64,000 nt of DNA from Nostoc sp. (GTDB lineage Bacteria > Cyanobacteriota > Cyanobacteriia > Cyanobacteriales > Nostocaceae), in contig JBALDB010000060.1 in the NCBI GenBank assembly GCA_036918135.1, positions 2,045 to 66,044 of the forward strand, in the 5' to 3' direction. Both the position numbers and the translations under genes were made by a program. Below are positions 1 through 64,000 of the stretch, piece after piece (positions within the stretch are counted from its first letter, which is position 1; each line of letters starts with the position of its first letter). The notes beneath the pieces were generated by a model. It saw only the letters and a list, made by a program, of their open reading frames with translations. It was not told the DNA's origin and made no database searches.

Positions 1-1
1 A

Positions 2-739
2 GTGCTAATTGATTTCGGTGTTGGCAAACAAATTGCTGACATTAACGAAATCAGAACTTCTAACCAAGTAACTTTTGTTGGTAAAATGTCTCTCGTTGGT
101 AAAGTGGGGTATGCTCCGCGCGAGCAGATTAGCTTGGGTTTATGTTCTCCCTCTAGTGACCTTTATGCTTTGGGAGTAACAGCTATTGTACTGCTCACAG
201 GTCGAGATCCATCTTTATTAATGGATCAGTATTCATTAGAATGGAACTGGCGTTATTATGCGTATGTTACTGATGGTTTGACTCAAATACTCGATTGCAT
301 GTTAGCAGATAGACCCAACAAGCGATATCAAGTAGCTAGAGAAGTAATCACAGATTTAGAGCGTCTCGAACAACCAAAAATAGTAACGTCTCCTGCAATT
401 ATGATTGATTTACCTAATACGGTATTTAATCCGAAATATCAGGCGATGTCGGCAATTTCCGAATCATATAACCAAGTTGAAGAGACCATTTTTAGTTCGC
501 CAGCCTTATCTGTGAATTCCCAAACTGAGCGAATTGAACAACCTTCGCTTAATCCAGTATTTATTAAACATTGTCAACAGCAGTTAGCTTACTATATCGG
601 CCCAATGGCAAATTTTGTTATAGAAGAAATCTTGGCTCGAAATCCTTACACTTCACCCGACCAATTTGTCGAACTAATAGCGACAGAAATTCCTGACTCT
701 AAAGCAGCTTTTGAATTTAAAAAAAGCTTATTTTTGTAG
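2..739 (+). CDS. Ser/Thr protein kinase, C-terminal part (5' end outside window), with a small C-terminal helical domain
   Basis: Kinase subdomains VII-XI: LIDFG (DFG), GYAPREQ (APE-like), SDLYALG, RPNKRY. Low-complexity linker then a ~65-aa helical domain (CQQQLAYYIGPMANFVIEE...). Confidence 0.85.
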   Translation: MLIDFGVGKQIADINEIRTSNQVTFVGKMSLVGKVGYAPREQISLGLCSPSSDLYALGVTAIVLLTGRDPSLLMDQYSLEWNWRYYAYVTDGLTQILDCMLADRPNKRYQVAREVITDLERLEQPKIVTSPAIMIDLPNTVFNPKYQAMSAISESYNQVEETIFSSPALSVNSQTERIEQPSLNPVFIKHCQQQLAYYIGPMANFVIEEILARNPYTSPDQFVELIATEIPDSKAAFEFKKSLFL

Positions 740-899
740 GTATTTAGACAAGCACTAATCTAGTGGTGATTTTTAAGTTACTGTCAGTATAATTCAGGAT
801 TCAGAAGTCAAAAGTTCTAAGTTATACAAATTCCTATAAATTATCCCAATGTTGAAGTAATCTGCCTCCTGAATTCTGACTCCTGAATTATTACATTTT

Positions 900-1808
900 T
901 TAATCTGTTGTACCTCCCTGAGTGCGTTTGATTCTTTTCATTGCCATTTCTAAACTTAATTGCATTCTTTTAAAGGCCCTCGCTAGATTACCAATTTCAT
1001 CATTAGACATCTGCTCAAATTCAACTTCCATATGTCCCGTACTAACTTCCTCTGCGATGCGAGTCATGCGTTTGAGAGGTATAACAACTTGTCGATTCAA
1101 GAAAAAGTTGACTAATAGGATCGTTGCGATAAAAATAGTTGATACAATTAGAACAATTAGTAAAGAAGATTGATTGGCTTTGTTAATAACGTTATTTGCT
1201 GGTACTGATATAATCTGAGCGCCAATAATTTCATTCAGCTTCCACCCAAATCCATTAGCTGTACCATAAAGAGTAATCATACTTTGAGGTGCAGCTTCAG
1301 GTACGCTATGACACTTCAAGCAGCTTTGTTCAGAAACCGGCAACGGACGAGCAATGTAAAAAATATCCCCACCTGGAATTGAGCGAAATCCACTCAGTTC
1401 CTTCAAATCTGATTTATTTCTGAACTTTTCTACAATTTCTGTCTCAAAAGCGTCTGCTTTATCTCGAAGATTACTAGGATTGAGAGTTGCTTCTTTATAA
1501 AAGAAATCACGGTAGTCTGTTGTTTTCCGCAAAATTTCAAATACCTCCCGTGCTGAGTATGCAGGTACACTTTGCGGCAAAAACTCTGTTGCTAATTTAT
1601 CAGCTAACTCTGGATTCACCTGAGTACTGGTGTATTTGCGAACAGAACTCATTGTTTGCATCAGCATCAGAGCTGTTGAGCTAATATCTTGTTTGGCATT
1701 CTCCCTTAGCAAAGAAGAAAGAGCAAATCCACTTAAGCTCAGACCAAATGTCAAAATTAGTACTAGCAGAATTGTAAATTTTTGTTTCAAATTCAGATTC
1801 TTTAGCAT
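900..1808 (-). CDS. Membrane sensor: TM - DUF3365/Tll0287-like c-type heme domain - TM - HAMP, no output domain
   Basis: N-terminal TM (FTILLVLILTFGLSLSGFAL), CxxCH heme motif CLKCH, YKEATLNP..N motif typical of DUF3365, second TM, HAMP (PLKRMTRIAEEVSTG...DEIGNLARAFKRM), stop about 15 aa later. Confidence 0.85.
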   Translation of the reverse strand: MLKNLNLKQKFTILLVLILTFGLSLSGFALSSLLRENAKQDISSTALMLMQTMSSVRKYTSTQVNPELADKLATEFLPQSVPAYSAREVFEILRKTTDYRDFFYKEATLNPSNLRDKADAFETEIVEKFRNKSDLKELSGFRSIPGGDIFYIARPLPVSEQSCLKCHSVPEAAPQSMITLYGTANGFGWKLNEIIGAQIISVPANNVINKANQSSLLIVLIVSTIFIATILLVNFFLNRQVVIPLKRMTRIAEEVSTGHMEVEFEQMSNDEIGNLARAFKRMQLSLEMAMKRIKRTQGGTTD

Positions 1809-2109
1809 AATTTTAGATTACCTACAAGTCAAATTATTATGAGCAAATATTGCTAAAGTTATCGTTTACTCTAGCACGAGCAATCAACTTTCATATTTTG
1901 GTGTAAAGGCATAGTTTAGCTAAAACTATGAAGGTATATCCAACTTTATACTATTAATTAATAGTTACTATTGAGGTGAATGAAAATGTTATCTAAGTAA
2001 TTAACTTATAGAAAGCTACAACAGGAATTCCAATGAAATTGCCAAAAATTCATATTGGCTGTTCTGATACCGTGCCAAAATAAGTACTAAAAAACGTTAA
2101 ATATTACTA

Positions 2110-4026
2110 ATGGTGTGGAATCCAGGAAAGTCTTTATTTGGAGGGCGCTACATTATTGAAAGCCAACTGGGCGAAGGTGGAATTGGCATTACTTATCTTG
2201 CCAGAAATCAACGAAATCAACTGCGAGTGATTAAAACCCTCAAAGAAGAAATTTTGAATCACCCCGCTTGGATACTTCACCGAAATAAATTACGACAAGA
2301 CTTCCGTGATGAAGCAGTTCGGTTGGCTGTGTGCCATCATCCTCATGTAGTGCAAGTAGAAAACGTTTTTGATGAAGGAAATTTGCCTTGCATGGTGATG
2401 GAGTACATCCAAGGCGAAGACTTAGGACAACGCTTGAAGCGGATAGGTCTGCTATCAGAAACAGAAGCACTGTTGTATATCCGGCAAATTGGCGATGCTT
2501 TAACGCTAATTCACTCTAAGGGCTTGCTGCATCGAGATTTAAAACCGCGCAACATCATGATTCGCATTGAGAAATCAGAAGCGGTACTGATAGACTTTGG
2601 CATTTCCAGAGAATTTATTCCCAATGTCATTCAAAGGCACACAGTTTATCGCACTCCTGGTTTTGCCCCACCTGAACAGTATGAATTAGAAGCACCACGA
2701 GGAGAATACATTGATATTTACGCCCTAGCTGCTACTTTGTATAATTTGCTAACAGGAGTTATCCCGACAAGTGCAGACGATCGCCGTCACAATGTTAATT
2801 TAGAATCACCACAATATTTTAATCCCAGCATCAGTAAGAGAGTAAATCAAGCTATTATGTGCGGCATGGATTTGGAGTCAACTTATCGTCCCCAATCCGT
2901 GCAAGAGTGGTTAAATTTACTGGAATACGATCCTAGAGAAGATTCAGCAACAATACCACTGTCTTTAGCGAGCAAGCCTAGAGGACAATCGCCTCCACTT
3001 AGTGTGCAATCGCCTGGACTTGTTGTATTAGATCGGCAGAAATGGCAATGCATACAGACCCTTAAAGGTCATTCTAGTATGGTTCATGCGATCGCCATTA
3101 GCCCAGACGGACAATTTCTTGCTAGTGGCAGCAATGACAAAACTATCAAACTTTGGCAGTTGGGTACTGGTAAGCTAGTACGTCAACTGGGTCGTTGGTT
3201 TTCTGGTCATTCCAGTATGGTTGATTCTGTTGCCTTTAGCCCAATATCCTCAAATTCTTTTTCTCAAGCCGAGTCTGGCAGAACTGGAGGAATCACAGAT
3301 AACAACTGGGGAATCTTAGCTAGCGGTAGTTGGGATAACACGATTAAATTATGGGATATCAACACAGGTAAAGAAATTCGTACTCTCATCGGTCATACTA
3401 ACTGGGTAAATTCTGTCGCCTTTAGTCCAGATGGCAAGCTTTTAGTTAGTGGTAGTGCTGACTGCACAATTAAACTATGGCAGGTACACACTGGCATAGA
3501 AATCCAAACTTTTACAGGTCATTTCGATCCAGTTTCATCAGTCGCCTACTGTTTGAGAACAGCTACAACCAGCAACAGCCAACAGAGACAGCTTGTAGCT
3601 AGTGGTAGTAATGACTGCACGATTAAACTGTGGCAAGTATACACAGGCAGAAACATTAATACACTTGTTGGACATACCTTTTTTGTCAACTGTATCGCCT
3701 TTAGCCAGGATGGAGAAATTATTGCCAGTGGTAGTGGTGACAACACAATTAAACTGTGGCATGTAAACACAGGCAAAGAAATTCGCACTCTCACTGGTCA
3801 TTCTGATTCAGTTTGGTCAGTCGCCTTTAGCCAGGATAGGCAATTTCTCGCTAGTGGTAGTTGGGACAACACCATTAAACTTTGGCATTTACACAGTGGT
3901 AGAGAAGTCAGCACACTAATAGGGCATTCCAGCTATGTGAGATGCGTCGCCTTCAGTCCCGATGGACAAACCTTAGTCAGTGGCGGCGATGACGATACTA
4001 TCAAGATTTGGCGAAGGGGGAAGTGA
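2110..4026 (+). CDS. Ser/Thr protein kinase with C-terminal WD40 repeats
   Basis: LGEGGIG, HRDLKPRN, DFG, APPE kinase motifs; about seven GH...WD/W-type repeats (GHTNWVNSVAFSPDG...TIKLW). Confidence 0.95.
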   Translation: MVWNPGKSLFGGRYIIESQLGEGGIGITYLARNQRNQLRVIKTLKEEILNHPAWILHRNKLRQDFRDEAVRLAVCHHPHVVQVENVFDEGNLPCMVMEYIQGEDLGQRLKRIGLLSETEALLYIRQIGDALTLIHSKGLLHRDLKPRNIMIRIEKSEAVLIDFGISREFIPNVIQRHTVYRTPGFAPPEQYELEAPRGEYIDIYALAATLYNLLTGVIPTSADDRRHNVNLESPQYFNPSISKRVNQAIMCGMDLESTYRPQSVQEWLNLLEYDPREDSATIPLSLASKPRGQSPPLSVQSPGLVVLDRQKWQCIQTLKGHSSMVHAIAISPDGQFLASGSNDKTIKLWQLGTGKLVRQLGRWFSGHSSMVDSVAFSPISSNSFSQAESGRTGGITDNNWGILASGSWDNTIKLWDINTGKEIRTLIGHTNWVNSVAFSPDGKLLVSGSADCTIKLWQVHTGIEIQTFTGHFDPVSSVAYCLRTATTSNSQQRQLVASGSNDCTIKLWQVYTGRNINTLVGHTFFVNCIAFSQDGEIIASGSGDNTIKLWHVNTGKEIRTLTGHSDSVWSVAFSQDRQFLASGSWDNTIKLWHLHSGREVSTLIGHSSYVRCVAFSPDGQTLVSGGDDDTIKIWRRGK

Positions 4027-4172
4027 AAAAATAAAGGGCACAGGGGAGAATAATAACTTCTAACTCAACACTTAACACTCCCCACCTCTTCCAACCTTCC
4101 GATAGAATTACGATCGCTTAAAAGTTGTCAAAATAATGGCGGCAACCATTAGTTTGAACAGTAAACAATATT

Positions 4173-5063
4173 ATGGGCTTTGGTATTGGTGATTTATTCT
4201 GGATTTTCCTGCTTCTTACATCTTTGCAACCCCTTTGGCAAAAACGCCAAATCGAATATCGACGCTTGCGTGCATTACAAGAATTTCAGCAGCAACGCAA
4301 AAGTCGGGTGATTTTGCTAATTCATCGCCAAGAGTCCATTAGCTTCTTAGGAATTCCCTTATCTCGCTACATTACTATCGAAGATTCAGAACAGATCCTA
4401 CGAGCAATTCGTCTCACTCCCCCAGATGTGCCAATTGACTTAATTTTGCATACTCCCGGTGGTTTGGTCTTAGCTACCGAACAAATCGCTAGAGCATTAA
4501 TTCGCCACCAAGCAAAAGTCACAGTCTTCGTACCTCACTATGCTATGAGCGGCGGTACAATGTTAGCTCTCGCTTCTGATGAAATTGTTATGGACGCTAA
4601 CGCTGTTTTGGGGCCAGTCGATCCCCAACTCGGTAACTTTCCAGCAGCAAGTATCCTCAAAGTAGTTGAAGATAAACCCATTAGTGAGATTGATGACCAA
4701 ACCCTGATTATGGCTGACCTTTCACGTAAAGCAATAGGGCAAGTACAGCGGTTTGTGCGAACTCTGCTCAAGGACAGTATACCCAAACAAAAAGTTCAGC
4801 CAGAAAATATCGAATCAATTATCGAAGCCTTGACAACTGGGCGTGTCACCCATGACTATCCCATTACTGTCGAGGAAGCAACAGAAATGGGGCTGCCCAT
4901 AACTGTTGGACTGCCCCATTCTATTTACGATTTGATGGATTTGTACCCACAGCCACAAGGAGGGCGACCCACTGTCCAGTACATTCCTATGCCTTACAAT
5001 GACCGTAATCCAGCTCTACCTGTACCTAAAGGCAGACCTTTAGAAGAACCAAATAATTCGTAA
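4173..5063 (+). CDS. ClpP-fold serine protease (SDH_sah/DUF114 family)
   Basis: LILHTPGG, AMSGGTMLALA (catalytic Ser), LGPVDPQ, THDYPI motifs; N-terminal membrane anchor. Confidence 0.85.
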   Translation: MGFGIGDLFWIFLLLTSLQPLWQKRQIEYRRLRALQEFQQQRKSRVILLIHRQESISFLGIPLSRYITIEDSEQILRAIRLTPPDVPIDLILHTPGGLVLATEQIARALIRHQAKVTVFVPHYAMSGGTMLALASDEIVMDANAVLGPVDPQLGNFPAASILKVVEDKPISEIDDQTLIMADLSRKAIGQVQRFVRTLLKDSIPKQKVQPENIESIIEALTTGRVTHDYPITVEEATEMGLPITVGLPHSIYDLMDLYPQPQGGRPTVQYIPMPYNDRNPALPVPKGRPLEEPNNS

Positions 5064-5253
5064 TTTATAATTCGTAATTCGTAATTCTTAATTAAACTAC
5101 AGAGCAATTAACTTGAGTTCTCAAGATAATACACCTGGCATTTGACTTCAAAGCAAGCAGACTTATCTGAGAAGTCTGAATTACAAATTTGAGAATTAAC
5201 AATTACGAATTATCTTGAGTTGAGGCTTTGAGCTTAGAATTTGTTGGTGAGGA

Positions 5254-5943
5254 TTAAGGTGTAGCCGTCGGTGTAGCTGTTGGTGTAGTCGTTGGTGTAG
5301 TCGTTGGTGTAGTCGTTGGTGTAGTCGTTGGTGTAGTCGTTGGTGTAGTCGTTGGTGTAGCTGTTGGTGTAGCCGTTGGTGTAGCCGTTGGTCTAGTCGT
5401 CGGTCTAGTCGTTGGTCTAGTCGTCGGTCTAGTCGTTGGTCTAGGCGATGGCTGAGGAGCTGGCTGACCCGAAACTGTCTTTGCTTCTTCATTCAGCTTT
5501 TGCCGGAGTGATAAATTAGCAATTCCAGTTTCTTGCAACTGATTTTTCTTCTGGTATTCCTTCACAACTGCTTCTGTCTGCGGACCATAAAAGCGATCGC
5601 GGGGAAGGGGAGGATTTGGCTTCACAACCGTATTCAAATTTCCTTGCAGAATTCTGATGATATTACCAGCATAATCTTGGGTTTTTGGTCCAGCTATCCC
5701 ATCAACTGGTTTTAGCTTATAACCAGTCTGAAATTCACGAATTGCTTTTTTAGTTTCTTCGTCCGTCAAGGGTGTATTTATTAGCTTGACGTTATAGCCT
5801 AATCCCCGTAACACAGCACGAAATTGCTGTGGCGTATAACTACGTTGAGGGGCTGCGAAACCTGTGTCTGCAATTACTATGCTGGCAGTTAACAGGCAAG
5901 TAGCAGCAAAAGTTGCGCTTGATTTTCCAAACCCACACCACAT
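5254..5943 (-). CDS. Secreted peptidoglycan-binding domain protein with Thr/Pro repeat tail
   Basis: Signal peptide; two PG_binding_1-like repeats (TKKAIREFQ...VDGIAGPKT; YGPQTEAVVKEYQ...ETGIA); C-terminal (T-T/A-R/T-P)n tail. Confidence 0.85.
   Translation of the reverse strand: MWCGFGKSSATFAATCLLTASIVIADTGFAAPQRSYTPQQFRAVLRGLGYNVKLINTPLTDEETKKAIREFQTGYKLKPVDGIAGPKTQDYAGNIIRILQGNLNTVVKPNPPLPRDRFYGPQTEAVVKEYQKKNQLQETGIANLSLRQKLNEEAKTVSGQPAPQPSPRPTTRPTTRPTTRPTTRPTATPTATPTATPTTTPTTTPTTTPTTTPTTTPTTTPTATPTATP
5257..5448. repeat. 12-bp coding tandem repeat, about 16 units (GGTGTAGTCGTT consensus)
   Basis: Direct reading; encodes TTRP x4, TATP x3, TTTP x6, TATP x2 on the minus strand. Confidence 0.95.
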
Positions 5944-6153
5944 ATTAAAAACTCCTTCGGATCAAATCAGCAGGATTATAGACATTAACAGCTGCATTTT
6001 AAGTTTCTTTAATAACTTTTTTCGCGATTATTTAATGATTTTTGCATAATTTGTAATTTATATTTGTCAAATTTAGCTAAATCTATAATAGATAATTTGT
6101 GTCATCCATCAAAAGAAGTATTTTGTCTTAGCTAAGATAATCGGTTGTCAAAC

Positions 6154-6587
6154 AATTTTGGATTTGAGAATTTGCGTTAAGGAATCTGCGAACGTTTTTT
6201 AGACTAGCCGCACTCACAAAAAGAGGCAGTACGGTCTTGGGTCTTTCCAACAAGGAGCAACTGCCATGCTGGATATGAATCAAAACAACTAATCTAAAAT
6301 CTGTTTTCAAAAGCTTTGTCTTTGTTCGCTGGAAGCCAAGGTTAACGCCAGTTGCCTTAAATCAGGAAACCATGCATGGTAGTCGCTCATAGTCAGCCAG
6401 TCGGCTGTTGATGGTTCCAACAGTTGTAGGAACTGGCGTGGAAAGCTCCTATTTTGCGTGCTGCCGACGCTCCTATCTTAAAAAGTCGAACAGAGATACG
6501 CTAACACCAAGCGACTAGCTCAAGTTTTGTCTCTGACACGCTAAGCGTAGCTTGCTTCTCTGTAGGAGTACGCAAAATCTAAAATTC
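6154..6587. repeat. Composite aggregate of small dispersed repeats bounded by inverted STRR-like ends
   Basis: Left end ATTTTGGATTTGAGA (6155-6169), right end AAAATCTAAAATTC (6574-6587); internal inverted pairs GGCAGT..ACTGCC and ACGCCAGTT (6345)..AACTGGCGT (6431); GCGTAGCTTGCTTC..GTACGC unit at 6545-6573. Confidence 0.75.
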
Positions 6588-6619
6588 ACAATTAGCTAAA
6601 GTATAATACAAAACAAAAA

Positions 6620-8059
6620 ATGAAAAATATAAAAATTAATCAGCAGCCTAACCTTTGGCTTGAAAGATTTATGGCAATCGTTGCCACAGTAAATTTAGGG
6701 TTAGTTTTGTTTGATTTAAGTTACGTATCTTGGCGTGATTTGTACTTGCAAAAACTTCCTCGAATTGTCCAGATTTATGACCCAATTAAAGGTATTGAAC
6801 CGCATCGAGAGACGAAAAAGTATCTAGAAACGCTAAACGCATTAGAAGAACAAGTCAGCCAAACAGGGTTACAGTCACCTGAAGTAAAAAGCAGGCTAGA
6901 TGAAATAACTCGTCTTAGCAACGAAATGATTGATACTAACCCATTTGCAGGAGCAAATAAGAGTGGCACTTTAGAAAAAATTAAAAATCGAATGCGCGAT
7001 CGCATCGACAATGAATCTGCAAAACAATCCTTTGCGATTTTTTGGAGTCAACCGTACTTAAGCCAAAAAGGCTGGGCTAAAGAAATTAGTTTTTTCAATC
7101 AGAGAATCCGCCCTTTGATTGCCACTAACTACTACCGCCGAATTGGCGAAAGTGGCAAATTTATTGATAATTTCTGGATTATTGACTCAGTATTTGTGAT
7201 TTTGTTTGCTGTGGAATTACTGGGGCGTACTTTCTTGATTAAACGCCAACACCCTGGTTTTAGCTCCTTAGAAGCACTTTTATGGCGTTGGTATGACCTA
7301 TTTTTACTACTACCCTTTTGGCGATGGTTACGAACTATACCCGTATTAATCCGCCTTGACCAAGCGCGATTACTGAATCTTCACTCAGTGCGGCGGCAAA
7401 TTAATCAAGGGATTGCCGCCAATTTCGCTGAAGAACTTACACAAATTGTAGTAGTGAGGGTAATTAACCAGGTTCAGGGTTCAATTAAGCGGGGTGAGTT
7501 AATCCGATGGCTGTCGCAACAAGAAAATATACGATCCTACATAGATATTAATAATGTTAATGAAATAGAAGCGATCGCAACTCTTTTGGTAAATACAATT
7601 GTTTACCAAGTGCTACCCGAAATCCAACCAGCGATCGTTGCAATTTTGCGTCACAATATCGAAAGCGTCATTCATCAAGTTCCTATCTACCGCAACTTCC
7701 AAAATCTCCCAGGCGTAGGACAAGTCCAAACCCAGCTAAGCGAACAACTAGCAACCCAAATCACAACAAACCTTTACAAAACTTTAGTTAGCGCTGTTGA
7801 AGACCCTGTTGGCGCAAAACTGATGAGCCAGCTAGGAAAAAGTTTCAGCGAGGTATTGACAGCGCAAATTAAAGAAAAACACTTACTTTCACAAATTGAG
7901 AGTTTACTTTTTGACTTTTTAGAGGAAATCAAACTCAACTACGTTCAGCGTTTATCCCAAGAAGATATTGAGCAAATTATCGAGCAAACCAGACGGCTAC
8001 GAACACAGATATCAGTTCCAGCAGTACTCAATAAAGGTACTACTCTTCCAGGAAGATGA
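6620..8059 (+). CDS. Conserved cyanobacterial membrane protein of unknown function
   Basis: 479-aa ORF with an N-terminal TM, a central TM cluster (IDSVFVILFAVELL..; LWRWYDLFLLLPFWRWLR) and a long helical C-terminus. Confidence 0.8.
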   Translation: MKNIKINQQPNLWLERFMAIVATVNLGLVLFDLSYVSWRDLYLQKLPRIVQIYDPIKGIEPHRETKKYLETLNALEEQVSQTGLQSPEVKSRLDEITRLSNEMIDTNPFAGANKSGTLEKIKNRMRDRIDNESAKQSFAIFWSQPYLSQKGWAKEISFFNQRIRPLIATNYYRRIGESGKFIDNFWIIDSVFVILFAVELLGRTFLIKRQHPGFSSLEALLWRWYDLFLLLPFWRWLRTIPVLIRLDQARLLNLHSVRRQINQGIAANFAEELTQIVVVRVINQVQGSIKRGELIRWLSQQENIRSYIDINNVNEIEAIATLLVNTIVYQVLPEIQPAIVAILRHNIESVIHQVPIYRNFQNLPGVGQVQTQLSEQLATQITTNLYKTLVSAVEDPVGAKLMSQLGKSFSEVLTAQIKEKHLLSQIESLLFDFLEEIKLNYVQRLSQEDIEQIIEQTRRLRTQISVPAVLNKGTTLPGR

Positions 8060-8267
8060 AGGAGTTTGGAGGAATGTCAACATAGGAAGTGTAGGGGCAG
8101 AGTAACTCATAACTCTTCACTCAGTACAGCTTAAACGCCCTAAAGAAAGCTAATAGTACTCCCTGTTTGCCCCAAGCCCCACTAGAAAATAAATGCGCTA
8201 AACTCGAATTAGGACGAACTAGCATTGGTTCGTCATAAGACTTCTTGGAAGATATCCTTATCGCAGG

Positions 8268-8292
8268 AAGTGGGTCAAAGCCCACTTTTTTT
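8268..8292 (+). promoter_or_regulatory. rimP leader hairpin
   Basis: AAGTGGG-TCAAAG-CCCACTT followed by a T-run, 14 nt before the rimP ATG; matches the widely conserved GTGGG..CCCAC hairpin preceding rimP. Confidence 0.7.
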
Positions 8293-8305
8293 ATTGAATT
8301 TTCTC

Positions 8306-8767
8306 ATGGCTCATTCATTAGTACCAAAAATTATTGATTTGGCGACACCAGTAGCAGAAGAACTGGGATTGGAATTAGTTGGTGTAGTTTTTCATACTAA
8401 CCAAAGTCCACCAGTGTTGCGGGTAGACATTCGCAATCCTCAGGAAGACACTGGGTTGAACGATTGTGAAAGGATGAGCCGTGCTTTAGAAATCTCCTTA
8501 GATGCTGCGGAAATCTTTCCAGATACTTATGTCTTAGAAGTGTCCAGTCCTGGTATTTCGCGGCAATTGGTCACTGACAGGGAGTTTATTTCTTTTAAAG
8601 GATTTCCTGTTACCATCTCTACTTCCCAACCCTACGACGGACAACAAGAATGGACTGGTCAGTTGATTCGCCGGGATGAAACAGCAGTTTACTTAAACCA
8701 AAAAGGTCGTGTAGTAGAAATTCAGCGCTCCCTAATTACTAGGGTGCAACTAGACGAGCATCGATAA
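8306..8767 (+). CDS. rimP: Ribosome maturation factor RimP
   Basis: [23 protein letters not shown] motifs; first gene of the nusA-infB operon; start placed at ATG 8306 (MAHSLVPK). Confidence 0.95.
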
Positions 8768-8774
8768 ACGAATG

Positions 8775-9040
8775 ACTAGGGATTAGGGATTAGGGACTGG
8801 GGATTGGGGAACTCTGAACCCCCTCTGGGGATAAGAGAAGCACAGCAGCAGAAGGGCATACAAGCAGAGCAGCTTCAGGTGCAGAGGGGAAGTTGCAGTC
8901 AGTCTTTCCCCTCTGCTCCTGCCTCCTCTGCCCCCAGCCTATTCCTATGCCCCATTCTCCATGCCCCTAATTTTCACTGGTTTGCCCCACTTTGCTAACT
9001 GGGGAACCGAGTTCCCCAATCCCTAGTCCCCAGTCCCTAT
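8775..9040. repeat. STRR heptamer tracts in inverted orientation enclosing further purine/pyrimidine tracts
   Basis: GGGATTA/GGGACTG/GGGATTG units at ~8778-8808 versus CCCAATC/CCTAGTC/CCCAGTC at ~9015-9038, between rimP and nusA. Confidence 0.85.
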
Positions 9041-9066
9041 TTCCTGATTTTTAAAGGAGATTGCTT

Positions 9067-10350
9067 ATGTCAATGGTTACTTTACCTGGATTAAAAGAAT
9101 TAATTGAAAGTATTAGTCGCGAGCGCAATTTACCTCGTCTTGCAGTTCAATCAGCTATCAGAGAAGCACTACTCAAAGGTTACGAACGTTACCGTCGCGC
9201 TCAAAATTTAGAACGCAGGCAGTTTGATGAAGATTATTTTGATAATTTTGAAGTAGAACTCGATATTGAAGGAGAAGGATTTCGCGTTCTTTCTACTAAA
9301 ACTATTGTCGAAGAAGTCAATAACACAGACCATCAAATTTCTCTAGACGAAGTTCAACTAGTAGCTCCAGAAGCGCAGTTAGGGGATTCCGTGGTGCTGG
9401 ATGTGACGCCCGATCAAGGTGAATTTGGTCGCATGGCTGCTATGCAAACCAAGCAAGTACTAGCGCAAAAACTTCGGGATCAACAGCGCCAAATGGTGCA
9501 AGAAGAGTTTCAAGACTTAGAAGGAACTGTCCTACAAGCAAGAGTCCTGCGGTTTGAACGTCAATCAGTAATTTTGGCAGTTAGCAGTGGCTTTGGTCAG
9601 CCAGAAGTGGAAGCTGAATTACCAAAGCGCGAACAGCTACCTAACGATAACTATCGGGCAAATGCCACTTTCAAGGTATATCTTAAAAAAGTTTCCCAAG
9701 GTCAGCAACGAGGACCGCAGTTACTAGTATCTAGAGCAGATGCTGGTTTAGTAGTTTATCTATTTGCTAATGAAGTACCAGAAATCGAAGACGAAGTAGT
9801 ACGGATTGTTGCCGTAGCTAGGGAGGCAAACCCCCCTTCCCGTTATGTAGGTCCCCGGACTAAAATAGCAGTAGATACTCTCGATCGCGATGTAGACCCA
9901 GTTGGTGCATGTATCGGAGCTCGGGGTTCGCGAATTCAAGTAGTAGTCAACGAATTACGTGGTGAAAAAATAGATGTAATTCGCTGGTCGCCAGACCCAG
10001 CAACATATATCGCTAATGCTTTGAGTCCGGCGCGGGTAGATGAAGTCCGCCTGATGGATCCAGAAACTCGCCAAACTCACGTACTAGTGGCTGAAGATCA
10101 ACTCAGCTTAGCTATTGGCAAGGAAGGACAAAATGTCCGTTTGGCAGCCCGCTTAACAGGCTGGAAAATTGATATCAAAGACAAAGCTAAGTACGACCAT
10201 GCAGGCGAAGATGCTAAATTTCTAGCTTCTAGAGCCAAATATCAAGCAGAGGAAGATGATATTGATGATTTTGAAGAATTAGATGCCGAAAATCAAGAGG
10301 AATTAGAAGAATTAGATGATGATACTTTTGAACCTGAGGATGATAAATAA
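9067..10350 (+). CDS. nusA: Transcription termination/antitermination factor NusA
   Basis: FGRMAAMQTKQV, S1 domain, DPVGACIGARGSRI, LSLAIGKEGQNVRLAARLTGWKIDI; SD AAAGGAG upstream of ATG 9067. Confidence 0.98.
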   Translation: MSMVTLPGLKELIESISRERNLPRLAVQSAIREALLKGYERYRRAQNLERRQFDEDYFDNFEVELDIEGEGFRVLSTKTIVEEVNNTDHQISLDEVQLVAPEAQLGDSVVLDVTPDQGEFGRMAAMQTKQVLAQKLRDQQRQMVQEEFQDLEGTVLQARVLRFERQSVILAVSSGFGQPEVEAELPKREQLPNDNYRANATFKVYLKKVSQGQQRGPQLLVSRADAGLVVYLFANEVPEIEDEVVRIVAVAREANPPSRYVGPRTKIAVDTLDRDVDPVGACIGARGSRIQVVVNELRGEKIDVIRWSPDPATYIANALSPARVDEVRLMDPETRQTHVLVAEDQLSLAIGKEGQNVRLAARLTGWKIDIKDKAKYDHAGEDAKFLASRAKYQAEEDDIDDFEELDAENQEELEELDDDTFEPEDDK

Positions 10351-10498
10351 TTTATTAAAATTGTAAAGTATTGTTAAAGTTGATTTGAGCCATAATCTCA
10401 AGGATTTTTCGTGGAGGACAGTTGGTATAAGTAAAAAATAGTAATAACTAACTTGTTTCTATACTTTAAATGCAGAACTGAGATCCTACACAAAACCA

Positions 10499-10768
10499 AT
10501 GAAACCAAATTATCGGCGCTGTATCAGCTGCCGCAAACTAGGTTTAAAAGATGAGTTTTGGCGGATTGTACGCGTCTTTCCATCGGGGAAGGTACAATTA
10601 GATCGGGGCATGGGGCGTTCTGCCTATATTTGTCCGCAAGCGAGTTGCCTACAAGCAGCTCAAAGGAAAAATCGACTAGGGCGATCGCTACATGCATCAG
10701 TGCCACAAACGCTGTACCAAAGCTTGTTGCAACGTCTAGATACCAGTAATACCCAAAATCAAATTTAA
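10499..10768 (+). CDS. ylxR: YlxR/DUF448 family RNA-binding protein
   Basis: RRCISCR and GRSAYIC motifs; canonical position between nusA and infB. Confidence 0.92.
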   Translation: MKPNYRRCISCRKLGLKDEFWRIVRVFPSGKVQLDRGMGRSAYICPQASCLQAAQRKNRLGRSLHASVPQTLYQSLLQRLDTSNTQNQI

Positions 10769-11272
10769 GTAGTTGGAACAACTTAGTAGCGTTATCAGCA
10801 GAGAAATTGTAGTAAAGCCGAACTACTCGTGCTTTTTTCATATCCTCTGTCGATCGTTAGGGTTAGTGCCAAAATAGTAAATGGGTGTAGAAAGCATTCG
10901 GCTCTTCGATAAAAAGAAGGGCAGGGCAATACTCCCAGAACAAAATGTACTCGATTGTGTTGTGGAAGACTCAGAATCAGCAAAACAAAAAACAGCAAAA
11001 CAAAAAACTACAAAATGGCAACCTGGTAGCGCTCAGGTGCAGTTCGGCGTCAAGGGTGACCATAAAAATCTTTTATTTAAAAAATTTTTATGGGTATCTC
11101 TCAACCATCATTCCTGGTGGGGATGCCATTATTAAACCGAAACATCTCTCTTTCCTGATTGGAGGCACCGGCAAAATCACCAAGGGCAACCTAAAAACAG
11201 TAATCAAAGGATGGAGATGTCGCACTCCCAGGCAGCCATCCGCTAAAACTGTAAATTAAAGGGGAAGAGTGG

Positions 11273-14200
11273 ATGAACAACGGCAAAGTTAGAATCTATG
11301 AATTATCAAAGGAATTGAATTTGGATAACAAAGAGCTACTAGCAATTTGCGACCAGCTCAACATTGCGGTCAAAAGCCATAGCAGCACGATTTCAGAATC
11401 CGAGGCAGAACAGATTCGCACTGCTGCACAAAAACTCGCAGCTACAAATGTAATGCCTAAAAAGGAACTAAGTACAACCGGTCAAAAACCAAATTCACAA
11501 GCAAACGGCGGACCTGCGCGACCTGCTGCACCCCACAAACAGCAAATTTTGGAAATACGTAAGCCCAAAATATTGAGAAACACTACTTCCAACGCCCCAG
11601 AGGCGTCAGTTGCTACCAATACACAAGCTGCTTTGTCTGAAGCTAATCCTCCCTCACCTCCACGGCCTTTCGCTACACCAGTCTCACCCATGAAGCCGAC
11701 GGCACCAATTCGACCTGTACCCCGGAATCAATCTGAGACCCCAGAGCAACCTGCTGTCAAAGACTTGGAACAAACGCATAGTCAAAATCAGCCACAGGAA
11801 AAAACAGTTGCCCAAAAACCAGAAAAAGTAATTCCACCCAGACCGAAATCGGAAAAACCTCAAAAACCGCAATTAGTTGCGCCACCAGCAAGACCTGCGG
11901 CGGAACAACCCCAGACCGAGCAGCAATCTCCGGCTGACAAACCGATTCTCAAACGCGAACGTCCACGGCCTACAGAAGGCGATCGCGACCATCAAATTAA
12001 GCCAAAAGTTGCTAAGCTGCCAACTGAGCAAACTCCACAAGCTGCACCACAAAAACAGCCTCGTCCCACCCCTTCACCTGTAAAACCGGAGCAAAGAGGG
12101 ACGACGAATAGACCATCAGCACCATCACCAATAGGTGATGGGCAACGACCTCGACCCGCACGTCCTGGTGAAGCCGTAGCAGCAGCAATGCCTATCGCTA
12201 CTCCACCAAGACACATGTCAACAACAGTAGCGAAATCTGAGGTATTAGGTGACGAACCAATCGCCCCCGATCTCCTCGATTTGAAACGCCCAACTCCGCC
12301 TCGACCAGCCAAAGGCGGTAAAAAGTGGGTAGAAGAAGAAATCATTGACGAAGTCAAAGAGAAAGCAGGTAAGGCCGGCGTTAAAGGCAAGCGGGTCAAG
12401 CCAATACTTCTGGATGATGAAGAATTTGAAGACGATTTGCTCGATGATGAGGATTTAGACGCACCAGCCACCGTCCAAGTTAGTCTTTCCATCGCTCGTC
12501 CCCCCAAACCTAAAGCGACTCGACCGACGACACAAGCTCCGGTAGCGACAGCTCTAGCTAGCGCTCCAACAGCAAGAACTAAAAAATCTAGTTCCAACCG
12601 CGACCAAAATCGTCGCCAAGAAGTCGAAACCAAGCGCGAGCGTCCGGAAAAAGTTGTGGTCACAGGGCCAATGACAGTCCAAGAATTAGCTGACCTCTTG
12701 GCCATTGCTGATACAGAGATTGTGAAAATCCTGTTCCTCAAAGGTATGGCAGTGAGTATCACGCAAAATCTTGATATTCCGACAATTACCCTGGTAGCAA
12801 AAGAACTAGAAGTAGAAGTCGAAACCGCCGAACCAGAAGCAGAAGCTCGCAAAGTTACGGAAATGGTCAGCGTCGAAGACCTAGAAAATCTCCATCGACG
12901 TCCGCCAGTAGTGACAATTATGGGTCACGTAGACCACGGTAAAACAACCCTGCTCGACTCGATTCGTAAGACCAAAGTAGCTGCGGGCGAAGCTGGTGGT
13001 ATTACTCAACATATCGGTGCATACCATGTGGATGTAATACATGAAGGAAACCCTCAGCAGATAGTGTTCCTAGATACTCCCGGCCACGAAGCGTTTACAG
13101 CTATGCGGGCACGAGGAGCGCGGGTAACAGATATTGCAGTGTTAGTAGTAGCTGCGGATGATGGCGTTCGTCCCCAAACCATTGAAGCAATTAGCCATGC
13201 TCAAGCAGCAGGAGTGCCAATTGTCGTCGCTATCAACAAAATTGACAAAGAAGCTGCACAGCCAGACCGGGTGAAACAAGAACTCACCCAGTATGGTCTA
13301 ACAGCAGAAGAATGGGGTGGTGACACAATCATGGTACCGGTGAGCGCCATCAAAGGCGAAAACCTAGATACGCTCTTAGAAATGATCCTCTTGGTAGCAG
13401 AGGTAGCAGAACTATCTGCTAACCCAGACCGGGCTGCTAGAGGAACCGTCATTGAAGCACATCTGGATAAAGCCAAGGGAGCAGTTGCTACTCTACTGAT
13501 TCAGAATGGCACCTTGCATGTAGGAGATATGCTAGTAGCCGGCTCCGCCTTTGGTAAGGTACGGGCAATGGTGAATGATAGAGGCGCAAGAGTTGATGTC
13601 GCCTCTCCATCCTTTGCGGTTGAGGTGTTGGGCTTAAGTGATGTCCCAGCAGCAGGCGATGAGTTCGAGGTCTTCGAGAACGAAAAAGAAGCCAGAAGCC
13701 TAGCAAGCGATCGCGCCGACAAACAACGCCTATCCCGCTTATTACAAGGACGTGTCACCCTCACAACCCTCTCGGCTCAAGCACAAGAAGGCGAGTTGAA
13801 AGAACTCAACCTGATCTTGAAAGGAGACGTGCAAGGTTCTGTGGAAGCCATTGTCGGAGCGCTCAAGCAAATCCCTCAAAACGAAGTCCAAATTCGGATG
13901 CTATTGGCTACTGCCGGCGAAATTACCGAAACAGATATCGATTTAGCATCTGCTAGTAACGCTGTGATTATTGGCTTCAACACTACCTTCGCTAGTGGTG
14001 CCAGACAAGCCGCTGACGAAGCAGGTGTAGATGTTCGGGAATACAACGTCATCTATAAACTCCTAGAAGATATCCAAGATGCTTTGGAAGGTCTTCTCGA
14101 ACCAGAGTTGGTAGAAGAACCCTTGGGTCAAACCGAAGTTCGTGCCGTCTTCCCAGTTGGTCGTGGTGCCGTTGCTGGTTGCTACGTTCAATCTGGCAAG

Positions 14201-14419
14201 CTGATTCGCAACTGCAAAGTACGAGTACGACGTGGCACTAAAGTGATCTATGAAGGCGTGCTTGACTCCTTAAAACGGATGAAAGAAGATGCCCGTGAGG
14301 TCAACGCCGGTTATGAATGTGGTGTCGGCATTGATAAATTCAATGATTGGGTTGAAGGTGACATCATCGAAGCCTACCAGATGGTTACCAAGCGCCGCAC
14401 TCTTACCTTAACGAGATAG
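11273..14419 (+). CDS. infB: Translation initiation factor IF-2
   Basis: [45 protein letters not shown] motifs; long Pro/Gln-rich cyanobacterial N-terminus. Confidence 0.99.
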
Positions 14420-14435
14420 TGTTGGGGGTAAAATG

Positions 14436-14510
14436 GTTAGAAGTTAGGAGTTAAAAGTTATGAGTTAAAAGCTTCTAACTCCTAACTTTTAACTTTTGAC
14501 TCATAACTTT
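14436..14510. repeat. Inverted STRR tracts downstream of infB (hairpin, possible terminator)
   Basis: GTTAGGAGTTAAAAGTTATGAGTTAAAAG followed by TAACTCCTAACTTTTAACTTTTGACTCATAAC. Confidence 0.75.
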
Positions 14511-14515
14511 AATAT

Positions 14516-15151
14516 ATGGCTTCATTTCGCTCTGAACCAATTTTGTGGATTCACGTCGCTGGATTAGCGACGTTACCTGTTTTTTCAATACTCTGCTTAT
14601 TATTCCTATCTGTAGGCGAGCCGTTTTTGCCCGTTTGGATGGAACTACTCTTAGTAGCCACCATCGGTGTTGTGCCGCTGCTATGGATGCAGTTGCGTCG
14701 TCCCTTTTACATCTTTGGTCTTTTGGGAATAGCCTTAAAGCCAGAAAATTTGACTGAGCGGCAGCGAAAAATTCTTTGTTTAACTAATACAAAGTTAAAT
14801 CGTATCCTAGCCCTAATGACAGCAGTATTGTCGATTTGGGCGCTGTGGTATCTGTTTAAAATTGCCCCATTAGTAGCAAATACAGCTAAATTTTTACCAC
14901 AATGGCGTAGCCTCGGCTTGATACTAGCGGGGTTAACCTTTTTAGGCAGCAATCTATTTTTACAAATTCCCGTTAGTGTCATGCGAGTTTTAGTGACTAA
15001 TGACACAGAATTTGCAGCCCTAGAGCCGTTATCTTTAGAAAAGATTAAACAAGATTTTACAATTTTAGGCGTGCGAGTTAATCAAATGTTGCCCCGGTTG
15101 TTTGAATCTCTGTTCGCACGTAACATAGATTCGCAGCAGCCCCCAGAGTAA
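14516..15151 (+). CDS. Conserved cyanobacterial integral membrane protein
   Basis: Four hydrophobic helices; RSEPILWIH and RPFYIF motifs typical of a cyanobacterial family. Confidence 0.8.
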   Translation: MASFRSEPILWIHVAGLATLPVFSILCLLFLSVGEPFLPVWMELLLVATIGVVPLLWMQLRRPFYIFGLLGIALKPENLTERQRKILCLTNTKLNRILALMTAVLSIWALWYLFKIAPLVANTAKFLPQWRSLGLILAGLTFLGSNLFLQIPVSVMRVLVTNDTEFAALEPLSLEKIKQDFTILGVRVNQMLPRLFESLFARNIDSQQPPE

Positions 15152-15205
15152 ATATTGTTTTATGTCAAGAGGTTAGGAGCAGATTTTCTGATGTGGGGGA
15201 TGAGG

Positions 15206-15308
15206 AGATGTGGTTCGACTTGGCGGTGGTTAAGTTTCGACTTCGCAAAAATCGAGCCAAGTCGAGATTCGACTACCGCCAAGTCGAAACTCACCAACCG
15301 GGAGATGG
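15206..15308. repeat. Palindromic dispersed repeat with nested internal hairpin
   Basis: TTCGACTTGGCGGTGGT (15214-15230) pairs with ACTACCGCCAAGTCGAA (15272-15288); flanks shared with the shorter copy at 59295-59342. Confidence 0.8.
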
Positions 15309-15348
15309 GGAGAACGACTAATGACTAATAACTGAGGAATGAGAAATT

Positions 15349-15546
15349 ATGGCTCAAATTCCAGCTTATAGCGATCGCCAATTTTCTGATGATAGTAAAA
15401 TTTGGTACAACTTAAAATGTGCAATTTCTACTAGTTCAGGTTTTCAACGCTGGCAACTAGAACGCGATGTTCAATTACAGGGACTTCGTTTAGAACAACA
15501 GGTACAACGGTATTTACGAGAAACTTTAGAGACTTTAGCTTATTAA
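15349..15546 (+). CDS. Small conserved cyanobacterial protein
   Basis: 65 aa; LKCAISTSSGFQRW...VQRYLRETLETLAY resembles a widespread cyanobacterial small-protein family; GAGGA upstream. Confidence 0.8.
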   Translation: MAQIPAYSDRQFSDDSKIWYNLKCAISTSSGFQRWQLERDVQLQGLRLEQQVQRYLRETLETLAY

Positions 15547-16209
15547 ATACCAAATAAATATTGTCAGCGACGAAGTTGATGGTAAGCACTCTGCAAGCGA
15601 TCGCCATCAACTTCTACTTTGTAAATGAGATAATTTTCCATGATTTTTATCAGCAACAGTTGACCTCATCCCAGTTCTGTCTAAAGCCAAAACTTACGCT
15701 CCCCGCTTGCTTTTAGGGAATTACAGGGGTGGGGTAAAACGTTTGTCGTATAAACCTTTGAACTCAAGTTAACACATATGTACACCAGTACGCCCCTACA
15801 GCCGATTCATTTATCGTAAAGATTTTTACAACTGGTATAACAAACTACGCAGCGCTAAAAATTTACAATTTATTTCTCCTCGTTTTCAATAGCTTTGCTT
15901 TTGCTGCAATGATATCCTAGCGCAATTAGTTATGACATCCAGCTTTTAGTACTTGAGCCTAGACAAGGAATTTAATCCTTATCTAGTTGATTGAGATGGT
16001 AGCTAGATTTACACGCTGGCTGTACTAGTAAGATTTTCTGAATTAAACTATATAACTTATGTATAAGTTCTGTGATTTATCTCAGGAATTTAGCTGAATT
16101 AATGCTAATCATCCAGTATAGTTTTGCATGGGTTTTACAGCAGCTTACAAGACTGCTAGCTTTAACCTAGTTCGACACACTGTAATTCAGCACATCACAG
16201 ACCTAAAAA

Positions 16210-17904
16210 ATGAAATATCGGAGTTTTCATACTTCTCCAGCGAAAAATTTTCGCCTTCTTTCTAGCAGTTATCTCAGATATACTTTACGCATAGGAGCCG
16301 GACTAACGGCTTTATTGATTGTTTCTGGTGGGTCAATGTTACTACCTGGTGAGGTAAATGCTGGTGCTACTCACCTAGAAGGTATCGCACCGACTCTCAC
16401 AGCCCAAGTTCCCACGACTGCAACAGTAGTTTATGTTAATCCTGCATCTGGTACAGATTCTGCTGGTAGTGGAACAACAGCCAACGCTCCTTACAAAAGC
16501 ATAAGTTTTGCTCTCAGTCAAGCCCAATCAGGCACAATAATTCAACTTGCACCTGGGAATTATAACCAGGAAAGTGGGGAAACCTTTCCCATATTGCTCA
16601 AACCAGGGGTAACACTGCGGGGTGATGAATCTACTAGAGGTCAGGCTACATTAATTTCAGGTGGAGGTTTTTATACTAGTCGCACCTTTGCCAGACAGGA
16701 CATTGCTATCCTTGCCGAACAAGATACGACTATTACGGGCGTCACCGTTACCAACCCGAATCAACGAGGTACTGGTGTTTGGGTGGAATCAACGAATCCA
16801 ATTATCAAAAACAGTACTTTTACTAACAGTATTAGAGAAGGCGTTTTTGTTACTGGTACAGGTAACCCCAAAATTGAAAATAATCTCTTCGTACAAAATA
16901 AAGGCAATGGAGTTTCTGTTGCTAAATCTGCCCAAGGAGAAATCCGGGGTAACTTATTTCAGGATACTGGTTTTGGTCTAGCGATCGGTGGTACTTCTAC
17001 ACCCCTAATTGTAGAAAACCAAATTATCGAAAACCAAGACGGTCTTTTTATCTCAGAGTCAGCTAAGCCCGTGTTGCGTAAGAATGTCATTCAGAACAAT
17101 AAACGGGATGGTGTTGTAGCAACTGTTAGTGCTTTACCTGACCTTGGCACTAATGAAAATCCCGGTGGCAATCTGATTCGCAATAACACTCGTTATGATG
17201 TCAACAATGCTACTAAAACTGGTACAATTCTTGCTGTTGGCAACGATATCAATCAAAAACAAATTTTTGGTTCAGTAAATTTTGTTGCCGCAGTTGTTGA
17301 CGTACCCCCTGGAGGGGCTGTTGCTTTTAAAGATGTACCAGCAAATTACTGGGCAAAAGTTTACATCGAAGCCTTAGCTTCTCAAAATATTATTGCTGGG
17401 TTTCCGGATGGTACTTTTAAACCCAATGAACCAGTAACCCGCGCTCAATTTGCCACTATCATCACTAAAGCCCTGACACCACCAGTGAAACGCGCAGGTA
17501 CCCAGTTTAAGGATGTAGCTAGCAATTTCTGGGCTTATGCTGCAATTCAATCTGCTTACCGAAGTCAATTTGTCTCTGGTTATCCTGATGGTACTTTTAA
17601 GCCACAGCAGCAAATTCCAAGAGTGCAGGCGTTAGTTGCTTTAGCAAATGGTTTAGGCTTAACTGCCAATAATCAGAATGTCGTTTCCTTTTACACTGAT
17701 GCTAGCCAGATTCCTAATTATGCGATCGCTTCTGTTGCTGCTGCAACTGCACGGCAATTAGTAATCAATTATCCCACTGCCAAGCAACTCAATCCTAATC
17801 GTCAAGCCACTAGAGCCGAAGTTGCTGCCTTTGTCTACCAAGCACTCGTTAACGCTGGACGTGCCCAACCAATTCCTTCATCTTATTTGGTAACAGTTCA
17901 ATGA
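16210..17904 (+). CDS. DUF1565 beta-helix protein with three C-terminal SLH domains
   Basis: VYVNPASGTD..APYKSI..AL DUF1565 motif, parallel beta-helix repeats, SLH motifs (FKDVPANYWA..IIAGFPDGTFKPNEPVTRAQFA). Confidence 0.92.
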   Translation: MKYRSFHTSPAKNFRLLSSSYLRYTLRIGAGLTALLIVSGGSMLLPGEVNAGATHLEGIAPTLTAQVPTTATVVYVNPASGTDSAGSGTTANAPYKSISFALSQAQSGTIIQLAPGNYNQESGETFPILLKPGVTLRGDESTRGQATLISGGGFYTSRTFARQDIAILAEQDTTITGVTVTNPNQRGTGVWVESTNPIIKNSTFTNSIREGVFVTGTGNPKIENNLFVQNKGNGVSVAKSAQGEIRGNLFQDTGFGLAIGGTSTPLIVENQIIENQDGLFISESAKPVLRKNVIQNNKRDGVVATVSALPDLGTNENPGGNLIRNNTRYDVNNATKTGTILAVGNDINQKQIFGSVNFVAAVVDVPPGGAVAFKDVPANYWAKVYIEALASQNIIAGFPDGTFKPNEPVTRAQFATIITKALTPPVKRAGTQFKDVASNFWAYAAIQSAYRSQFVSGYPDGTFKPQQQIPRVQALVALANGLGLTANNQNVVSFYTDASQIPNYAIASVAAATARQLVINYPTAKQLNPNRQATRAEVAAFVYQALVNAGRAQPIPSSYLVTVQ

Positions 17905-17952
17905 AGAGTGCTAAGTTTTGATCGCGTAACTTTAAAGCCTAATTGATTAACC

Positions 17953-17989
17953 AAAGCGCCAGACTAACAAGTTATTAGTCTGGCGCTTT
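17953..17989 (+). terminator. Perfect 15-bp hairpin, probable intrinsic terminator
   Basis: AAAGCGCCAGACTAA-caagtta-TTAGTCTGGCGCTTT, 49 nt after the stop. Confidence 0.8.
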
Positions 17990-18036
17990 CAATATTCTGC
18001 CTTTGATTAAATTTCAGCGTTCTAAATATAAAATTT

Positions 18037-18110
18037 AGGGTCTAAAAAATAGCTGACCCCATTTGAATGCCGTTGGATTTATAATCAGGGTCTTTATATT
18101 GACTGACCCC
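18037..18110. repeat. Two GGGTC-N12-GACCC palindromes exactly 50 bp apart
   Basis: 18038-18059 and 18088-18109; flanks also similar (AGGGTCT...CTGACCCC(A/G)TTT). Confidence 0.85.
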
Positions 18111-18294
18111 GTTTTAACGATTTCCAGTTTCTCAGAAATTTTTGCTTTTTAAAATTTTATAATCTTTTTTTATTTTTTCTTTCCTAATATATTAATTTTT
18201 ATCAAAACATTAATATATGTTAAGAACATGAAGATTTTTCAAAAGCAAACTGCAAAAAGATTAATAGTTCATATTCCTTCAAAAATTGGCATTT

Positions 18295-18573
18295 TTAACG
18301 AGATTTAGGGCTTTCTTGCCGACGTTGCTCCCAGCGCCAGAGAAAAACCATCAGGGTAACGATTCCTATTTGCAAAGCCAAGTTAGGTAAAGCACTTTCA
18401 ACATCGCGTCCAGCAAGCACTCTAAAAAAAAAGATGAATGCCCCAATTAAACCAGAAGCACCAAAAGCAATATAGATAAATTGTCGAAAACCACGATAAG
18501 GAGCTGCAATTTCTGCTTTCAGACGACTATATTGTTCGGGGTTGAGGCGATTTTTGGGATTTTGATTTACCAT
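18295..18573 (-). CDS. DUF3493 family small membrane protein
   Basis: RLKAEIAAPYRGFRQFIY motif plus two TM helices. Confidence 0.85.
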   Translation of the reverse strand: MVNQNPKNRLNPEQYSRLKAEIAAPYRGFRQFIYIAFGASGLIGAFIFFFRVLAGRDVESALPNLALQIGIVTLMVFLWRWEQRRQESPKSR

Positions 18574-18606
18574 TAGTGAATCATGCTATAGTATTAGGTT
18601 GTGTAC

Positions 18607-18678
18607 GCCGATGTGGCTCAGTGGTAGAGCAGCTGATTCGTAATCAGCAGGCCACGGGTTCAAATCCCGTCATCGGCT
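18607..18678 (+). tRNA. tRNA-Thr (anticodon CGT)
   Basis: Acceptor GCCGATG/CATCGGC, D-arm GCTCAGTGGTAGAGC, anticodon arm GCTGA-TTCGTAA-TCAGC, T-arm GGGTTCAAATCCC; no encoded CCA. Confidence 0.97.
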
Positions 18679-18689
18679 TAGAAAAAGTA

Positions 18690-19733
18690 CTACTTCAATT
18701 CAGTTTCGCAAAAAGCTTTTAGTAAATCAATACAATTAGCGATCGCTCCTAAATGAGCAATTTCATAACCGTGGGTATTTTGGGTAGGAAATGCCAAACA
18801 AGCTGCACGCCCAACATGACCAAATTTCATCGCAATCGAAGCATCGCTGCCAAATTGGCTGAGAGTTGTTAACTGCACTGGTATCTGTAACTGCTTACCA
18901 CAATGGCGAATTTGTCTATTTAATCCTTCATCATATATCCCATAAGCATCTTGAGACAAAAGTACCGGACTTTCTCCATCTTTAACAGGGTATTCCTCAG
19001 ATAAAGGACAAATTTCTAAAGCAATCAAGGCATCTAAAGGCTGGTTTTGAGTAAAAAACAATGCCCCAATTGCCCCCACTTCTTCTTTTGCTGAAGCCAC
19101 CAGATAAACATCAACAACTGGCTGTTTGAGGTTTTCAGCTAACGCTAGCAAAATCGCAACAGAGGCTTTGTTATCTAAGGTGTAACTGGCAATATGATCC
19201 TTTAACCTAATTGGATGCTTGCGATGCTTACCAATCACCATTCTCGTTCCAGGTCGAATTCCGGCTGCTTCTAGTTCAGCCGTAGTAAGTTTGGTTTCAA
19301 TCCAGGCGTTTTCCCATTTGACGCTAGTATCTTCTTGTTGGACTTTTTGTGGAGATTCGTGGGAAACGTGACGAGAACCAAAGCTGAGAATCCCGCTAAT
19401 AGTTTGGTTGTCTCCGAGTAAATCTACTACGCCTTCACCGTAAACCCAAGGGAAAGAACCGCCAAGCTTGCGGACTTCCACGCGACCTTCATCACCGAGA
19501 CTTTTGACAATTCCGCCAATTTCATCTTTGTGAGCGGTGATGGCAATTGCTCTGTCTGAACTTTGCCCAGGAATTTTTGCAATAATATTGTCGGCGCGAT
19601 CGCACCAGACTTCTATGCCCAATGCCGTAAATCGTTGGATCAACAACTGGTTAATTTCGGCTTCTGCACCACTAGGAGAATGATGCATCACCAACTCTGT
19701 AATTATTTCAAATAAGCGATCGTAATCCCACAT
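18690..19733 (-). CDS. M42 family metallopeptidase
   Basis: AHKDEIG, LDNKAS, KEEVG, HGYE metal-ligand motifs; start placed at ATG 19733 (ORF track extends to 19757). Confidence 0.9.
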   Translation of the reverse strand: MWDYDRLFEIITELVMHHSPSGAEAEINQLLIQRFTALGIEVWCDRADNIIAKIPGQSSDRAIAITAHKDEIGGIVKSLGDEGRVEVRKLGGSFPWVYGEGVVDLLGDNQTISGILSFGSRHVSHESPQKVQQEDTSVKWENAWIETKLTTAELEAAGIRPGTRMVIGKHRKHPIRLKDHIASYTLDNKASVAILLALAENLKQPVVDVYLVASAKEEVGAIGALFFTQNQPLDALIALEICPLSEEYPVKDGESPVLLSQDAYGIYDEGLNRQIRHCGKQLQIPVQLTTLSQFGSDASIAMKFGHVGRAACLAFPTQNTHGYEIAHLGAIANCIDLLKAFCETELK

Positions 19734-19770
19734 CAATACAGTTAGTTTAATTTTCAACTGTTATATGAGA

Positions 19771-20790
19771 CTATTGTGCATCAACAACCCGACCTGTTGA
19801 CACAAGTACTGACCTTTTTTGTTGACGTTTCACCACTCCTACTGCACTAAAAGCACCAATTGCCAACAATGTCCCCCACGGGGTGGTTGGTTCGGGAACA
19901 GACTTAGCCTCAATCGCCGCTAGTGCAGTGTCTGCTATCACCTTATGAGCGGCGGTGGTTGGGTGGAAACCGTCCCAGATCAAAAATTTGTTGTTTCCTG
20001 GCTGACATATATCTGGTCTAGATAGACAAGACTCGGTTACATTCGTAAAACCCAATGCGCTTGCTTGATTAAATAAAGAATGAATATCAATAGAAGTGAT
20101 GTTGAGATTCGGGTTTTGGTTCAAAACGCTCACAGTATTTGCTAAACCCAAGTTAAACTCACTACTCGATTTACTAAGGACTGTAGGGTTGCGACCGTCG
20201 ATTTTAGCTGCTGGTAGGTCTCCTAAATCTGGCAAGTTAAACACCAAAATATTTTTGGCACCGGCTCCTACAAGAGTATTCAACGCTAGGGATATATTAC
20301 TGATTGGCGTGGTGGAGTCTGTGGGATTAGTAAAAAGGAAATCATTGGCACCTCCCCATAATGTATAAAGTGCATTTGGGTCGGCAGTTTGATTATTTGC
20401 TTTTAAAGTTTGAGCAAAACCCAGAACTTGTTTAAGCACTCCCGGTAAACCTGAATCAGGAAGCACAGCATTATCTAAACCAGAGCTAGCACCACCTATA
20501 GCAAAATTTATCCCTTGGGTAGGAGGTGTGGAAGGAATAGTAGTGAATAAAGTAGGCTTTAATCCTAGCCGATCTCCGAAATAATCTACCCAGTTTGGGC
20601 CATCAGAAAAACGTCCCTGAAAGTAAGGTGGACTTTGAGGATATCCTTGAGCCGTCAAATTGTATACATTGCCTGTATCTGAAAGACTATCGCCAAATAC
20701 ATAAAGTCCATCAAAACTCGCAGCCGAGGCTTTGCTCGGTAACATGAAAGAAAATAGAACAAATCCTGCCGCTACAGCTTGTTTTTTCAT
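19771..20790 (-). CDS. GDSL/SGNH lipase-esterase with PEP-CTERM sorting signal
   Basis: Signal peptide; FGDSLSD, GRFSDG, GANDF, WDGFHPT motifs; VPEP-TM-basic C-terminus. Confidence 0.92.
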   Translation of the reverse strand: MKKQAVAAGFVLFSFMLPSKASAASFDGLYVFGDSLSDTGNVYNLTAQGYPQSPPYFQGRFSDGPNWVDYFGDRLGLKPTLFTTIPSTPPTQGINFAIGGASSGLDNAVLPDSGLPGVLKQVLGFAQTLKANNQTADPNALYTLWGGANDFLFTNPTDSTTPISNISLALNTLVGAGAKNILVFNLPDLGDLPAAKIDGRNPTVLSKSSSEFNLGLANTVSVLNQNPNLNITSIDIHSLFNQASALGFTNVTESCLSRPDICQPGNNKFLIWDGFHPTTAAHKVIADTALAAIEAKSVPEPTTPWGTLLAIGAFSAVGVVKRQQKRSVLVSTGRVVDAQ

Positions 20791-21075
20791 ATTTATTTTA
20801 TCTATGGTATTTTTAAGTTTGTTTAAAAGTAGTTAAGAAGTGATAATCTGACAATTTATCTGTTTTTGATTCACTTCAAAATCAGGCATATTCAATCAGT
20901 AAATTTACGTTATTATACTTACAGTATGCCTGAGAAATTCATCAAACATAGGTAAAAACGCTATAAATACTTAGAATTACATTTTCTTAATAAAAATTGA
21001 GGGCATTATAAAGAAGTAGCAAACTTTTGCTTTTAAAGATTCTATTTGTCTACTTTTGTGCTGTAGAGAAGATAA

Positions 21076-22479
21076 TTAGGTTGGCGATCGCTTTAACTTC
21101 AAAGCCTCAGTAGCCGATACACCCTCACCCTGAGTGCCAAAGTACCACAAAACCGTAGCCGCCTCAGCACGAGTTACTGGTTTTTTAGGTTGAAACAGGG
21201 TTGTATAGCCAAACACCCGGCGAATGTTTGATTGTTCGCCATTTTGAAAATCAGCTAATACTGCCCTTAAAGCCTGAGAATCAATTCGAGCTGCGTCTTG
21301 AAAACCCCAGGTTTGTTTGACCGCCTCCAAGTTAGCAGCGGGTAAAGCTTGGCGAGTATCTAAAGGTAATTTCCACAGCAACAACACCTCCCGTGTTAGG
21401 GGAGCATCAGGACGAAACAAAACAGCTGTAGAATCTCCAGATAAAGGACTGGAAATTAACCCAGCCTCAGCTAATCCCTGAATTGCTGGAAAATCAGGGT
21501 CTTTTGAGGATAGATCGCTAAAAGCCGGTTGAGTACTTTCCGATGCCAAGCGAATTTGCTTAGCTGAATTGTTGGCATACATAGTATTATTAGCAGCAAT
21601 TAGCCAACGGGCATATTCTCGACGTGTAACGATTTTACTGGGTTCAAATTGATTAGTTGTAGCAGCAGAATTGCTCTTAATTGTCTTTGGTTCTATAGAC
21701 AAAACACCTAAAGCAGCCAAATCTTGAATGTGTTGTCGCCATTCTTGTGGTACTTTATTGAGATCGTTGAATGTCTGAGATTCAGGTATAGCTGTAGGAA
21801 CTGGTTGGTTATTAGCCGTGCTTGGTGGCTGTGATGCCAAATTTGCAGGCGGTACAGGGCCGATGAACTGCGGATCTCCTGGTTGGGGAACGTCGTTAGT
21901 AATTTTGTTAGGATTTGTATTTGGAGTAGGTTGTGCTGTTGCAGTACTATTATTCGGTACGTACTCAATTAGTAATTGAGTAGCTGTTTGGGGTTGATTA
22001 GGTGTGGCGTTGGTAACTGATTGAGGCTGAATGGAAACTTTGAGTAAAGAATCGCTACGACGTGCCTCAAAGACACCTACTCCATCATCTGTTGGCTGTT
22101 GCAATATTTGCCAGTTATTTGTTTGCAACTGGCTACGATAAAAGCTAGCAATCAAGTTGCTTGGGTCAGAACTCAACCAACGAGTTGAGACTCTGTTTTC
22201 TGAAGCACTAGCAGGTTTAACTTCCTGTAATTTGGCATTGGTATATAGTGGAATATCTTGGGGAAAATCAGGTGGTAACTGAATTGTTGAGTCGTTTTGC
22301 TGTGCTTGTGATTGGTTACCTTGTGATTCTTCAAAGACAACCGGATTGTTTTGCAGTCTCGGATCTGCGGCCAAAGACTGCTCAAGGTTTTTGGCCGCTG
22401 GAGTGTTAGCACAGGCTGTTAACGAAGTGAATAAAACAGCCAAACTCAAAAATACAGCTGGACGTTTAGCAGGAAGCAC
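21076..22479 (-). CDS. SLH-domain lipoprotein
   Basis: Lipobox LTAC; SLH motifs (FEPSKIVTRREYARW, FRPDAPLTRE, FQPKKPVTRAEAA). Confidence 0.88.
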   Translation of the reverse strand: MLPAKRPAVFLSLAVLFTSLTACANTPAAKNLEQSLAADPRLQNNPVVFEESQGNQSQAQQNDSTIQLPPDFPQDIPLYTNAKLQEVKPASASENRVSTRWLSSDPSNLIASFYRSQLQTNNWQILQQPTDDGVGVFEARRSDSLLKVSIQPQSVTNATPNQPQTATQLLIEYVPNNSTATAQPTPNTNPNKITNDVPQPGDPQFIGPVPPANLASQPPSTANNQPVPTAIPESQTFNDLNKVPQEWRQHIQDLAALGVLSIEPKTIKSNSAATTNQFEPSKIVTRREYARWLIAANNTMYANNSAKQIRLASESTQPAFSDLSSKDPDFPAIQGLAEAGLISSPLSGDSTAVLFRPDAPLTREVLLLWKLPLDTRQALPAANLEAVKQTWGFQDAARIDSQALRAVLADFQNGEQSNIRRVFGYTTLFQPKKPVTRAEAATVLWYFGTQGEGVSATEALKLKRSPT

Positions 22480-23171
22480 AAGAAATCACAAATTGAGTTT
22501 CAGTTCCTACCCTAGCGCAAACTATTTATAAAATGGGGATGGGTACTAGGTGTTATACCAAACAGGTAATATACATCGGCAAGAAATTTTTCCAGTCATC
22601 AATACCGTATGTAGCACCACAATCTAGTCTCAAAAATTAGTAAACGGTAGCAGAAGCTACCGTGTTGTCTTTGTTTTACAGCCATTAGGTTTTGATAGTT
22701 CCCATGCTTATTTATAGATTTCCCTAAAATTCTGCCAAAGTAACATTTTTGGAAAAAAAATACAAAACAAACCAGAGTAGTTATCATCCAAAATTCTTAT
22801 ACTTTAATCATGTGGAAAATTTGGAATAGTTATGAATATTTTGGGTTGCTATAGGAAAAAATAATTAATAACTCGTTAAATAACAGTTTAACGACCAAAA
22901 GCTTGAATATACGCATAAATGCACTAGCTTAATGCGATCGCCAGCTACTCTAGTGATAGACTATGAATAAAGCCCCCCTTAGCCTCATCAAAAGAGGGGA
23001 ATCAACGAAATTGGCTAATGTTGGCTTAAAGTCAATTCTGAAGATTATTCATCTGACGATGGTAAGCTAAATAATGAATGTCTCAAAAATGCCAGTGTTA
23101 AGTAAGCAATTCCAGGAACTTAGCGTAAGTTTATAGTTCTTCAGGTAGGGTCATTAACAAACCAGTTAAGT

Positions 23172-23527
23172 GATTTTGGATTTGAGATTTTGCCAAAAGT
23201 TGAGCCAGTCCCTTGAGTTAGCAGCGCGCACAACAGATGGGTTCCCTCATGAGTGACCGCTGTGCATGGTTAAGAAACTTGTGAGAACTGGCATTGAGCG
23301 CTGGGTTCCAGCAATCAAAACTTTTAAAGACTGATTTTAGATTCAAACAAACCTTGTAACTGGGTTGTTGAGGATTTTAGTTCATGCTTCACCTACTTGG
23401 AGTGAGGTATGTAGCTTGCTTAAGAGTAGAGATACCAAAAAATCTAAAGCTTGATAGGGAAGCGTTAGCGACATAAAAGCGTCTGATTTGGCTTAGCTGC
23501 GCTATTGACAATCTAAAATCCAAAATT
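23172..23527. repeat. Composite repeat aggregate with inverted STRR-like ends
   Basis: ATTTTGGATTTGAGA (23173-23187, identical to 6155-6169) and AATCTAAAATCCAAAATT (23510-23527); internal GCCAGT..ACTGGC pair and GTAGCTTGCTT unit (23411-23421). Confidence 0.75.
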
Positions 23528-24259
23528 CTTAGTTAACTGTCGCGGCAGTTTTCCTAGTATCTATCAATATGATTCTCTAGGAAAGTGCTACTTGTACTGT
23601 AGTCAAGAGTTTCTTGGCAGTCTCGAAAGCAGTGAGTGCTTGCTTTAAAGGTGCGGCTCGGATGTTATCCAAAGCTTTCCCCAAGCAACCTATCCCTTAT
23701 TTTCTGCAATAGTGGAGTGGTTTTTTGAGGACGACCCCAAGAACGTGCGCTTCGGAATTTATGCAAACAGTAGTTACCTATGACTGTTTTCCAATCCTAA
23801 ATGATTGGATAGAAGTACAAAAGACACTTCATCCAATGCACTGGCACTCAAGAAAACCCTCTACATACTTGGTCTAAACAGTTAACAGTTACCTAATAGA
23901 TCGGATACAATTAGCATCTACGTTTGGTTCAGTGTTCCCTTGGTCAAAGCGAGTAATCAAATTCACATACTGCTGGATTAGCTGATTTGACATAGTATCA
24001 AAATTTTCACCTGCTGAGTCTGGCAAAAATTTTGATTCAGGGCAAACAAAGACTTCTATTCAAGGGCAAAAGTCTTTTTTGGAGATGAAGTTAGCCAAAA
24101 CAAGGCAAAAGGCTCAAAAAGATTTATCTTATGTCAAAAACGCAGATCTCATAGGAGTATGAAAAATCTAAAATAGATATTAAATTGAAGAAAAACGGAC
24201 GACCATCGACAACCATTAATTAATTTTACTTTTTGTAAAGCGTCGCCAGGTTGTTACCA

Positions 24260-25465
24260 GTGCTGAAACACGATTACATGCAAGTTTCCCAGGATCAGCC
24301 TATTTATTCCGAGGCTCCACTCCAGCTGCTACTTTTTGTCGATGGACGCCCAAAGTCCCGACAGCAGGTGCAGCGAATACGTGCTTACTTAAAAGAATTG
24401 CAGGCTGAGTACAGTTTTGAACTGCAAATTATCGATGTTGGTCAACAACCTTACTTGGCAGAACATTTTAAATTGATAGCAACGCCAGCATTAATCAAAA
24501 TCCATCCGGAACCACGGCAGATTCTAGCTGGGAGTAATATAATAGCGCAATTGAAAAATTGGTGGCCTCGCTGGCAAACTGCTATAGAGGCTTACTCAAA
24601 ATTACAGGAAGACTTACAAGAACGTATAGATGACAATGGTCGGATGACATTACCCAAATCTACGATCCGTTCGGTCGCTGTTTCTGCCGAACTCATCCGC
24701 CTCTCAGACGAAATTTTTCGCTTGAAACAGGAAAAAGAAAACCTTCAGGAGCAACTACAGTTTAAAGACCGAGTGATTGCTATGTTGGCACACGACCTGC
24801 GTAATCCCCTAACTGCTGCGGCGATCGCTATTGAAACTCTTCAGTCTAACTACAATCTAGAAACAGGTGAATTCCAGCGTCTTAAACCATCGATGACAGC
24901 GCATTTATTAAAACAAGCCCGCAGTCAAACTAAAATTATTGATAAGATGATTACCGACCTTTTAGAAGTAGGTCGCGGCAAAGATACAGAGATACCTATA
25001 TTACCACAAAAGGTACAACTAGGTAAACTGTGTTTAGATGTAATAGAAGAATTATGCGATCGCTGTACCAGCAAATCCCAACTAGTAGAAACAGATATTC
25101 CCAACGACTTGCCATACGTATATGCTGACCCAGAACGCATCCGCCAAGTGCTAGTAAATCTGTTGGATAATGCGATTAAATATACGCCAGAAGGTGGCAA
25201 GATTAGTATTGCTGGATTACACCGCACCACCCAAAAAGTTCAGTTCAGTATTGGGGACACGGGGCCTGGTATTCCTGTAGAAAATCGCGATCGCATCTTT
25301 GAAAACCACTTCCGTTTGCAACGGGATGAAGGTACAGATGGTTACGGCATCGGTCTTTGTTTATGCCAACGTATCATCCGGGCGCATTATGGTCAAATTT
25401 GGGTAGACTCAGCTCCTAATAGCGGAGCATGGTTCCACTTCACACTACCAGTTTATCCTTGTTAG
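24260..25465 (+). CDS. sasA: Circadian clock output histidine kinase SasA
   Basis: N-terminal KaiB-like domain ([35 protein letters not shown]) fused to HisKA (AHDLRNPLT) and HATPase; start uncertain (24251/24260/24278). Confidence 0.93.
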
Positions 25466-25497
25466 TTATACCTCATGCCCTGTTTAGCCAATGATAA

Positions 25498-26523
25498 CTA
25501 AGGACTTGAGACAAAGCGATCGCGCCCTCCTGCTTTTGCTTGGTAAAGTGCTTTATCTGCCCGCACAATCAAATCTAAAGGTGAGGATTCCCAAGTAGGG
25601 ACAACAGTTGCTACACCCATACTTAAAGTGACATACTGACTCACCGCAGAACCGTCATGAACAATTTGCAAATCTCTGACTGCTGCTTGCATCGTTGCGG
25701 CAACATGAACTGCACCAGATGCATGAGTATACGGCATAATTACAGCAAATTCTTCGCCACCATAACGCGCTACTAAATCCTGATGTTTTTGCGCCTTTTT
25801 ATTTAAGATAGCACCCACTTTTTGTAAACAGACATCGCCAGCAGGATGACCATATTTATCATTATAAAATTTAAAAAAATCGATATCACACAAAATTAGT
25901 GACAGGGGACATGCCTCCTGTGCCAAATTAATCCATTGAGTATTAAGATAATCGTCAAAGCGACGACGATTCGGTAACTCAGTTAAACCATCTACATTGG
26001 CGAGGTGCTGCAAAGCTTGGTTTGCGGCCTCTAACTGTTTGTAAACTTGCGCTTGCTGTAGCAGTCGGCGCAATCGCTGACGCAAAACAGGCCAGTGAAT
26101 TGGCTTAGTAACGTAATCAGTCGCTCCTGCTTCAAAAGCACGGTCTACAGATTCTTCATCATCTAAGCATGTGATCATCAAGATGGGAGTTCGCTCCCAT
26201 ATTTTGGAAATTACAGTATTGCCAAGCACAGAGTCAGTATCAAAGGTTGCGAGTGCTGAGATTAAATTATTTCTGGCAATCTGGAGCAACTGCTTACAGC
26301 AAGTAAAGCCATCCATCACCGGCATTACAGCATCCAGCAAAACTATATCTGGTTTAATTGTCTCGTAAGCATCTAAACATTGCTTGCCATCATTGACCTC
26401 AACCACTCGATAACCTTCTTGTTCCATAGCTTTACGCAACAACACTCGAATGGTTTTGTCGTCATCAGCCACTAGAATCAGTGGCGGTTGCTTTGAAAGA
26501 GAAAATGGACTTATGCCTGACAT
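25498..26523 (-). CDS. PleD-type response regulator diguanylate cyclase (REC-GGDEF)
   Basis: REC (ILVADDD, VLLDAVMP, DYVTKP); DGLTELPNRR, CDIDFFK, ARYGGEEF. Confidence 0.93.
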   Translation of the reverse strand: MSGISPFSLSKQPPLILVADDDKTIRVLLRKAMEQEGYRVVEVNDGKQCLDAYETIKPDIVLLDAVMPVMDGFTCCKQLLQIARNNLISALATFDTDSVLGNTVISKIWERTPILMITCLDDEESVDRAFEAGATDYVTKPIHWPVLRQRLRRLLQQAQVYKQLEAANQALQHLANVDGLTELPNRRRFDDYLNTQWINLAQEACPLSLILCDIDFFKFYNDKYGHPAGDVCLQKVGAILNKKAQKHQDLVARYGGEEFAVIMPYTHASGAVHVAATMQAAVRDLQIVHDGSAVSQYVTLSMGVATVVPTWESSPLDLIVRADKALYQAKAGGRDRFVSSP

Positions 26524-27306
26524 GAATTACGTTCTACTTGCGAGACTATCCTGAAAAAGGTTGGGCAACTCGATCGCAAGGGAGCGATCGCTGTTTTGAT
26601 CGATCCCAGCATCTGTAACAAGGGTGTTTTTGGCTTGATAATTAACTGTTTTTTGAGAATAGACTGCTTAATGTTATTGAGGCAAGCAAGCGGTAGATAA
26701 ATAAGTTGCATATACAATCTACAATTGGAACACAAAGGCAATTACTACCTGTTTATTAGGATATAATTATGGTAGGAAATGTTACTGTTATATTTCCCTA
26801 TTATTAAAGTCAAAATTACAATTTTTTTGAGAATTACAAATCGACACCTTAATTATTTAATTTTGTATTTGGTTTATTAACTTAATCAGATAGGGCAAAC
26901 TAATTGCTAAACTGCCTTTAGAAGATAGCTAATACTAAATACTAATATCAGTTGACTTTAATTACTAAAGTTAATAATGATTACCTATAATTAGTATAAT
27001 TACATAAAATTTATATTAAAGTATGTGTAAAGCTTTATTTTCTTCTTATTCACTAGTAAAAAATAAGTAGAAAGTATTAGACTAATTAAGACTGCTATGT
27101 ATACCAAGTGAATTAAAGGTTAGGACATCTTGAAAGCCTGGATGTTAGGAATAGTAATGTTTTACCTCCTGCCTCCAGCAAGAACTGCCTTGTCTTCGAC
27201 ACGCTACGCGAACTGCCTCCTGCTATAATTTTTCTTTTTATCTAAAATTAACTATAAAATTTTTGTAGAAAAATCAAAATCTATCTAAATTCACTAAATT
27301 TTAAAA

Positions 27307-27567
27307 ATGCCAGACCCACTCATGTATCGGCAGGATAACTTTGTTGTTTTAGAAACAAATCAACCAGAACAATTTTTGACACCATTAGAGTTATTAGAAA
27401 AGCTCAAAACAACTCTCCAACAACTAAAAATTCAAGATTTGCCACCTGACTTGCAAAAGTTTAATACTGTTGAGGCTCAAGCGCAATATTTACTAGATAC
27501 CAGTTGCGAATTAGATATTGGTTCTGGAGAATATTTACAGTGGTATGCAGTTCGTCTAGAAAAGTAA
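27307..27567 (+). CDS. crr7: Chlororespiratory reduction protein 7 (NDH-1 assembly factor family)
   Basis: FVVLETNQPEQFLT..ELLEKL and CELDIG.GEYLQWYAVRLEK motifs. Confidence 0.85.
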   Translation: MPDPLMYRQDNFVVLETNQPEQFLTPLELLEKLKTTLQQLKIQDLPPDLQKFNTVEAQAQYLLDTSCELDIGSGEYLQWYAVRLEK

Positions 27568-28045
27568 TACCATTTTAGGTTTTAGTATTTTAGATTTATG
27601 CTGAGGGAACGTGGTGAGTCCATTCTTGTTTGCACAGCATCTTCATAAGCAGAAGGAAGGTTTTTCTCCGTAGGGAACTACCCTTAGTGCAGCTCAGTTC
27701 GATGCGACAAAAAGTTGTGACACAACTTTTAAAGACAGCAGCTTCACCCAAAAGCATTGGAAAGCGCTTTATACATTTGAATTTTGTAATATTATTTGTC
27801 GAATCCTTCTTCAAATTGGTATAAGAAACTTCTAAATAAAAATATCCCACTGTCAACACTCAGTAACTTAAAGATAATTTATTTTTTATAGTTGCCTAAC
27901 TTTTCATTCACGGGTGAACAAAGAGGTAGAGAATGGGAAGACATGAAGACAAGCGGACAACTTACAACAAGTCTTACCCCTGCTCCTCTACCTGTTGTTC
28001 CCTACTGTATAGTCTCTAATCCTCAATGGTTAACGAGAATTTATG

Positions 28046-28618
28046 TTATTGACTATTGACTATTAACTCTTTTTGAGAATTTTTTATGAATGCCACTTCA
28101 ATTTTATTTTCAGATGGTTGGGTTATTTGAATCTCCACCGCCGGACCAAAATATTTGGTCATCTTTTCTTGCTTTTGTTGCCATAGGTCAATTGGTATTA
28201 GTGGTGAATCAAATTCTAGAATTAGGGCATAGCTTCCATTGACTTCTGTTTCTCGTAACCCTGTGACTATTGGTCGTTCTTCATCGCTGGGGCTCAAACC
28301 CAAAAAGTCAAGTGTTGTATCGAAATGGGCATCTTGACCATAGCAATATCGAGTGATATCTTTGCGAATTTTATTTTGAGTTACAGTTGCTTGCTGCTGG
28401 CGTAATATTAATGTTGATGGTGACGTAGGTTGGCTAAACGGTATTGGCTTGAGTTCATTAGCTTTCAGTGCTAGCCCCCCCAATAATAGAGGAATCCCGT
28501 AAAAAAATCCGACAAGATTGAGTGTTGCATTATCAGAAGCATAGGCAACGAAGCCAATAATGGTTAATATGCTACCGATAGTTAAACCGAGTGTTCCCAA
28601 AGAGATTTGGCGTAGCAT
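28046..28618 (-). CDS. DUF2854 family thylakoid membrane protein
   Basis: Two N-terminal TMs, YGIPLLLGGLALK..EL, DITRYCYGQDAH, YFGP motifs. Confidence 0.85.
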   Translation of the reverse strand: MLRQISLGTLGLTIGSILTIIGFVAYASDNATLNLVGFFYGIPLLLGGLALKANELKPIPFSQPTSPSTLILRQQQATVTQNKIRKDITRYCYGQDAHFDTTLDFLGLSPSDEERPIVTGLRETEVNGSYALILEFDSPLIPIDLWQQKQEKMTKYFGPAVEIQITQPSENKIEVAFIKNSQKELIVNSQ

Positions 28619-28976
28619 GAGCTTAGATAAGTATAAATGTGCTAATACCTCATACCATTTCTAAAAATTTTGTAACTAATGAATTGCCGTAAGGGTTTAC
28701 AGTTATTTGTATGCCCCTACAAACGTAGTTGTAGTAGGAATTTTATGAAATGGTATCAGTTTTATTATCATCGGCTATGAGTAACAAATTAGGGAAGAGC
28801 ATTAGCCTATCTTCTTTGCAGCATTCTCAATTAGCCACCTACCCTGCAATATTCCAAATCAACTCAAGTGAATTAAAACCCTTTCTCGGTCTTGTATTGA
28901 CTTAACTTAGTGTTCCCCAATGTTGGATTATGAGTTAAGTTTAAACTTAAAGGTACTTAAACACGAAGAAAAAATA

Positions 28977-29156
28977 ATGGACTTACAGACCATAAAAGAA
29001 CGAATTGCTGTGGTGGAAAGTAAGCGGGACTACTTGCTGAGCTTACTGGAACAACCAAATCTAGGAACTTTAAGGATTGACGTAAATCAGGCTTTAGAAG
29101 AATTGGATGAGTTAATTGATGAATTTAGGCGGTTCGTTCCAGAAAAAGAAATATAG
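28977..29156 (+). CDS. Small conserved helical protein
   Basis: 59 aa, LLEQPNLGTLRIDVNQALEELDELI motif; start placed at ATG 28977. Confidence 0.75.
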   Translation: MDLQTIKERIAVVESKRDYLLSLLEQPNLGTLRIDVNQALEELDELIDEFRRFVPEKEI

Positions 29157-29306
29157 CTAGTTAGATTTAGCACTAAGTATAAAATATCGAAAATAGCGTC
29201 GGTGTAAACTTGAAGTTCGGGATATACCGACGTTTCGCAGTAATATAATGTCTTCAATTTCCTAGAATTGAGCTAAGACCGGGTTGGTAATGCTATAGAT
29301 AGTCAT

Positions 29307-29735
29307 TCACTGTATGACAGGCCCATCTCCTACACGGTTACCTAACTGCCTAACTAAAGCAATAAGTTCGGAGGTAGGTACATCTTTTCTACAAACATTA
29401 TCAAAGCGAGACATTTTATTTGTATCGTAATTTACATCTTCCACTGAAGAGTAAGCAAGGATTTGAGTACTCGGAGATATAGCTTTAATTTGACTAGAGG
29501 CACTCCAGCCATCCATAACTGGCATCTGTAAGTCTAGAACAATTACATCAGGCTGGCAAAGTTTAACCATTTCTATAGCTTCTTGACCATTACTGGCTAA
29601 GCCTACTACCTGGATATTTTCTTGGCAAGAAAAAACTAATTGTAAGGTTAAACGAGTAAGTTCGTGATCGTCAACTACTAGAACACGCAAGGTAGAAGTC
29701 TCACAGGATAACATTAACATTGGGGCTAAAGACAA
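29307..29735 (-). CDS. Single-domain response regulator (receiver only)
   Basis: VLVVDDH, VIVLDLQMPVMDG; no DNA-binding domain. Confidence 0.9.
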   Translation of the reverse strand: MSLAPMLMLSCETSTLRVLVVDDHELTRLTLQLVFSCQENIQVVGLASNGQEAIEMVKLCQPDVIVLDLQMPVMDGWSASSQIKAISPSTQILAYSSVEDVNYDTNKMSRFDNVCRKDVPTSELIALVRQLGNRVGDGPVIQ

Positions 29736-29911
29736 AATTAGTTACAATAACCCCTCTAGTCTATGAGAATAAGTGCCAGCACTTACTCTATCCTATGGTT
29801 GAATAACTTGTATAAACCTATGACAAGTAACTTAGATAACTTTTTAAAAAATTAAAATTTCTTAAAAAAAACCTAAGTCGATCTAGTTCTAAAAATATAA
29901 GAACTTATTTT

Positions 29912-32092
29912 TTAATCAATCAGGTTTGAGGCTACACCAGTTGAACGTAATGCCATATTAATGAGAGTTTTTTGTGAATTTGCTTCTGGAGAATCATCAT
30001 AGGGACGGCGTTGAATGTAAGTACCATCAGCTTGTAACTCCCAAGCTTGGCGATTGTCTGCAAGCATAATTCCCAGAATTTCTTGCAAATCTTTAGCAAT
30101 ATCTGGGTCTTTGATTGGGGTAATTACTTCCACTCGCCGATCTAAGTTGCGGCGCATCCAATCAGCACTGCCAATATATATTTCCTCCTGTGTATTGTTA
30201 TGAAAATAATAAATTCGAGAGTGTTCTAAAAAGCGACCGACGATGCTGATTATATGAATGTTTTCACTAATATCTTTGAGTCCTGGCCGCAAACAACAAA
30301 TACCCCTAACAATTAAATCGATTTGTACTCCAGCGCGGGAAGCTTCATATAAAGTAGCAATAATTTCGGGATCGACTAAAGAATTCATTTTGGCAACAAT
30401 GCGCCCAGAAAAGCCCTTTTGAACATTTTCAATTTCGCGACGAATGAGTACTAAAAAGCGATCGCGCATATTCACAGGTGCAACCAGTAACTCTCGATAA
30501 GATTTTTGCCGAGAGTAGCCTGTCAAGAAATTAAATAAATCTGTAATGTCAGCACCCAATTCTTCACGGCAACTAAATAATCCCAAATCTGTATACAGCC
30601 GTGCAGTTTTCTGATTATAATTACCAGTGCCAATATGTACATACCGACGCATCCTGTCTTTTTCTCGCCGGACTACCATCAGAGTTTTACTATGGGTTTT
30701 CAGCCCCACTAAACCATAGACAACGTGAACGCCAACTCTTTCTAGTCGTTTTGCCCAATAAATATTATTCTCTTCATCAAACCGCGCCTTTAATTCCACC
30801 AGCACAGATACTTGCTTGCCATTTTCCGCAGCGGCGATTAAAGCGTTGACGATGGGTGAGTCGCCAGAAGTCCGATAGAGAGTCATTTTGATAGCTAGCA
30901 CATTCGGGTCGTAGGCAGCATAAGTAATAAAGCGCACCACAGAACCCGAAAAAGATTGATAAGGATGGTGTACTAACAAATCTTTTTCCCGAATTATCGA
31001 AAAAAAGTCTTTTCCTTCATCCGTTTCTAGTGCATTTGGATTTAAATTGGGTTCTCTAAGACGTTGCAGGCGCGATGGTACAACAGATTGACGTGGTGGA
31101 TCTTTGAGTTCTGGTAGTGGCAAGGACATGAAAGACATCAAATCCCGCAGTCCTAAAAGACCATCTACTTCGTAAACATCACTGTCTGTTAATTCTAAAT
31201 CTTGTAATAATCGCGATCGCACTGGTTCAGGTGTTTGGGATTGAATTTCTAGCCGCACTGGACTTCCACCTAAACGCCGTTTTCGCAGTTCTTGTTCGAT
31301 CGCTAACAACAAATCATCTGCTTCATCTTCTTCTAAGACTAAATCAGCGTCGCGGGTAATGCGGAACGGATGATATTCTTGAATATTCATCCCTGGAAAT
31401 AGGGATTCCAAGTTATGAGCGATCGCTTGTTCTAAAGGTATCCCAACCCAGTGAGTCGGTTTTTCTCGATCTTGAGTTGCTAACTCAAGCGGTAATGGTA
31501 AAAATCGCGGCAGAACGTTAGGGACTTTAACTCTGGCAAAGAATTCTTCTTCGGTATCTGGGTTTTTAACCACAACTGCTAGATTCAAACTGAGATTAGA
31601 AATAAACGGAAAAGGATGACTGGGGTCAACAGCTAAGGGAGTCAAAACTGGAAAAATTTGTTCTTCAAAATAGCTATTGAGATGATTCCGTTGTGTCTGA
31701 TTTAAATCTATATAATTTACGATATGAATTCCGTGCTTTGTTAATAGAGGGCGAAGTACTTGTTCAAAATGTTGATGCTGTTTCTTCACTTGGGGAATCA
31801 GCGTAGACCGGATATCGTCTAGTTGTTGTTGTGGTGTGCGACCGTCCGGACTTAACACGCTGACCTTGGCCTCTACTTGTTGCATTAAACCAGCAACCCG
31901 CACCATGAAAAACTCATCTAAATTAGAAGTGAAAATTGCTAAAAACTTCAGGCGTTCGAGAAGCGGGGTGCGATCGTCACAGGCTTCATGCAAAACTCTG
32001 CTATTAAATTCTAACCAGCTTAACTCTCGGTTAAGATAATATTGTGGATCGCTAAGATTGATTGGAGTAGTGCTTTTTTTAGATTTTGGCAT
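29912..32092 (-). CDS. ppk1: Polyphosphate kinase 1
   Basis: YLNRELSWLEFNSRVL, NLDEFFMVRVAGL, HHPYQSF, ELKARFDEENN, GTGNYN, GRFLEHSR, SADWMRRNLDRRVE. Confidence 0.98.
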   Translation of the reverse strand: MPKSKKSTTPINLSDPQYYLNRELSWLEFNSRVLHEACDDRTPLLERLKFLAIFTSNLDEFFMVRVAGLMQQVEAKVSVLSPDGRTPQQQLDDIRSTLIPQVKKQHQHFEQVLRPLLTKHGIHIVNYIDLNQTQRNHLNSYFEEQIFPVLTPLAVDPSHPFPFISNLSLNLAVVVKNPDTEEEFFARVKVPNVLPRFLPLPLELATQDREKPTHWVGIPLEQAIAHNLESLFPGMNIQEYHPFRITRDADLVLEEDEADDLLLAIEQELRKRRLGGSPVRLEIQSQTPEPVRSRLLQDLELTDSDVYEVDGLLGLRDLMSFMSLPLPELKDPPRQSVVPSRLQRLREPNLNPNALETDEGKDFFSIIREKDLLVHHPYQSFSGSVVRFITYAAYDPNVLAIKMTLYRTSGDSPIVNALIAAAENGKQVSVLVELKARFDEENNIYWAKRLERVGVHVVYGLVGLKTHSKTLMVVRREKDRMRRYVHIGTGNYNQKTARLYTDLGLFSCREELGADITDLFNFLTGYSRQKSYRELLVAPVNMRDRFLVLIRREIENVQKGFSGRIVAKMNSLVDPEIIATLYEASRAGVQIDLIVRGICCLRPGLKDISENIHIISIVGRFLEHSRIYYFHNNTQEEIYIGSADWMRRNLDRRVEVITPIKDPDIAKDLQEILGIMLADNRQAWELQADGTYIQRRPYDDSPEANSQKTLINMALRSTGVASNLID

Positions 32093-32275
32093 AATGACCT
32101 AACGGCAGCCAGATGTAGCCATTTAACTGGGGGACAATAAACATAGTAAGTTAAATGGTGTTTGAGCGTAACGCCGAGGCAACAGTTAGTCATAACTGTG
32201 TTTTTTAATAGATTTCAATAGGGCACACAGTATTCTATCCACATCAGAACCTCTAGGAAGGATTTCTAATTAAAA

Positions 32276-32446
32276 TAAGTAGTTGGACAAAAATATTTAC
32301 AGTCATTGCCAGCGAAGCGTACCACTTCGTGGAAGCAAGCTACGCGGAGCGTCTTGTAGAGAAGCAATCCCAACCCTTGTGATTGCTTCATTTCGCTTTG
32401 CTCCATTCGCAATGACGTTGTGTAATTAATTCTATCCGACTACTTA
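32276..32446. repeat. Three-layer nested palindromic repeat element
   Basis: Outer inverted repeat TAAGTAGTTGGA/TCCGACTACTTA; middle GTCATTGC(C)AGCGAAG..GAAGCAATC..GATTGCTTC..GCAATGAC (32302-32416); inner GCGTACCACTTCGTGGAAGCAAGCTACGC (32317-32345). Confidence 0.85.
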
Positions 32447-32998
32447 TTCAACAATCATCATAAAGTGCCTTATACTCTCACGTTAACGCACCTTGTATCT
32501 TATTAAGCAGTGCGTTACGCTCATAGCCATAATCGGATAATTTATTTTTGAAAGTCTTTAAGTTTGGGTATCCAAATCATTGCTCAAAGCATATTACCCA
32601 TAAAAATGCACTCCAGATTTAGCAAAGATATGGCATGGGTAATTCTGAAAATTTTTGAATAATTATGAAGCGCATTTTTCAGAGAATTTTGGTATGAAAG
32701 ACAGTCTAAAGTCTTACTCTCAGTTTTTAGAGATTTAGTTTTAATAAATACAAATTTTTGTTAGCATTATAACAATAACCATACATAGAGCAAGCAGGCA
32801 AAACCTTTGCTCTATTTCTTATATATTCAATATTTTGATGTAGATATTTAACTCTACACTAACAATTTTGTCTATTTATTTTTTTAATTTATAACCTCTA
32901 AAAGTTTGATAAAATTCAGTGTCATTACTGAAATATTTTACAGAAGTAATGGTTATATTGATAACGCAAAGAGAAACAACACAAGGAGTTTGTTAATC

Positions 32999-33424
32999 AT
33001 GAAAATCTCTGCAATTCTCAAAGGAAGCATTTTTGTATTAGGTTTAGTTAGTGTTGGTAATATCCTGTCTGCGCCAGCAAATGCAGGTCAAGCCGCAGCT
33101 CGTGGTGCTGCAACTATTGTTAGAGCTTCAGGTGCTTCTGTAAGTGTTAGTGGTGAATTAACCTTACCTCAAAATGCTTTCTTTCCCGGCCCTTTAACAG
33201 TCACACCGACTTACGATGGTGCAGCAGCTACAGACGATGAAACCATACTTAGCTTAGAAGTAGACCCAGGCACACCCGATGTTACTGCACTCTCTACTAG
33301 CAGCAGCAGTAATCCATTCGTTCAGGCAGCCGCAGATGCTTTAACCGCTGCTACTGACGTTGGGTCACAAGCAGCTCTCATTCGCGCTGGTGCTGGTGCT
33401 AATGGTTTAGGCGGTTTAGAATAG
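32999..33424 (+). CDS. Secreted small Ala/Gly/Ser/Thr-rich protein, paralog 1 (putative fibre subunit)
   Basis: SD AGGAG at 32984-32988; 29-aa Sec signal ending APANA; 112-aa mature chain; tail IRAGAGANGLGGLE. Function is inference. Confidence 0.85.
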   Translation: MKISAILKGSIFVLGLVSVGNILSAPANAGQAAARGAATIVRASGASVSVSGELTLPQNAFFPGPLTVTPTYDGAAATDDETILSLEVDPGTPDVTALSTSSSSNPFVQAAADALTAATDVGSQAALIRAGAGANGLGGLE

Positions 33425-33551
33425 ATTGAATTTTGCTTTGTAAGTACTTACTGAATTTTTAGCAATTAAGAGAACAGCTGAATAAATCTATAGATAATAG
33501 GGAAGACAAATTGCAATGCTATGTCTGTTCCCTATATTTATTTTGTGGCTC

Positions 33552-33585
33552 AGATTCCCGACTTTTTATAGGAAGTCGGGAATCT
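33552..33585. terminator. Perfect 13-bp hairpin between the two paralogs (dispersed repeat or terminator)
   Basis: AGATTCCCGACTT-tttatagg-AAGTCGGGAATCT. Confidence 0.65.
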
Positions 33586-33987
33586 TGTTGTATGGGTCTT
33601 TCGTAGGGTTATATAGCTGTGTACCCCTACTTTGTTTTGCATACTCTGATACACAGATTAAATTTTTATTTAACACATCAAGAAATTGAATGAAAGCGTT
33701 GGTGATTTGCTATAGCAATCTGGAATCATCTCTTTACATAGCTTTATAAACTCTAAAACACTTATTAAATAATAAATAGAGCGTTTGTGTAATAATACGC
33801 ACACTAAAAATGTCCATTGTTAACAAAACTTTCATATCAAAGATTATATATTTTTATCTGCAAAAAGCAATAAAAGAAATATAAAGAAAAGTTTCATCTC
33901 GACTTTTGCTAGTGGAGTTGAAGTTTGCATTTTCAATGCAATATTGGGGAACAAGCTAAGGTAAAAATATCAGGAGTTTTATAAATT

Positions 33988-34419
33988 ATGAGTAGCTTAT
34001 CTAAAAAATTATCTATAATTCTTCAGCGAAGTATTTGCTTGTTAGGTTTAATGAGTGCTGGAAATTTTTTAGCAGTGCCAGCAAATGCACAACAAGCTAG
34101 TGCTGTTGGTGCTGTTAGTCTAATTAGACCTTCTGGTACTTTTTTGAGTGTGAGTGGTCAAGTAATTTTACCTTCTGGGTTTTATTTTGATGGAGGTTTA
34201 CAAATTACACCTACCTATGCAGGTATAGCAGGCACAAATGAGGAAACTGTTACTAGTCTGACAATAACCCCAGGAATAGTTAAAACTACTACAGTCTCTT
34301 CCCCAAATTCGTTTGTTAATACAGCAGCAAACTTATTAAATGATAGTACTTCGGTTGAAAATGTGACAACTATAATCCGAGCAGGTGCTGGTAATAATGG
34401 CTTAGGTGCTTTAGATTAG
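33988..34419 (+). CDS. Secreted small protein, paralog 2 (putative fibre subunit)
   Basis: SD AGGAG at 33972-33976; 34-aa signal ending VPANA; 109-aa mature chain, 52/112 aligned positions identical to paralog 1; tail IRAGAGNNGLGALD. Confidence 0.85.
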   Translation: MSSLSKKLSIILQRSICLLGLMSAGNFLAVPANAQQASAVGAVSLIRPSGTFLSVSGQVILPSGFYFDGGLQITPTYAGIAGTNEETVTSLTITPGIVKTTTVSSPNSFVNTAANLLNDSTSVENVTTIIRAGAGNNGLGALD

Positions 34420-34489
34420 ACAGAATTTATAAATTAACACTTTTAGATGCTCAACTTTATAAATAAGTTGGGTATCTTGCATACTAAAA

Positions 34490-37402
34490 TTAAAATCTAT
34501 AACCACCTTGAAACTTCAGGTCAAAGCCATTTTCACCTGTACCAATCTGACTTTCTATAAATACACCATTATCAGGAAAAGTATGCCGGAAAATTAGTCC
34601 ATAATTGAAGCCAGAAACTCGATTATCTAAACCAATATTATTAACACTATAATTTCTTAAATAAGCACCAAGAGAAATTCTTTTACTAATTCTTCGCAAC
34701 CCTTGAAACTCAAAGAATAATTCTTTACCAATCTCTAGGCTTGTTTTAAAATTTAAACCTTGGCTAGTACCAAATTCTCCATTAAAAAGACCTAATAATT
34801 CACCATTACTATTATCTTGAATATAAGCGATACCAGGAGCTAAGGAAAAGCCAAAGTTTCTTTCTTGATGTTGAAAGAAATAACTTAAGAAGGTGGAAAA
34901 AGGATTATTTTTATTAGATGCACTATTCCAGTCAATTCTTAAGTAGGGTATATGAGTATTAATAGCTACAGGTTTTTTATTTGAATTTAAACGTACATCA
35001 GTTTTAATATAATTGAGAAGTATACCAGCATATATACCTATAGTTGGTTCTTCTATTCCGAAATTATTATTAGAAACGCCTGGTGCTGAGTTAGCGTCTA
35101 TATTAAACCAGGTTCCCAAGTTAGCACTATAGTTAAAATTCCCAGAAGAACCTGCTGCTAATAATTCGATTGTGGGTAAAGAAAGATAACCGTTAAAGTT
35201 ATTAAAACTAATACTAATTTTATCAACTCTAGTGAGTTCCATATAATCGAACGCTAAATCAGATGACCTGACTTGAAGCGGTACTATCGTATTATCGGCT
35301 GAACTAAATTGCTGTACAAATTGTTGCCCTTGCGAGTTTGTCAAAATTACTTCTACAGCAGAAGATTCGTTAATCGGATCGATAGAAGTATCTTTTAAAG
35401 GAATTGGGATACCGATAAAAGTCAGAGGGCCAAACTTTTCATTAGAAAGTCTGAGGTCAGAAAAAAATGTATCACCTTCATTTAAGATAGAAATATTTCT
35501 TTCTAAAAACTGAACTGCTCGTTTATGGTTTCCGGTTCTTACTTGTAAGATACTCGACTTGTTAGGAGTAATTTTACTTGGAAGTGTATAAGTTCCAGAT
35601 ACTTGCTCTAGTCCACTGCCTGCATTAGCATAAGCTAAAGTGCGATTCAATCTGTTATTAATTTGTCTTCTTTGCTCGGCTGTTGCAGGTGTATTTAAAG
35701 GAGTAAAACCTTCTCCCTTCTTAAATTTTTCTCTAGCTTCTTGTAAACCTTGTTGAATATTATTAATTTTAATAGCTTCAAAAACCTCACCTAACAGCAA
35801 ACCTAATGTAGAATTCAGTGATTGAGTAGAATTAATACTAAAATCACTAAATTTAGCGGTTATAGATATGCCTGGAGCAGAAAAAATATTAGAGAAAGTA
35901 GCCTTAACATTTGTTGGGTCATATTGGATTAAGCTGCGATTATGAGGACGGCTAACATAGAGTCTATGCCAATATGAATTGTCTTGAGTTTGAGATAGTG
36001 TTTCAAACTCAGGTTGTCTTCTTCCTAAAGATAGCCACTGTAAAGAGTTAAGATAATGAAAGTCTTTCTCCGATTGAGAAAGAAAAGGATTGACTGCTAC
36101 ATTTAACAAATCAAAATTATCGAATTTTCCAAGTTGAGCAACTTTAATACCTGGAAAGGAAGAAACAGGAGCAGTAAAACCGAAACCTTTTCCGGTTAAT
36201 ATATCTCCCCAAAAAATTCCAGCAGCTTCAAGGGCATTTTTTGGAATTATTTCGCCAACTTGAAGTTTAACGTTTCCATCATCTAGCAAAGGTTGCAGAT
36301 TTGTTGTGGGAAAGCCTTGCAGAATCTTAGGAGCATTGGTAGCATCTAAAGCTTGAAATAAAGCTTGTCCACCATCAACACTCAAAGTTGAGCCACTACC
36401 AATTTTTGGTATAGGATTTTTGAGAACTGTGACATTAGGGTTATTTAAATCAACACCACTATTAATAATAACTCTGCCAGCAGGTATACCTTCTGGATTT
36501 ATTAATTGTCCTGCTATTGTGGTTATAGAAAAATTATTGGTAGCAACTTCTCCATCTAAATTCTGAAAATCAGTAGGTATGGCAAACAGAGATTGCAATC
36601 CCCAAAATGCTTGCTGTGAAGTAACATTTTGGGTGATATAAGTATTAGTTTCTCTTCCTTGAGAAAGGATACCTACTTGAGAGCCTTTGGTTTCAACTAC
36701 TACCCTGTTGTTGTCGAGAACCCAGTAAAACTGATCGTGTTTAGGAAATTTAGCATAAGTAAATTTATTAATAATCTGATTGTCGTCAGAAAATCTTATC
36801 CTGATATCTGTATCTATATAATTTTCTTCATGATTTGGTTTAAATAATTGAGTTTGAAAAGTAAGATTATCTGTAGGGTTAACAATCCAAGGGTATTTAT
36901 TGGCGCTAAATGTCAGAGCATCAAGAATTATTTCTTTTTGTTTTGCTTGTTGTTGCTTTTTTGTTCGACGTAGTTTTTCTATAAGTATTTGTTGTGTTGG
37001 CGTATATTGTTGAGTTCTATTTAGTTGAGGTTCTTGTCGTTCTCGCTCGTCTGGGTTGGGAGGTTGTACTTTATATTCTTCAATTGGGATAACATCAGCT
37101 ATAGTGAATTGGCGTAATTTATTTGGTTTTTGGAAGTTAGTTTTAGTATTTTTTAAGGCGTGTATTAACAGTGCTTGGCTTCGAGAACTGTCTATTTTAT
37201 TGTCCTGATTAGTAGTAATTAAATTAACATTATTTTGAGTGGTTAGGTCTAAGGCGATCGCACATGCTTCTTTTAATAAAATTTTGCCTAAAATTATGGA
37301 AAATAATAAACACAATCCAATAATTTTTACCTTTTCTCTGAATCTCAATAGGGAGATATCGATAGTTATTTGAATCGAAATGGAAACTTTTAATATTTTC
37401 AC
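34490..37402 (-). CDS. Large exported protein with C-terminal outer-membrane beta-barrel (autotransporter-like architecture)
   Basis: N-terminal hydrophobic signal-like stretch (IIGLCLLFSIILG..ACAIA); about 12 amphipathic aromatic strands in the last ~215 aa; terminal GFDLKFQGGYRF fits the BAM beta-signal. GTG start uncertain. Confidence 0.75.
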   Translation of the reverse strand: MKILKVSISIQITIDISLLRFREKVKIIGLCLLFSIILGKILLKEACAIALDLTTQNNVNLITTNQDNKIDSSRSQALLIHALKNTKTNFQKPNKLRQFTIADVIPIEEYKVQPPNPDERERQEPQLNRTQQYTPTQQILIEKLRRTKKQQQAKQKEIILDALTFSANKYPWIVNPTDNLTFQTQLFKPNHEENYIDTDIRIRFSDDNQIINKFTYAKFPKHDQFYWVLDNNRVVVETKGSQVGILSQGRETNTYITQNVTSQQAFWGLQSLFAIPTDFQNLDGEVATNNFSITTIAGQLINPEGIPAGRVIINSGVDLNNPNVTVLKNPIPKIGSGSTLSVDGGQALFQALDATNAPKILQGFPTTNLQPLLDDGNVKLQVGEIIPKNALEAAGIFWGDILTGKGFGFTAPVSSFPGIKVAQLGKFDNFDLLNVAVNPFLSQSEKDFHYLNSLQWLSLGRRQPEFETLSQTQDNSYWHRLYVSRPHNRSLIQYDPTNVKATFSNIFSAPGISITAKFSDFSINSTQSLNSTLGLLLGEVFEAIKINNIQQGLQEAREKFKKGEGFTPLNTPATAEQRRQINNRLNRTLAYANAGSGLEQVSGTYTLPSKITPNKSSILQVRTGNHKRAVQFLERNISILNEGDTFFSDLRLSNEKFGPLTFIGIPIPLKDTSIDPINESSAVEVILTNSQGQQFVQQFSSADNTIVPLQVRSSDLAFDYMELTRVDKISISFNNFNGYLSLPTIELLAAGSSGNFNYSANLGTWFNIDANSAPGVSNNNFGIEEPTIGIYAGILLNYIKTDVRLNSNKKPVAINTHIPYLRIDWNSASNKNNPFSTFLSYFFQHQERNFGFSLAPGIAYIQDNSNGELLGLFNGEFGTSQGLNFKTSLEIGKELFFEFQGLRRISKRISLGAYLRNYSVNNIGLDNRVSGFNYGLIFRHTFPDNGVFIESQIGTGENGFDLKFQGGYRF

Positions 37403-37737
37403 AATAAAAAATGTGGTAAATTCAAGCTATTTGAATTGAGCTAATGTTTGGAATTAATCATTTGCAATATTTAAAATTAGATTTTTGATTGGTTTAATAT
37501 GGATGCTTTCTAACAGTAGTTTCAGTAAATCTCGCTATAAATAGTCTAAGAAAATCAATTTTTTATCCTGGCTGTAAAGAATAAAATAGGATTAAGCAGA
37601 TTTACTGCAACAAGAGTGTAATTCTTGAGCAATAATTCAACCTCAGCAAAATCACCAAAACTACAAAATTGAGCTATTATTCAGCCGTATAAATACGTAA
37701 TTTGAAGATATTTAGTAAAAAAAATTAAGTAAAAAAT

Positions 37738-39195
37738 ATGTTTCAGGCTACTCGCCGCCGTCTGGCAATTTGGTACACCGCTGTGACTGCCGTATTACTA
37801 CTACTGTTTGCCAGTGGCGTTTATTTATACGTCCGCAGTACACTGATTGAGCGGATTGACGATACTCTTAACCACGTAGTGGAAGTAGTAGAGCGATGTT
37901 TAACAACAAGCCCCTGTGCGTCTAGACTCATCATTGAGCCAGTCAATTCCGACGCTGATAAATTTCGCATTAATGTAGAGGCGAGTTTTCCCGACAATGC
38001 CGACAGCACAGAAGATGACCACATCGACCTAGAATGGTTTAGTCCCACCGGTGAGTTAATTTGGTCAACGCTATCCGAACCCCTAAATATTCCCATTTAT
38101 GCCAACCGCACTGGTGAAACCGTCCGCGTAGTCAAAGCAAAAAAAGACCGAGATGATAAATTCACCATTCCCCACTCGCCACTTTTATTGCGACAAGTTA
38201 CACAACGGGTGGAAGTGGGACGCCAAGTATTAGGATATCTGCGTGTTAGCCATCCTTGGTTTGAAGTTGCAAAACCCAGTCGTCAATTAATTTTTGATTT
38301 GGCGCTAGGTATTGGGTTAATGCTGGTTTCTGTAGCAGCAAGTGGCTGGTTTCTTTCAGGTAAAGCTATGGAACCAGTAGGTGAGTCCTACCAACGCCTG
38401 AAACAATTTACTGCCGATGCTTCTCATGAATTGAGAAGTCCTATTACTTTGATTCAAACCAATGTGCAAGTTGCACTTGCTGACTTGGAGTTAGCAGAAG
38501 CAGAAACTACTACTTCTGTGCAATATCGCCAACAGTTAAAAATAGTAGAACGATTAACACAGCGTTTAGGTAAGTTAGTCAATGATTTACTCTTCCTCGC
38601 AAGGCAGGATAGTGGTATCAGCAAAGATACCTTTGCACCTTGTCCCTTGGACGCCTTGCTAATGGAAGTGGTTGAAGAACAACAATTGTTAGTTCCTGAA
38701 AAACAAATCGCCTTGACTTTAGACTTAATCGATCCTCCCGCTTCGGAAACTAGTCCCGAATTACTAGAAAATTGGTTTACACTTGTGGGCAATTGGGATC
38801 AGCTGGTGCGACTATTCACAAATTTGATTGCGAATGCCTTGCATTACACACCAGCAGGTGGACGAGTGAAAGTAGAATTGGCGCGGATAGAAGGAATAAA
38901 TCGTGTTTCTGGACGACGTTACACCAGTGCCCAGTTGCAAGTTAAAGTCATTGATACTGGAGTCGGAATTCCAGCAGAGGCACTACCGCACTTATTTGAC
39001 CGCTTTTATCGAGTAGATCCGGCACGTACTCATCGGACTGGAAATACAGTCAAAGCCAGCGCTACTGGTTCGGGATTGGGATTAGCGATCGCTGCTGCTA
39101 TTGTCGAATATCACCAAGGTTATATTCAAGTTGAAAGTACCCAAGGTATTGGTACAACCTTTGCCGTAATTTTACCGATAACTCTTGAGTTTTAA
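37738..39195 (+). CDS. Two-component sensor histidine kinase (orphan, two TMs)
   Basis: RRRLAIWY-TM, periplasmic loop, TM, FTADASHELRSP H-box, NLIANALHY, DTGVGI, FDRFYRVD, GSGLGLAI. Confidence 0.95.
   Translation: MFQATRRRLAIWYTAVTAVLLLLFASGVYLYVRSTLIERIDDTLNHVVEVVERCLTTSPCASRLIIEPVNSDADKFRINVEASFPDNADSTEDDHIDLEWFSPTGELIWSTLSEPLNIPIYANRTGETVRVVKAKKDRDDKFTIPHSPLLLRQVTQRVEVGRQVLGYLRVSHPWFEVAKPSRQLIFDLALGIGLMLVSVAASGWFLSGKAMEPVGESYQRLKQFTADASHELRSPITLIQTNVQVALADLELAEAETTTSVQYRQQLKIVERLTQRLGKLVNDLLFLARQDSGISKDTFAPCPLDALLMEVVEEQQLLVPEKQIALTLDLIDPPASETSPELLENWFTLVGNWDQLVRLFTNLIANALHYTPAGGRVKVELARIEGINRVSGRRYTSAQLQVKVIDTGVGIPAEALPHLFDRFYRVDPARTHRTGNTVKASATGSGLGLAIAAAIVEYHQGYIQVESTQGIGTTFAVILPITLEF
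37897..37926 (+). repeat. Small dispersed repeat in frame inside the histidine kinase (encodes CLTTSPCASR)
   Basis: TGTTTAACAACAAGCCCCTGTGCGTCTAGA, 24/30 identical to the minus-strand segment 56301-56272. Confidence 0.75.
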
Positions 39196-39537
39196 ATTTT
39201 CTATTCAAATGTTGTTTCCTGTGATAGATGTAGATGTTTAACTTTTTTCCTATTAGGAAATTGTCAAACCAGGCAAATTGACTATTATGAAAATGTCAAC
39301 AATCGAAATAATCAAAGTCTATATACTTATTTACTTATTTAAATATATAAATTTTCCGTCTTCTGGATTAACTCTTATGTCTAAATATATATGTTTTTAG
39401 AGTCTACAGTAAGATGTAAACTTTAAACGAAATTGCTAGTTTGAAAATGTAATTCAGAATTTAGAACTGATTACATAAATATTGATGTTTGAAAATTTTT
39501 AAAAAGAAGAAAACGTAAATTTTTCCAGGAGTTAACA

Positions 39538-40281
39538 ATGGTTAATAAGTCTCATAATTTTCGTAAATCCGCTGAGTTATTTGGTACTCTTTGCGGAGGA
39601 CTACTGCTTAGCCTGCCAGTAATTCCTCAAGCACTAGCACAACAATCTATTAGCCAACAACAATCTACTGGTCAAGTTAATCCTTGTCCTCGGATTTTCT
39701 ACGAAGAACCACATAACTCTCGCGTTATCGTACCTCAAGGATGTCCTCCTAATGCGCTAACCCAAAGATTAGCAGCCCAAGGGCTTCTTCCCGTCCCTGC
39801 GACTCCATCACCACAGCAAGCACAATTAGGTGTGGGCGGTGAAACATCTCTAGTACCTCCACAAGCAGGTACTGTACCACCCGTAATTCCCCCAGTCCAA
39901 GGACAAGTACCTTCTGTGCCATCACAATCAGGTACTACAGTACCAGTAGAACAACGACAAACCCCCAGCGCTACAATCGCACTGGCAAATGGTAAACTTA
40001 ATATTAGATTAGTAAATCAGACTGCGGCAAATATAACTTACCAAGTTATTGGTGATACAGCACCGCGATCGCTCCAAGGAAAATCCGATACCACACTCCA
40101 AAATCTAAGCGCACCAATAACGGTAACATTTGAACGACAAGATGGCGGACAATTAATAGTCACTCCCCAAGCCTCATCAGAGCCAGGAAACTTGGAAGTT
40201 ACATTTAACGAAGCCACTAATGCGGTTCAAGGCAGAAGTGCCATGAGAATTGAACGAAGTGGTTCTGTATATTTAAATTAA
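39538..40281 (+). CDS. Secreted protein of unknown function
   Basis: SD AGGAG; signal peptide ending ALA; Cys pair (VNPCP..QGCPPN), Pro/Gln linker, beta-rich C-terminal domain. Confidence 0.85.
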   Translation: MVNKSHNFRKSAELFGTLCGGLLLSLPVIPQALAQQSISQQQSTGQVNPCPRIFYEEPHNSRVIVPQGCPPNALTQRLAAQGLLPVPATPSPQQAQLGVGGETSLVPPQAGTVPPVIPPVQGQVPSVPSQSGTTVPVEQRQTPSATIALANGKLNIRLVNQTAANITYQVIGDTAPRSLQGKSDTTLQNLSAPITVTFERQDGGQLIVTPQASSEPGNLEVTFNEATNAVQGRSAMRIERSGSVYLN

Positions 40282-40414
40282 AAAAGTTTAGAAGTTGGAA
40301 AATAGCTAGGAGTTTAAACTGAGGAGTTAAAAGTTAGTTATGTATTCGGTACGTTAATAGCTTTAGCCTAATGCACCATACTTAACATTTTCTTCCAACT
40401 CCTCACTTTTTAGC

Positions 40415-41494
40415 TCACCGCTTGAGTATTTTTGTCAGCTTATCTAGCAGTAGCACTTCTTGTTTGTTATCTTCCAATCTTCGCGCCAGGATTATTGCCC
40501 TTTCATAAAAATTACGCGCAGTTAAATAATTACCTAACTGCTCGTATAATTTGGCGTAAGATTCAAAAGATTTTAATTCTTCTCGCGGATTTTGTAATTC
40601 TTTGGCAATTATTAAACGCTCCTCTAATAAGTCAAAGGCGCGTTCATGCCGTCCCACAGCGCTGTGAGCAGTAACTAAACCATCAATTGCCCGTAATTGA
40701 TTAGTGCGATCGCCTTTAATTTTGGCTATTTGCATTGCTGCACCATAAGTGCCAATGGTATCTTGATAATTTCCCGATGCTAGATAGGCATCACCTAAAT
40801 TATTTAAGGTATTTGCCTCTCCCATAGCATCACCAGTTTGACGCCGAAAAATTAAAGCATTTTCATATAACTTAATTGCCTGATTGTAATTTCCCAGTCT
40901 CGCTGCTACTAATCCCAAATTACTCAAAGATAGTCCTTCACCTTCAATATTTTTGACATCACGAGCAATTGCAAGTGCATCCTCAACAGTTTTACCAGCA
41001 GCAGTAAATTCTCCTTGTTGCAGCAGGAATGTAGCAATATTATTCAAGACAAAAATCTGGGCTTGAAAATCTTTAGTATCACGAGCAATCGCTAATCCTC
41101 GTCGTAAAGCATCTTCCGCTTCTTTTAAACTACCTAGCTCAATGTAAGCCTTAGCAAGCAAATTATAAGTCAAACCTTGGGCTTTCAGGTCGCCAATTGA
41201 GTGATATAGTTCTAGTGCCTGCAAGCAAGAGGCAATTGTTTTGTTGGCGTATCCTGAAGCATACTGTTGTTCGCCGATACGTAATAAACTGTCTGCTTCA
41301 TCTCTTGATTGTCGCCCAACGGAACTATTTAAAGGACGGTGGAGTTGTTCGGTAATATCAACCGCACCCGCCGCTATCGGAGTCAGCACAAAAGTAAATA
41401 GTAAAAGAGCGTGCAAAAGGACTTGGCGATCGAAAATCGCAGTTGGATAAATTCTATCTACCTTGTGCTTTGGAAATACAAGCTGTTGTCTCAT
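40415..41494 (-). CDS. Tetratricopeptide repeat protein, probably exported
   Basis: Hydrophobic N-terminal segment; TPR_12-like repeats (GEANTLNNLGDAYLASGNY). Confidence 0.9.
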   Translation of the reverse strand: MRQQLVFPKHKVDRIYPTAIFDRQVLLHALLLFTFVLTPIAAGAVDITEQLHRPLNSSVGRQSRDEADSLLRIGEQQYASGYANKTIASCLQALELYHSIGDLKAQGLTYNLLAKAYIELGSLKEAEDALRRGLAIARDTKDFQAQIFVLNNIATFLLQQGEFTAAGKTVEDALAIARDVKNIEGEGLSLSNLGLVAARLGNYNQAIKLYENALIFRRQTGDAMGEANTLNNLGDAYLASGNYQDTIGTYGAAMQIAKIKGDRTNQLRAIDGLVTAHSAVGRHERAFDLLEERLIIAKELQNPREELKSFESYAKLYEQLGNYLTARNFYERAIILARRLEDNKQEVLLLDKLTKILKR

Positions 41495-41588
41495 AAAACT
41501 TACCCATCTTGCGGGTTTAAGTGGAAGGTTTAAAAAGAAGTTTTAATTTTAAAATTGAAGACAACAATTACTCGCATTTATACGTAAA

Positions 41589-42218
41589 TCAAACTTGAGC
41601 AAAACCTTCACCAAGGTAAATAGCACGAATATCTGTAGGTAATTTGTCCTCTAGCATACGATAGCCTTCCTGGAGAAAATTGGCTACTTCGTTGGGGGCG
41701 ATCGCTTCTCCTTCAGCTTGCAAATAAGCAGCGATTCTAGTGTCGCTCCAATGGAAAGTTTGAGACATTAACACGATTAAGCGTAGAATCGGAGGTAATT
41801 GGTCTAATGCTTGTTCTACATAGCACCATAGCGGCGGCGAAGTTGCCTCAAGAGAATAATGAATTGCTTCTGTAGGTGGTAGTTTAATCTCGTTAATACA
41901 GAAAGCTGTCATGTTAATTAACCAATTTTGCATGGTTAATCTTTCTTCGGTTGCTTCCAAAGGAGTTAAATTGAGTCCACCAAGTTCGTAGTAGATATGT
42001 CGCCAGGTGAGGGCAAACAAATAATCTGCTTGCACGGGCGATCGCGCCGAATGCCGAATTAGAGTATAGACTATGGGGCTGTAGCGGCAAAAAATCACTG
42101 TAAAATACTTGCCAGCATCGGGATACTGCTGAAACAGAGTCAATAATTCATCGTCACTGTGATGAAACAGCGACTTCACTAGGGGGTGATTAGCTTCAGG
42201 AAAAGAAGGAATTAGCAT
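41589..42218 (-). CDS. ECF sigma-70-like protein (divergent)
   Basis: Region 2-like (FTVIFCRYSPIVYTLI..QADYLFALTW) and region 4-like (EQALDQLPPILRLIVLM..WSDTRIAAYL). Confidence 0.65.
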   Translation of the reverse strand: MLIPSFPEANHPLVKSLFHHSDDELLTLFQQYPDAGKYFTVIFCRYSPIVYTLIRHSARSPVQADYLFALTWRHIYYELGGLNLTPLEATEERLTMQNWLINMTAFCINEIKLPPTEAIHYSLEATSPPLWCYVEQALDQLPPILRLIVLMSQTFHWSDTRIAAYLQAEGEAIAPNEVANFLQEGYRMLEDKLPTDIRAIYLGEGFAQV

Positions 42219-42407
42219 CAGCCTTGGGATTGATAGTTGTTAAAATAATTTTGGCAATTGCACTCTTGTAGTTAATCGCATAATATCTTGGTGTTGCTCA
42301 ATTTGAGCCTCAGACTCAGACTAGTTAAATATTGATAAACTAAAAACAAGCACTTAATTTTAGTCTCGATAGACAATCATAAAAGCCTCTCCTGATAAAA
42401 TCCTTAT

Positions 42408-43010
42408 TTGTTCATGGTTATAGCAGTTAGCGTGATATCGTTCCTCTTGAGTCCCCTTACTTTAGGCTCCTTTTTGCCCTCCCTGCCTTTGGATAGTATC
42501 TTCTCCACCCAAGGCATCATGGTAATGTTATTGGCGGCTTACGCTGGTGCCATGTGGATGTTCCTTACCAGTGCCCCAAAAGTACACACTGTGATGGTGT
42601 CAGATTTAGAAATTGCCCGACAGTTGTATGAAGGGCTGCTAGATTTGCCAGCAGCCGAAGTGCCTTTGCACTACTACTACAACTACGAACAAACCATAGG
42701 CGCAACTGGGATAGATCCGCTTTATATGTCTACGGGCCCGAGTTTGTCTACCAAAACGATGAATAATGCTAGTGAAGGGCTGTGGTATCAATTGAAGAAA
42801 AATACTCAACTACACGTGATTACTGGCGCAAGTTTAGGTAGCAAAAATCAGCAACGTCACGTCTGCTTTGACCATGAATGTCTGGAAATGATTTTAATGC
42901 GCGTCGAAATGCGCGGTTTGAAATTGAAGATTCGCAATCACAAGCCGTTGAATTTTTTGGTCAAGGACTATGAAGGGCGCGTTATTGAACTGGCTGAAGT
43001 AGCGAACTAG
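42408..43010 (+). CDS. Membrane-anchored glyoxalase/VOC-like protein
   Basis: VHTVMVSDLEIARQLY, RHVCFD, VKDYEGRVIELAE VOC pattern; N-terminal TMs. Confidence 0.8.
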   Translation: MFMVIAVSVISFLLSPLTLGSFLPSLPLDSIFSTQGIMVMLLAAYAGAMWMFLTSAPKVHTVMVSDLEIARQLYEGLLDLPAAEVPLHYYYNYEQTIGATGIDPLYMSTGPSLSTKTMNNASEGLWYQLKKNTQLHVITGASLGSKNQQRHVCFDHECLEMILMRVEMRGLKLKIRNHKPLNFLVKDYEGRVIELAEVAN

Positions 43011-43035
43011 TTCTTAAAATTTTAAATGATTTGAG

Positions 43036-43063
43036 ATTGGGTGGGGCGATCGCTTCACCCAAT
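43036..43063 (+). terminator. Hairpin centred on a HIP1 octamer, probable terminator
   Basis: ATTGGGTG-gg-GCGATCGC-tt-CACCCAAT followed by TTCTTGTTTTT. Confidence 0.6.
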
Positions 43064-43334
43064 TTCTTGTTTTTAGCAAGTGAGATATTCACCTTACCAT
43101 TGATTATCTAAAGTCATTAGCGTTCCATCACTTTGGTGAAATAAAAACAAGAGCTAACTTTTAAACAATAGACAGAAATTAGGTTTGGAGCTTTATTTTG
43201 TAACATTATCGCTAGAATCATCTTTTTTGCCAAAAGAGATTTTTGCAGCTATTTCAGGGCGGTGAGGAATGAAACTGTAACGGGGTTTAATAGATCGAGC
43301 AGCAAATTAGACTCACCAGTAGCAAATCTAGGCA

Positions 43335-43730
43335 CTACTCAAAGCCTTGGATAATTAAGCGATCGCCAATCTGCCATGAGAGAGTAGGTGCAACACCACT
43401 ACCAGTAAAAAAATACTTTCCGGCACTAAAAGTTATAGAACTTTCTTTACACATATGCAGAGTTTCTAAAACTCCTGAAAGGACAAAACCAAATTTCAGA
43501 TGATGGTTACATTCCATAACTTTTGTAATTACAGTGTCATCAAACTGATAATTACAAATGCCTAGTCCTAATCCCTCTGGCAATTCAATAAATCGAGACT
43601 GTCCCTCATCAAGTCGGGGCGGGTACTGCCAGAGAATATCCAATGAATCAGAGCGATCGTAGAGGCGTATAGTGTCTTTAGTTTCTAATAATACTTCTCA
43701 GTAAGCATTTGCCGAAATAGTGATAGTCAA
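43335..43730 (-). pseudogene. PchR-like AraC regulator pseudogene (nonsense codon, no HTH)
   Basis: TTG 43730 gives MTITISANAY, then in-frame TGA at 43700-43698 where the family usually has Trp, then EVLLET..DILWQYPPRLDEGQSRFIELPEGLGL..; ends after ~130 codons without the C-terminal HTH. Confidence 0.8.
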
Positions 43731-43799
43731 GGTAAGCAGTAAGTAGTAGTTATGAACTGGGTATACAAATAATGGATGAAAATGGGCATACCCAATACC

Positions 43800-44945
43800 C
43801 TAACTCTTACTTAAATGCTCAATTATTCTCACAGTCTGCCGTTGGCGATTTTTCCCTTTATAGCGATACCACCACATCACAAAGCCAGTGATAGACAGAA
43901 TTAGCGGTGAAAGTCCCACAAAAACATAGAGAATCCGCGTTGATAGTCCCCAAAATGTACCATAGTGCAGTGGTGAAAATGAATTCAACACTGCTTCTGC
44001 CCGTGTCGGCTTCAGCCCATTCTGTAATTGCAGCACTTTACCTGTGTATTGGTCAAGATAAACCCGACTATAACCGTACTCTGCTGTTTCTTGCGGTTGT
44101 TTTTTGCCGACTGTGTAAACTTCTTCTGGCTTTTGAGGAAGGCTGATATAAGTTGTAGCAGCACCAGGTAGCGCTGCATCAGCTTTTTGTAAAATTTTGT
44201 TCAGTGTCAAAGCAGACTTACCAGGAATTGGTTTAGAAACTGGATCTTTTATAATTGGTGTGAAGGTGGCTGCATGGATGGCAGGTCTAGCAAAATTGTA
44301 GAAGTTCCAGCAAAAACCTGTAAAGGCAATAAAAGTCAAGAAGACAGCCGCAACAATACCTGATACTTTGTGAATATCAAAGTTGACTCGCTTAGGATGA
44401 GCATTCCACTTGATTTTGAAACCAGAGATTAACTTGCGCCAACCAGGCCACAACACAATTCCTGTAATGCCAAGAATCAACAGCATAAAAGCCACAATAC
44501 CGACAATAATTGTGCCGATTTCACCTGCAAGGAGTTGATAGTGGAGTTTATAAGTCCAGCCGATAATTGTCTCGTCCCAATTACGAGAACCCATAACTTT
44601 ACCTGTGTAAGGATTGACAAAAACTTGGAGAGATTTATCATTTGGGGCTTGTAGCCAAAAACTATAGGGAAGGTGAGGGTCGGGGAGTGTGTTAATGCTT
44701 GAGATTTTGAAGTCTGGTTGCTTGGCATAGGCAGTTTTGACAGTTTCTAGTACGGATTCTATGGGGAGGAGATCGCCTTTAGGAATCACTTGTCCAAATT
44801 CTTGACTTACTAAAAATTCATCGATTTCGTGCTGAAATACCAACAAAGAACCAGTCAAGCCGACGATGATTAGCACTAACGCTGCGACTAAGCCAAGGTA
44901 GCGGTGTAAGAAAAATGCAATGTTTCGGAGTGATTTAGATTTCAT
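43800..44945 (-). CDS. PepSY-associated TM helix protein (PiuB-like, iron-regulated)
   Basis: LHRYLGL..GLTGSLL, VFVNPYTGKV, LHYQL, ITGIVLWPG, DIHKVSG, LHYG, ITGFVMWW. Confidence 0.93.
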   Translation of the reverse strand: MKSKSLRNIAFFLHRYLGLVAALVLIIVGLTGSLLVFQHEIDEFLVSQEFGQVIPKGDLLPIESVLETVKTAYAKQPDFKISSINTLPDPHLPYSFWLQAPNDKSLQVFVNPYTGKVMGSRNWDETIIGWTYKLHYQLLAGEIGTIIVGIVAFMLLILGITGIVLWPGWRKLISGFKIKWNAHPKRVNFDIHKVSGIVAAVFLTFIAFTGFCWNFYNFARPAIHAATFTPIIKDPVSKPIPGKSALTLNKILQKADAALPGAATTYISLPQKPEEVYTVGKKQPQETAEYGYSRVYLDQYTGKVLQLQNGLKPTRAEAVLNSFSPLHYGTFWGLSTRILYVFVGLSPLILSITGFVMWWYRYKGKNRQRQTVRIIEHLSKS

Positions 44946-45086
44946 AGCCGATACTCCTGTTTTGCTAGGGAAAACTTGAGAAAATTAAAACTTTAATTAC
45001 ACAGATACAAACTCTTTAAGGGTGCTATTTACAGTAGGAACTGCTGAGCAAAGGCTTGATTTGATATATCCGCTTAATATTTCTAA

Positions 45087-45250
45087 TTAACTTGGAATTA
45101 GGTATTTACTTGGCAATCGCAGATTTGCCTTGTAGCTCTTAAAGTAGGTTATAGTCGAGCCGTTACTAAATTTGTCATCCAAAGCCCACAAATAACCTGT
45201 CACAAACAAAATCTTCAATAGCTGTTTGAATATCACTTACAACCTCACAC
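45087..45250 (-). pseudogene. Possible 5' remnant of a TonB-dependent receptor gene
   Basis: GTGTGAGG 6 nt before GTG 45236; VIFKQLLKILFVTGYLWAL resembles the signal peptides of cyanobacterial TBDRs; stop after 49 codons. Confidence 0.4.
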
Positions 45251-45307
45251 CTAAGGAAACTATCCATTAAATAGCTGTCAATAATGCCAGAAATGACTGC
45301 CAGTTAC

Positions 45308-45322
45308 TGAGAAAATTAATCA
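45308..45322. promoter_or_regulatory. Putative Fur box
   Basis: TGAGAAA-A-TTAATCA, imperfect 7-1-7 inverted repeat in AT-rich DNA upstream of the iron-uptake remnant. Confidence 0.35.
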
Positions 45323-45520
45323 TCAACTTAAAAGTAAACTTTATAGCAAATACCAAATCAATTACAATTAATTGTCAACTTTTCATGACAAGAAAGCTTA
45401 AAAATTCAGTAATGATGTTAAGATTTCGCAGCTATTAAGCTTTTTTTGAGCAAATGTAATTAGGATGGCGACTGTATTTATTGCCTGTATAGTCAAATAT
45501 TTTATAGGGTTTTCACTAAT

Positions 45521-45560
45521 AAACCTGTAGAAGTACGAACTTTAACGTTTCTACAGGTTT
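45521..45560. terminator. 12-bp hairpin downstream of lysS (dispersed repeat or terminator)
   Basis: AAACCTGTAGAA...TTCTACAGGTTT. Confidence 0.65.
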
Positions 45561-45584
45561 TCGGTAATTAAATTGGATTTTTCA

Positions 45585-47111
45585 TTAAGTTTCAGATTCT
45601 GGTGACGATTCTGATTTTTCTGGCTTGAGTAGGGGGAAGGCAATTACATCCCGGATACTGGCAGAATCAGTTAGTAACATTATTAAGCGATCGATTCCAA
45701 TTCCTAAACCACCTGTAGGCGGCATCCCATATTCCAAGGCTGTCAAAAAGTCTTCATCTACACCATGTGCCTCTAAATCCCCAGCAGCTTTTCTCGCAGC
45801 TTGGGCTTCTAAACGTTCTCTTTGGTCGATGGGATCGGTAAGTTCGGAGAAGCTGTTAGCGGTTTCTCGCCCTACTATAAATAATTCAAATCTTTCCACC
45901 AAACCAGATTGAGAACGGTGAGGTTTTGCTAACGGTGAAATTTCTACTGGATAATCAATTACAAAGGTAGGCTGAATTAACTTTTCTTCTACCTTTTGTT
46001 CAAAAGCTTCATTTAAGAGTTTGCCAATGGATTGTACATCTTCTATGGCTTCCAGCCCAGCATTTTTACTTGCTGTTTTTGCTTCTTCTAAAGTTGGGAA
46101 AGAATTGAAATCTAACCCAGTAAACTCTTTAACTAAATCGTGCATTGTTACTCGCCGCCAAGGTAGTGTTAAATCTATAGATTCACCTTGGTAGGTAATT
46201 TGCAGCGTGCCGAGTACTTCTTGGGCAACAGTGGTAATAATCCCTTCTGTCAGCACCATCATATCGTTATAGTCGGCGTAGGCTTGGTAAACTTCAATCG
46301 TTGTAAATTCGGGATTGTGTCGAGTCGAAATTCCCTCATTGCGGAAAATTCGTCCCAATTCAAACACCTTTTCAAACCCACCTACAATTAACCGCTTCAG
46401 GTGGAGTTCTGTAGCAATTCGCAGATACAACTCCATTTCTAAAGTGTTGTGGTAAGTGATAAATGGACGTGCATCTGCACCCCCAGCCTCACTTTGTAAA
46501 ACTGGCGTTTCAATTTCCAGAAAATCCCGCTGTTCCAAATAGCGACGAATCCCAGCAGTAATTTGGGCACGACGGCGGAAAGTTTGCTGCACTTGTGGGT
46601 TAACAATTAAGTCAACGTAGCGCTGACGGTAGCGCTTAGCAACATCCGTTAATCCATGCCACTTGTCGGGTAGGGGCAACAGAGATTTAGTCAGAATGGT
46701 GTATTGTTTGACGTAGACAGATAACTCGCCCTTTTCAGTCCGTTTGATAGTACCTTTGACTCCCAAGATGTCGCCTGCATCTGTGAGTTGTTTCAAGTGA
46801 TTGAACGCATCAGCATCAATATCTGCCATGCCTTCTTGGATGCGATTTTTCTCTAAATAAAGCTGAATTGTACCTGTTTCATCTTGTAAGGTGAAGAAAG
46901 CCAATTTACCGAAAACGCGACGCGCCATAATGCGTCCGGCTATGGCAACTTCTAAATCAACTTCTTCGCCGCTGGCTAAATCGGCAAATTGTTCTTGCAA
47001 CTGCGTTGCATGATGGGTGGATTCCCAACGATAGGCGTAAGGATTAGTGCCTAACTGCTTTAGCTGGTCTACTTTTTCCAGCCTCGCGGCACGGAGATCT
47101 TCTTCCGACAT
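45585..47111 (-). CDS. lysS: Lysine--tRNA ligase (class II)
   Basis: [66 protein letters not shown]. Confidence 0.99.
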
Positions 47112-47130
47112 GGTAACGAACTTTCAGGGG

Positions 47131-47523
47131 GCAAGATTAATTATAGATGCTGCAATCAAGTGGGGCGATTATCAATACTGTTTGGTTAAGGCATCAGACG
47201 CGATAAATCGGCGTCTCTACAATCATCTTCAGATTTGCTGTCGCTATCAAACACTACCAAAAATTTGCCATCTGGTATTAAGCGTTGAACAACCTGCAAA
47301 TAACCATCAGCATCAGATTGCGTTCGCAAACAAGTTACAACAACTCTTTGCATATTGGCAAGCAAACACCCTGATGAACAGTTCAAAAGTATTTTGGATG
47401 GAACTGCTGACAGCAGTGACAATGAGCCAGGTAGCGAGGAATGAAGGTGTCGAAAGCAATACTTCTCCCTTAAGAAGTAGTCGTGATGCTAAATAGAGCA
47501 AGATTAATTTATAGATACTGTAA
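47131..47523. repeat. Imperfect 25/26-bp direct repeat bracketing a ~340-bp segment
   Basis: GCAAGATTAA-TTATAGATGCTGCAA (47131-47155) versus GCAAGATTAATTTATAGATACTGTAA (47498-47523). Confidence 0.8.
47186..47422 (-). CDS. Small hypothetical protein, possibly a degenerate member of a Nostocales small-protein family
   Basis: LLANMQRVVVTCLRTQSDADGYLQVVQRLIPDGKFLVVFD recalls the LPNMQR.VVARFR..DAE.HL..L.RL.P...F..VFD family; its 3' end runs into an AGACGC(C)GATTTATCGCGTCT palindromic repeat. Confidence 0.45.
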   Translation of the reverse strand: MSLLSAVPSKILLNCSSGCLLANMQRVVVTCLRTQSDADGYLQVVQRLIPDGKFLVVFDSDSKSEDDCRDADLSRLMP

Positions 47524-47562
47524 AAGTCCTTTTTGATGCGGGCGATCGCCAAACCAAATACA

Positions 47563-48120
47563 ATGACACAAACTAAAGTCCGCTTGTGGAATGTAGATGA
47601 ATATCACCGGATGCTTGAGACGGGTATTATCGCAGCTGATGAACGGGTGGAACTGATAGAAGGGCAAGTTATCCCGATGAGTGCCAAAAATCCTCCACAC
47701 GCAGCAACAACCTTATGTGCATCTGATTATCTTAAGCGGCTGCTTGCAGAAGTTGCCTTAGTTCGCGTACAAGATCCCATTCAATTAAGCCAATATTCGG
47801 AACCTGAACCAGACATTGCTGTTGTCCGAATTGATCCGCGAAAGTACATTAATCATCATCCTGCACCAAATGAAATCTTTTTACTTGTTGAGGTAGCAGA
47901 TACAACATTAGAGACGGATCGAAAACAAAAAGCACGCCTATATGCTAGAGCAGGAATTACTGACTACTGGATTTTAGATGTGAATCAGCGTCAGGTTTAC
48001 GTTTTCCGCGAACCAGGTATAGAAGCTTACAAGCTAGAATTAATTTTGCAAGAGGATGCAAGGTTATCCTCGATCGCATTTCCAGAAATTGAAATTCAGA
48101 TTAGTCAAATGTTTCCATAA
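47563..48120 (+). CDS. Uma2 (DUF820) family endonuclease-like protein
   Basis: WNVDEYHRM, RVELIEG, PEPDIAVV, LVEVADT, YARAGITDYWILD; start placed at ATG 47563. Confidence 0.92.
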   Translation: MTQTKVRLWNVDEYHRMLETGIIAADERVELIEGQVIPMSAKNPPHAATTLCASDYLKRLLAEVALVRVQDPIQLSQYSEPEPDIAVVRIDPRKYINHHPAPNEIFLLVEVADTTLETDRKQKARLYARAGITDYWILDVNQRQVYVFREPGIEAYKLELILQEDARLSSIAFPEIEIQISQMFP

Positions 48121-48160
48121 GTGTGGCGATCGCAAACATTTTACTTTACAAATTAAAGCT

Positions 48161-48589
48161 TTATTTCTCACCTACTTGGAGCGAATACCGAGATAAAATA
48201 GCCTTCATTTTCAAGTTAGTAAATTTCAGTATCGCCTCCACTAATTCTTGCTGTTCTGGTTGTAAATTTAGTGTTTTGAGGGCTTGATTAATTTTGTTAC
48301 CAGCGTGGAGGTTGTGAGCGAGTTGGGCACGCTGGAATGAATTTAACACTGCCTGAATTTCCTTGTTTCTTCTATGACGCACAGCCTGGAGTTGTTGGCT
48401 TTGTTGGGGAGTCAAGTTAATATCTGAAAATAAAGTCGAATCGCTGGCTGTTTTAGTAGTTTGGCCAACAATAATATCAGTATAAGTATTGATTTTAACG
48501 GGTGCAGCTAAGGCAATTCCCGGTATAAAGAGAATAAAGATAAAGATATTCGCTAACACAAAAATCCGTTTTGTCAAGTGAATTGCCAT
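48161..48589 (-). CDS. Secreted Spy/CpxP-like helical protein
   Basis: Signal peptide (..GIALA); LTPQQ and LQPEQQ LTXXQ-like motifs. Confidence 0.6.
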   Translation of the reverse strand: MAIHLTKRIFVLANIFIFILFIPGIALAAPVKINTYTDIIVGQTTKTASDSTLFSDINLTPQQSQQLQAVRHRRNKEIQAVLNSFQRAQLAHNLHAGNKINQALKTLNLQPEQQELVEAILKFTNLKMKAILSRYSLQVGEK

Positions 48590-48619
48590 ATTGAAAAATG
48601 CCTACACATAATTTAATAC

Positions 48620-48860
48620 TCAAATATGGGCTGGGGCATGGGGCAAACAGGGAGTGTGGGAGTAAAAGGAGGATGGGGAACAAATGCAGGTGTGGGAGAA
48701 AAAGGAGGTGTGGGAGGAAAAGGAGGATGGAGAAGAAATCTTGCCCCCTTCTCTCCCCACACTCCCCCATCCCCTCTCTCTCTCGACACTCTCTCATTCC
48801 CCCTCTCTCCCCACACTCCCCACACTTCCCTATCTCCCCATCTCCCCATCTCCCTATCTC
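48620..48860. repeat. Inverted purine-rich/pyrimidine-rich STRR tracts
   Basis: GGGGCATGGGGC, GTGTGGGAG repeats followed by CTCCCCACAC and CTCCCCATCTCCCCATC repeats. Confidence 0.85.
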
Positions 48861-48870
48861 CGTACTCCTT

Positions 48871-49842
48871 TTACAAATGATTATCAGCCCTTTTCATTCT
48901 GTTAATTTCGCGTTGTAATTCTTCAATTTGACGGCGCAAAGCTTCTTTTTCATTTTCGGAAGCTTCAGCGGGAACATTTACGGCTCCTGAAGCAGGCGAT
49001 CGCTTGTAGTTTCCTCGGCGAATTTGCTGATATTCTTCTGATACTGCCCACTCTCGTAAGTAATGCAAGCGTTCCACAGCAAAAGGATGAGTTGGGATTT
49101 CACCTTGAAACCCAGTATATATTAAGAGTTTATACACTTGATTGAGTCCATCTTCATCGAGTGCTTGATAATTTTCAGACTGCTTAATAAATTCTTGTAA
49201 ACTGCATTCATTGGCATATTTGATACTACCGCCCGTGACTTTCATCATCGAAGTCATCACAGAATTTAAGTCATCCATTACTAATAAAGCGGCGCGATCT
49301 GAGGATAACTCGGCTTTACGTCGCCATTCATAAAAGGCAAGCAACAAGCCTTGACTAACAAAATCACCAATACCAAAGGTTAATTCGCCAACTCTAGAAG
49401 CGACATTCCTCACCCATATCGCCATTTGAATTAAAATAGTATGACCACATTTAATGTGCCCCAGTTCATGGGCTAGCACCGCCCTAATTTCGGCTTCGTT
49501 TAGTAAGTCTAATACCCCTGTATTTATGACTATGTAAGGATGCTCTTGTCCGAGTGCGTAACTATTAGCTTGGGAATTTTGCTCAACAAACAGTGCAGGT
49601 TCTGGATAAATGTCCAAATCTCGCACGCATTCCCGAAAAATCTGGTAAATAGTGGAATATTGGCGCGGCCCGACTTGGATGGTGTTGCCCATTAAATAAA
49701 TTAACTGAGGGCGTTCAGCGAAAAATTCTACAAATTTACGGGCCAAAAAATCAAATCCTGGTAAATTACGTAAAGCTTGCTCGGCTTGGCTATCCAGTGG
49801 ATGCCTAAAGGCTTCGCTGGAAATTCCTGTGTAGGTTGGCAT
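48871..49842 (-). CDS. M48 family zinc metallopeptidase
   Basis: HPLD, ANSYALG, AHELGHIK, RKAELSSDRA, THPFAVER. Confidence 0.93.
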   Translation of the reverse strand: MPTYTGISSEAFRHPLDSQAEQALRNLPGFDFLARKFVEFFAERPQLIYLMGNTIQVGPRQYSTIYQIFRECVRDLDIYPEPALFVEQNSQANSYALGQEHPYIVINTGVLDLLNEAEIRAVLAHELGHIKCGHTILIQMAIWVRNVASRVGELTFGIGDFVSQGLLLAFYEWRRKAELSSDRAALLVMDDLNSVMTSMMKVTGGSIKYANECSLQEFIKQSENYQALDEDGLNQVYKLLIYTGFQGEIPTHPFAVERLHYLREWAVSEEYQQIRRGNYKRSPASGAVNVPAEASENEKEALRRQIEELQREINRMKRADNHL

Positions 49843-49864
49843 AATAATTTAGGTAATTAGTGAT

Positions 49865-49906
49865 TGGTCATTGGTCATTAGTCATTGGTCATTAGTCATT
49901 AGTCAT
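49865..49906. repeat. STRR heptamer T(G/A)GTCAT x6
   Basis: Direct reading. Confidence 0.9.
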
Positions 49907-49959
49907 TAGTTTTGGATAAAGAACAAATGACAAAGCGCAAAATAAGATTGCTTACTCCT

Positions 49960-50151
49960 TGTCTACGAGACGTTACGCGAACCCAGAAGCAAGCAAGGCA
50001 AAGTGTCTCGTAGAGAGGTTGCCTGCACAAACACCCGTGGGCGGCTTGCCTGAGGCATCAGACGCCACTGAAGGAGCCACCAGACCCTGGTTGAGCAGTG
50101 GCTCAACCGCAGTTCCTTTAAGTGGGGTTCCCCCGCCAACGGACTGCCTCA
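49960..50151. repeat. Composite cluster of small palindromic repeats
   Basis: TCTACGAGAC (49962)/GTCTCGTAGA (50005); TGAGGCA (50051)/TGCCTCA (50145); GGTTGAGC-agtg-GCTCAACC (50089-50108). Confidence 0.75.
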
Positions 50152-50255
50152 AGTTTGTAAGAGAGGACAAATTACAAGTGACTAATGACAAAGGACAACA
50201 TAATAGAAATGGGGCTTTGTTCGTAAAAGTCACTTTGTTATGGGATTAAAAGCGT

Positions 50256-51809
50256 GTGATTGAGGCAGAAGTTCATTTGTCACTACATAACTTTTTGCGA
50301 TCGCAGGCGGGGTTCCCTTCCTGGCCTCATCATTTGACGATGGCACGGTTGGTAGCACGCGCCTTGCGCCTTGAACGTAGCGCCCTGATTCAAGTAGGGG
50401 CGGTTTGTGGCTATCAAGGACGATATCGTACCAGTTTCGTAGCATCAGCCTTGATGTGGCATGGGCCTGTAATTATTGTTGCTCAAGAAACTGTGCAACA
50501 ACTGCTGTTGCGGGTGGAAATTCCTCGCCTACAGCAATGGCTACCAGCCAACAAACCGATTAGGACTGGTGACGCATGGCCTGATGCCCAGTTCCAAGGG
50601 CTACTGTTGACTACCCCAGAAGCTTGGTTAAAAGGACAGTTTGATGGCGATCGCTTTCCCCAAGGTATTCCTACAATTATTGATGGAGTAGACGATCTCG
50701 AAGATTGGGTGCGTCATCAGCTCACCCAAGAAATTCAACCCCATGATTGGGATCAACTCATGCTAGCTTGCCCACACCAAGCTGAGGCAATTCGCGAAGC
50801 ACGGATACAACTGACACACGAACTTTTTCAGCATCCTGCTAATCCCTATGAGTGCTATCTCATCTCTGGGACAGAAATAGACCTTTTAAGCCGTCTTTAT
50901 TCTACTTTAGACCTCGGTAATCTCCCAGATAGTTGGAAAAATTTCTGGCAACAATTTCAAAGCCGCGACGAAAATCTTTCTCCTAGTGCATCCCCTGCCC
51001 TCTTCTGGGCAACTATTGCTCGTCGCCAAGGTTTATTTTCTTTACATTACGCCCCAATGGAATTAGGAAAAATACTTTCCCCCATTTGGCAGCGACAACC
51101 AGTAGTTTTAATTGGCAGTGCCATAGAACCAGAAACTGAAGCTCCCCTTTTCCGTCAGCGTCTCGGTTTGGACAATGTAACTTGCCTAAAATTTTCTTCG
51201 GAGAGTCAAACCGAAGCAATTCAACTGTATGTACCCTATAAATTACCCCTACCTAATACACCAGAATTTCAAGCGGCATTCATTCACAAAGTCCGCACTC
51301 TGGTTTGTCTTAGTGCTACAGCACCGGGATTAACTCTGATCTTGGTGGGCGATGTCCCACTCAAGTCCCAAGTCGGGGCAATTTTGGCCTCAGAGTTTGG
51401 TTCGCGGGTGCAGGTAGAAAAAACTTGTTTAGATGAAAATGGTATTTTAATCAGCGGTTGGGAATTTTGGCGGGAACATCAGCGAGTCTTGCCTGCACCC
51501 CAGCTGTTAATTATTGCGACTTTGCCGCTACCATCTTTAGAAAATCCCTTAGTGGCTGGCAGAGTTGCTCGCTATAAGCGATCGCATCAAGATTGGTTCC
51601 GTTTATACTTATTGCCAACCGCCTTGAATGAATTACAAAGAGCGATCGCTCCAGTGCGAGAAAGTCAAGGTATTGTTGCTTTACTTGATAGTCGTGTAGT
51701 TAACCGCAGCTACGGCGCTCAAATTCTTGCTGCTTTAAGTCCCCTAGCACGCATTAACTATCTCGATCCCAGTCTGTTTTCTAATACAGATGAAGAAAAT
51801 TCGGCTTAA
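50256..51809 (+). CDS. Cyanobacterial DinG-like helicase family protein (helicase_C_2), degenerate motifs
   Basis: WPHHLTMARLVARAL N-terminus; C-terminal LIIATLPLP..P, LQRAIAPVR..GIVALLDSRV..YG. Confidence 0.8.
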   Translation: MIEAEVHLSLHNFLRSQAGFPSWPHHLTMARLVARALRLERSALIQVGAVCGYQGRYRTSFVASALMWHGPVIIVAQETVQQLLLRVEIPRLQQWLPANKPIRTGDAWPDAQFQGLLLTTPEAWLKGQFDGDRFPQGIPTIIDGVDDLEDWVRHQLTQEIQPHDWDQLMLACPHQAEAIREARIQLTHELFQHPANPYECYLISGTEIDLLSRLYSTLDLGNLPDSWKNFWQQFQSRDENLSPSASPALFWATIARRQGLFSLHYAPMELGKILSPIWQRQPVVLIGSAIEPETEAPLFRQRLGLDNVTCLKFSSESQTEAIQLYVPYKLPLPNTPEFQAAFIHKVRTLVCLSATAPGLTLILVGDVPLKSQVGAILASEFGSRVQVEKTCLDENGILISGWEFWREHQRVLPAPQLLIIATLPLPSLENPLVAGRVARYKRSHQDWFRLYLLPTALNELQRAIAPVRESQGIVALLDSRVVNRSYGAQILAALSPLARINYLDPSLFSNTDEENSA

Positions 51810-52160
51810 GGGGATTGGAGATTAGAAAGTGGGGACTGGGGATGAGAGATTAGGGAGATGAGATAAGAATAATAACTCCTCAGTTGGCAATAGAGTGTTG
51901 GGGGTAGGGTATGGCTGAGTGTGAAGACGGCACGTTTTCGCAGCTTGGAACTCCGACATGAAGCTACCTCCTAGAAGGATAAGGACTTGTCAAGAGTGAG
52001 TTGTTTGGATTATCTCTTCCCCCATACCCCATACCCCACACCCTACATCCTGCCCCAACGAGGCTTAGTCAACAGTCAACACTCCCCATACCTAATTGTC
52101 TATAACCACAATTCCTGGCAAGATTAAAGTTAGAACCTAAGTTGATTTCAATTGCTGATT

Positions 52161-52376
52161 ATGGGTGAAGCAAAGCGTCGCAAAACCGCACTTGGGGAAG
52201 CATACGGTCAAGAAACTCGTATCTTGCCTTGGATTCCAATCACAAAAACTCAAGCGCAATTATTTATTAGTTGGACTACTCGTGGTGCCTGGATAGGTAT
52301 TGGTGTCATGGCTGCTGCATGGCTAACCATCCGTTTTATCGGCCCCGCTTTTGGTTGGTGGGAAGTAGTTTCTTAA
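52161..52376 (+). CDS. DUF2839 family protein
   Basis: MGEAKRRK start, PWIPIT, WLTIRFIGPAFGWW. Confidence 0.9.
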   Translation: MGEAKRRKTALGEAYGQETRILPWIPITKTQAQLFISWTTRGAWIGIGVMAAAWLTIRFIGPAFGWWEVVS

Positions 52377-52382
52377 CAACTA

Positions 52383-52661
52383 TTAAGTGTTTTTAACACC
52401 AGCTAAAATTAATGCGATCGCTTCTTGAGAGTGTTGCTCTAACATTGCTGGACTCAGAAACGGCTTGTCTTGAGGATAATGCTGAGTATTTCCCATACCA
52501 ATAAAGTAAAACAAGCAAGTTCCCATAATATTAATCGCTGATTGTAAGGGATCGAGTTGGCGAAATGCACCTGTGGCGATCCCTTTTTTTAAAATTTTGA
52601 CTAATACTTTGTCAATACTCACAGAAGTACTGCGTTTGTAATGTTGCCCTTGATTTTGCAT
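52383..52661 (-). pseudogene. TetR-family regulator C-terminal fragment
   Basis: ILKKGIATGAFRQLDP..AINIMGTCLFYF ligand-domain pattern; in-frame TGA three codons upstream of the ATG and no HTH recognisable in any upstream frame. Confidence 0.7.
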
Positions 52662-53555
52662 TTGATTGCGTCAAAAACAGGCACACCAGCAGAGTGGAAA
52701 AGTTGTACCGACCACAAGCAGGGGGTTTATACCAAAAATCTTTTTTCTCCTGTACCTCTCTACTTCTTGTCTTGTAAAAAAACTCGTCCTCTACTCGAAG
52801 ACCGATCCCCTATTCCTTGCCTATCGAGCTTCGCACACCACGCTGTAAGAGTTCAAAAATCAAAGCAGATTAATATGGCTGAAAATGTTGCCATTTAGGC
52901 AACATTATTTTTCTAAGTTTAGGTATTGTCAGTGTTGAGTTTATCTATTCTGAATTCCACACTCAGACCAATCTATTACCTACGTAAATTTAGTCTGTAA
53001 ATTTACATTATTCTGCAATTTACTACTTAATTTAGCAATTGCACTCTTATCTGCTCAAATATATATAGTTATGAGGAACAAATTTGGTATATCTAATAGT
53101 CTGTGCATACCAAAATCTACGTTAGAAATAGAACAGATTAAATATGCAAGCAAGAGTGACTATAACCGCGCAAAACTACGTTAGGCTGTGTATTGGCTGC
53201 AAATTATATCTGCACATCGTTAAAAATAACGCGATATGTAGCTTTTCTGTAGTTGACTAGTTGTAGATTTGAGTTACTCTTAAAGCGATCCCGTCGTGTA
53301 GGAATTTACCTTCACGCAACTGTACAAAGTCATAAGTTAAATTTAACAATTCTGTCCCAGATTTTGAACTTCCAAACTGAATAGTTTGATACGACGCTCA
53401 AAACGCTAATGCTCTACCCTAAACAAGGTAGTTAACTAACGACTCAATATCATCTGTCTAGTAATTGTAATGAATAGTTTACAATACCAGTGGATGGGAA
53501 AATCTAAAGAAAATATAAAAGTGACTCAAATGACTGTGGTGTCTGGAGGACTAAA

Positions 53556-53900
53556 GTGTTTCTGAGACTAGCACATCAACATCGACAATTCGTCCAAGAC
53601 TTGGTAATGAACTTGCAAGCCTTGGCGATTGTATTAGAGCGGCGTGGGTATCCTGCGTCCTGTTACACCTGTGGCGACCAAATGAATAGCGCCTCGTTTA
53701 TGGTTAGCTTGGGTGATAACCATCTAATTCGGTTTTTAGTGTCCGATTATGGGATTACTTGGACAGAAATGCGGGATGACCGCGAATTAATGAAGTTAGA
53801 GGGTGCGGAAGCAATTAATCAGTTACAAGAGTTGGCTAATCTTGTCAAGCAATCTATGCAAACTGATACAGACTCCAAAACTCTGGCTAAGAACTGTTAA
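53556..53900 (+). CDS. DUF1815 family protein
   Basis: MFLRLAHQHRQFVQDLVM..GYPASCYTCG..LIRFLVSDYGITWTE; SD GGAGG. Confidence 0.9.
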   Translation: MFLRLAHQHRQFVQDLVMNLQALAIVLERRGYPASCYTCGDQMNSASFMVSLGDNHLIRFLVSDYGITWTEMRDDRELMKLEGAEAINQLQELANLVKQSMQTDTDSKTLAKNC

Positions 53901-54321
53901 GGTTCCAAAGGTAGATAGCAAATTACAAATTGATTTTTAGTAACTGGTAATCGGTAATAGCGGCTTGGTTAGCGATCGCTGATTACTCATTCTCAGTTAC
54001 ATTAAGCGATCGGCTGGTGGTTAGTCCCTCGCATATTTTTTGTATCTACCAAAACTTCACTAATGAAATTTTCAGCCTTGAGCTATTTAAGTGTTAAGAT
54101 GCACCGCACTTAGAGGTAGCAAAAATGGCTGCTGATTGCTACATGTTCGCTCTAGCAGCGTGTACGTGTCGTGCTGAATATAAAAAGCGATCGCTCCTGT
54201 TGTGGTCAAATCTCATCAAAGCGCGATTGATATACTAAGGGACTGATAAATAAAAAATATCCTAGTGTTCACACTCAACTGTCAACAACTTGATACAGGA
54301 TAATTTATTTCTTGGAGTTCC

Positions 54322-56415
54322 CTAAAGTCCGTTGCCAATTAAAATAAAAGGTGCCCAGTAGTAGGGATGACTAAAGTTACTAACTGACGTTGCAGGTGCA
54401 TTGTCATTTTTTGCCTGCGATCCACTAATTAATGAGATTTGGGCTTGTCGTAGGGCTTGAGTTTTAGTCAACTTCTCAGAAGAGAGAATATTGTAAAAAG
54501 CGCTCATTAGTGCTTGTGTACCACCATCATCCACAGACCATAACGAGGCGATCGCGGCTTTAGCGCCGGTTTGTTGCATCTGATAGCCAAAGCCCAAAAT
54601 TTCCTTACCGTTACCCAACTTGCCTCCCAAGCCGGTTTCACACGCACTCAGTACTACTAAATCCACATTCGGGAGTGACCAAGTAGAGACATTTCTAAAG
54701 TTAACGCGATCGCCATTCCCGAATAAAATAAATGAATCTTCTGGTTTACCTACCACAAAGGCTGCATGAGTTGCTAAATGGACAATTGTATAATCATCCA
54801 TTTGGGGTACAGCGACTCTGGGGCTAAAGGCATCGTTTAAAAGCTTCTTAGTTTCAGGAACCGCCGCAGCTAAGCTGTCTACTTCCTGCGTTGCAAATGG
54901 CAAACCAGCAAAAGCAACTTGGCGATTACCAACTTGGATTCGATAATTACCTTTAGTAAAAGCGCCTGCTAAAACCCGCAAGGTTGATTGTTTTGGAGTA
55001 TTTAAGTTAGTCAAGCTAGCAGATGTAATGTGATTCACACTAAACTGCTCCACTAACCAATTTTTACCATCATATAAAGCGGTTAAAGGAATGTAACGTA
55101 ATTGGTCATCTGGAGCATAAATCAGAGTTTGTGTACCTGAGAGTTTCAGGTCTTTTTCTATTGGTTTAATCAGCCAGTTATATAATTGGCGTGCAGGTGC
55201 TTTGATATTTTGACTGGGATTGATTAAAGCTTGGCGGAAATCCCCAATTGTTTGATAGAGATTTTCGCTTGTCACAGTAACAGTGCGATGAATTGGTGGA
55301 GAATCGGGAGTTACTAATACCAATTCCAAGCTATCTTTTAAAATTAATGGATAGAGTAGTGCAGATTTTTGGGGCAATCGCGCCAAATTATTCCGAACTT
55401 GATTGAGACTTTCTAAATCTAAATTTTGCTGCCTAGCGGTACGGCTAATTTGTTCTATCTGCGCCCTCACAGGAGGACTATCAAGAAATTTATTAAATTC
55501 ATCTAGGAGTTGCTGTTGATTTAATACTAACTGTTCGATGCGTTGTTTTTGTTGTGGCGATCGCTCTTGAGGAGAAATTTTTCGGAGTTTTGTGAGTTCT
55601 TTACCGAGTACAACAGCATTATCTAAAGTTCGATCCAACTTTTGGGTAATTGGTTTTTCTTGTACCACTATATCAATGCCTTTAGCAGTACGTTGATTTC
55701 CTGGCACATTTTGGAGATACTCTTCTAATTCTTCGACTTTGAGTAAATCCATTATCCGTTGCGCTTCCGGAGTTCGTTCCTGTTTGAGTAATCGTTCACT
55801 CAAAAAGCGATATGTCTGACTAACAGTTATGCTATAAGCATCTGGTTGTCGTGCAGTCAGGGTTGATGGATTCAAACGAGCTTTCTCACGATTAATCACA
55901 CAGCGCTTGTAGAAAAGAATTGCTAACTCTGGTTGGTTTTGAATATCGAATAAGTAACCCATGTTACTGTATGTTTTGCCAAGTCGAACGAGATCCCCAA
56001 GTTCTTTATTAATAAATACGGCTTGCTGATAAGATTGGAGTGCTTCAGAATACTTTTTTTGACTTTGGTATACTCTGCCGATATTATTGAATGTTATAGC
56101 TTCCCAAGAACGCTCTCCAATTTCTCTACTGATAACTAATGCTTTTTCTAATCTTTGCAATGCTTGTTGTGATTCACCTTGCTGAGATTGTTTTATAGCC
56201 TCTTGATTGAGCCTTTCAATTTCTGAGAGTTGATTATTCTGGGGTAAAGCTTGAGCTTTTTCTCCAAAATCTGTAGACGCACAGCGGCTTGTCGTCAGGC
56301 ATGGTAACTTTGTATTTCTACTTACTTGGTTATTTTTTGGGTAGGCCATCCCAAAACCTACTAAACTAAGTAGAGTTAAAGTCACAACACTAAAATACCG
56401 GAGATTAGGCCGCAT
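54322..56415 (-). CDS. Exported TPR + CHAT (caspase-like) domain protein
   Basis: Signal-like N-terminus, TPR repeats, CHAT motifs LRYIPLTAL, VHLATH, LVVLSACETG, SLWSVDD, HPYYWAPFILIG. Confidence 0.93.
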   Translation of the reverse strand: MRPNLRYFSVVTLTLLSLVGFGMAYPKNNQVSRNTKLPCLTTSRCASTDFGEKAQALPQNNQLSEIERLNQEAIKQSQQGESQQALQRLEKALVISREIGERSWEAITFNNIGRVYQSQKKYSEALQSYQQAVFINKELGDLVRLGKTYSNMGYLFDIQNQPELAILFYKRCVINREKARLNPSTLTARQPDAYSITVSQTYRFLSERLLKQERTPEAQRIMDLLKVEELEEYLQNVPGNQRTAKGIDIVVQEKPITQKLDRTLDNAVVLGKELTKLRKISPQERSPQQKQRIEQLVLNQQQLLDEFNKFLDSPPVRAQIEQISRTARQQNLDLESLNQVRNNLARLPQKSALLYPLILKDSLELVLVTPDSPPIHRTVTVTSENLYQTIGDFRQALINPSQNIKAPARQLYNWLIKPIEKDLKLSGTQTLIYAPDDQLRYIPLTALYDGKNWLVEQFSVNHITSASLTNLNTPKQSTLRVLAGAFTKGNYRIQVGNRQVAFAGLPFATQEVDSLAAAVPETKKLLNDAFSPRVAVPQMDDYTIVHLATHAAFVVGKPEDSFILFGNGDRVNFRNVSTWSLPNVDLVVLSACETGLGGKLGNGKEILGFGYQMQQTGAKAAIASLWSVDDGGTQALMSAFYNILSSEKLTKTQALRQAQISLISGSQAKNDNAPATSVSNFSHPYYWAPFILIGNGL
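56272..56301 (-). repeat. Small dispersed repeat in frame inside the CHAT protein (encodes CLTTSRCAST)
   Basis: Minus strand TGCCTGACGACAAGCCGCTGTGCGTCTACA; homologous to 37897-37926. Confidence 0.75.
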
Positions 56416-56544
56416 AACAAAACACTCCCTATACTCGGAAGTGTAAATTTTAAATCAATAACTCCTGGAACGCAATTAATTTTTATACTATTCGATATTT
56501 AGATAATTTATAGATTGTAAAAATAAGTGTCTCCAAACTTGAAA

Positions 56545-57042
56545 ATGTCAGAAGAAAAACCCAACCAACCAAAATTACCACCAACCAGTGCTCTTGACAA
56601 TCCATCGAGTCATGCATTTAAGAACTGGTTTGAATATCCTGTAAGAGTGCAACCCCACCACACTGACTATGCAGGTAATGTATGGCACGGTTCCTATCTA
56701 GCTTGGATGGAAGAAGCACGGGTTGAATGCTTGCGATCTATCGGTATTGAATTTTCCGATTTAGTAGCTTTAGGTTGCGATTTACCAGTTGTAGAATTGT
56801 CAGTGCGCTATCATCGTTCAATTCTATTAGGTATGGCAGCAGTAGTAAAAACGCGCATGGCTGAAGTTACTGGTGTGCGGATCGATTGGGATTATGCCAT
56901 TGTCTCAACTGATGGACAACAATTATACGTCACAGCTAAGGTCACCTTAGTAGCTTTAGATCGCGAAAGAGGCAAGATTATGCGTCAGTTACCACCAAGT
57001 GTTAAGGATGCATTGGCTAAGATTTCAGCGTTGAATAATTGA
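56545..57042 (+). CDS. YbgC/FadM family acyl-CoA thioesterase
   Basis: VRVQPHHTDYAGNVWHGSYLAWMEEARVE hot-dog motif; start placed at ATG 56545. Confidence 0.9.
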   Translation: MSEEKPNQPKLPPTSALDNPSSHAFKNWFEYPVRVQPHHTDYAGNVWHGSYLAWMEEARVECLRSIGIEFSDLVALGCDLPVVELSVRYHRSILLGMAAVVKTRMAEVTGVRIDWDYAIVSTDGQQLYVTAKVTLVALDRERGKIMRQLPPSVKDALAKISALNN

Positions 57043-57122
57043 TAGACAAAGGTTGTAGATGAAAACTTTGTCTGTTTATGTTTGCGATTTATATTGATTA
57101 GTAAAAGTAAATTTTTAATTTT

Positions 57123-57341
57123 TTACTTGCCGTTTTGGATTTGGGAAATAGTTTGAGCAAACTGGGTTATGTGATGCCAAATATCTTGCGGAGTAATACC
57201 AAAACTGATATTTAATAAAATAAGGATTGCTGCAAGAGTTAATGCAGTACTTACGGTTGCTTTCAGCAACTTCCACAATATTATGAAGACAATCCAAGCT
57301 ACAATTAACGTAGCAATCATAATATATAAATTCCTTAACAA
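57123..57341 (-). CDS. Small membrane protein
   Basis: Two hydrophobic helices and a FGITPQDIW motif seen in small cyanobacterial membrane proteins. Confidence 0.7.
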   Translation of the reverse strand: MLRNLYIMIATLIVAWIVFIILWKLLKATVSTALTLAAILILLNISFGITPQDIWHHITQFAQTISQIQNGK

Positions 57342-57845
57342 GAGCCGTTATTTGAAAAGGTTTTATTCAGAAAAGTAAACTTTTATCTGAGTAACAATTA
57401 CTGATGCTAAAGCTGTTAGAGTAATTGCGAGTAGATACTAAAGCTCAGATTTTTTGTGTAACTGTGCCAATGCCATCTTACCTGAAAATCAGACAACAAT
57501 TCAGGTAAGAGGCAACTTATTTGGCAATTTGGCAGAATTCCTGAAAAGGTTTTTTATTGAAATTTCTGTATGAATAATTACAAGATACAAGAGTTATATT
57601 TTGGGAATGGCTGTAAGGGGTAATATCGAAAAAAGTAAGAGAGTTGAAAGCGATGGTATCAAAAGTCGGCTATATCCTTCAACTATAGAAAATAAATCAT
57701 TACCAGAACCGAGAAAGCTTTCTACAAAACCGTTGCAAGTTGCAGAAGTTAAGTGGGTGTTAATGCTAGAAATAATTAATCATCAGTGAGAACTTCAGAG
57801 CTGATAGCTGTTAGCCTTCAGAGATTACCAAGAAATAAGTTACTA

Positions 57846-57912
57846 CTTGTGGGGTGGACATCTTGTCCGCCCTTGCTGATATTACGGGCGGGCGAGACGC
57901 CCACTCCACAAG
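57846..57912. repeat. Imperfect 27-bp-arm palindromic repeat (MITE-like) inside a wider TTAGCCTTCAG/CTGAAGGCTAA inverted pair
   Basis: CTTGTGGGGTGGACATCTTGTCCGCCC vs GGGCGGGCGAGACGCCCACTCCACAAG; outer pair at 57811-57821 and 57933-57943. Confidence 0.8.
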
Positions 57913-57999
57913 AAAAGTTGATCGGCATTAGACTGAAGGCTAAGCCAGAATTAGTCAAGAGCTAGAAAATGCGCCTTTTGGGTATTTGAGTAAAGGTTT

Positions 58000-59196
58000 T
58001 TATCGCAGAGAAATTATCCGCGAGTTAGTTTCTAACTTTTCAGTTGCACTTAAAACTTCTTGTCTTGCCCATTTATCTGCTGCCAAAATATCATCTAAAG
58101 AGGGATTTGCACGGTTATCATTTTGATGGCGATCGCACACCCATTCGATACACCGAGGAATATCTAAAAAGCGAATTTTTTCTGATAAAAATAAAGCCAC
58201 AGCTTGTTCGTTTGCAGCATTCAACACAGCAGGCATCGAACCGCCAGCTTTACCCACAGCATAAGCTAATTTCATACAAGGATACTTCTGGTGGTCTGGT
58301 TCGCGGAAGGTTAAATTTCCAGCTTTCACCAAATCTAAGCGTTCCCAGTCGGTATAAATGCGATCGGGCCAAGATAAAGCATACAGTAAAGGTAAGCGCA
58401 TATCTGGCCAACCGAGTTGGGCTAAAACTGAAGTATCTTGCAGTTCAATCAGCGAGTGAATAATACTCTGGGGATGAATGACAATTTCGATATCGTCATA
58501 ATCCAAGCCAAACAAAAAGTGAGCTTCAATTACTTCCAGTCCTTTATTCATCAAAGTAGCAGAGTCTACTGTGATTTTCCGCCCCATCGACCAATTGGGA
58601 TGTTTCAAAGCATCAGCAACAGTCACTTCTGCTAACTTTTCTACATCCCAATCCCGAAAAGCCCCACCCGATGCAGTCAATAAAATCCGCCGCAAACCCT
58701 TTTTTGGTACACCTTGTAAGCACTGAAATATCGCTGAATGTTCAGAATCGGCAGGTAGTAATTTTACACCATGCTTTTCCACTAAGGGTAGAACCACGGG
58801 GCCGCCAGCAATTAGAGTTTCCTTGTTTGCCAAGGCAATATCTTTACCAGCTTCAATAGCTGCGATTGTTGGTAACAAACCAGCACAACCCACGATTCCC
58901 GTGACAACCGTTTGGGCTTCGCCGTAGCGGGCGACTTCTACCACTCCAGCCTCGCCAGCCAATAAAATCGGTTGGGGATCGAGGTCTTTAATGGCTTCTT
59001 TGAGTGCTGGCAATTTCTCTTCTGAGCAAATTGCTGCTATTTTCGGTCGAAACTGCCGAATTTGAGCAGCGAACATTTCCACATTGCGCCCAGCTGCCAA
59101 TCCCACAATCCGAAATCGATCTGGGTACTGACTAACAATATCTAAAGTCTGAGTCCCAATAGAACCAGTAGAACCAACAAGAGTAATCGCTTTCAC
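58000..59196 (-). CDS. dxr: 1-deoxy-D-xylulose 5-phosphate reductoisomerase
   Basis: [60 protein letters not shown]. Confidence 0.99.
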
Positions 59197-59294
59197 AATA
59201 TATTTAAGGATTTACAGATAACTCTCAATATAAATTGCTGAGGACTCTTTGGTAATAGCGATCGCCATAATCGATACACTAACAAGGAGTGGCA

Positions 59295-59342
59295 AGATGT
59301 GGTTGACTTGACGGTAGTCGAAACTCACCAACCGGGAGATGG
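59295..59342. repeat. Short copy of the 15206-15308 dispersed repeat
   Basis: AGATGTGGTT(C)GACTTG..CGGT..GTCGAAACTCACCAACCGGGAGATGG shared by both copies. Confidence 0.8.
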
Positions 59343-59592
59343 AGAGATAAGGAAAATAACTAATGCCCAATGAGAAAATTTGTATTGATAAATACGATAT
59401 GTTTAAATATGAATGCTGAGAAATTGCCAAAAAGAAGCAAAAGAGAAAATATTCTTTAGTAATTGGCGATTTGTTCTGTTTATTACTCGATGGTGGTGGA
59501 GGATTGAATATGCAATATCTTACTCATAAACTACTGAGATGTATTCATAGATAAGAGGATGGAAAAAGTAGTATTTTGAAATACTCAAGTCT

Positions 59593-60900
59593 ATGGTCAA
59601 AGTTCAGATAGCTATCAGAAAAGTTTTATGGAAAACTGATTTCCTATTTCCAGCCGCGATATGGCTTGCCAGTCGAATATTGATTTGGATAGCTATGTTG
59701 TTAGTTGCGCCAAGGCTACCGTTACCAGCAGAAGCATTTGTGCCCCGTTTTGGCTGGGAGGTTTTTGATGCATGGGATAGTATGCATTACCGAGCGATCG
59801 CTACTTCTGGTTATGAATTTATCAATGATGGTAACCAACATAATTTAGCCTTTTTTCCGCTGTTTCCCTTAAGTATTTGGGTTTTAATGAAGCTGGGTTT
59901 GCCGTTTGAATTAGCGGGCACTTTGCTAAACAACCTGGCATTTTTTGCAGCCGTTTACTGTGTGTATTTTTGGAGCAAAGAGCATTATGGCAACAATGTT
60001 GCCCAGTGGGTAAGTGCTGTGGTTTGTTGCTATCCATCGTCTATGTTCGCGGCAGTGATTTACACAGAGGGACTGTATTTGTTTTTAAGTACGGCGGCTT
60101 TGCGGGCTTTCGATAGCAAGCAATATCGCTGGACTGCGCTTTGGGGTGCAATGGCGACAGCAACACGTCCCACAGGTATGGCACTAATTTTGGCGTTGGC
60201 GATCGCAGCTTGGAAAGAACGCAGACCACCTATTGCTTATATTGCTAGCTTTGCTACCGCTATTGGTATACTTCTATTCAGTTTGTATTGTGCAATTTAT
60301 TTTGGTAATCCTTTAGCTTTTATCCAAGCACAACGGGGATGGCGACCTTCTTTTGGGTTTGATTGGCAAGGTTGGCTAAACATGCTGATGCAAATTGTAG
60401 TTGGTACCAACAATTGGCAATTTGGTTGGGTGCAAAACCCATCTGGCGGTATTCAAGACCCTTGGTATCTTTTGTTGGTGGCTGTAATTGTTGGTGGTGG
60501 CTATTTTTTATGGCGCTTCCAGAAATATTCTATTTCTGGGAAATTAGCTTATGGCTTTTATACTTTAGTTGTATTTTTATTAATCCTGGCAAGTGACCAG
60601 TGGATAAATAACTTGCTGAACGTAGCTATGGTCTTAGGTGGTGGCTTTGTGTTGTGGCGCGAACAAAAGCAACTCACCCCAGTTACAGTTATCTATGGCT
60701 TTTGTGGTATTGGTTTGCTGTTAGCCTCTGGGGGAACAATTTCCCTGAGCCGTCTAGCTTATGGAATTGTACCTTTAAATATAGCTATTGGTGTGCTACT
60801 ATCTCGCCACCCTCGTCAAGGATATTTTATACTCGGCTTGTTTGCAACATTATTGGTCAAAATAGCTGTAGGATTTGCCCAAGAGCATTGGGTTGGTTAA
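59593..60900 (+). CDS. PIG-V/Mannosyl_trans2-like GT-C glycosyltransferase
   Basis: WDSMHYRAIATSGY, LAFFPLFP, YTEGLYL, ATRPTG, FIQAQRGW motifs; many TMs. Confidence 0.88.
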   Translation: MVKVQIAIRKVLWKTDFLFPAAIWLASRILIWIAMLLVAPRLPLPAEAFVPRFGWEVFDAWDSMHYRAIATSGYEFINDGNQHNLAFFPLFPLSIWVLMKLGLPFELAGTLLNNLAFFAAVYCVYFWSKEHYGNNVAQWVSAVVCCYPSSMFAAVIYTEGLYLFLSTAALRAFDSKQYRWTALWGAMATATRPTGMALILALAIAAWKERRPPIAYIASFATAIGILLFSLYCAIYFGNPLAFIQAQRGWRPSFGFDWQGWLNMLMQIVVGTNNWQFGWVQNPSGGIQDPWYLLLVAVIVGGGYFLWRFQKYSISGKLAYGFYTLVVFLLILASDQWINNLLNVAMVLGGGFVLWREQKQLTPVTVIYGFCGIGLLLASGGTISLSRLAYGIVPLNIAIGVLLSRHPRQGYFILGLFATLLVKIAVGFAQEHWVG

Positions 60901-60975
60901 TGGATGTTAAAGGCATTAAAGATTGGGTAGAGCGGAAAAATTTGTCATCAATTTAATTTAACTTTGCTAAAAATT

Positions 60976-61938
60976 ATGACGACAAAACAGGCATTCCTAC
61001 AGCAATTCTCCTCAACACCAGCTTTAGTAGGAATTTTGTCATTATTTTTTGCCCTAATTCCCATATCTTTAGCGCCATCTCTAACCAAATTATGTCAACT
61101 AGAAATTGGTGCAAATGCTGTTGTATTTCATCGTAGTTGGATTGCGACAGTTGTCTTTGGTGTATGGAATGGACTTGAGGCTTTCCGCTACCAACAGTCC
61201 GATAACCAACCAATCGAACATAAGTCTTTGACCAAACAAGAAATATGGCTGTTGTTAGCAATGGGAACTGCTGCTGCAACCTATTTGCTGTTGTGGGCTT
61301 GGTCTCTGAGTCAAACTAACGTTGCTAACGTAGCTTTGTTGTCTAATTTGAATTCTTTATTTGTAGCTTTGGCTGGGTATCTGTTATTTGGTCAGCGTTT
61401 CGATTATAGATTTGTTATTGGTTTGACGATCGCTTTGGGAGGAGCGATCGCATTTGAAATCAATAAGGTGCAATTTGCCACCGACCAAATACTTGGTGAT
61501 GCCTTAGCATTTCTGACTGCGATTTTCATGGCAACTTGTATGTTGCTGATAGAAAGACTCCAGTCTCGATTTAGCACCGCAACTATAATGCTGTGGCGCT
61601 GTGGAATCACAACAATGTTCCTCCTACCCGTCCTGCCATTCCTCGAAGATAGACTACTCCCCTATTCGTGGATGGGTTGGTTTTTCATTATTTTTCAAGC
61701 CCTTTTCTGCCAAGTATTAGGTCAGGGACTTTTAGCTTACAGCCTCAGCCGAATTTCTTCAGGAGTTGTCGCCGTCACTCTTCTGGCCGAACCAGTTTTG
61801 GCTTCAATTTTTGCTTGGTTGATTTTTTCGGAACAGGTGGGCTTGTTTGACTGGATAACTTTTGCTGTAGTTTTAGTAGGTATTTATTTAGCCCAATCTA
61901 GTCAATCTATTGTCAAAGCGATGAACGAAGAATTATAG
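60976..61938 (+). CDS. DMT/EamA family transporter
   Basis: Ten TMs in two EamA repeats (VVFHRSWIA, SQTNVANVALL, ILGDALAFL, EPVLASIFAW). Confidence 0.92.
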   Translation: MTTKQAFLQQFSSTPALVGILSLFFALIPISLAPSLTKLCQLEIGANAVVFHRSWIATVVFGVWNGLEAFRYQQSDNQPIEHKSLTKQEIWLLLAMGTAAATYLLLWAWSLSQTNVANVALLSNLNSLFVALAGYLLFGQRFDYRFVIGLTIALGGAIAFEINKVQFATDQILGDALAFLTAIFMATCMLLIERLQSRFSTATIMLWRCGITTMFLLPVLPFLEDRLLPYSWMGWFFIIFQALFCQVLGQGLLAYSLSRISSGVVAVTLLAEPVLASIFAWLIFSEQVGLFDWITFAVVLVGIYLAQSSQSIVKAMNEEL

Positions 61939-61990
61939 CAGGAGGCAGGAGGCAGAACTATTACTATTCCTAGCATTCACGCTTGTCATT

Positions 61991-62059
61991 ATGTCATTGC
62001 GAGCGAAGCGAAGCAATCGCAAAGTCTCTGGGATTGCTTCGCTTCGCTCGCAATGACAT
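61991..62059. repeat. Perfect 28-bp-stem REP-like palindrome
   Basis: ATGTCATTGCGAGCGAAGCGAAGCAATC - 13-nt loop - GATTGCTTCGCTTCGCTCGCAATGACAT. Confidence 0.92.
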
Positions 62060-62102
62060 TTTAGATTTAATCATGTCTATCTACTTAATATTTTTTCATA
62101 GT

Positions 62103-63494
62103 ATGAGAAAAAAACTCAATCAACTTGGTAGTGTTGGTTGGATGATTGGCGTGAGTACGTTAATTTTATTTGCGTGTAGCAGCTTACGACACGAGTTGTT
62201 TCAATCAACCGCCTTGGATTTAGCAATTTTTGACCAAGCGATTTATTTAATTAGTCAAGGAGAACAACCTATTAGTTCTTTAATAGGTTTTCATATTCTC
62301 GGCGATCATGCTTCTTGGATCTTCTATCCCTTAGCTCTACTATACAAAATCTACCCCAGTGTTTACTGGTTATTTGTCGTACAGGCAACTGCTTTGGCAT
62401 TAGGCGCTTTGCCTACTTGGTATTTAGCTCGTCAAGCAAGCCTCAAAGAAAGTCAAGCAGTAGCGATCGCATTTGTATATCTTTTGTATCCGGTGGTGTT
62501 TAACGCTAATTTATTTGATTTTCACCCGGAAGTAATAGCTGTACCACTACTATTAACGGCGGTTTTAGCAGCAAGATCAGGTCAGTTGGGGTGGTTTTGT
62601 TTAAGTATTTTCCTAGTCTTGGGATGTAAAGAAATATTATCCCTCACCGTTGCTGCGATGGGAGTTTGGTTACTGTTGTTTGAAAAGCGACGTTTGTATG
62701 GTGCGATCGCTCTTTGTGCTGGGGTAGTCTGGTTTTTGATTGCTACTCAAGTAATTATTCCTTTTTTCAACAGTGCAGAAGCAACAGCAATGGAACGTTA
62801 CAGCTATTTGGGTAATTCAGTTCTAGACATTGCTAAAAATATAGTATTTCAGCCAGGACTTATCTTCGTAAAAGCTTTTTCGCTGGATAATTTAGTATAT
62901 TTGGTTCTGCTACTATCACCTGTAATTTGGGGGCTTTCCTTACAAGGAATAAAACCTTTGGTAGGAGCTATTCCTTGTTTGGCACTCAACATTCTAGCTG
63001 ATTACCAACCTCAAAAAGACTTGATATACCAGTACTCTCTACCAGCATTACCATTTCTGCTGTTAGCTGTAATTTCCAGTCTCGCCGCAGGTAAGGGATG
63101 GCTACAAAACAAACGAGCAATTATCCTCTGGTCATTGGTGGCATTTTTAAGTCTGGCAAAGTTTACATATTTTAGCGGTAGATATTTGGCATATATAGAT
63201 ACTTGGCAAGCAACAAAACAAGCGATCGCCCAAATTCAAACTCAAGGAAGCGTTTACACCACAGTAAAAATTGCTCCTCATTTAAGCCATCGAAAACTGA
63301 TTACTTTGACAAATGCCGATTCTCCACCTGTTAATTTAAATATTTTTGATTATATATTGCTCAATGTCCGTCACCCTGGCTGGTTAAGTAATCAGGAGTT
63401 TGCCATTAGCTTAGTCAATCAACTAAAAAACAATCAACAATTTAAGTTAAAATACCAGCGTGACGATGTATATTTATTCGTAAAACTCTCTTGA
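62103..63494 (+). CDS. DUF2079 family membrane protein (putative GT-C glycosyltransferase)
   Basis: DLAIFDQAIY, GDHASWI, FDFHPEVIAVP, CKEILSL, YQYSL motifs; start placed at ATG 62103 because the upstream extension is repeat-derived. Confidence 0.88.
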   Translation: MRKKLNQLGSVGWMIGVSTLILFACSSLRHELFQSTALDLAIFDQAIYLISQGEQPISSLIGFHILGDHASWIFYPLALLYKIYPSVYWLFVVQATALALGALPTWYLARQASLKESQAVAIAFVYLLYPVVFNANLFDFHPEVIAVPLLLTAVLAARSGQLGWFCLSIFLVLGCKEILSLTVAAMGVWLLLFEKRRLYGAIALCAGVVWFLIATQVIIPFFNSAEATAMERYSYLGNSVLDIAKNIVFQPGLIFVKAFSLDNLVYLVLLLSPVIWGLSLQGIKPLVGAIPCLALNILADYQPQKDLIYQYSLPALPFLLLAVISSLAAGKGWLQNKRAIILWSLVAFLSLAKFTYFSGRYLAYIDTWQATKQAIAQIQTQGSVYTTVKIAPHLSHRKLITLTNADSPPVNLNIFDYILLNVRHPGWLSNQEFAISLVNQLKNNQQFKLKYQRDDVYLFVKLS

Positions 63495-63496
63495 CA

Positions 63497-63568
63497 ATCG
63501 CTCAAAATCCCAGCGTCAATCATGCGGTGATATTCTTCAATCGTCCACTTCGCAACAATCAAGCTCAT
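63497..63568 (-). pseudogene. 5' remnant of a second Uma2 family gene
   Basis: SD AAGGA then MSLIVAKWTIEEYHRMIDAGILSD, matching the W..EYHRM..GI start of the intact Uma2 at 47563; homology stops and the frame runs antisense into the DUF2079 3' end. Confidence 0.8.
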
Positions 63569-63589
63569 GATAATTAATTCCTTAAAGTT

Positions 63590-64000
63590 TTAGGTACGCT
63601 TAGTTATCAACCAACCTATGCCAATAAAAAAGAATGTAGCTAAAATACTCAATATTAAAGATGCGTAAAAGGGATGAGGTGGATTGTTGGGAGATATGGT
63701 GGATAGGGGTTCGTTGATTTTTTCGATGTGTTGGACGATGACGCCGGAGATAATTGCACCGCCACCAAAGCCAATGCCTAATATTTGGATGGTATTGTTT
63801 AAAGAGCGATCGCGCTCAGTTTGTTCTGTTTCTACTATGCCTCGGATAGTATCAACCAATTGCCCAAACAATTCTTTACCTGGAATCAGATAGTTAATAT
63901 CTGTTTGTATTTGTTCTTGCCATTTCTTACAGTCTTTATTAAGAAAATCTTGCCAGGATTGAGGGCTATTCCCGCTATCAATACTTTGAATCTTCTCTAA
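63590..64000 (-). CDS. C-terminal part of a protein with a CorA-like two-TM tail (5' end outside window)
   Basis: Open frame to the window edge (LEKIQSID..QIQTDINYL..LVDTIRGIVETEQTERDRSLNNTIQILGIGFGGGAI..TM). Confidence 0.75.
   Translation of the reverse strand, partial: LEKIQSIDSGNSPQSWQDFLNKDCKKWQEQIQTDINYLIPGKELFGQLVDTIRGIVETEQTERDRSLNNTIQILGIGFGGGAIISGVIVQHIEKINEPLSTISPNNPPHPFYASLILSILATFFFIGIGWLITKRT

Follow-up and report, generated by a model that had tools for sequence, protein, structure and literature searches.

A cyanobacterial gene module pairing small Sec-type secreted proteins with a large putative outer-membrane beta-barrel protein

The window, by which we mean the whole stretch of 64,000 nucleotides of Nostoc sp. 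DNA analyzed here, carries a two-family module that is specific to cyanobacteria and matches no described family. Two tandem genes for small exported proteins converge on the gene of a large exported protein that, judging from its predicted structure, looks like an outer-membrane beta-barrel. In the model that we prefer, and to which we give about even credence, this barrel is dedicated to its neighbours and exports or anchors the cognate small proteins. Each small protein carries a Sec-type leader that is unusually conserved and would be cut off after A-x-A, leaving a domain of about 110 aa. This domain begins with a conserved beta-hairpin (GAVTIVRPSGSSxSVSGE..LP), varies in its middle and closes with a helical part that finishes IRAGAG..GL[E/D]-COOH. 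The large protein would form a big beta-barrel in the outer membrane, with its N-terminal linker and helix in the periplasm, and would receive the small proteins from the periplasm and then either export them or retain them at the surface of the cell. The candidate features for recognition are the conserved hairpin of the small proteins and their free [L/M][E/D] C-terminus; we infer both this signal and the direction of cargo movement. In hormogonium-forming Nostoc, the module belongs to the SigJ/SigC developmental programme of motile filaments, and the likely place of action of its product is therefore the filament surface, or the slime and medium.

Small A (32999..33424, forward strand; 141 aa) and small B (33988..34419, forward strand; 143 aa) are real genes, each with an SD before its ATG (AAGGAG at 32983-32988 and AGGAG at 33972-33976, respectively), and yield mature chains of 112 and 109 aa. 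PANA closes both leaders, of which that of small A occupies residues 1-29; the leader reads MKISAILKGSIFVLGLVSVGNILSAPANA, cut before GQ, and its pattern is kept in all family members. These open reading frames, SDs and leaders, like the exported protein of 970 aa whose stop lies 70 bp from that of small B, are as the initial annotation described them, and its view that the small genes are paralogous is borne out by 69/140 identities (BLASTP, E = 1e-42). Proteins exported by Sec and SPase I have a basic n-region, a hydrophobic h-region and an A-x-A cleavage site, and from their leaders both small proteins appear to be of this class. The mature chains of A and B are free of Cys and rich in A, G, S and T; Cys pairs are present in multi-repeat forms of the family. 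The C-terminal [L/M][E/D]-COOH occurs in 144 of 146 unique small proteins. Of the two paralogs, small A lies distally and is variable, whereas small B lies proximally and is conserved; by position, their orthologs are Npun_F5190 and Npun_F5191, respectively. The B type is more widespread than A and is the sole small gene in several Nostoc loci, while A-type proteins change about five times faster in the middle than in the leader (dN 0.49 vs 0.10). The position, variability and spread of the two paralogs at most hint at the major and minor subunit roles of the earlier proposal.

In the AF2 monomer model (pLDDT 72.7), small A is compact, with four strands and 2-3 helices; the core reaches pLDDT 80-89, and residues 1-27 remain below 50. 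The model has no structural match in the PDB, pilins included, no internal repeats were found within the 110-aa domain, and no Pfam or NCBIfam match was obtained among 31 + 10 diverse members. Type IV pilins are defined by a G|F..E prepilin site and a long N-terminal helix, and PEP-CTERM, LPXTG and GlyGly-CTERM proteins by a C-terminal sorting domain with a transmembrane helix. The small proteins belong to none of these classes: the prepilin E5, a predicted N-terminal helix and a C-terminal hydrophobic segment are all absent, and the chains end ...GL[E/D].

The non-coding flanks of small A are also conserved. Aligned with five orthologous loci, among them the region upstream of Npun_F5190, the promoter region (32919..32966, forward strand) has a mean column identity of 81%; it contains an upstream motif (GTGTCATTACTGAAA, 32919-32933, forward strand) and a -10-like TATATT (32954-32959, forward strand). 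Transcription would start near 32966, a position transferred inexactly by orthology. The 3'UTR (33425..33600, forward strand), 79% identical across 5 loci with one compensatory pair, ends in a strong hairpin (stem core 33552-33585; fold dG -25.5 kcal/mol, z -5.9), which a terminator scan also picked up and which is likely to be a terminator or mRNA stabiliser.

The large gene (34490..37402, reverse strand) encodes 970 aa when read from GTG 37402. The start is probably TTG 37348 (MRFREKVKIIGL...), giving 952 aa, because the N. punctiforme ortholog, Npun_R5192 (80% identical), begins MRFKKNLK, aligned to residue 19. A signal peptide (MRFREKVKIIGLCLLFSIILGKILLKEACA) is followed by a disordered linker rich in Q, N, P and K (about 46-135), a helix (136-174) and a beta region. 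About 35 strands are predicted by AF2 in residues 194-969, broken by a mixed domain (302-454) and a helical insert (518-597); pLDDT is 76 overall and mostly 85-95 across the C-terminal half. The beta-stranded end and terminal Phe noted by the initial annotation are thus found again, in a C-terminal GGYRF that resembles the outer-membrane beta-signal (34493..34507, reverse strand) and in which F970 is an invariant column of the family alignment. Outer-membrane beta-barrels as a class start with a signal peptide, cross the membrane with an all-beta region and finish in a C-terminal beta-signal whose last residue is aromatic, and the modelled large protein conforms to this general description, which suggests that it resides in the outer membrane. 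Its significant Foldseek matches are exclusively outer-membrane barrels, with best TM-scores <= 0.39. One homolog, P0213, bears a PG_binding_1 domain at its N-terminus, and the N-terminus of the large protein is therefore placed in the periplasm.

The initial annotation had expected the small and the large family to occur together, and they do so across cyanobacteria, almost always side by side. Among 151 Nostocaceae genomes, both families are present in 27, the small one alone in none, the large one alone in 7 and neither in 117 (Fisher p = 1e-23); two of the seven bear divergent small genes beside the large gene. The families are genetically linked: in named genomes spanning Nostoc, Scytonema, Rivularia, Anabaena, Dolichospermum, Snowella, Pseudanabaena, Leptolyngbya and Phormidium, a small-domain gene lies <7 kb from the large gene in 69 of 80 loci. 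About six of the other 11 are truncated contigs, and five are complete-looking loci in which no small gene is recognisable near the large gene, one of them with a pseudogene remnant. Gene orders are convergent, divergent or, in Pseudanabaena and relatives, small-small-large on one strand, and this variety points to selection on proximity rather than inherited synteny. Each locus has 1-5 small genes, and in unicellular taxa the small domain also occurs as tandem fusions (2x, 4x, 5x). No third conserved gene was found in 103 loci, nor any conserved neighbouring chaperone, sortase, polymerase, polysaccharide or lipid gene. As the initial annotation supposed, neither family maps to a characterised one: comparisons of sequence and fold with Pfam, NCBIfam and the PDB gave no match.

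Data from N. punctiforme, in which Npun_F5190/F5191/R5192 have the same gene order as in the window, connect the module with hormogonia. Both Npun_F5190 (cluster 10, sigJ regulon, motif GTAWTTTTRCKGDKK) and Npun_R5192 (under sigC) are listed among the hormogonium 'Upregulated promoters' (PMC6495340 Data Set S2A). The secretion of the small proteins that had been claimed accords with the abundance of the small A ortholog in cell-free hormogonium medium, a 0.2-um-filtered, 16,000 g supernatant (PMC12188702): Npun_F5190 has a summed intensity of 1.2e10 with only 3 theoretical peptides and is supported by only 2 peptides, and Npun_R5192 peptides are present about 100 times below it, whereas the B-type ortholog Npun_F5191 is absent from the listing (PMC12188702 Data Set S1). 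The presence of Npun_F5190 there is no proof of active secretion, because the exoproteome is heavily contaminated by lysis (ApcB 1.6e11, GlnA 1.3e11). The periplasm-like neighbour Npun_F5194 is equally abundant in the medium (PMC12188702 Data Set S1).

Upstream of the large gene lies an RppB-like sensor histidine kinase (37738..39195, forward strand; HisKA + HATPase_c), which scores 270 bits against NF041735, below the cut-off of 400. The suggestion that it regulates the module finds no support: it and the large gene are neighbours in 41 of 103 loci, nearly all from Nostoc and close relatives, which is synteny at the Nostoc level only, and the orthologs of the module genes belong to the SigJ and SigC regulons. 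The kinase is a neighbour outside the conserved core.

Several known systems resemble the module in layout. In the Fap and curli systems (FapB/FapC with FapF; CsgB/CsgA with CsgG), as here, small Cys-free Sec-exported paralogs, one abundant and variable and the other conserved, are encoded beside a dedicated outer-membrane channel. The order of signal peptide, linker, helix and barrel in the large protein resembles that of FapF, and there is a weak Foldseek match to FapF (5o68, E 0.014, TM 0.28). Curli and Fap are characterised by imperfect Q/N-rich repeat subunits, a CsgG lipoprotein channel or a 12-strand FapF barrel, and accessory genes. The module differs from them in that it has no sequence or profile similarity to either, its small proteins are predicted to be globular alpha/beta domains without imperfect amyloid repeats, its barrel protein is 3-4 times larger than FapF and, unlike CsgG, no lipoprotein, and CsgE/F and FapA/D/E genes are absent. 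Chaperone-usher systems comprise an usher (PF00577), a PapD-like periplasmic chaperone and Ig-like pilins missing the last strand. In them, too, a large outer-membrane barrel is accompanied by small secreted subunits whose N-terminal beta segment is conserved, and PapC and FimD are among the weak Foldseek matches of the large protein; no usher or chaperone model matches, no locus contains a PapD-like chaperone gene, and the small-protein model shows no incomplete Ig-like fold. The initial annotation recognised no pilin, curli, usher or two-partner motif, and none of the corresponding models matches at E <= 1.

In two-partner secretion (type Vb: TpsB/ShlB/FhaC with TpsA), too, an outer-membrane beta-barrel gene is paired with the gene of its own Sec-dependent substrate. 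TpsB is a ShlB-type 16-strand barrel (PF03865) preceded by POTRA domains, and TpsA is a large exoprotein that begins with a TPS (haemagglutination activity) domain. The large protein has no POTRA domains and no Pfam match at E <= 10, whole or in halves; PF03865 finds three genuine TpsB genes elsewhere in the genome (E 1e-26 to 1e-33), not this one, and hhalign gives a probability of 0.2% against a cyanobacterial TpsB profile. The small proteins, with 109-112 mature residues and no Pfam/NCBIfam match, are domains of 110 aa rather than beta-helices of >1000 aa with a TPS domain. The submitters of two large-family homologs named them 'hemolysin activator HlyB C-terminal domain-containing protein'; these two have no Pfam match at E <= 10. 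The LptD-LptE pair shares with the module a very large barrel that follows an N-terminal periplasmic part and adjoins a small sheet-plus-helices partner, and LptD structures are among the highest-probability Foldseek matches of the large protein. LptD combines OstA/LptD domains with a 26-strand barrel, which LptE, a lipoprotein, plugs; the pair is essential and universal in LPS-producing bacteria. No OstA/LptD model matches here, the TM-scores to LptD are <= 0.26, the small proteins are not lipoproteins and occur in 1-5 copies or 4-5x fusions, and the module is no essential LPS machine, because its distribution is patchy (26 of 401 cyanobacterial genomes).

The same observations could be read otherwise. 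The small proteins might be accessory subunits that act in the periplasm or lumen as plug, cap or pilot of a very large channel in the outer membrane, much as LptE does for LptD. The true cargo would then be something else, for example hormogonium polysaccharide, lipid or another polymer, and the small proteins would reach the medium by lysis or in vesicles. We consider this unlikely. Foldseek gives its top probabilities (0.96-0.99) to LptD among other barrels, and the small-protein model, a four-stranded sheet with 2-3 helices, is presumably LptE-like in a superficial way; the strong lysis in the exoproteome and the equal abundance of Npun_F5194 agree with this reading, as does the conservation of the large protein, which peaks in the N-terminal and central 500 aa and not in the C-terminal barrel. 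However, fusions of 4 and 5 domains in one chain and 1-5 gene copies at a locus are at odds with a 1:1 plug, and these features, together with the rapid divergence of the A-type middle, argue for cargo. Moreover, the small proteins have neither lipobox nor Cys, whereas LptE is a lipoprotein, the TM-scores to LptD are low, LptD/OstA models are unmatched, and the neighbourhood lacks conserved polysaccharide or lipid genes. Another reading, in which the two paralogs supply the major and the minor subunit of an extracellular polymer, whether a pilus, a spina, an S-layer-like sheet or an amyloid, that is assembled on the barrel or anchored by it, is improbable. An abundant, variable A with a strong terminator hairpin and a conserved B beside the barrel gene do recall CsgA/CsgB and FapC/FapB, tandem fusions suggest units lying side by side, and conserved termini around a variable centre are also seen in pilins and flagellins. 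Nevertheless, the polymerisation claimed by the initial annotation gains no support from the monomer model, which is closed and globular, resembles no pilin and lacks a missing strand, a long N-terminal helix and internal amyloid repeats. Recovery of the ortholog from a filtered, centrifuged supernatant favours a soluble or easily shed protein, and no chaperone, sortase or polymerase is conserved nearby.

Two further readings separate the families from each other, and both are very improbable. According to one, the large protein exports itself as an adhesin in the manner of an autotransporter, its C-terminal barrel carrying a passenger of ~600-700 aa, and the small proteins are functionally separate neighbours. 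In the large protein a helical segment (525-595) precedes the C-terminal beta region, the last residue is Phe, and Npun_R5192 peptides occur in the medium. Classical autotransporters (type Va) have a C-terminal 12-strand beta-domain (PF03797) after a linker helix and a surface-exposed N-terminal passenger; here PF03797 and the passenger models are unmatched even at E <= 10, and the ~370 aa after the helical insert hold at least 20 strands, too many for a 12-strand barrel. The peptidoglycan-binding domain on the homolog places the N-terminus in the periplasm, and the strict linkage with the small family would be left unexplained. According to the other, which we rate lowest, two unrelated cyanobacterial orphan families are syntenic by chance without functional coupling. 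The adjacency in Nostoc indeed carries little weight, because the whole neighbourhood (ppk, the kinase and a 247-aa protein) is syntenic there. Against chance stand the 27/27 co-occurrence without a single small-only genome, an adjacency that holds across distant cyanobacterial families with rearranged orientation and unrelated flanks, and the hormogonium induction of orthologs of both genes.

The large gene has a GC content of 33.3%, compared with 40.4% for the window, and the spot counts given for the AT-rich locus are exact (0.30 at 34921-34980 and 0.50 at 13021-13140).

The locus consists of two small genes that converge on a single large gene. The small A ORF (32999-33424, + strand, 141 aa) and the small B ORF (33988-34419, + strand, 143 aa) encode paralogous secreted proteins, and the large ORF (34490-37402, - strand, 970 aa), which begins 70 bp past the small B stop, encodes a predicted outer-membrane beta-barrel, here called the large protein. 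The coordinates of the three ORFs and the 70-bp gap agree exactly with the initial annotation, as do the AGGAG-type ribosome-binding site that each small gene has of its own, the PANA sequence at the end of both leaders, and mature chains of 112 and 109 aa that lack Cys and are rich in Ala, Gly, Ser and Thr. Small A and small B are clear paralogs (69/140 identities, E = 1e-42). The GC spot counts are also reproduced exactly, the large gene being AT-rich (33.3% GC vs 40.4% for the window), and the genome has no small genes beyond these two and no second large gene. On sequence grounds, the TTG at 37348 is more likely to be the start of the large gene than the listed GTG at 37402, because the 80%-identical ortholog from Nostoc punctiforme begins with MRFKKNLK, aligned to residue 19; translation from the TTG yields a canonical signal peptide (MRFREKVK...). 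The GTG start (window 37346-37402) adds 18 residues that the orthologs lack, and the mapped transcription start of the N. punctiforme ortholog, Npun_R5192, precedes its ATG by no more than about 10-20 nt.

The small and large families are tightly linked. Among 151 Nostocaceae genomes, the small family is present in 27 and the large family in 34, and every small-family carrier (27/27) also has the large family, almost always with the two genes adjacent (Fisher p = 1e-23, a value that ignores phylogenetic non-independence). Of the seven genomes that seemed to have only the large family, two proved in an ORF-level search to carry divergent small genes next to the large gene, and in a third the large gene is surrounded by transposases. 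More widely, the large family occurs in 26/401 sampled cyanobacterial genomes, including unicellular lineages with genomes of 3-5 Mb, and its 80 named loci are confined to cyanobacteria: Nostoc (many of them lichen cyanobionts), Scytonema, Rivularia, Iningainema, Anabaena, Dolichospermum, Sphaerospermopsis, Geminocystis, Snowella, Leptolyngbya, Pseudanabaena, Phormidium and Thermosynechococcaceae. An iterated small-domain HMM places a small-domain gene within 7 kb of the large gene in 69 of these 80 loci; in about six of the misses the contig ends near the large gene, and one keeps a pseudogene fragment. The arrangement is convergent in Nostoc, co-directional in Scytonema (small gene upstream), operon-like (small-small-large) in Pseudanabaena and two related MAGs, and divergent in Dolichospermum-type loci. 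No third gene is conserved with the pair across loci. The histidine kinase, which the initial annotation had suggested as a possible regulator, is removed from the core, because it adjoins the module at Nostoc-level synteny only, as do ppk and a gene for a 247-aa protein.

Neither family could be assigned to a characterized one in Pfam, NCBIfam or the PDB, in keeping with the initial annotation. No Pfam or NCBIfam model matches small A, small B or the large protein at E <= 1, nor any of 28 large-family members or 41 small-family members (among them ten diverse ones that include the multi-domain forms); halves of the large protein gave no match even at E <= 10, and sequence-profile searches of the PDB returned nothing meaningful. 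When 1.84 billion representative proteins were searched exhaustively by HMM, only 76 clusters emerged, all of the large family: the full-length ones align over its whole conserved core, the remainder are fragments of it, and no cluster forms a bridge to a different family. The two families are also unrelated to each other (profile-profile probability 0.8%). The module is new in the sense that no known system, curated family or solved structure shows detectable homology to it; its mechanism is an inference.

TpsB was rejected as an identity for the large protein: the ShlB model detects three true TpsB genes at other places in the genome (E 1e-26 to 1e-33) and not the large protein, and a profile of cyanobacterial TpsB proteins matches the large family with a probability of only 0.2%. 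Models for ushers, CsgG, FapF, autotransporters and LptD do not match the large family either. Two database names were likewise set aside. 'Hemolysin activator HlyB C-terminal domain-containing protein', attached to the large-family proteins P0033 and P0054, is reproduced by no Pfam or NCBIfam HMM, and 'TEK-like protein', an NCBI name carried by small-family members of Anabaena, Dolichospermum and Sphaerospermopsis (P0280, P0281, P0285, P0341 and others), is explained by no such HMM and by no paper that was found.

In the AF2 model of the large protein (pLDDT 76.3), an N-terminal signal peptide is followed by a disordered Q/N/P/K-rich linker (residues ~46-135), a long helix (residues 136-174) and approximately 35 beta-strands (residues 194-969), which are interrupted by a mixed domain (residues 302-454) and a helical insert (residues 518-597). 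Foldseek matches only outer-membrane barrels (TbpA, LptD, BtuB, PapC, CdiB, TamA and FapF), and because all of these lie at TM-scores <= 0.39, the class of the protein is clear and the type of barrel is not. Mean-field co-variation over 257 large-family sequences (Meff 81) gave gap artefacts only. The stretch that precedes the conserved core is of low complexity and variable in length.

The small A model (pLDDT 72.7, core 80-89) runs from four strands into two or three helices and has no structural neighbor in the PDB (best Foldseek E 1.5). Conservation across the small family is highest in the leader (mean column entropy 0.68), followed by the N-terminal hairpin (0.85), the C-terminal part (1.42) and the middle (1.87). 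Motifs found phylum-wide are Q.AS.SG..T past the cleavage site, P.G...SV.GE..P.G..F, TVTP, an Ala-rich helix and, at the very end, I(I/V)(R/K)A.AG..GL(E/D). The chain ends in [L/M][E/D]-COOH in 144/146 distinct proteins, the two exceptions being a fragment and a protein with 19 extra residues past DGLE. The small-protein hairpin S(V/I)SGELTLP.G (residues 45-60) locally resembles FSI.SIAGQLINPEG in the large protein (residues 288-325, window 36427-36540), a resemblance to which hhalign gives no significance (E 0.07, probability 0.8%).

Nostocaceae loci have one to five separate small genes. Unicellular taxa encode single secreted chains of 255-642 aa in which the domain is repeated in tandem two, four or five times, the inserts bearing Cys pairs and the last repeat alone the terminal GLE (homologous loci L016:13577-15211, L017:12440-14029, L018:5660-7261, L089:1048-2976, and L019:12526-13293 and 9992-11359). 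The small genes of Nostoc form two orthologous groups, the A type being distal and the B type proximal; the B type is the one present in single-small-gene loci. The B type is uniformly conserved (dN 0.09-0.17), whereas the middle region of the A type is fast-evolving (dN 0.49 vs 0.10 in the leader); dN/dS exceeds 1 in no region of either type. Large genes encoding TPR and GT41 (O-GlcNAc-transferase-like) domains adjoin the small genes in four loci from two distant clades (L005:12093-14852, L006:1741-4437, L010:12213-16001 and the 5′ end of L011), or 4/13 of the loci examined first, window included. The window has no GT41 gene, those of this genome being on other contigs. These neighbors hint at glycosylation of the Ser/Thr-rich small proteins, as a lead only.

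The locus of N. punctiforme PCC 73102 has an identical order: Npun_F5190 (A position), Npun_F5191 (B type), Npun_R5192 (80% identical to the large protein), Npun_F5193 (kinase) and Npun_F5194. Both Npun_F5190 and Npun_R5192 are listed under 'Upregulated promoters', the former under the sigJ regulon (cluster 10, second motif GTAWTTTTRCKGDKK) and the latter under the sigC regulon (cluster 20) (Gonzalez et al., 2019; PMC6495340, Data Set S2A). Clusters 10 and 11 show dramatic hormogonium upregulation that is co-dependent on sigJ and sigC (PMC6495340). The region upstream of small A in the window is conserved with the Npun_F5190 promoter in the motif, the TATATT -10 element and the 5′UTR, so equal regulation is likely in this strain.

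In the hormogonium exoproteome, sampled as 0.2-um-filtered medium, Npun_F5190 was recorded with 2 peptides and a summed intensity of 1.23e10 and Npun_R5192 with 5 peptides and 1.4e8; Npun_F5191 is absent from the listing (PMC12188702). Npun_F5190 has only 3 theoretical peptides, and per theoretical peptide it is comparable to the major PEP-CTERM exoprotein Npun_F0770 (5.7e10 over 18 peptides) and within a few-fold of ApcB and GlnA, whose presence indicates substantial lysis. By this per-peptide intensity, the small A ortholog is very abundant in hormogonia and reaches the medium, where it is one of the more abundant proteins; its active secretion is likely, not proven. Replicate intensities were 7.0e9, 1.8e8 and 3.5e9 in the wild type and 1.7e9, 3.8e6 and 0 in the cyanoexosortase B mutant delta-crtB (PMC12188702, Data Set S1), lower in the mutant in 3/3 replicate pairs, a difference that the authors did not call significant (PMC12188702); Npun_F5190 has no PEP-CTERM domain. 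The Npun locus tags were not found in the main text of the papers or in further proteomics supplements. The secreted Pro/Gln-rich 247-aa protein (window 39538-40281) is syntenic with the module in Nostoc-like genomes only; its ortholog Npun_F5194 is abundant in the same exoproteome (7.1e9, 71% coverage; PMC12188702), and its UniProt name, 'AMIN domain-containing protein', is not reproduced by Pfam at E <= 1.

The best-supported reading, to which we give roughly even chances, is that the two families form a dedicated pair in which the barrel exports its cognate Sec-exported small-domain proteins or holds them at the surface. The main rival, in which the small proteins would serve as lumenal or periplasmic accessory subunits in a channel that handles some other substrate, is rather unlikely: the small domain's tandem fusions, the varying number of small genes, the variability of the A type in its middle region, the lack of lipidation and the finding of the small A ortholog in the medium all favor cargo over plug. 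The polymer of major and minor subunits envisaged by the initial annotation, with the barrel as translocator or anchor, could be a special case and is distinctly improbable, because the monomer model is globular and the module lacks any assembly factor. That the large protein is an autotransporter is very unlikely, because one homolog has a PG_binding_1 domain in its N-terminal region, which places the N-terminus in the periplasm and counts against a surface-exposed passenger. Mere adjacency of the small and large genes is the least credible explanation.

Extending the dedicated-pair reading, it may tentatively be proposed that the module is an undescribed, cyanobacteria-specific pathway of export or surface display, in which an unusually large single-chain barrel, possibly of 30 or more strands, would carry small Sec-exported cargo out to the surface of motile hormogonia or into their medium. 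The barrel, which would be unrelated to Omp85/TpsB, ushers, CsgG, FapF and secretins, might recognize its cargo by the conserved leader, the N-terminal beta-hairpin and the free C-terminal GL[E/D], and the delivered cargo could contribute to adhesion, gliding or host contact. Protein secretion across the cyanobacterial outer membrane is poorly understood, with few known routes beyond type I systems, type IV pili, T2SS-like secretins and PEP-CTERM/exosortase. A compact two-family module that is conserved from Pseudanabaena to Nostoc, and that the hormogonium sigma-factor cascade activates in N. punctiforme, a genetically tractable species, makes it testable by simple knock-outs whether cyanobacteria have a dedicated outer-membrane exporter for small proteins, and whether it has a part in motility, biofilm or symbiotic colonization. 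Many carriers of the module are lichen and plant cyanobionts.

Rfam gives no genuine match at the locus. The 3′UTR of small A (33425-33600) is approximately 79% identical across Nostoc loci, including that of N. punctiforme, and has several inverted repeats, ending with a strong 20-bp hairpin (dG -25.5 kcal/mol, z -5.9) in which one compensatory substitution occurs among orthologs. Because it is conserved beyond the needs of a simple terminator, this region may be an mRNA-stability element or a 3′UTR-derived small RNA.
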